From Candidatus Nocardiopsis merdipullorum (GTDB lineage Bacteria > Actinomycetota > Actinomycetes > Streptosporangiales > Streptosporangiaceae), in NCBI GenBank assembly GCA_019115445.1, contig DXDP01000365.1, positions 1 to 34,202 on the forward strand: a stretch of DNA of 34,202 nt, written 5' to 3'. Below, piece after piece: positions 1-34,202 of the stretch. How positions within the stretch are numbered: the first letter of the stretch is position 1; every line of letters starts with the position of its first letter. Below the pieces are notes generated by a model. The model made no database searches. It worked only from the letters and a program-made list of their open reading frames with translations, and had not been told where the DNA came from. The position numbers were made by a program, and so were the translations under genes.

Positions 1-74
1 AGTGACCTCCTGCCCGATGGAGTGGCCGGGCCATCGGGAAGATCCGGGGCTTTTCCGAGCGAAGGGGCCCGGTG

Positions 75-92
75 TTCGAACCCCGGTACGAA
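75..92. promoter_or_regulatory. 7-4-7 pseudo-palindrome TTCGAAC-CCCG-GTACGAA, candidate NarL/LuxR-type operator for a minus-strand gene starting just left of the window
   Basis: Resembles the sites at 25020-25037 and 26999-27016. A minus-strand RBS GGAGG lies at 6-10. The site sits inside a larger inverted repeat (68-99). Confidence 0.4.
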
Positions 93-100
93 CACCGGGG

Positions 101-290
101 CGTGACGTGTGCCGGTGGGTGTGAGAGGAACCCCACGGTCCGGTGGGTGGTGCTGAGTACGCAGATGTGTGTAGTCCCGGAGGGATGTAAGCCTCTGGTG
201 AAGATCGGTGTCTCTGTTTCCAGACCACCGCCACCAGAGGCTTTGCTGCTTCCCGGGCTTCGCGCGGACCGTGTCGTCACGGTTGTCCCG
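101..290 (+). promoter_or_regulatory. Structured leader, candidate ribosome-mediated attenuator
   Basis: Nested pairings: 189-200/232-243 (12 bp, perfect), inner 206-213/222-230, 134-142/265-273 and 101-107/275-281. A short ORF 143-190 (MGGAEYADVCSPGGM*) ends at the base of the main stem. Confidence 0.45.
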
Positions 291-373
291 AGCCCAGAAC
301 AGCACGTGGAGTGACGAGTGTTCACCCGGAAGGACTCACCGGCGCGTCATAACCTGGTGCCGGTGACCTCTCC

Positions 374-643
374 TTGATGTTGCGGCAGCTCGGACAGTAC
401 GTGCCGCAGGAGCTGACATGCGTCGAAGCCATTGCCGAGCGGCTCGACGCCGACCCGGACCGAGGCGCTTTGCTCGAGATCGTCCGGGGGTCGCAGCAAG
501 TGTTCTTCGAGTGGCGGTGTGGTGTTGAACAGCGGGCGGGCCCGAGCCGCCAAGACCTGCTCAGTTCGACGTCCGACCGGTGGGAAGGGGGTGCCGACCG
601 GATTCATCCGCCACCACCTGACGCCTACGGGCTCACCCGATGA
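374..643 (+). CDS. Small hypothetical protein or gene remnant (89 aa)
   Basis: Protein-like ORF between the leader and the MFS gene. No clear RBS and no recognised family. Confidence 0.3.
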   Translation: MMLRQLGQYVPQELTCVEAIAERLDADPDRGALLEIVRGSQQVFFEWRCGVEQRAGPSRQDLLSSTSDRWEGGADRIHPPPPDAYGLTR

Positions 644-687
644 AAACAACAGAACCTGGTAGACGGGCCATCCAGGAGCAATGACAC

Positions 688-2145
688 GTGAGAGAAGATT
701 TTCCTTTGACGAATGGGGACACCAAAGCAGCTGACTCGGATGAACCAAAACCGGTGAATCGGAACGTCGTTCTGACCGTGCTGGTCTCGGGTGCTTTTGT
801 CATCATCCTCAACCAGACCTTGCTGAACACGGCTCTGCCTTCGTTCATGCAAGATTTTGGTATCACCGCAAGCGCGGCACAGTGGGTGACAACCACATTT
901 ATGCTGGTGAACGGGATCATGATCCCGATCACCGCGTTTCTGATCCAGAAGTTCACCACACGCTCCCTGTTTCTGGGTGCGATAGGACTTTTCATTTTCG
1001 GAACCCTGGTCTGTGCCCTGGCGCCTGCCTATGCTTTTTTGCTCATCGGCCGAGTGTTCCAGGCCGCCAGTGGCGGCATGATCATGCCGCTGATGCAGAC
1101 CATCCTTTTTGCGCTCTTTCCCCCACACAAGCGTGGCACGGCGATGGGTACCTTCGGTCTTGTCATCGCCTTCGCCCCTGCCACTGGACCAAGCCTTTCC
1201 GGGTGGATCGTCGACCACTTCACCTGGCGGGTCCTCTTCTTCATGATGCTGCCGATCGCACTGATCGTCCTGATCGTGGCTTACTTCATCCTCCGAAACG
1301 TCACCGAACAAACCTTTCCGCGTCTGGACATTTTGTCGATCATTCTCTCGTCCATCGGGTTCGGTGGTCTTCTCTTCGGTTTCGGTACAGCCGGGGACGC
1401 GGGGTGGGCAAGCCCTCAGGTCCTGTTGTCGCTGATCATCGGTGCGGTCGTGTTGGTCGTCTTCATCCTGCGCCAACTGAAACTGGATGAGCCGATCCTC
1501 GAGTTCCGAGTACTCAAATACCCCATGTTCGCACTCAACACGGTGCTGGGGATGTGCGTGTTCATCGTCATGATCGGAGGGATGATGGTGCTTCCTCTGT
1601 ACATGCAGAACATGAGTGACTTCACGGCGATGGAGTCCGGGCTCGTCCTTCTTCCCGGGGCTGCTGTGATGGGGCTGATGTCCCCGGTCACCGGAAGGGT
1701 CTTCGATGCCATCGGAGCGAAGTGGCTCGCCGTGACCGGGTTCACTCTGCTCACCGTCACCACCTTCATGTTCACCAGGCTGACCGTGGACACGTCGTTC
1801 GTGTACCTGGCGGCGGTGAACACGGTACGTATGCTCGGTGTTGCCATGGTCATGATGCCGGTGACCACGGCGGCACTCAATCAGCTCCCCCAGCGACTCA
1901 TTCCTCACGGGACGGCTCTGAACAACACCATGCGTCAGGTTGCTGCTTCGGTCGGAACGGCGATCCTGGTCACCGTCATGGTCGTGGCCGCCCGTCCCCC
2001 TGCGGAGTACGGAATGGAAGGGCAGGTACACGGCGCGAACATCTCGTTCCTGGTGGCCGGGATCGTTGGTGTTGCCGGTATCTTCGGGTCGTTCTTCATC
2101 AAGAACTCCCATGGACAGGGATCACGTTCCGCGCAAGCCACATAA
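688..2145 (+). CDS. DHA2-family (EmrB/QacA, LmrB-like) MFS drug efflux transporter
   Basis: 485 aa, about 14 hydrophobic segments. Motifs LNQTLLNTALP, WVTTTFML, GRVFQA, APATGPSLSGW. RBS AGGAG upstream. Confidence 0.93.
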   Translation: MREDFPLTNGDTKAADSDEPKPVNRNVVLTVLVSGAFVIILNQTLLNTALPSFMQDFGITASAAQWVTTTFMLVNGIMIPITAFLIQKFTTRSLFLGAIGLFIFGTLVCALAPAYAFLLIGRVFQAASGGMIMPLMQTILFALFPPHKRGTAMGTFGLVIAFAPATGPSLSGWIVDHFTWRVLFFMMLPIALIVLIVAYFILRNVTEQTFPRLDILSIILSSIGFGGLLFGFGTAGDAGWASPQVLLSLIIGAVVLVVFILRQLKLDEPILEFRVLKYPMFALNTVLGMCVFIVMIGGMMVLPLYMQNMSDFTAMESGLVLLPGAAVMGLMSPVTGRVFDAIGAKWLAVTGFTLLTVTTFMFTRLTVDTSFVYLAAVNTVRMLGVAMVMMPVTTAALNQLPQRLIPHGTALNNTMRQVAASVGTAILVTVMVVAARPPAEYGMEGQVHGANISFLVAGIVGVAGIFGSFFIKNSHGQGSRSAQAT

Positions 2146-2215
2146 CCATGCAGCGGGGTGAGTGTCACCGAGGGATGCTGGAACACGGTTCTGTGGATGT
2201 GGTTGTCTGCTGGGT

Positions 2216-3172
2216 ATGTTCGCCATCACAGCAGCTGACATCTCGTTCGACGACCCTCTGGCCGGTCTGGAGGCGGGAGAACGCCCCGACCCGGAACCAC
2301 GCGAAGGATGGACCACGGTCCGGGTGAAGGCGGCTTCGCTCAACCACCATGACCTGTGGAGTTTGCGTGGGATCGGGTTGGATGCCGAGAGACTCCCCAT
2401 GGTCTTGGGGTGTGACGCGGCCGGTATCGACGAGGACGGCAACGAGGTCATCGTGCACGGCGTGGTGACCGAGCCCGCCCGGCCCGGCCGTACACCTCGT
2501 TTCTCCCTGCTTTCGGAGGTCTACGACGGCACCTTCGCAGAGAAGGTGTTGGTGCCCCGGGGGAACCTCGTCCCCAAGCCGGCCGCGTTGACCTTCGAGG
2601 AGGCAGCTTGTCTGCCGACGGCGTGGTTGACCGCTTACAGCATGCTCTTCGACAAGGCGGCCCTGCCACCGGGTTCGACGATCCTGGTGCAGGGCGCCGG
2701 TGGCGGGGTGTCGGCGGCGCTGATCACCCTGGCCACGCACGTCGGCCATCGGGTCCATGTCACCAGCCGTAGTGAGGCCAAGCGTGCTCGTGCCTTGGAG
2801 ATGGGTGCATACTCCGCGGTGCCCTCGGGGGAGCGTCTGCCCGAGCGGGTGGATGCGGTCTTCGATTCGATCGGCAAGGCCACGTGGTCGCATTCTGTGC
2901 GTTCCCTCAAGCCGGGTGGTGCGCTCATCACCTGTGGTGCGACCAGCGGTGATCCTTCGCCCACGGAGCTGACCCGGATCTTCTTCCTCCAGCTGCGGGT
3001 CCTCGGTTCCACCATGGGCACTCGTCAGGAACTGGAATCTTTGGTCTCGATGCTTGTCGGGACCGGTCTTCGCCCACAGATCGACCGGGTGTTGCCACTC
3101 GATCGTGCCGAGGAGGGCTTCCGGGCGATGGCCGAGGGTGAGCACTTCGGCAAGATCGTGTTCACCGCCTGA
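2216..3172 (+). CDS. MDR-superfamily (zinc-binding dehydrogenase / quinone oxidoreductase-like) NAD(P)H oxidoreductase
   Basis: Motifs ASLNHHDLW, LGCDAAG, AACLPTAWLTAY, VQGAGGGVS, FGKIV. Start set at ATG 2216 (MFAITA). Confidence 0.9.
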   Translation: MFAITAADISFDDPLAGLEAGERPDPEPREGWTTVRVKAASLNHHDLWSLRGIGLDAERLPMVLGCDAAGIDEDGNEVIVHGVVTEPARPGRTPRFSLLSEVYDGTFAEKVLVPRGNLVPKPAALTFEEAACLPTAWLTAYSMLFDKAALPPGSTILVQGAGGGVSAALITLATHVGHRVHVTSRSEAKRARALEMGAYSAVPSGERLPERVDAVFDSIGKATWSHSVRSLKPGGALITCGATSGDPSPTELTRIFFLQLRVLGSTMGTRQELESLVSMLVGTGLRPQIDRVLPLDRAEEGFRAMAEGEHFGKIVFTA

Positions 3173-3242
3173 GCGGTGCAGCCGAGCTGCTCGGTGTCTC
3201 CCGACCCACCCTCTGGCCGACATGGGAGGTTCCCACCCGCGA

Positions 3243-3299
3243 TGATCTTGCTCCTGCGGTCGAATTCGGCGCCCGAGATTGACCACGGGAGCAAGATCA
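3243..3299. repeat. Long imperfect inverted repeat (TGATCTTGCTCC...GGAGCAAGATCA), REP-like or terminator
   Basis: 12-bp perfect outer stem with further inner pairing, between convergent genes. Confidence 0.55.
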
Positions 3300-3332
3300 C
3301 GGCGAACAGATCCAGGCCCCTGCCCTGAGCCA

Positions 3333-3366
3333 CGGGGCCGGGGTGGGTCGACCCACCCCGGCCCCG
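3333..3366. terminator. Perfect 34-bp palindrome, likely bidirectional terminator
   Basis: CGGGGCCGGGGTGGGTC|GACCCACCCCGGCCCCG between convergent CDSs. Confidence 0.65.
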
Positions 3367-3395
3367 AATCACGGAAAAAGGTCCCTACCGGCCCG

Positions 3396-5378
3396 TCAGT
3401 CGTCGTCCTCGTCGTCGAGGTGGCGCTTCTTCCGCCCGTCACGTCCCGGGCGCAGCAGCGCCTCGGCCAGCGCGAGCATGGTCTCCTCCAGGGAGGCCAG
3501 GCGCTTGCTCATGTCGTCGTGCGAGTTCTCGACCGCCTCGGTGACGGTCTCCTCGAACTCGTGACGGTCCGGTCGCTGCTTGAGCTCGTCCAGGACCGGC
3601 TCCACGGCAGTGGTGACGTGCCCGTCGATCTCGTCCAGCTTGGCGCTGTGGTCGAGGTGCGGCCGATCCAGCAGCTCGGTCAGGCGCCGGTGCACCTCGC
3701 TGACCTCCAAGGTCTGCGGGAGCTGGTTGAGGCGCTGGCTGAGCGCCTCCAAGCGGTCGTCGATGGCCTCCATCCGACCATCCACACCCTCGAAGTGCCC
3801 ACTGACACCCTCGAACTGGCCCTCGACACCGTTGACCCGGCCGTCCAGACCGTCCAGGCGCCCGTTGAGACCGTCGAGGCGGCCGTCGACCCGGTCGAGT
3901 TTGCCTTCCACACTCTCGAAGCTTCCCTCGAAGTGCCCCTCGAAGCTGTCGAAACGATCGGTGAGTCGGCCGAGTTCGTGGTCGACCTTGCCGGTGATCT
4001 GAGCCAGGTGCGTGTCCACCTTGCCGGTGAGGGACTCGTGCTGGCGCCCCAGGCGCTCGTCCAGGGCACTGCGGTGCGTCTCGACCTGTTCGGTGAGGGA
4101 CTCGGTCAGTGCCTGGTGCCGTTCGGACGTTTCAGCGGCACTCTTGTCGGCGTTCTCCTGGACGAAGGTCCGCAGTTCGGAGAAGTCGCCGGCGATCTTC
4201 TCCGCGTGCAGCTCGTCCTGCTCACGGGCTTCGGTGCGGGCCAGCTCCATCTGTTCGGTGACTTCGGCCAGACGCTGACGCAGGTGCGTTCGCAACTCGG
4301 AGAGGGAGGAGTCGTGGCTCTCCCGCAATTTGGCCAAGGAACTGGTCAGGTCGGCGACGGCGGCACCGGACTCGGCGTGGTTCTCCTCGGCGAGGGTGCT
4401 GAGTCGACCGACGTGCTCGGTCAGCTTGCCGGCGAGCGCGTCGTGGCGTTTCTCGGAGGCGGTGGCCAAAGTGGCCAGTTCCTCGGCGAGTTCGGTGGTA
4501 CGTGAACCGAGCTCACCGGTGTTGTCCTCCACCTTGGACAGCACGGCTCGGTGCTGCTCGGTGGTGCGTTCCTCCACGAACGTGCGCAGCTCGGCCGCGG
4601 CGGTGTCCACCTTGGCCGAGAGCTCCTCACCGAGTCGGGTGTCGGCCTCGGTCAGGGCCTCGCGTGCCTCCTCGAGTGCGGTGGTCAGGGAGTGGCGCCC
4701 GGCGTCGACCGCCTCGGCCAGTTCGGCCTTGCCCGCGGTCAGGGACTCGGTGATCTCGGTGTGGCCCTGCTGGAGTGCTTCTGTGAGGGTGTCGTGGCGC
4801 TGCCCGGACGACTCCGACAGCGAGTTCAGGGAGACCTCGATGGCCGAGGTCCGCTCCGACAGCGTGGCCAGTGCTTCGTCCAGGGTGTTCAGGCGGGACT
4901 CGACCGTTTCACCGAGCCCTGCCAGACGCTCACCGAGCTCGGTGACCTGCTCGGCGGTCCGGTCGCCGAGCTCGGACATACGTTGCAGACGAGTGAGGGC
5001 GGTGTCGAGGTGACCGGCGACGCGATGGGTGTCGGCGCGCAGGGACGGCATGTCCGACAGGGGTTTGACCTGTTGACCGACGATCTCTATGTGTTCGGCG
5101 AGGGTCTCGGCCCACTCCGGGGGACGGGCGAGGAAGTCGTCGACACGGCCCTGGACGGTGGTGACCGACTCGGCCAGGGCAGTGAGTTCATGCTCGCGCA
5201 GCTCACGCAGGAGCCACTCCATGCCCTCCAACCGTTGGCGCATCTCCTCGTTCACCGCGCCCTGGGACTTCTGCTCGGAGGTGTGTTCCTGAGCGGCCTG
5301 GGAGAGCAGGTCACGCATCCGGCCGGAGATCCCGGCCTGGCCTCCCCCGTTGAGGAAATTGTGATTGGTCTGTTCCAC
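3396..5378 (-). CDS. Long coiled-coil protein (660 aa), apolipoprotein-like repeats, function unknown
   Basis: GTG 5378 preceded by TAAGGAG. E/L/A/R-rich helical sequence with 11-residue and Gly-anchored heptad repeats. No Walker motifs, no TM segment. Confidence 0.85.
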   Translation of the reverse strand: MEQTNHNFLNGGGQAGISGRMRDLLSQAAQEHTSEQKSQGAVNEEMRQRLEGMEWLLRELREHELTALAESVTTVQGRVDDFLARPPEWAETLAEHIEIVGQQVKPLSDMPSLRADTHRVAGHLDTALTRLQRMSELGDRTAEQVTELGERLAGLGETVESRLNTLDEALATLSERTSAIEVSLNSLSESSGQRHDTLTEALQQGHTEITESLTAGKAELAEAVDAGRHSLTTALEEAREALTEADTRLGEELSAKVDTAAAELRTFVEERTTEQHRAVLSKVEDNTGELGSRTTELAEELATLATASEKRHDALAGKLTEHVGRLSTLAEENHAESGAAVADLTSSLAKLRESHDSSLSELRTHLRQRLAEVTEQMELARTEAREQDELHAEKIAGDFSELRTFVQENADKSAAETSERHQALTESLTEQVETHRSALDERLGRQHESLTGKVDTHLAQITGKVDHELGRLTDRFDSFEGHFEGSFESVEGKLDRVDGRLDGLNGRLDGLDGRVNGVEGQFEGVSGHFEGVDGRMEAIDDRLEALSQRLNQLPQTLEVSEVHRRLTELLDRPHLDHSAKLDEIDGHVTTAVEPVLDELKQRPDRHEFEETVTEAVENSHDDMSKRLASLEETMLALAEALLRPGRDGRKKRHLDDEDDD

Positions 5379-5729
5379 CGAGGTGCTCCTTAGGGTTCTG
5401 GCGCTCCCGTACACACCTGGGACATGGACGGTGATCCGGGTGGTCGGGACTTCCGATGGTCCCCGGGGTGACCGCACTTCGCACCACCAGCACCCCTTCG
5501 TGATCGAAGAGTGACATTATGTATGTGTATGGGGGTACAGGGGTGAACTCGACCGATCCACGGAGCAGAGCGATCAAGCGGACCTTCCGGAGGAATCCAT
5601 GAGAAGGAAAGAATTCGCGGTGATCAGTCTAACGAAGCGTTTCCGTGCAGCCTCGGGGGTTCACGCAAGAACCCGGGTCGAAAGATAACGATCCGGACCA
5701 CCTGGTACCACGGTCCGATCGGTGCTCCG

Positions 5730-6986
5730 TCACTTCGGCGTACGGCACACCAGGCTGTAGGGGCGATCCCCGATCCGGGTCATGACCACCGTGGCCGCTT
5801 CGGGGCCCGCAAGGCGAAGGTCTCGGCGTAGTTTCTCGGCGTCGACCGCCGAACCGCGCTTCTTCACGGTCACCTTCCCGATCTCCTGCTTGCGCAGGAA
5901 GGATCGCAAGCGCTTCAGGGAGAAAGGCATCACCTCGATCACCTCCAACACGCGCCACAGGGGTGAGATCTCGATCCGGTCGGAGGTGAAGAAGGCGATC
6001 CGCTCGTCCAGCAGAGCGCCGTCCACCCGTGCGGCTGCCTCCGCGACCAAGTGGGAACGCACCACGGCGGGGTCCGGGTCGTACAGGTGACGCCGAATCG
6101 GGGCCACAGGGGCCGGGCCGAGGCCGGGTTCGGCGTCCAGTTGGGCGATCGCGCCCTCGCGGGCGAGCAACCCTTCACGTTCGTGCAGTACCGTCGCCCG
6201 CCGTCCCGGTGACTGGCCGGCCAGGGAACCGAACCACAGTGCGGCTTCCTTCAGTTCCCCGTCCACCGAGATCCACTCGGCCGCGGCTTTTTTCGGGATC
6301 GCCTCATGAGGGATGCCCGGTGCAGCCTTCAGGCACGCTGCGTCGGCACCCTCGGCCAGCGCCGTGACGGTGTCCCACGAGGGGGAGTAGGCGGCGGGGT
6401 CGAAGACCCGGCCTCGGCCGTTCCTTCGCGCCGGATCGGAGAACAACAGTCGGTGATCACCGGGTGAAACCTTGGTGACGTCGGCCTCCCACACCCAGGC
6501 ACGGTCGTCCAACCCCAGGGCCTCGATGTTGGCCCGGGCCACTGCCACCGTCAGGGGGTCGATGTCCATGCCCTCCACTGGGACACCACGCTCGGCCAGG
6601 GCGAGCAGGTCCGCACCGATACCGCACCCTTGGTCGGACGCGGGTTCCCCAGAAGGAGGGGTCCCGGTCGCCTGCGTGGTGCGTTCGGCGCGGTAGGCGG
6701 CCACCGTGCCTCGAGTGGACTGTTCCAGGCCGCCCGGGGTGAAGAACATCGACGCCGCACGGTCACCGAATTTGGCGCGTCCTCGCTCGCGCAGAGTGAC
6801 TTGTGTCAGGAGCGCGTTGACCAGTTCGGAAACGGGTAGGTCGGGGTCCAGAGCCGCGACGCGCGCGCTCACGCGCAGTCGGGAGGCGACCGCCAGTCGG
6901 TCGGTCGCCACGGCCTGCGGGTCGATCCCTTCCAGGACCTCTTGTCCTGCGTCGGTCAGCAGTGCCTTGAAGGCGGCGGTGCGCAT
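5730..6986 (-). CDS. Class I SAM-dependent methyltransferase with C-terminal THUMP-like domain
   Basis: Motifs TPGGLEQST, DQGCGIGAD (motif I), FSDPARR, KAAPGI, LYDPDPAVVRSHLV, VKKRG. ATG 6986 with GGGAG RBS. This position divergent from groES is typical in actinobacteria. Confidence 0.88.
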   Translation of the reverse strand: MRTAAFKALLTDAGQEVLEGIDPQAVATDRLAVASRLRVSARVAALDPDLPVSELVNALLTQVTLRERGRAKFGDRAASMFFTPGGLEQSTRGTVAAYRAERTTQATGTPPSGEPASDQGCGIGADLLALAERGVPVEGMDIDPLTVAVARANIEALGLDDRAWVWEADVTKVSPGDHRLLFSDPARRNGRGRVFDPAAYSPSWDTVTALAEGADAACLKAAPGIPHEAIPKKAAAEWISVDGELKEAALWFGSLAGQSPGRRATVLHEREGLLAREGAIAQLDAEPGLGPAPVAPIRRHLYDPDPAVVRSHLVAEAAARVDGALLDERIAFFTSDRIEISPLWRVLEVIEVMPFSLKRLRSFLRKQEIGKVTVKKRGSAVDAEKLRRDLRLAGPEAATVVMTRIGDRPYSLVCRTPK

Positions 6987-7060
6987 GGGTCTCCCGTGGC
7001 GAAGTATGTGGTGGGGTGGGTCGCAGCGCCCTGAACAGGGGTCACGGTCACATTTCCATT

Positions 7061-7087
7061 CTGGCACTCTCAGGGGTAGAGTGCTAA
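7061..7087 (+). promoter_or_regulatory. CIRCE element (HrcA operator)
   Basis: CTGGCACTC-N9-GAGTGCTAA versus consensus TTAGCACTC-N9-GAGTGCTAA, upstream of groES. Confidence 0.93.
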
Positions 7088-7089
7088 CC

Positions 7090-7144
7090 GCGACGAGGTC
7101 GGTCTGGCACCCGCGACGACAGGCCGCCGCGGTCGCCCCTTTTT
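7090..7144 (+). promoter_or_regulatory. Structured groES 5' leader hairpin followed by a T-tract
   Basis: GCGAC(7090-7094)/GTCGC(7132-7136) and CGGTCTG/CAGGCCG stems around loop GCACCCGCGACGA. TTTTT at 7140-7144. Confidence 0.5.
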
Positions 7145-7216
7145 CGTAGCCGACCCGTGCCGTGCGCACGGGCCGGAGTCAGTACACCGAAAACTCTTGA
7201 AGGGGGAGGTCACACA

Positions 7217-7528
7217 GTGTCGACCGCCACCAAGACCGTGCTGAAGCCGCTCGAGGACCGCGTCGTGGTCAGGACCCTGGAGGCCGAGCAGACCACCGCC
7301 TCCGGCCTGGTCATCCCGGACACCGCCAAGGAGAAGCCCCAGGAGGGCGAGGTCCTGGCCGTGGGTCCGGGCCGTTGGGACGACGAGGGCGACAAGCGCA
7401 TCCCGATGGACGTGAAGGTGGGCGACGTCGTTCTGTACAGCAAGTACGGCGGCACCGAAGTCAAGTACGACTCCGAGGAATACCTGGTGCTCTCCGCCCG
7501 CGACATCCTCGCGGTCGTCGAGAAGTAG
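7217..7528 (+). CDS. groES: Co-chaperonin GroES
   Basis: Motifs [39 protein letters not shown] 7217 after GGGGGAGG. Confidence 0.98.
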
Positions 7529-7555
7529 CTCTCGACGAGGTCCCCGGGACTGTGA

Positions 7556-9238
<1,683 letters not shown>

Positions 9239-9265
9239 GCCTGAGTTGTGAGGAGTGTCGCAGTT

Positions 9266-9297
9266 CGAGGGCGGAGCGCGTGTGCGCTCCGCCCTTG
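9266..9297 (+). terminator. Intrinsic terminator of groESL
   Basis: AGGGCGGAGCGC-GTGT-GCGCTCCGCCCT, 12-bp stem about 30 nt after the groEL stop. Confidence 0.8.
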
Positions 9298-9426
9298 CCT
9301 TATCATGCGAGATTCATTTCTCGGATGGTCGGGTAGGGTGTTTTCGGGTGATTTTCCCAAAACGTAACCACTCTGTAGTTGTTGATTGGGGAGGCTCGGT
9401 CCTCAGACGGGGGCATCATTCGTAAC

Positions 9427-10068
9427 GTGACGGATACAAGCGCCCCGGGGGGCGTCACCGCGCAGCGGCCAGGAACGCAAGGGGAAGCGGACCCTGGCGC
9501 GCGTGAGGCCGGCTTGAACCATCTGGGCTCACTCGCCGTCCAAGGGGACGACGGGGCCGTGGACTCACTCCTGCGCGAGATCTGGCCCATGGTGTTCCGC
9601 TATTGTCGCTCCAGACTGGCACGGGTCTCCGGGCTTGCGCATCACTCCGACGACGTGACGCAGGAAGTGTGTATAGCCCTGCTCACGGCCCTGCCCCGGT
9701 ACGAGGACCGAGGTCGACCCTTCATCTCCTTCGTCTTCGGTATCGCCGCCCACAAGGTCGCCGACACCTTGCGCGTCGCGGGCAGAGTGGAACTCGTGCC
9801 GGTCGACGCGATGCCCGAACGCCCCGACGACGGGCCGGGTCCGGAAGAGTCGGCCGTGCGAAAGAGTGAGGCTCAGCGAGCCAGGGAACTACTCGACGAG
9901 TTGCCCGACCGGCAGCGCAAGCTGCTGGTGATGCGGGTGCTCGTCGGATTGACAGCGGATGAGACAGGACATGTCCTTGGGATGTCGGCAGGAGCGGTAC
10001 GGGTTGCCCAGCACCGAGCTATTGCTCGGCTTCGGAAGGTGGCCGTGGCGAAGCGCTTCGTTCCTTGA
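9427..10068 (+). CDS. ECF sigma-70 factor, SigD/ShbA-like
   Basis: Region 2 ([37 protein letters not shown]) and region 4 ([19 protein letters not shown]). Position between groEL1 and guaB matches mycobacterial sigD and Streptomyces shbA. Start uncertain (9379 TTG or 9427 GTG). Confidence 0.9.
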
Positions 10069-10321
10069 GCAACACCGTCGGATGCGTCCCCGCAAAGTCT
10101 GCCCTTCCCGCCCTCGCGTGGTGAACGGGTATTGCCGCCTGGGGCTTCTGGCGCACCGCCCGTGAGCAGGTTTTGTCCGGCCGAACCCGGCAAGGGTCCG
10201 TGACAACGCTCACTTTTTGCCGGGGTGATCGGTCGAACAGCGCATTACCCCCGGAAAGAGCGTGATGACGACCTAGGATGAGACGACACGTTCAGGCGAA
10301 ACCGTGCGGTGTGTCGGTTGA

Positions 10322-11827
<1,506 letters not shown>

Positions 11828-11943
11828 TCCGCCCGGCCCGCTCTCGGCTCGACCGGGGGCTTCTTCGACCTTTGGGTGCGGTTGCGGGATTTTGTGGTGC
11901 CGGTCTCCCTTGTGTCTTTGGTGGGGGAGGCCTACGCTCTTTT

Positions 11944-11957
11944 GGAAAGCGCTTACC
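11944..11957. promoter_or_regulatory. LacI-family operator-like palindrome GGAAAGCGCTTACC
   Basis: Near-perfect palindrome with central AGCGCT, 22 nt upstream of the pectate lyase start. Confidence 0.65.
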
Positions 11958-11979
11958 CCCTTCTTGTGGAGCCTTCGCG

Positions 11980-13194
11980 ATGAAAGAACCCGCTCGTCTT
12001 CTCGTGTCCTTGCTCTCGGCCACGACAGTGGCCGCCCTTGCACCCGCATCTGCGGGGGCATCGGACGAGGTGGCCCCGGACCTCGAACCCACCCTGGTCG
12101 TGGCCCCCGACGGGGACGACTCCGCCGCCGGAAGCCTCGACGACCCCTTCGCCACCGTGCAACATGCAGTGGACCTGGCCGAACCCGGTGATGTGATCTC
12201 CGTCCGCGGCGGCACCTACGCTCTCGACGACCAGAACATCACGATCGACACCAGTGGAACATCCGACGAGCCCATCACCCTCACCGCCCACGAGGGCGAA
12301 CGCGTGATCATCGACGGGCAGGACCTGCCGGCCAGTTCCACGCCGATTGGTGGCGACATCCCGCGGGACGAACGCGGCACCATCCACCAAGAGGCGTCCC
12401 ACTGGGTCGTGAACGGGCTGGAGTTGATCAACGGCCCCTACGGCTACTACTGCGACGGCTGCGATGACAATGTGTTCTCCGACCTGGTGACGCGGGAAAA
12501 CTATGAAAGCGGTTTCCAGCTGCAGGGGGAGTCCTCCGACAACCTCGTCCTCAACCTGGACAGCTACGGAAACAGAGACCCCCGCAAGAACGGGGAGAGC
12601 GCCGACGGCCTGGCGATCAAGGAGGGCTCGGGTACCGGGAACGTCGTTCGAGGCGCACGGCTCTGGGACAACGCCGACGACGGTTTCGACGCCTGGGAGT
12701 TCGAGGACCCCATCACCATCGTCGACTCCCTCGTCCACGGCAACGGTTTCAATCGGTGGGACCTGCCCGATTTCTCGGGTGACGGCAACGGATTCAAACT
12801 CGGCGGGGGAGACCCGGCCCCACACGTGGCCCACGAACTCCACAACACAGCGGCTTGGGACAACGCAGCCGATGGATACACCGACAACGGAAACCACGGT
12901 GCAGTGAGCATCGACTCCAGCACCGCCTACGACAACGCCGTCGACGGCTTCGAACTGGACGGATCCAGCGGCTCCCTCACCGACAACCTGGCCCTCGACA
13001 ACGAGACCGACGTCCAGCCGGGAGAGGGCGAGAACACCGGAAACTCCTGGAACCTGGACACCCCCATCACCACGGACGACCTGCTCTCCACCGACCCCTC
13101 CACGATCAACGGCCCCCGATCGTCGGACGGATCCATCCCCTCCTCCGACTACCTCGTGCCCGCCGACCATTCCGATATCGGCGCTCGTTGGTGA
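11980..13194 (+). CDS. Secreted right-handed beta-helix polysaccharide lyase, PL9 (pectate lyase L-like)
   Basis: Signal peptide MKEPARLLVSLL...ASAGA. Motifs VAPDGDDSAAGS..DPFAT, RGGTY, ADGLAIK, NADDGFD, GDGNGFKLGG (PL9 catalytic Lys motif). Very Asp-rich. Confidence 0.88.
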   Translation: MKEPARLLVSLLSATTVAALAPASAGASDEVAPDLEPTLVVAPDGDDSAAGSLDDPFATVQHAVDLAEPGDVISVRGGTYALDDQNITIDTSGTSDEPITLTAHEGERVIIDGQDLPASSTPIGGDIPRDERGTIHQEASHWVVNGLELINGPYGYYCDGCDDNVFSDLVTRENYESGFQLQGESSDNLVLNLDSYGNRDPRKNGESADGLAIKEGSGTGNVVRGARLWDNADDGFDAWEFEDPITIVDSLVHGNGFNRWDLPDFSGDGNGFKLGGGDPAPHVAHELHNTAAWDNAADGYTDNGNHGAVSIDSSTAYDNAVDGFELDGSSGSLTDNLALDNETDVQPGEGENTGNSWNLDTPITTDDLLSTDPSTINGPRSSDGSIPSSDYLVPADHSDIGARW

Positions 13195-13310
13195 CCGCAC
13201 GAAGTCATCGGACCGGGCGGGGCGTCCACGGAACTCGAGGCAACTAGACTTCCGTGTGGCGCACCCGTCCCGGGTGGTCGGAACGGACTCGAGCGAGGGG
13301 AATCGAAGCG

Positions 13311-14426
13311 TTGGCTCAGGTGGAGATCGGGCTGGGCAAGAACGGGCGCCGGGCCTACGAGCTCGACGAGATCGGGATCGTGCCCGCCCGACGTACGCGC
13401 GATCCGGAGGAGGTGTCGATCGCCTGGCAGATCGATGCCTACAGGTTCGAGACGCCGCTGGTGGTCAGCCCCATGGACAGCGTCTCCTCTCCCCAGACGG
13501 TCGTGGCCGTCGGTCAGCAGGGCGGCCTGGGAGTGTTGGACCTGGAGGGGCTCTGGACCCGGTACGAAGACCCGGAGCCGTTGCTCCAGGAAATCCGTGA
13601 ACTCGAGGACGAGGCGGCCACCAAGCGCCTCCAGGAAATCTACGCCGCTCCGATCCAGGAAGAGCTGATCGGACGCCGGATCGAGGAGATCCGCAGCGCC
13701 GGTCTGGTCACGGCCGCACGGTTGTCCCCCCAACGCACCGCCCAGTACCACAGGACGGTCGTCGACGCCGGTGTGGACATCTTCGTGATCCGGGGCACCA
13801 CGGTCTCGGCCGAGCACGTCTCCGGCCGTGCCGAACCGCTCAACCTCAAGCAGTTCATCCACGACCTCGATGTGCCGGTGGTGGTCGGTGGTTGCGCCAC
13901 CTACACCGCCGCCCTGCACCTGATGCGTACCGGCGCCGCGGGTGTCCTGGTCGGTTTCGGTGGTGGTTCGGGCCACACCACACGCTCCGTGCTGGGTGTG
14001 GCCGTGCCGATGGCCAGCGCCATCGGTGACGTGGCCGCTGCCCGCCGCGACTACCTCGACGAGTCCGGTGGCCGTTACGTACACGTCATCGCCGACGGCG
14101 GCATGACCAGCAGCGGGGACATCGCCAAATCCCTGGCCTGCGGGGCCGATGCCGTGATGATCGGCTCTCCCCTGGCCCGCGCCGAAGAGGCTCCCGGGGG
14201 TGGTTACCACTGGGGCAGCGAAGCGCACCACCACGAGCTGCCGCGTGGTGAGCGGGTGGATGTCGGCACGATCGGCGACTTGAGGTCGATCCTGCACGGC
14301 CCCGCCCACACCAGTGACGGCTCCATGAACCTCATGGGTGCACTGCGCCGTACCATGGCCACGGCCGGTTACTCCGACCTCAAGGAATTCCAAAGGGTCG
14401 AGGTCGTGGTCAACCCGCACCGGTAG
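13311..14426 (+). CDS. guaB3: GuaB3-family IMP dehydrogenase-related protein
   Basis: Motifs EIGLGKNGRRAYELDEI, SPMDSV, GVLDLEGLWTRY, IRGTTVSAEHV, YVHVIADGG. No CBS domains; catalytic-loop region is GFGGGSGHTTR. TTG start after GAGGGG; -10-like TAGACT at 13245-13250. Confidence 0.93.
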   Translation: MAQVEIGLGKNGRRAYELDEIGIVPARRTRDPEEVSIAWQIDAYRFETPLVVSPMDSVSSPQTVVAVGQQGGLGVLDLEGLWTRYEDPEPLLQEIRELEDEAATKRLQEIYAAPIQEELIGRRIEEIRSAGLVTAARLSPQRTAQYHRTVVDAGVDIFVIRGTTVSAEHVSGRAEPLNLKQFIHDLDVPVVVGGCATYTAALHLMRTGAAGVLVGFGGGSGHTTRSVLGVAVPMASAIGDVAAARRDYLDESGGRYVHVIADGGMTSSGDIAKSLACGADAVMIGSPLARAEEAPGGGYHWGSEAHHHELPRGERVDVGTIGDLRSILHGPAHTSDGSMNLMGALRRTMATAGYSDLKEFQRVEVVVNPHR

Positions 14427-14437
14427 AACTTTCCCGA

Positions 14438-14467
14438 GGGCCGGGACCGTCCCACGGGGCCCGGCCC
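14438..14467 (+). terminator. GC-rich hairpin after guaB3
   Basis: GGGCCGGG...CCCGGCCC stem followed by CGTTCTT. Confidence 0.6.
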
Positions 14468-14509
14468 CCGTTCTTGCGCGGGGTGTGAAGCTTCCGACGG
14501 AAGGCGAAC

Positions 14510-15367
14510 ATGGGTGAGAGCGGGTCCGTGACCGGCCGCAAACGCAGAGGCCAGGTGGTGGCGACATGCATCACCCTCGCGGTGTGCCTGATGATCACCA
14601 CCGGAGTGGTGTTCGTCGCCAACCGGATCTCCACCGCGGTCGGCAACTGGGAACCTCCTGTGAGCGCTTCCTCGGAACCCTCCGACGGCACGGTCCGCAC
14701 CCCTGCGCACGACGAACTCGACGGGCCCCCGGACAACTCCCGGGTCACCGCCCAGGAGGACGACCCCGAGGGTGCAAGTGCCGATGAGCAACACACCCCC
14801 GACGCGGTACCGCGCCCCTCCGACCCATGGCTCGACGAGGTCTCCGAGGCCACGGACGTGCCCCGCCGGGCACTGTTCGGCTACGCAGCGGCCCAACTCG
14901 TCCTGGCCGAGGACCTGCCCGCCTGCCAACTGTCCTGGACCACACTGGCGGGTATCGGATACGTGGAGTCCCGACACGGAACCTACGCCGGGGGTGAGAT
15001 CGCCGAGGACGGGACCACGACCGTCGACATCATCGGCATCCCGCTGGACGGGAGCAACGACACCCAGGCTCTTCCCGACACGGACGGCGGTGAACTCGAC
15101 GGTGACACCGAGTGGGACCGGGCCATCGGCCCCATGCAGTTCATCCCCACCACCTGGGCCCGGTGGGGGGAATCCCTCGAGGGGGGCACCCCCGACCCGC
15201 ACAACATCGACGACGCGGCGTTGTCCGCGGCCCGTTACCTGTGCGCGGACGAACGGGACCTGACCACCGTCGAGGACTGGGAATCGGCCGTCCTTGCATA
15301 CAACCGTTCCGGGACCTATGTCACCGACGTGCTCGCCTACGCGCACGCCTACGCCGATCTTTCCTGA
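14510..15367 (+). CDS. Membrane-anchored lytic transglycosylase (MltB/SLT-like)
   Basis: N-terminal TM helix, acidic linker, motifs WTTLAGIGYVESRHG (catalytic Glu), AIGPMQFIPTTW, DAALSAARYLC, AYNRS. Confidence 0.88.
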   Translation: MGESGSVTGRKRRGQVVATCITLAVCLMITTGVVFVANRISTAVGNWEPPVSASSEPSDGTVRTPAHDELDGPPDNSRVTAQEDDPEGASADEQHTPDAVPRPSDPWLDEVSEATDVPRRALFGYAAAQLVLAEDLPACQLSWTTLAGIGYVESRHGTYAGGEIAEDGTTTVDIIGIPLDGSNDTQALPDTDGGELDGDTEWDRAIGPMQFIPTTWARWGESLEGGTPDPHNIDDAALSAARYLCADERDLTTVEDWESAVLAYNRSGTYVTDVLAYAHAYADLS

Positions 15368-15495
15368 CACCGACGCGGGAAGGGAAGCTCCGGCACCCGT
15401 CCCCGACCGGTTCGGGACCGACTGATTCGATGGACACGGCTCCTGGCGGGTATGCGCCTGGGAGGAGAACCATCGAGATGGAGGGGGACCACCGT

Positions 15496-17217
15496 ATGGC
15501 GACCACATGGCTGGGACCGAAGGGGCGAGCCGATGCGCTGGCGTCGATGGCCGAGGAAGAACTCGACGTCCTCGTCGTCGGAGGTGGCATCGTCGGTGCG
15601 GGTATCGCACTGGACGCGGTTTCCCGTGGGCTGTCGACGGGGCTGATCGAGGCACGTGACTTCGCCTCCGGTACCTCCAGCAGGTCCAGCAAACTCATCC
15701 ACGGCGGTCTGCGTTACCTCGAGCAGTTCGACTTCGAACTGGTCCGTGAGGCGTTGCACGAACGCGGACTGTTGCTCACCACCATCGCACCGCACCTGGT
15801 GCGGCCGGTGCCGTTCTTGTTCCCGTTCGCACACCACTGGGAGCGTTTCTACATCGGAGCCGGGGTGACGCTCTACGACACCCTTGCCATGACCTCCCGC
15901 AACAACCGTGGTCTGCCCGCACACCGGCACCTGACCCGGTCCGGTGCGCTACGGGTCTTTCCCGCGCTCAAACGCGACGCATTGACCGGTGCGGTCCAGT
16001 ACTGGGACGCGCAGGTGGACGATGCCCGTTTCGTCACCACCGTGTTGCGCACCGCCGCGGGGCTGGGTGCACACGTTGCCTCCCGCTCCCAGGCGGTCGG
16101 TTTCCTGAGGGAGGGAGAACACGTGGTCGGGGCCACCGTCACCGATCTGGAGAACGGTGGGCAACGACAGGTCCGTGCTCGTCAGGTGGTCAACGCCACG
16201 GGGGTCTGGACCGACGAGATCCAGGAGATGGTGGGTGGACGCGGCCAGATCCACGTGAGCGCCTCCAAGGGGATCCACCTGGTGGTGCCACGCGACCGTA
16301 TCCAGTCTTCTTCCGGGATGATCCTGCGCACGGAGAAGAGCGTCCTGTTCGTCATCCCGTGGGGCCGCCACTGGATCATCGGTACCACCGACACCGCTTG
16401 GGACCTCGACAAGGCCCACCCGGCGGCCAGCCGGACCGACATCGACTACGTGCTCGACCACATCAACCAGGTCTTGCGTACCCCCTTGGGGCGGGACGAC
16501 GTCGAGGGCGTGTACGCGGGGCTACGGCCCCTCCTGTCGGGGGAGTCGGACGAGACCTCCAAGCTGTCCCGTGAGCACACCGTCGCCCATCCCGTGCCGG
16601 GTCTGGTACTCATCGCCGGCGGAAAGTACACCACCTACCGTGTCATGGCCAAGGACGCGGTGGACGCGGTCGCGCACGGACTCGGCGGGGGTGTACCGGA
16701 GTCGGTCACCGACCGCCTGCCCCTGGTCGGGGCGGACGGCTACGCGGCGTTGACCAATCAGCGGCACACGATGGCCCGGAACACCGGGCTGCACATCTCA
16801 CGCATCTCCCATCTGCTGCGCAGATACGGTTCCTCGGTGCGTGACCTGCTCGATCTGATCCAGCAACACCCCGATCTGGGACGTCCGCTGGAAGCCGCCC
16901 AGGACTACCTGCGTGCCGAAGTCCTGTACGCCGTCGAGGCCGAGGGGGCCCGCCACCTGGACGACGTGCTCGCACGCCGTACTCGTATCTCCTTCGAGAC
17001 GTGGGACCGGGGGATCGCGGCGGCCCAGGAGGCGGCGGAGCTGATGGCCGAGCCGCTGGGCTGGTCGAAGGAGCAGGTCGAACGCGAGGTCGAGTACTAC
17101 CGGAAGGGCATCGAGGCCGAACGCGCCGCTCAGGAACAGGACACCGACCGGGAGGCCGACGCCGCCCAGCACGGCTCCCCGGAGATCGTCCCGGAGGCGC
17201 CCATCAGTAAGAACTGA
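15496..17217 (+). CDS. glpD: FAD-dependent glycerol-3-phosphate dehydrogenase/oxidase
   Basis: Motifs DVLVVGGGIVGAG, DFASGTSSRSSKLIHGGLRYL, DDARF, VNATGVW, KGIHLV, YAGLRPL, GGKYTTYR. ATG 15496 after GAGGGGG. Confidence 0.93.
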   Translation: MATTWLGPKGRADALASMAEEELDVLVVGGGIVGAGIALDAVSRGLSTGLIEARDFASGTSSRSSKLIHGGLRYLEQFDFELVREALHERGLLLTTIAPHLVRPVPFLFPFAHHWERFYIGAGVTLYDTLAMTSRNNRGLPAHRHLTRSGALRVFPALKRDALTGAVQYWDAQVDDARFVTTVLRTAAGLGAHVASRSQAVGFLREGEHVVGATVTDLENGGQRQVRARQVVNATGVWTDEIQEMVGGRGQIHVSASKGIHLVVPRDRIQSSSGMILRTEKSVLFVIPWGRHWIIGTTDTAWDLDKAHPAASRTDIDYVLDHINQVLRTPLGRDDVEGVYAGLRPLLSGESDETSKLSREHTVAHPVPGLVLIAGGKYTTYRVMAKDAVDAVAHGLGGGVPESVTDRLPLVGADGYAALTNQRHTMARNTGLHISRISHLLRRYGSSVRDLLDLIQQHPDLGRPLEAAQDYLRAEVLYAVEAEGARHLDDVLARRTRISFETWDRGIAAAQEAAELMAEPLGWSKEQVEREVEYYRKGIEAERAAQEQDTDREADAAQHGSPEIVPEAPISKN

Positions 17218-17268
17218 GGACTTGGGCACGGTCGGGACCACGGGGAAGGGCCACTAGGCTCGGTTGTC

Positions 17269-18300
17269 ATGTGGCGTTTCGGCTGGAATCCGAAAAGGGT
17301 GCTGCGTGGCACCGACAAAGAGGCCCTGCTCGTCCCCGCCGGTTACGGCACCGATCCGCTCACCCGAGCCGGGTGCGAGTCCGTGCGCCAGGGAGATCTG
17401 CGCGCGGGCCTCACCCTGCTCGAGGACACCCGGGAGGATCCCGAGGCGCGCGTGTACGTGGTCGAGGCGCTGGGCCGGGCCGCGATCGACACCCCCGGTG
17501 AGGTCGCCGGGCTCGCCGCGGAGGGTGGGGACGAGGCCGATGTTCTGCTCTGGCTCGGAAACGCCCTGCTGGCGCGGGCCCTACGCAACCCCGGTGCCAC
17601 AGCGGCCGACAGGAAGGGGTTCGAGGCCGCCCTTGCCGAGGCACGCATCCCTTTGAACGGGGCCCTTCGGACACGCCCCGACGACGTCGCGCCCTGGGTG
17701 ACGCTCCAGACCATCGCGATGGGACTCGGTGCCGACCGTGACGAGAAGGACCGGTTGTGGCGTGAGATCAGCGCGCGTGTTCCCGACCTGCTCCCTGCGC
17801 ACATGACCCGGGTGCGTACGCTCTCGGCAACCCGTGGCGGTTCCGTCGAGGAGATGTTCGCCTCGGCCGGGGCCGCCGCGGACATCTCCCCCGAGGGCAG
17901 CCCGTTGCCTTCCGTCCTGGCCCTGGCCCACGCCGAGTTCCTGCGCGGGGAACAAAAACGCCTGGTCGCCGAGGGAAAGAGCAACCACATGGCGCACATG
18001 AGCCTGGGCCGCCTGCACGGTGAACCCGCCCAGGAGTTGTTCGAGGCCGCACGGCACTGGGCGGAGCACGCCGTGCCGCACGTGCGGGACATCCAGGCCC
18101 ATCACCTCTTCGGATGGGCATTCCATCGGGCGGGCATGTCCGATGCCGCGCGTTGGCACTTGAACGCCGTCGGCCGATTCACCTGTGACCTTCCGTGGTC
18201 CTTCTTCGGTGCGCCCCGCGCGGAGGCCGCCCACGCCATGTCCGAACTCGGGGTGGACCCCACGGCTCACGAGACCTCCTGGGTGGACGAGATCGACTAG
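17269..18300 (+). CDS. Hypothetical alpha-helical (TPR-like, possibly DUF4034-related) protein
   Basis: 343 aa with strong GC3 bias. Segments PDDVAPW, GGSVEEMF, PEGSPL, LPWSFFG resemble actinobacterial DUF4034-type proteins (from recall). -10-like TAGGCT 8 nt before ATG. Confidence 0.75.
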   Translation: MWRFGWNPKRVLRGTDKEALLVPAGYGTDPLTRAGCESVRQGDLRAGLTLLEDTREDPEARVYVVEALGRAAIDTPGEVAGLAAEGGDEADVLLWLGNALLARALRNPGATAADRKGFEAALAEARIPLNGALRTRPDDVAPWVTLQTIAMGLGADRDEKDRLWREISARVPDLLPAHMTRVRTLSATRGGSVEEMFASAGAAADISPEGSPLPSVLALAHAEFLRGEQKRLVAEGKSNHMAHMSLGRLHGEPAQELFEAARHWAEHAVPHVRDIQAHHLFGWAFHRAGMSDAARWHLNAVGRFTCDLPWSFFGAPRAEAAHAMSELGVDPTAHETSWVDEID

Positions 18301-18418
18301 ATCGCGCTTCGACACCATTGCGAGCTCCTCCCCACCCGGAAGCCCTCGAAGAACATCCCCCCGCCATGCCCGGGAAAATGGCTTGTCCGTCCATGAGCAC
18401 GTCGGAGACCCTGGGTAT

Positions 18419-19912
18419 GTGCTACTGACGATCACGACCACAGCCTCTTCGACCGCCCCTGCCACGGACCTCGGCTTTCTGCTGCACAAGCACCCGGACA
18501 AGGTGCAAAGTTTCGAGCAGTCCTTCGGAACGGCCCACGTGTTCTATCCCGAGGCCACAGAGGAACGCTGTACGGCGGCCCTTCTGCTGGAGGTGGACCC
18601 GCAGTCGTTGTTGCGCACGCGTGCGTCCGTACGCACCCCCGACTTCTCGCTCGCCCAGTACGTCAACGACCGGCCCTACGCGACCTCTTCACTGTTCACC
18701 GTGGCGCTGGGTCAGGTTCTGCGCACAGCGCTGCGCGGCCGATGCGCACAACGCCCCGAACTGGCTCGTACCCCGATCCCGCTGGAACTGAGCCTGCCTG
18801 CGGTACCCTGCCGACCCGGCCCCGAAAAGGCCCGGGCACTGTTCGAACCGCTCGGTTGGCGGGTCCGCGCCGAACCGGTACCGCTCGACCCAGAACTTCC
18901 GGGCTGGGGCGACTCCCACTACCTTTCCCTCACCCTCACCGGAACCTTGCGCCTGTCGGATGCCCTCAGCCACCTGTACGTGCTGCTGCCCGCCATGGAC
19001 AGCAGCAAGAAGCACTACTGGATGGACGAGACCGAGGTCGACAAACTGCTGCGCGCCGGGGGAGTCGACGACGAGGACGGGCACGGGTGGCTCGCCGAAC
19101 ATCCAGAGCGCACGTGGATCACCCGCCGCTATCTCGACCGGCGTGAACGTTACGTGCGCACCGCACTCGGGCGCCTCATGGAAGTGGATGACACCCCTGA
19201 GGGCGAGGCCGACGACCCGGCGGTGGAGGAGTCCTCCACCACACCACACCTGGAGGAACGCGGGGCCGACCTGGCCGAACAGCGGGTCGGTGCGGTCCTG
19301 GCCGTGCTGAACGCCGAACGGGTCGGCAGCGTCATCGATCTGGGCTGTGGTGGCGGCAAACTCCTGGAGAGCCTGGTCAAGGAACCCACCTTGGGACGGG
19401 TCAGTGGCGTGGACGTCGACATCGACAGCCTCGAACACGCCCACCGGGCGACCTGCCGGGGTTGTGCACCGTCCGGGAAGGGACACCGGACGGATCTGTT
19501 CGAGGAGCAATCCACCACGGACGGGCAACGGCCCCGCCCCGACCTGTTCGTCGGTTCGGTCCTGTACCGGGACCGGCGTTTCGCCGATCATGACGCCGCC
19601 GTACTCATGGAGGTCGTCGAACACATCGACCCCTCCCGGCTGGCCGCCATGGAGGACGTCGTGTTCTCCGGGGCCGCCCCACGCGTCGTCGTCATCACCA
19701 CACCCAACGCCGAATACAACACGCACTACGAGGGACTGGAAGAAGGGGCCTTTCGGCACAGCGACCACCGTTTCGAGTGGACCCGTGCCGAGTTCGCCCG
19801 TTGGGCCGATCGGGTCGCCGACACCCACGGCTACCAGGTCCGTCACCTGCCGGTGGGAGAAGAGGAACCCGACACCGGCGCTCCGACCCAGATGGGGGTT
19901 TTCACCAAATGA
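18419..19912 (+). CDS. hen1: 3'-terminal RNA ribose 2'-O-methyltransferase Hen1
   Basis: N-terminal ligase-activating domain (PATDLGFLLHKHP, YVNDRPY, KHYW). C-terminal MTase (DLGCGGG, EVVEH, TTPNAEYN, RHSDHRFEWTR). ATGA overlap with pnkp. Confidence 0.96.
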   Translation: MLLTITTTASSTAPATDLGFLLHKHPDKVQSFEQSFGTAHVFYPEATEERCTAALLLEVDPQSLLRTRASVRTPDFSLAQYVNDRPYATSSLFTVALGQVLRTALRGRCAQRPELARTPIPLELSLPAVPCRPGPEKARALFEPLGWRVRAEPVPLDPELPGWGDSHYLSLTLTGTLRLSDALSHLYVLLPAMDSSKKHYWMDETEVDKLLRAGGVDDEDGHGWLAEHPERTWITRRYLDRRERYVRTALGRLMEVDDTPEGEADDPAVEESSTTPHLEERGADLAEQRVGAVLAVLNAERVGSVIDLGCGGGKLLESLVKEPTLGRVSGVDVDIDSLEHAHRATCRGCAPSGKGHRTDLFEEQSTTDGQRPRPDLFVGSVLYRDRRFADHDAAVLMEVVEHIDPSRLAAMEDVVFSGAAPRVVVITTPNAEYNTHYEGLEEGAFRHSDHRFEWTRAEFARWADRVADTHGYQVRHLPVGEEEPDTGAPTQMGVFTK

Positions 19913-22497
19913 GCGCGACAGAGAAGACCGAGACCGACGTGTCCCGTGTGCTCGGCGTGCCTCGGATGGGACTTGTCCTCCTGGTCGGGGTCTCCGGGGC
20001 CGGCAAGTCCACCTTCGCCGCCCAACACTTCCTGCCCACCCAGGTCATCGGCTCCGACGAGTGCCGGGGCATGGTCAGCGACGACCCCAACGACCAGAGC
20101 GCCTCCTCCGACGCCTTCGCCCTGATGCGCACCATCATCGACGTCCGTCTGCGGCGTGGTCTGCTCACCGTCGTGGACGCCACCAACGTCCAACGCAGGG
20201 CTCGAGAGGAACTTGTCCGTGTGGCCAAGGACAACAACGTCCTGACCACGGCGATCGTCCTCGATGTGCCCGCGGCCGTGGCCGTCGAACGCAACCGGCA
20301 ACGCACCGAACGCAACTTCGGCGACCACGTGATCCACAGGCAGCGACGAGACCTCAAGGGGAGCCTGAAACGTCTGCAACGTGAAGGCATCCGCAAGGTG
20401 CACGTCCTGCGGGGACAGGAGGAGATCGACCGTGCCGTCATCGAACTGGAACGCCCCTGGCCCGACAAGCGGGAGCTCCACGGGCCGTTCGACATCATCG
20501 GTGACGTGCACGGCTGCCGAAGCGAGCTGGAGACACTCCTCGACGACCTCGGGTACGCCCTCACCCGGGACGATCAGGGCCGCCCCGTCGACGCGCACCA
20601 CCCCGAGGGACGCACCGCCGTGTTCGTCGGCGACCTCGTCGACCGTGGCCCCGACAGCCCCGGTGTGCTTCGCCTGGTCATGGGCATGGTCGAGGCCGGA
20701 AACGCCCTGTGCGTGCCCGGCAACCACGAGAACAAACTCGTCCGAGCGCTCAAGGGCGCCACGGTCCGGGTCAGCCACGGCCTCGGCGAAACCCTGGAGC
20801 AGCTCGACCAGGAAACCGACACCTTCCGGGAGCAGGTCCTTGCCTTCTGTGACGGGCTGGTCAGTCACCTCGTGCTCGACGACGGCGAACTCGTCGTGGC
20901 CCACGCCGGGCTGAAGGAGGAGTACCACATGCGGGCCTCCGGGAGGGTGCGCTCCTTCGCCCTGTACGGAGACACCACGGGGGAGACCGACGAGTACGGG
21001 CTACCGATACGTCTGCCCTGGGCCCGTGACTACCGAGGCAGGGCCGCGGTGGTCTACGGACACACGCCCATCGACAAGGCCGAGTGGATCAACAACACTC
21101 TTTGCCTGGACACCGGCTGTGTCTTCGGGGGCCGTCTCACCGCACTGCGCTATCCCGAACGCGAGATCGTGGACGTCGCGGCCGAGCGCACCTGGTACGA
21201 GCCGGTACGCCCGACGGCCGACACCGCGCCGTCCGAGCTCGAACACCGTGCCCCGGCCGCCGTGAACATCACCGACGTCGGTATCGGCGGGCCCCGCCCC
21301 GGATTGTTCGTGGACACCCCCGACGGGGTCGTACGCACCGACCCGGGCAACACTTTGGCCGCCCTGGAGGTCATGAGCCGGTTCGCGGTCGACCCGCGTT
21401 GGCTCCTTCACCTGCCGGCGACCATGGCACCGGCACCGACCGCGGCCGACCCGTCCCTGTTGGAACACCCGGCCGAGGCGTTCACCTCCTACCTGGGTTC
21501 TGGTGTCGGCCAGGTCATGTGCCAGGAAAAGCACATGGGGTCCCGGGCCGTGGCGGTACTGTGTCGCGACGCGGCGGCGGCCGAACGCAGGTTCGTCCCG
21601 GGTGAGCTCGGCATGGTCTTCACCCGCACCGGCAGACCGTTCTTCTCCGACCCGGGGCTGCAGACAGAGCTGATCGACCAGCTCCGGCAGGCCGTCACCG
21701 ACGCCGGCCTGTGGGACCGGCTCGGTACCGACTGGGTCGCGTTGGACGGTGAGCTGATGCCCTGGTCGGCCAAGGCACGCACGCTGATCCGGGACCAGTA
21801 CGCCTCCGTCGGTGCGGCGGCCCGATCCGCCCTGCCCGCCGCGGGTCGGGCGTTGGCCTCGGCCGCAGCGCGCGGCATGGACGTGGACCGCCTCAAGTCG
21901 CTCGTGGCGCGGCGCACCGACCAGATGGAGGAGTTCAGCCACGTTTACCGGCGCTACTCCTGGGACACCGACGGCATCACCGGCCTGCGGTTCGCGCCGT
22001 TCACCGTCCTTGCTTCCGAAGGCCGGGAGTACACCGAGGCCGACCACGTGTGGCACATGGCGATCGCCGAACGTCTCACCGAGGCCTCGGAACTGATCCA
22101 CCCCACCCGCCACCTGGTCGTGGACACCACGGACCCGGCCGCGTGCGAGGCCGCGACGGACTGGTGGACCGACCTGGTGTCCGAGGGTGGTGAAGGAATG
22201 GTCGTCAAACCGCTGTTGGGTGCTCGCGCACGTGGCCGTAAGAGTCTGGCCCTACCGGGGTTGAAGGTACGCGGTCCGGAGTACCTGAGGATCATCTACG
22301 GGGCCGATTACCCCGAACGCCTCGAGGCGCTCAAGGAACGCAACCTCGGCCGTAAGAGGGGACTCGCCATGCGTGAACACAAGCTCGGTCTGGAGTCCCT
22401 GGCCCGGCACGCCCGCAAGGAACCGCTCTGGCGGGTCCACGAACCGGTGTTCGCGCTCCTGGCCCTGGAGACCGAACCGGTCGACCCCCGGTTGTGA
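19909..22497 (+). CDS. pnkp: Polynucleotide kinase-phosphatase-ligase Pnkp
   Basis: Kinase GVSGAGKST and DECR; metallophosphoesterase GDVHG, GDLVDRG, GNHE, GHTP, DTG; ligase QEKHMGSR, DGELMPW, EGMVVKP, LKVRG; C-terminal DPRL. Confidence 0.97.
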   Translation: MSATEKTETDVSRVLGVPRMGLVLLVGVSGAGKSTFAAQHFLPTQVIGSDECRGMVSDDPNDQSASSDAFALMRTIIDVRLRRGLLTVVDATNVQRRAREELVRVAKDNNVLTTAIVLDVPAAVAVERNRQRTERNFGDHVIHRQRRDLKGSLKRLQREGIRKVHVLRGQEEIDRAVIELERPWPDKRELHGPFDIIGDVHGCRSELETLLDDLGYALTRDDQGRPVDAHHPEGRTAVFVGDLVDRGPDSPGVLRLVMGMVEAGNALCVPGNHENKLVRALKGATVRVSHGLGETLEQLDQETDTFREQVLAFCDGLVSHLVLDDGELVVAHAGLKEEYHMRASGRVRSFALYGDTTGETDEYGLPIRLPWARDYRGRAAVVYGHTPIDKAEWINNTLCLDTGCVFGGRLTALRYPEREIVDVAAERTWYEPVRPTADTAPSELEHRAPAAVNITDVGIGGPRPGLFVDTPDGVVRTDPGNTLAALEVMSRFAVDPRWLLHLPATMAPAPTAADPSLLEHPAEAFTSYLGSGVGQVMCQEKHMGSRAVAVLCRDAAAAERRFVPGELGMVFTRTGRPFFSDPGLQTELIDQLRQAVTDAGLWDRLGTDWVALDGELMPWSAKARTLIRDQYASVGAAARSALPAAGRALASAAARGMDVDRLKSLVARRTDQMEEFSHVYRRYSWDTDGITGLRFAPFTVLASEGREYTEADHVWHMAIAERLTEASELIHPTRHLVVDTTDPAACEAATDWWTDLVSEGGEGMVVKPLLGARARGRKSLALPGLKVRGPEYLRIIYGADYPERLEALKERNLGRKRGLAMREHKLGLESLARHARKEPLWRVHEPVFALLALETEPVDPRL

Positions 22498-22498
22498 A

Positions 22499-22530
22499 CC
22501 GGTGCCCCGGACCATCGTCCGGGGCACCGG
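22499..22530. terminator. Bidirectional terminator hairpin
   Basis: CCGGTGCCCCGGAC-CATC-GTCCGGGGCACCGG, 14-bp perfect stem between convergent stops. Confidence 0.85.
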
Positions 22531-22538
22531 CCGACCCT

Positions 22539-23285
22539 TCAGTGTGCCTCCCGTCGGGTCAACAGAGCCGCCGACAATGCCCAGAGCACCCCGGTCAGAG
22601 CCACCGCCGCGAACACGATCCCCACCACCACGGACACGTCGAGACCGGCGGAATCGGACACCGCGGAGTTCCCCAGGAACAGCGCCGAAGTGACCAGGGA
22701 CTGCGGCACCAGGTAGGACAGCATCCCGCCACCACCTCCGAGGAGGACCCCCACCCCGATCGCGCACCCCAACAGGCCGAGGGCGACCGGTGCGACGAAG
22801 GACCGGGTCAGCATCGACAGCAGTGACTGCAGGGCCACCACCGGCATGGCGGCCACCACCGCCAGCAGGGACACGGCCACCTGCTCCCACGGAAGAGGGC
22901 CGTCCAGACCCAGGAAGAACGTCCCGAGCAGAAATACCAGGACGAGCAGGACCGCCTGCATGACGGCGACCATCGCGATGAGCGCCACGATCTTGACCCC
23001 CGTGATCGTCGACGGGTGTGCAGGGGTGGTCAACAGCAGGTTCCAGTTGTGGCCCCGGTGCTCCATGCGCCAGGCGGCAGAAGCCAGAACCGCCACGCCC
23101 ATCGACATGAACAACATCCCGTAGAACAGCACGACCTGCGACCAGAAGGGCACCCACCCAGAGGACAACATGCCCTGGTTGTTGCCGTAGTTCACGGTCC
23201 CCGTGACGACCGCGAGCACCGGCAGTACGGCTGCGATGATCCACAGGGAGGAGCGGCGTAGTTTGGTGAGCTCGGCGACGATCAT
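22539..23285 (-). CDS. ABC-2 permease, LanE/LanG-like
   Basis: MIVAELTKLRRS start, EHRGHNWNLLLTTP motif, about 6 TM segments. ATGA overlap with the upstream permease. Confidence 0.9.
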   Translation of the reverse strand: MIVAELTKLRRSSLWIIAAVLPVLAVVTGTVNYGNNQGMLSSGWVPFWSQVVLFYGMLFMSMGVAVLASAAWRMEHRGHNWNLLLTTPAHPSTITGVKIVALIAMVAVMQAVLLVLVFLLGTFFLGLDGPLPWEQVAVSLLAVVAAMPVVALQSLLSMLTRSFVAPVALGLLGCAIGVGVLLGGGGGMLSYLVPQSLVTSALFLGNSAVSDSAGLDVSVVVGIVFAAVALTGVLWALSAALLTRREAH

Positions 23286-24046
23286 GCCGGTCCTCCCTCG
23301 GCCCGGTCGAAGCGGCGACATGCCAGGACGAACAGCACCACCACCACGGTCAGGAACAGGACCAACAGCGAATATACGGGGGTTGCCTCGACCAGCCGAC
23401 CACCGTCACCGGTGGCCACCGGTGAAATGGCCGCGTAGTACCCCCACGGCAGCACGTAGGCCACGGCCGGCGGCGTCAGCAGGGAGAACACCGCGTAGAA
23501 CGCGCCGAGCAGGCCCACGCCCACCCCGACGAGCTGGTTGTCGATCCGGGCCGACAGCCACAGGTGCACACACAACAGTGCCAGGTCCGCCAGGGCGAGG
23601 GCGAGTGCGTACCGCACCCACAGGCCGAGCGGGAACGCGACCTCGATCCCGGCCAACAACCCCGCACCGACGAGCAACACGGTCTGCACGAGGACCACCA
23701 GGACCAGGAGCGTCCCGAGGACGGTGGCCTTGGCCCGACACACCCGCCCCGGTCCCAGACCCGCCACCCGGGCCAGGGTCCACCCCTGCCCTTGGTGCTC
23801 GATGTCGACCTGTCGTCCGGCGAGCACCGCGACCAGAACGGGGGAGGTCATCGCCGCGGCCATCACGTAGTTCAGAAGGAGCTGTTCCCAGGGTTGGGCC
23901 GCGGGATCGGCGAACCCGGCCCGCGCGGACTCCGACCCCAAGTGGGTGGCGGTCAGCGCGACGATCGCGGCGACCATGACCACGCACATCGGCACCACCC
24001 GCAGCCTGCGCATCTTGCTCAGTTCGAGACGTTCGGCCGTGCGCAT
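23282..24046 (-). CDS. ABC-2 permease, LanE/LanG-like
   Basis: LELSKMRR start, VDIEHQGQGW, LPWGYY, about 6 TM segments. Start overlaps the ATPase stop (GTG 24049 is an alternative). Confidence 0.9.
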   Translation of the reverse strand: MRTAERLELSKMRRLRVVPMCVVMVAAIVALTATHLGSESARAGFADPAAQPWEQLLLNYVMAAAMTSPVLVAVLAGRQVDIEHQGQGWTLARVAGLGPGRVCRAKATVLGTLLVLVVLVQTVLLVGAGLLAGIEVAFPLGLWVRYALALALADLALLCVHLWLSARIDNQLVGVGVGLLGAFYAVFSLLTPPAVAYVLPWGYYAAISPVATGDGGRLVEATPVYSLLVLFLTVVVVLFVLACRRFDRAEGGPA

Positions 24047-24945
24047 CACACCAGCCCCCGTCGTCCGGTCAGGTCCATGAAGACCTCTTCCAAAGACCGA
24101 CGAACCCGCCACACCCCGTGGATCGGCACGTCGTGGTGGGCCAGATGCCGCACCAGTGCGGCGGTGTCGTCCTCGCCAAGGCCGGACAGGCGTAGCCCCT
24201 CCGGAGCCCGAACGGCGGGAACGTCCAGGGCGAGGGCGCGTTCGGGTGCGGGGGTCTCCACGACCAGGTCCGGGACGCTGCGGTCGAACAATTCCGTACG
24301 CGTTCCCTGGAAGATGAGCTTTCCCTGGGCGAGGATGCCCAGGACCGAAGCGGTCCGGTCGATCTCCTCGATCAGGTGACTGGAGACCATGACGGTGATG
24401 CCCTTCCCGGCCAGGGTCACCAACAGTTCACGGATCTCCTCGATCCCGGCCGGGTCCAGGCCGTTGGTGGGTTCGTCCAGGACGAGCAGTCGCGGTTCCC
24501 GGGCCAGGGCCATGGCGATACCGAGGCGCTGTTTCATCCCCAGGGAGTAGGCCCGGACCGGTTTGTCCATGTGTTCTCGCAGACGCACCGTCGTGATCGC
24601 CCGCTCCACCTGCCGATCGGTGAGGTCGAGCATGCGCCGCACGATCGCCATGTTCTCCCGGCCGGTCAGGTGTCCGTACCCGGGTGGGGCCTCGATCAGG
24701 GAACCGATGTGCGGGGCCAGGTCGTGGCGCGTGTGCCGGTTCACCGGGCGTCCCAAGACGTTGATCTTTCCTCTGGTGGGTCGCACCAGTGACAGCAACA
24801 TCTTCATCGTGGTGGACTTGCCCGACCCGTTCGGACCCAGGAAACCGTAGATGCTGCCTTCGGGGACCCGTAGGTCCAGCTCGTCCACGACGGTGCGTGC
24901 ACCGTAGGTCTTGGTCAACCCCTCGGTGGCGATGATGTGACTCAA
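24046..24945 (-). CDS. ABC ATP-binding protein, LanF/BcrA-like
   Basis: Walker A GPNGSGKST, E-loop LIEAP, signature YSLGMKQR, Walker B LVLDEPTNGLDP, SSH. TTG 24945 after AAGGAGG. Confidence 0.95.
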   Translation of the reverse strand: MSHIIATEGLTKTYGARTVVDELDLRVPEGSIYGFLGPNGSGKSTTMKMLLSLVRPTRGKINVLGRPVNRHTRHDLAPHIGSLIEAPPGYGHLTGRENMAIVRRMLDLTDRQVERAITTVRLREHMDKPVRAYSLGMKQRLGIAMALAREPRLLVLDEPTNGLDPAGIEEIRELLVTLAGKGITVMVSSHLIEEIDRTASVLGILAQGKLIFQGTRTELFDRSVPDLVVETPAPERALALDVPAVRAPEGLRLSGLGEDDTAALVRHLAHHDVPIHGVWRVRRSLEEVFMDLTGRRGLV

Positions 24946-25019
24946 AGGAGCCTCCTTCCGACGAGAAGGCTCCCGCGCAGGACCCGAGGCGGACATCGAA
25001 CCGCGGTACCAAGTCTTCC

Positions 25020-25037
25020 CTCGTACCGGGGGCGGAG
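25020..25037. promoter_or_regulatory. Candidate response-regulator site upstream of the ABC operon (CTCGTAC-CGGG-GGCGGAG)
   Basis: 15/18 identical to the reverse complement of 26999-27016. Confidence 0.55.
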
Positions 25038-25038
25038 C

Positions 25039-25734
25039 TCATGCCTCCCGGAGCAGGTCCTCCTGGTCGACCAGACCCGTGCGAAAGGCAAACAACACCG
25101 CCTGGACACGGTCCCGCGACCCGGTCTTGGCCAGTACGTGGCCGACGTGCGTCTTGACCGTCGGCATGGACAGCACCAACAGTTCGCAGATCTCCGTGTT
25201 CGTGTACCCGCGAGCCATGGCGGTGAGGATCTCGCGTTCGCGCGGTGTCAGGGACTCCAGGGCCCGCAGGGTCCCACGGGCCGGCGGAGCCGAAGGCCCC
25301 GAACGCCCACCCAGCAACGGACGCACGTGCCGCAACAGTCGACGGGTGGACTTCGCCGAGATCACCGAATCCCCCCGGTGCACGGTACGAAGTGCGGCAA
25401 GGAGTTCCTCCGGAGGTGTGTTCTTGAGGAGGAAACCGGCGGCCCCGGCCTCGATCCCCTCGATCACGTACTCGTCGGTGTCGAAGGTGGTGAGCACGAC
25501 GACACGGCACCGCTCTCCCGCCGAGACCAAAGTGCGCGTGGCGATCAACCCGTCCGTGCCCGGCATCTGGACGTCCATGAGCAGCAGGTCCACCGGATCG
25601 GTGCGTTGCCGCGTCACGGCCTCGGCCCCGTCGGTGGCCTCCCAGGCCACGGCCATGTCGGGCTGGGAGTCGATCACCATCGCCATGCCGGCGGTGAAGA
25701 GCTGTTGGTCGTCGGCCAGTCCCACTCGGATCAT
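25039..25734 (-). CDS. NarL/LuxR-family response regulator
   Basis: Motifs LADDQ, LMDVQMPGTDG, LTTFD, GFLLK, LTPREREIL, TVKTHV, RDRVQAV. ATGA overlap with the kinase. Confidence 0.96.
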   Translation of the reverse strand: MIRVGLADDQQLFTAGMAMVIDSQPDMAVAWEATDGAEAVTRQRTDPVDLLLMDVQMPGTDGLIATRTLVSAGERCRVVVLTTFDTDEYVIEGIEAGAAGFLLKNTPPEELLAALRTVHRGDSVISAKSTRRLLRHVRPLLGGRSGPSAPPARGTLRALESLTPREREILTAMARGYTNTEICELLVLSMPTVKTHVGHVLAKTGSRDRVQAVLFAFRTGLVDQEDLLREA

Positions 25735-26963
25735 GCTTCCTCCCAGGGAACGACGGCACGGACCCGCCACGTCGCGGTGGTCTTGTCCCTTCCGGACTCC
25801 AGGGTGCCACCGTGCAGGGTGACCCGCTCCCGCATCCCGGTCAGACCGTGCCCGGTGTCCCTTTCGTCGATCTCGGTGAGAAGGGCGTCGAGGGGATTGA
25901 TCACGGTGAGGACGATCCGCCCCGGTGAGCGGACCAGATCGACCCGTACGGTGGTCGGACCGGCGTGCTTCAGGGTGTTGGCCAGGGATTCCTGGACGAG
26001 TCGATAAATCGTCAGGGAGACACTGGTGGGGGGAGGCTCTTCCGCTTCACCCCGCTCGGGAGGATCTTCCTCCAGGACCATGCGGACCCGGAGCCCCGCC
26101 TCGCGGTACTCCTCGACGAGTGTGGGAAGGTCGTCGATCCCGAGGGCGGGGGAGGTTTCGCGCTGCTCGTCGTCGCGCAGTATCCCCAGGAGTTGATGCA
26201 GTTCTCGGGAGGACTCGCGCCCTACGCGTCCGATCGTCTCCAACGCGGCCACGGCCCGTTTCGGGTCGGTCCGTGCCACGTATCGGCCACCGTCGGCCTG
26301 GGCGACGATGACGTTCAGCGAATGCGCGAGGACGTCGTGCATCTCCCTGGCGATGTGTGTGCGCTCGTCGAGGGCGGCCAACCGCAGCTCCTGCGCACGC
26401 CGCTCCTCCAACAGCCGGGTGTGCTCCATCAGGCGGCCGACCTCCTCACGGTTGTGGCGACGGACCGTGCCCAGCGCCGCGAACAGCAGGACGAACGTCC
26501 ACCCCGACAACACGGAAGTGACCCGGACACCGAGATCCTCCGAGGAGGAGACCGCCCCGGGGACCCACAGCACGGCCCAGGCCGTGCAGAGGAGGACGAA
26601 GGTCAAGATCGCGTGCCGCCACCACGGGGAGAGCTCCGCCTGTGAGGTGTAGGTGGCGATGGACACACAGATCACTGCCAAGGGCGTGAACCAGCCCAAC
26701 CACAGAACCTGCCCCAGCAGCAACACCGCCAGCACCGCCAGGGAAGTCAGCGGAAGGACCCGGCGCACACCCAGCGCGGCACAACACGCCACGGCCAGGC
26801 AGGTGTGGAAAAGAGTGTCGATGACCGAGGAGGTGCTGAACGGCCAGGTCAGGACCGACGGGACGAACCAGAGCACCGCCCAGACCATGTCCATGGCGAG
26901 CGCGTGCTCACGGCTCCAGGACCTCACACGGGCCAGTACCGAACGCGGTGACAGGACGGGCAT
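25731..26963 (-). CDS. Membrane sensor histidine kinase (HisKA_3)
   Basis: About 5 N-terminal TM segments. Motifs ERTHIAREMHDVLAHSL, YRLVQESLANTLKHA, GHGLTGMRERV. -10-like TAGCGT 8 nt upstream. Confidence 0.95.
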   Translation of the reverse strand: MPVLSPRSVLARVRSWSREHALAMDMVWAVLWFVPSVLTWPFSTSSVIDTLFHTCLAVACCAALGVRRVLPLTSLAVLAVLLLGQVLWLGWFTPLAVICVSIATYTSQAELSPWWRHAILTFVLLCTAWAVLWVPGAVSSSEDLGVRVTSVLSGWTFVLLFAALGTVRRHNREEVGRLMEHTRLLEERRAQELRLAALDERTHIAREMHDVLAHSLNVIVAQADGGRYVARTDPKRAVAALETIGRVGRESSRELHQLLGILRDDEQRETSPALGIDDLPTLVEEYREAGLRVRMVLEEDPPERGEAEEPPPTSVSLTIYRLVQESLANTLKHAGPTTVRVDLVRSPGRIVLTVINPLDALLTEIDERDTGHGLTGMRERVTLHGGTLESGRDKTTATWRVRAVVPWEEA

Positions 26964-26998
26964 GGCTCCACACGCTACAGAGCACGGCAGCGGAAAAC

Positions 26999-27016
26999 CT
27001 CATGCCCCGGTACGAG
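26999..27016. promoter_or_regulatory. Candidate autoregulatory response-regulator site (CTCATGC-CCCG-GTACGAG)
   Basis: Pseudo-palindrome 35 nt upstream of the kinase start; matches 25020-25037. Confidence 0.55.
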
Positions 27017-27209
27017 ATCGGTGGGGTTGTGGTTCGTCCGAGAGGACGTTTCGAAGAAATCTCTTTCGATGCCGGAACGTGGCCCGGTTCGAATGGTCAG
27101 GTGAAGTGATTCCACGACGTGCTCCCGTGCGGTACCCCTCTGCATGGCGGATATGGCAAGGAAGGGCTACCGGAAGTATGGGGTGATTTCCGAAAAGGTG
27201 TGATGCTTT

Positions 27210-27257
27210 CGGGGTAGTGCCCGCCCCACCCCGAAAAGGGGGTTCCGGGGTAGTGCC
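27210..27257 (+). promoter_or_regulatory. Direct repeat CGGGGTAGTGCC x2 upstream of the LolD/FtsX exporter
   Basis: Exact 12-mers at 27210-27221 and 27246-27257. The first is part of the inverted repeat GGGGTAG...CCACCCC. CCGAAAAGG is also repeated (27190, 27231). Confidence 0.55.
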
Positions 27258-27337
27258 ACGCATGCAGACGAAAATTACTGTTCCTGTGTGTCCTCACTTC
27301 GGCAAGCGAAAAATATTGAGGAGCGTGGAATTCTTCC

Positions 27338-28066
27338 ATGGGTGCGGTTGGGTTTTCGGGAGTGAGCAGAATCTATGGGGAAGGGGATGTGACGGTCGCC
27401 GCGCTCCGCGATGTGACCTGGACCTTTGAGCAAAGAACATTCACCGCCGTCATGGGGCCCTCCGGGTCGGGGAAAAGCACACTGCTGAAATGCGCGGCGG
27501 GGCTCGTACGGCCGACTGCGGGAACCGTACGGCTCGGGGACACGAGTCTGGAAGAACTCCCGGAAAGCAAACTGGCCGTCGTTCGTCGGGAACGCGTCGG
27601 CTTCGTCTTCCAGGAGTTCAACCTGATACCCGCCTTGACCGCCCGGGAGAACATCACCCTGCCCCTTCGCCTGGCCGGGCGCACCGGTGACGAGATGTGG
27701 TTGGAGCAGATCACCCGCCGTACGGGGATCCAGGACCGCCTCTTCCACAGGCCCGACGAACTCTCCGGAGGCCAACAACAACGTGTCGCCCTGTGTCGGG
27801 CCCTGATCAACCGACCGGACCTCGTCTGCGGGGACGAACCGACCGGAGCCCTGGACAGCGAGTCGAGCCGTCAGGTCATGACCTTGCTGAGAGAAGCGGT
27901 GGACGAGTTCGGGCAGACACTCGTCCTGGTGACGCACGACCCGTTGGCTGCGAGTTATGCGGACCAGGTGCTGTTTTTGGTGGACGGGACCATCGCCGAC
28001 ACCATGGACTGGCCGACGTCCCGGAAAGTGGCCGAGCACATGACCGTCCTGGTGGGGCAGGCATGA
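27338..28066 (+). CDS. ABC ATP-binding protein, LolD/MacB-like
   Basis: Motifs [49 protein letters not shown]. Confidence 0.95.
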
Positions 28067-30627
28067 TCGGGGTCGCCTGGCGCATCCTGTGGCGACAACC
28101 GGGAACGCTCGTCGGGGCCTTGGTCATGACCGTCCTCGGCGCCGCGCTGTTGAGCGCGTTCATGGTCCTGCACGACTCGATCGCCAAGACCCGGGCCCCG
28201 GTGGAACGTTACGCAGATGCCGATGTGGTGGTGGCCGGTGAGGACGGTGTACTCACCACGGAACAGATCAGCTCCATGGAGGAGCTACCAGGGGTCGCCA
28301 GGGCGATCCCGGAGCTGTCCTTCCCGGCCTCTCCCCTGGATGGAGGGGGAGAACCGGTCCTCGACCAGGAAGAGAGGCCCCAGTTCGGCCACTCCTGGAC
28401 CAGTGCCCAGCTCACCCCGATGCGGATACAGGAGGGTGTGGAACCTCGGGCCGTGGACGAGGTCGTCCTCGACCACGCGCTCGCCGAAGCATCCGGTGCG
28501 GGGATCGGTGACAAGATCGATGTCGATGTCGCGGGTACCGCACGTACCTACGAACTCGTCGGCCTTGCGACCGACAACAACGACGGAGACCTGAACCACC
28601 AGCACACGCTGTACTTCTTCCCCGAGGAGGCGACGCTCCTGGCCGATCGTGGGGAGGATCGCGTCGATGCCGCCGGTCTGATCCTCCAACCCGGCACGGA
28701 CGCGGCCGAGATCGTGGAACGTGTCCACGATCTTGTGTCGGAGGGGTTGGCGGGGGACGCGCCCGTACCGCCGGGTGCCGAGTCCTTCCTCGTGGCCTCG
28801 GCCGGTGATCGAGGCGAGCTGGAGGGCACCTGGCCCGACCACAGCGCCACCGCAGCGGCTCTTTCGCTGCTCGTGTGGATCGTGGCGTTCATGGCCGTCG
28901 TCGTGATCGGTGGTGCACTGATCACCTCCGTCCGGCGCAGGACCGCGCAGTTCGCCTTGCTGCGTGCGGTGGGTGCCACACCCCGACAGATACGTGTGCT
29001 CTGCCAGGGCGAGGCCCTGCTGATCTCGCTCGTGGCGGCGGTCGTGGGCTGTGCGTTCGGTCTCTTCCTGGCCTGGGGCATGGTCGGACTGTTCCGTGAG
29101 TTCGGCCTCGTGAGCCCCGTACTGGCGTTGAACATCGGGGTGAGGCCCCTGCTCACCTCTGCCGTCGTACTCGTGCTGGTCGCTCAGAGCGCCTCCTGGG
29201 CGGCTTCGCGGTCGGCGCTGCGGATCAGGCCGGGTGACGCCCTGAGCGGGTCGGGAGAACGCAGCAGACACCGCCTGCGGACATGGCTCCAAGTGTCGTT
29301 GGGGAGCCTTCTCCTCGTCGCGGCCGGCGGCCTGCAGGCTCTGGGGATGGCGGGGCTGGTCCCGGCCGTGCTGTACGCGAGTTACGGAATGGTCGCCGGC
29401 ATCATGATCATGGTCGGGATCGGGCTGCTCGGCTCGTGGATCATCCACGCCTTCTCCCGTGCGCTTCGTCACCCCGTGGCGGCGATTTCGCGTGTCGGGG
29501 GACATCTTGCGTCCGCGAACGTGCGGTTCCACCACCGCCGCTTCGCGGGTGTGGCCGCCCCATTGGCCGTGGGAGTGGCCATCGCCGGATGGGCGCTGAG
29601 TGGCCTGCCCCTGTTCGCCCTGAACAACGCCGACCAGACCCTGGAGCGCTTCGAGGCCGACCACGTGCTCCACACCCCCGTCGTACGGGACGAACACACG
29701 GGTCTTTCCGAGGCGACGAGGGACCGGGTGGCCGAGGTCGAGGGCGTCCTCGCGACGGCCGGGCTCAAGGAGACCTGGGCCCATGCGCGGGCGGCCGGCA
29801 GCAAGGAACCCGCTCGTGCGGGCGAGACGACACGCCTGACCCTCGTCGACGGTGAGGCGAGCAGAGTCTTGGACCTGGGTGAGGTAGGAGGGGACCTCTC
29901 CGGAGTGGACACGGGGGAGGGTGTCGCCGTCGGTGCCACTTACGCACAGGACCGAGGCCTGGAGCTGGGAGACGAGGTCGAGATGCGGATCTCCGGCGCC
30001 ACAGAGGTCTCCCGCCAACAGGTGGTGGCTGTTTACGAACGGGACGGGGGCGGTCAGGACGGCTTGGTCGCGCCGGTCTCCACGCTGAGCCCGGAGGTCC
30101 CCGGCGGCCGGTACGACTTCGTCCTGGTCTCCGGCGGGCCGGACGGGGGCTCGGGGAGTTCTGTCCTGAAAGGGGAGGCCACGATCTCCGGCGATGTCGG
30201 AGTCGAGGCCCCGGGCCGGTTTCACCGGACCTACGTCTCGGAGCGGGAAGCCGCGATCGACAACCTCGGCACCGTGGCCACCGCGCTCGTGGGTGTGTTC
30301 CTCGTCCTGGCGGCGGTCAACGCCCTGGCGGTGTCGGCGTCGGACCGCAGGTCCGAGTTGGTGTCGATGAGACGGCTCAACCTGACCACGGCACAGATCA
30401 ACGCCATGGTCGGTTGGGAGATGGTGCTGACGGTGACCCCTGCCTGGCTGCTCGGCATGGGGGCGACCGCGTGGATGGCCCTGGCCATGGCGGGTGGCGA
30501 CGTCGGCGCGGCTCTTTGGGCCTTCCCTGGGGTGGTGTTGCCGCTCGTGGGAGTTCTCGGCCTTGTGGTTGCAGTGCTGGGAGCACTGTTGGCAACGCGA
30601 AGCCTGATGAGTTCCCTGACTGTGTGA
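28063..30627 (+). CDS. FtsX-like ABC permease with two FtsX domains (854 aa)
   Basis: Motifs RRRTAQFALLRAVGATPRQI and DRRSELVSMRRLNLTTAQI, two extracytoplasmic domains, multiple TMs. ATGA overlap with the ATPase. Confidence 0.92.
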   Translation: MIGVAWRILWRQPGTLVGALVMTVLGAALLSAFMVLHDSIAKTRAPVERYADADVVVAGEDGVLTTEQISSMEELPGVARAIPELSFPASPLDGGGEPVLDQEERPQFGHSWTSAQLTPMRIQEGVEPRAVDEVVLDHALAEASGAGIGDKIDVDVAGTARTYELVGLATDNNDGDLNHQHTLYFFPEEATLLADRGEDRVDAAGLILQPGTDAAEIVERVHDLVSEGLAGDAPVPPGAESFLVASAGDRGELEGTWPDHSATAAALSLLVWIVAFMAVVVIGGALITSVRRRTAQFALLRAVGATPRQIRVLCQGEALLISLVAAVVGCAFGLFLAWGMVGLFREFGLVSPVLALNIGVRPLLTSAVVLVLVAQSASWAASRSALRIRPGDALSGSGERSRHRLRTWLQVSLGSLLLVAAGGLQALGMAGLVPAVLYASYGMVAGIMIMVGIGLLGSWIIHAFSRALRHPVAAISRVGGHLASANVRFHHRRFAGVAAPLAVGVAIAGWALSGLPLFALNNADQTLERFEADHVLHTPVVRDEHTGLSEATRDRVAEVEGVLATAGLKETWAHARAAGSKEPARAGETTRLTLVDGEASRVLDLGEVGGDLSGVDTGEGVAVGATYAQDRGLELGDEVEMRISGATEVSRQQVVAVYERDGGGQDGLVAPVSTLSPEVPGGRYDFVLVSGGPDGGSGSSVLKGEATISGDVGVEAPGRFHRTYVSEREAAIDNLGTVATALVGVFLVLAAVNALAVSASDRRSELVSMRRLNLTTAQINAMVGWEMVLTVTPAWLLGMGATAWMALAMAGGDVGAALWAFPGVVLPLVGVLGLVVAVLGALLATRSLMSSLTV

Positions 30628-30757
30628 GGTCGCACATACGGTGCTTCGCCCGTGAGCCCCGATGGTGGGGCTCACGAGTGAAGTGGGAGCGCCGGAGTCT
30701 ATCCTGGGAGCGTTCACGACGACACGACCACCTCGGTCAGGATCAGGGAACCGCACG

Positions 30758-31771
<1,014 letters not shown>

Positions 31772-31877
31772 ACCCGCCCCACACATTGCCCGGTCCCGCA
31801 GAACGCAGGAGAACCCGCGAAGAACAGGCTCTAGACTTGTGGAAACATTCCTTTGTTCCTGCGGAAGGTCCTCCGTC

Positions 31878-33458
31878 GTGTCCGTTGGTGCTGACACCAC
31901 GTTCGACACCGTCCTCGTCGTCGACCTCGGCGCGCAACACGCGCAGCTGATCGCCCGGCGAGTACGGGAAGCGCACGTGCACAGCCAGATCGTGCCCTCG
32001 ACCATGCCCGTCGGGGAGATGCTCGCCAAGAAACCCAAGGCCATCGTCCTGTCCGGAGGTCCTGGGTCGGTCCACGCCGAGGGGGCGCCCAACCTCGACG
32101 CGGAACTGCTCGAGACCGGGATCCCGACCCTGGGCCTCCACCATGGTTTCCAGGCGATGGCGCAAGCCCTGGGTGGGACCGTGAACGCAACCGGCTCGGA
32201 CGAGTCCGGCCGTACCGAACTCACGGTCGTCACCGACTCCGTACTGTTTGCGGGCATGCCCCCCGAGCAGCTCGTGTGGACGTCGTACGGTGACACCGTC
32301 ACGGCCGCACCACCGGGTTGTGTCACCACCGCGAGTACCACCGACGCCCCGGTAGCCGCGTTCGAGGACACCGACCGCCGTCTGTTCGGTGTCCAGCTCC
32401 ACCCCGAGGTGCTCCACACCGAGTACGGGCAGGAAGTGCTGCGTCGCTTCCTGTACGAAGGTGCCGGGTGTCGCCCCACCTGGACGATGGTCAACATCGT
32501 TCAGGAACAGGTCGAACGGATCCGTGAGCAGATCGGTGACAAACGCGCCATCTGTGCCCTGAGCGGGGGCGTGGACTCGGCAGTGGCCGGGGCTCTTGTG
32601 CAGCGTGCCGTCGGTGAACAGCTCACTTGCGTGTTCGTCGACCACGGCCTGTTGCGCAAGGGTGAGGCCGAACAGGTCGACAAGGACTTCGTTGCGGCCA
32701 CCGGCGCCAAACTCAAGGTGGTCGATGCGGAGGAGCAGTTCCTCGCCGCCCTTGCCGGGGTGAGCGATCCCGAGACCAAACGCAAGATCATCGGCCGTGA
32801 GTTCATCCGGACCTTCGAGCAGGCCGCCCGGGAGGTCGTCGCCGAGGGCGGCGAGGGGGACACCGAGGTCGAGTTCCTGGTGCAGGGCACCCTGTACCCG
32901 GACGTGGTCGAGTCCGGTGCCGGCCCCGGTGCGACCAACATCAAGTCCCACCACAACGTGGGCGGACTTCCCGAAGATCTCCGGTTCACCCTGGTGGAGC
33001 CGTTGCGGGAACTGTTCAAGGACGAGGTCCGCAAAGTCGGTGAAGAACTCGGTCTGCCGCCCGAGATGGTGTGGCGCCAGCCGTTCCCCGGCCCCGGTCT
33101 GGGGATCCGGATCATCGGTGACGTGACCCGTGAACGTCTGCAGATCCTGCGTGAGGCCGATGCCATCGCTCGGGAGGAACTCACCCGCGCCGGACTGGAT
33201 CGGGACATCTGGCAATGCCCGGTGGTGTTGCTGGCCGATGTGCGTTCGGTGGGGGTGCAGGGTGAGGGCCGTACCTATGGTCACCCGGTCGTGTTGCGTC
33301 CCGTCAGCAGTGAGGACGCCATGACCGCCGACTGGTCCCGGGTCCCCTACGACGTGCTCGCCCGCATCTCCGAGCGGATCACCGACGAGGTCCAAGAGGT
33401 CAACCGGGTCACTTTGGACGTGACCGGCAAACCCCCGGGCACCATCGAGTGGGAGTAG
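31878..33458 (+). CDS. guaA: GMP synthase with a degenerate glutamine amidotransferase domain (nucleophile Cys replaced by His)
   Basis: Synthetase motifs intact ([51 protein letters not shown]). GATase nucleophile elbow reads GLHHGFQ. GTG 31878 after GGAAGG; -10-like TAGACT at 31832-31837. Confidence 0.95.
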
Positions 33459-33476
33459 TCCTCACCGCCGACGCAA

Positions 33477-33508
33477 CGGGTCCGACACATCACGGTGTGC
33501 CGGACCCG
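33477..33508. terminator. Hairpin between guaA and the convergent gene
   Basis: CGGGTCCG-A-CACAT-CACG-GTGTG-C-CGGACCCG. Confidence 0.7.
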
Positions 33509-33528
33509 ACGTCGTTCGACGGGGCGTT

Positions 33529-34202
33529 TCAGGTTTCGAGGTCGAACTCGTAGGTCGAGGAGTGTTCCAGGATCCCCGAGATCGGGACCTCGGTGAAGTC
33601 CTCGCCACGCTCGGAAGCCTCACCCGTTTCTTCGGGGGCTTTGTGGGTCAGCATCAGGATCTCCCGAGGATGGGTGTCGGGGATGATGAACACGAGCGGT
33701 CCCCGAGCGCTGTCGTCGGGGGCGATGCCGTCCCCGTTCCACAGGGAGGTCACGCCTTCCTCCTTCGAGGGTTCGGAAGCCTCCGACAACCTGGTTCGGT
33801 CACCCAACCACTGTTGGGGCGCATCGAGGTGCAACGGGTCGGTGCCGTGGTTGGTCACCTCGAGCTCCACCACGCAGTACTCACCGTTGGTCAACGTGGC
33901 CACCCTGGTGTCCAGTTCCCGCATCCCGCAGGTGACCTCGTGGACGTGGTATTCGACCAGCCCGTCGTTGGAGGAAAAACCCTGGTCGCCATCGCCCGGG
34001 AGCGGTGCCTCCACACCCGGGTCCTCCTGAGGTGCGGAGTCCTCACCCGGATCGTCCGCAGGTCTTTCGGAGGAGTCGACCATGTTTCGGGTCAGGAAGA
34101 ACACCAAGAACACCAGTGCGGCCAGAAGCGCGGCACCACCCACGATCAGGACCAGGATGAGCCCCCTACGGCGATTGGGCTGGGCCGGCCGGTGTGGGGG
34201 TG
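33529..34202 (-). CDS. Partial membrane-anchored protein with acidic extracellular DUF4352-like domain (5' end outside window)
   Basis: Frame is open to the window edge (PPHRPAQPNRRRGLILVLIVGG...). TM helix, then GEYCVVELEVTNHG...IAPDDSARGPLVFIIP. Confidence 0.75.
   Translation of the reverse strand, partial: PPHRPAQPNRRRGLILVLIVGGAALLAALVFLVFFLTRNMVDSSERPADDPGEDSAPQEDPGVEAPLPGDGDQGFSSNDGLVEYHVHEVTCGMRELDTRVATLTNGEYCVVELEVTNHGTDPLHLDAPQQWLGDRTRLSEASEPSKEEGVTSLWNGDGIAPDDSARGPLVFIIPDTHPREILMLTHKAPEETGEASERGEDFTEVPISGILEHSSTYEFDLET

Follow-up and report, generated by a model that had tools for sequence, protein, structure and literature searches.

The window, as the whole stretch of 34,202 nucleotides from Candidatus Nocardiopsis merdipullorum is called here, is part of a 4.2-Mb MAG (G000) assembled in 545 contigs and 85% complete. 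The genes and features on which the analysis turned were:

10337..11827, + strand, guaB (IMP dehydrogenase), the XMP supplier, with the GPGSICTT motif intact
30758..31771, + strand, galE, the conserved neighbour upstream of guaA and a synteny marker
31878..33458, + strand, guaA, two-domain GMP synthase of 526 aa, the sole copy found in the assembly (PRK00074, 715 bits against a cut-off of 400)
31902..32477, + strand, class I glutaminase domain of GuaA, residues 9-200, predicted fold kept and active site eroded
32139..32141, + strand, codon CAC, His88, where the nucleophile-elbow Cys belongs
32277..32294, + strand, WTSYGD, replacing WMSHGD
32400..32408, + strand, His175-Pro-Glu177, members of the triad still present
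32478..33107, + strand, ATP-pyrophosphatase (ATPPase) domain of GuaA with SGGVDS, D342/E345 and IKSHHN intact
33108..33455, + strand, dimerisation domain of GuaA with R510, K518 and E524 (KPPGTIEWE)

The guaA reading frame (31878-33458) contained no stops and no frameshifts, and GuaA passed all three NCBIfam cut-offs (TIGR00888, 196 against 172; TIGR00884, 481 against 339, in addition to PRK00074), its glutaminase, ATPPase and dimerisation domains scoring above the curated limits as expected of EC 6.3.5.2. Searches by tblastn and over the whole genome found no second guaA in the 85% complete MAG; the presence tally of the whole-genome search was the one place where three genomes marked unpublished (G025, G030 and G036) were counted. 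Each of 50 congeners had a single match. The synteny claimed for the gene in the preliminary description was borne out: G015 and G009 have galE directly next to guaA, and in the fetched congener regions the series groEL-guaB-guaB3-glpD is found upstream of guaA. The contigs of one RNA library run (X16) contain guaA; contigs of this kind cannot show transcription.

Three other parts of the window were recorded. A Hen1-Pnkp RNA repair pair (18419-22494) occupies the same place in G015 and G058. A pectate-lyase-like gene (12028-13191) between guaB and guaB3 was unmatched in the three congener regions fetched, and an ABC transporter, consisting of an ATPase and an FtsX-type permease (27338-30627), between a two-component system and galE, likewise had no match in the congener regions fetched.

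Glutaminase site and synthetase half of GuaA

Codon 32139-32141 was CAC and aligned with the GVCYG cysteine of E. coli GuaA (1GPM), so that the G-x-C-x-G-x-Q elbow of a glutamine-hydrolysing GuaA has His88 in place of its nucleophile. The triad residues H175 and E177 were retained, and these, together with the altered motifs DLGAQH, ESG and WTSYGD, were as first described. One further supposed lesion, SVY to SVH, did not hold, since SVH also occurs in Cys-bearing relatives (L013, P0009-P0012) and in the A. baumannii enzyme (7SBC).

The GICYG motif was kept in all 24 congeners and five more distant genomes aligned. In an alignment of 151 rows, Cys was present in 144 and His in seven, the latter being the window's protein (twice) and P0002-P0006. 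None of the 50 congeners exceeded 79% identity in the glutaminase domain. GLHHGFQ was found in 13 of the 14 non-window sequences of the same clusters, and in the fourteenth the predicted start lies beyond the motif. Contigs of two other studies (runs X11 and X5) cover codon 88, and their 24 and 8 differences from the window all lie elsewhere. Sequencing error, already argued to be improbable in the preliminary description, is thus ruled out as the source of His88 by the 13 other database sequences and the X11 and X5 contigs; His88 is fixed in a lineage. One member of the set, P0005, joins this lineage's N-terminal half to a divergent C-terminal part and is probably an assembly chimera.

Sites invariant in GuaA were defined from 24 congeners and two outgroups. 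The glutaminase domain had changed at 11 of 106 such sites (F17L, Y21H, E37Q, F78L, I87L, C88H, Y89H, M135T, H137Y, F148C and F174L), the ATPPase domain at 3 of 144 and the dimerisation domain at 3 of 87. The difference between the glutaminase domain and the C-terminal half (6/231; E268D, G348A, A353T, D463E, N503D and S517G) was significant (Fisher p = 0.005), and no congener had more than one invariant site changed in any domain. Pairwise dN/dS, computed per domain, was 0.25 for the glutaminase, 0.095 for the ATPPase and 0.076 for the dimerisation domain; the corresponding congener values were 0.21, 0.128 and 0.078. Selection thus constrains the synthetase half no less than usual, since its pairwise dN/dS is no higher than among congeners. 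The dead glutaminase domain is for the most part still constrained, the active site excepted, with a slightly raised dN/dS, and it is likely that it has been retained for structural reasons.

It had also been suggested that the domain was repurposed as a scaffold or sensor. A new role of this kind, in which His88, His89 and His175 would serve a ligand or metal sensor or some other chemistry, might be read from the several changes that introduced histidines (Y21H, C88H and Y89H) and from the continuing constraint on the domain (dN/dS about 0.25). However, other lineages have Ser, Asp or Ala in place of the Cys and some have also lost the triad His, the domain varies more among strains (11 of 192 sites) than the remainder of GuaA (7 of 326), and the pattern looks like release from selection, not like the making of one new site. 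No evidence for a sensor role was found, and this explanation is considered highly unlikely.

The claim that the ATPPase and dimerisation domains are intact stood for the catalytic motifs but not for the six invariant sites already listed. Catalytic residues were matched by motif and spacing to passages of PMC10526850 that report residues essential in Plasmodium GMP synthase; SGGVDS, D342/E345, K356-N360 and R510/K518/E524 were all present. An AlphaFold2 model had the GMP synthase fold (mean pLDDT 82), its best Foldseek matches being 7SBC and 1GPM (TM 0.83-0.86); the fold was predicted from the canonical alignment and says little on activity.

These data also bear on whether guaA is dispensable and decaying in a cell that salvages guanine. 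An hpt-like motif, the long branch of the lineage and the six changed sites in the C-terminal half are what such decay might produce. Nevertheless, none of the 13 other His88 sequences has a broken frame, the synthetase half has a dN/dS not above that of the congeners, guaB is intact and the damage clusters at the glutamine site. With neither the broken frame nor the whole-gene relaxed selection of a pseudogene, guaA is most improbably a gene in decay. The protein has very probably kept its function as a GMP synthase. Judged by its elbow, it is not a glutamine-hydrolysing GuaA, glutamine-dependent GMP formation is predicted to be absent, and the database label "glutamine-hydrolyzing", which came from automatic annotation, is probably wrong for this protein.

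Glutamine supply and other glutaminase modules

Glutamine synthetase had no match in the 85% complete MAG, nor had glutamate synthase or the ammonium transporter. All 50 congeners had at least two glutamine synthetase matches, gltB was found in 49 of them and amtB in all 50. Across the class, 298 of 300 sampled genomes had glutamine synthetase, a tally that takes in three genomes marked unpublished (G131, G338 and G141), all positive. None of the gaps is at a contig end, and in each case a single contig contains both flanks: 1) two unrelated genes lie between the flanks of glnA1-glnE (C260), 2) those of glnA2 enclose a LuxR-type regulator in the same order as in G009 (C125), 3) those of gltBD are less than 200 bases apart (C165), and 4) ftsY is separated from the next gene by 410 bases with no amtB (C244). 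No nucleotide remnants of glnA2, glnE, gltB or amtB were found in the MAG, and the search for glnA1 returned only a 43-base match (E 9e-4). The glnA1/glnE gap is also spanned, at 97% identity, by a 2308-base contig from another study (X13), and it is tiled by X5, X8 and X11. An assembly gap is therefore ruled out by the synteny within contigs and by run X13.

NADP-glutamate dehydrogenase, a short NadE, gatCAB and glutaminase A (intact, C160) were all retained, giving the genotype with glutamate dehydrogenase and lacking GS, GOGAT and Amt that is known from Syntrophaceticus schinkii. Neither glutaminase A nor gdhA was a new acquisition, since both are ancestral (found in 44 and 42 of the 50 congeners, respectively), and the short NadE, considered as a derived switch of type, is also found in G015 and G009. 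A motif search found no GlnRS motif in the MAG. Since glnR, glnK, glnD, urease and asnB were probed by motifs only, they are not counted as absent. The GuaA lesion belongs to a loss, across the genome, of the means to supply nitrogen through glutamine.

Three other glutaminase modules were reduced or missing, each within a single contig that has both flanks:

C207:1963-2084, hisH, a short 5' remnant before priA, beside intact-looking his genes
C139:7925-8035, pdxT, a 3' remnant beside pdxS
C88:13602-14906, GlmS without its glutaminase domain (L198), EGALKLKE and the C-terminal Lys motif kept

The hisH remnant is repeated in a JGI contig (L357) that also has hisD, hisC and hisB, and pdxT was found in two of the three congeners searched. 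GlmS lacks about its first 200 residues, with coaA still upstream, and this SIS-only form is a cluster of 21 members. In a scoring of invariant sites in 62 genes, based on up to five congeners, the GlmS remnant was the fastest-changing (52/350 sites, against a median of 5.6%). Its dN/dS was 0.21 vs 0.13, 49 of its 404 sites vary among 11 strains, a pace equal to that of the dead GuaA domain, and at least one assembly seems to have it in two pieces (P0262 and P0267). The remnant may simply be decaying; given the relaxed selection and the split copy, it was downgraded as a sign of an ammonia-using GlmS. A NagB-II-like SIS protein (C82:560-1606, L249), which scored below its cut-off and adjoins a PTS EIIA-like gene, is a possible alternative route to glucosamine 6-phosphate.

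The switch away from glutamine is incomplete, for the nucleophile is still present at eight other glutaminase sites (CarA, PyrG, PurF, PurQ, TrpG, CobQ, a GatD-like protein and GatA); these may use scavenged glutamine. In the same 62-gene scoring, 15% of invariant sites had changed in the GuaA glutaminase, 10% in that of CarA, 9% in TrpG, 8% in the PyrG C-terminus and 5-7% in PurF, PurQ and GatA. Pairwise dN/dS of CarA and GatA was not raised relative to the congeners. CarA (C456:24494-25636) retains its Cys, His and Glu, with SNGPG altered to SSGPG and IK(A/S)M to MTST. Two further genes lie at contig ends, hisF (a contig gap) and the pabA half of pabAB.

A partner glutaminase for GuaA had been offered in the preliminary description. 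Archaea do have two-subunit GMP synthases (PMC10526850), and a MAG that is 85% complete leaves room for a docking subunit or for a canonical second guaA in sequence missing from the assembly. The six class I glutaminase matches in the MAG were nevertheless the ordinary pathway genes carA, guaA, trpE(G), pyrG, purQ and cobQ, and no orphan class I glutaminase was found in this 85% complete assembly, glutaminase A, stand-alone and ancestral, being present. A second guaA would also depart from the single match in all 50 congeners, and without glutamine synthetase the substrate of a partner would be missing. Either arrangement has a very low probability.

The same retained genes raise a different explanation, that the organism is an amino-acid scavenger that imports glutamine and peptides, and that GuaA receives ammonia from the cell's own glutaminase A and deaminases and not from a high-ammonia habitat. 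The intact glutaminase A, the eight sites that keep a nucleophile and the presence of the lineage in soil runs speak for it. Glutaminase A, however, is as common among congeners as already noted, and with plentiful glutamine there is no clear reason for losing the glutaminase parts of GuaA, HisH, PdxT and GlmS. This explanation is regarded as improbable, and even so GuaA would use free NH3.

Cysteine-less GuaA in other genomes

A pattern scan for Cys-less GuaA that covered 185,579 species, and that undercounts (it missed G085, G092 and G093), returned 13 other cases. In ten, the motifs were normal apart from a lone change of Cys to Tyr, Phe or Ser, and these were discounted as likely errors or strain mutations; three were multi-site cases.

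One of the multi-site cases (L171) belongs to an Actinomyces MAG, G067, which from its name series we take to be from a biogas plant. It had no glutamine synthetase match, and its GuaA, HisH and PurQ have all lost the Cys; judged by a motif, its glutamine-type NadE is apparently also Cys-less. Of 40 relatives, four lacked glutamine synthetase, and in these GuaA was Cys-less wherever it was found (3/3) and PurQ in all four. Six of the 36 synthetase-bearing relatives were examined, and the Cys was present in GuaA in 6/6 and in PurQ in the 5/5 found. Because the PurQ changes are shared, the Actinomycetaceae cases suggest a single clade, and they are probably one event, independent of the lineage described here. 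As in that lineage, the PurF and GatA sites are kept. The sequences recorded from this synthetase-less clade with Cys-less GuaA, PurQ and HisH were L171, L221, L231, L206, L262-L265 and L271-L273; no class II match for GlmS was found in the clade.

The link between synthetase loss and glutaminase decay is not universal. A counter-case, G078, has a multi-site Cys-less GuaA (L182) as its only GuaA match, with glutamine synthetase present; this genome has one 2.7-Mb contig, and CarA, PurQ and GlmS had no match in it. In G071 the glutamine synthetase match was weak only. Conversely, the two of 300 class genomes that lacked a synthetase match at E 1e-100 (G166 and G243) keep the Cys in GlmS and PurF.

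Proposed ammonia-dependent GMP synthesis and known systems

With the glutamine supply deleted and the GuaA cysteine lost, GuaA is most likely an ammonia-dependent GMP synthase in a lineage that lacks glutamine synthetase, glutamate synthase and Amt. We consider this probable. A natural ammonia-dependent enzyme had been among the first readings of the sequence; it is the best of them and has genomic support from the single guaA and the deleted supply, although the activity itself is a prediction. According to PMC10526850, GMP synthases accept exogenous ammonia in vitro, with a published ammonium Km of 11-174 mM, and every GMP synthase studied has been taken to draw its nitrogen physiologically from glutamine.

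In the proposed scheme, XMP made by GuaB would be adenylated by the conserved synthetase half and aminated by NH3 straight from the cytoplasm. Ammonia would be fixed by the retained NADP-glutamate dehydrogenase in place of GS/GOGAT, and the cell itself would make hardly any free glutamine, or none. In Actinobacteria, Gln-tRNA comes from the GatCAB route, so translation is not known to need free glutamine; here too the amide would be formed on the tRNA by GatCAB. Loss of the glutamine pool would have released the glutaminase sites from selection, and the organism would depend on a habitat rich in ammonia and peptides. The best-matching runs for guaA were soil metagenomes, and the 12 studies with at least half of the gene's words comprised four from compost, digesters or biogas, three from soil, one from food and four unlabelled or coded. 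An ammonia-rich niche is plausible.

Formation of GMP directly from free ammonia, which is likely here, would be very unusual for a free-living actinobacterium. The main interest of the case is the genome-wide retreat from glutamine. The wider picture, at somewhat less than an even chance, is of an aerobic actinobacterium that is free-living, produces no free glutamine, obtains GMP, histidine, vitamin B6, NAD and Gln-tRNA from ambient ammonia with its glutaminase modules half dismantled and, with the Actinomycetaceae clade, marks a repeatable route. If true, the route would run from loss of glutamine synthetase to loss of the glutaminases enzyme by enzyme. Whether cells can live with free ammonia as amide donor, and what service a glutaminase domain gives the synthetase after its own chemistry has ended, become testable questions. 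The retreat from glutamine may explain why no cultured member appears among the named matches of a widespread lineage, and the genotype suggests a culture medium with high ammonium, alkaline pH and peptides.

The open literature, most subscription papers lying outside this coverage, yielded neither a natural GuaA lacking the Cys nor a Nocardiopsis that lacks glutamine synthetase. Loss of GS and Amt in digester syntrophs and ammonia use by isolated synthase modules are already in print. S. schinkii and T. acetatoxydans lack glutamine synthetase and ammonium transporters, keep glutamate dehydrogenase and occupy high-ammonia niches (PMC5113046), and Sporosarcina pasteurii is described as without GS and GOGAT activity (PMC7775470). 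These organisms, however, are Bacillota, and the passages seen of both papers do not report decayed amidotransferase glutaminase sites. Natural loss of glnA is also known in Blochmannia vafer, for which ammonia use by CarAB was proposed, but this endosymbiont is fed by its host and has no glutamate dehydrogenase either (PMC3017870).

Among synthase modules, the ATPPase subunit of archaeal two-subunit GMP synthases (PMC10526850) and single-domain NadE (PMC3376133) are synthetases of the free-ammonia type. NadE uses ammonia in vivo but never carried a glutaminase (PMC3376133), and the archaeal subunit is normally paired with a working one (PMC10526850). An actinobacterial parallel is the HisF of Corynebacterium glutamicum, which without HisH is apparently driven by ammonia in vivo; there, the hisH deletion was engineered in a strain that has the gene naturally, and the result is cited as an unpublished observation (PMC3896937).

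The closest comparison is with GuaA itself (EC 6.3.5.2). The E. coli (1GPM) and A. baumannii (7SBC) enzymes have the same architecture, predicted fold, synthetase motifs and gene position, and differ in that here the catalytic Cys is absent, the glutamine pocket is eroded and the host is without glutamine synthetase. In P. falciparum GMP synthase the Cys was removed, as here, in the C89A and C89A/C113A mutants; the double mutant was without glutamine-dependent activity and kept NH4Cl-dependent activity, with a lower Km (PMC9312489). Those mutants were engineered, whereas the loss of the Cys in the present lineage is natural, extends over several sites and is fixed in a population.
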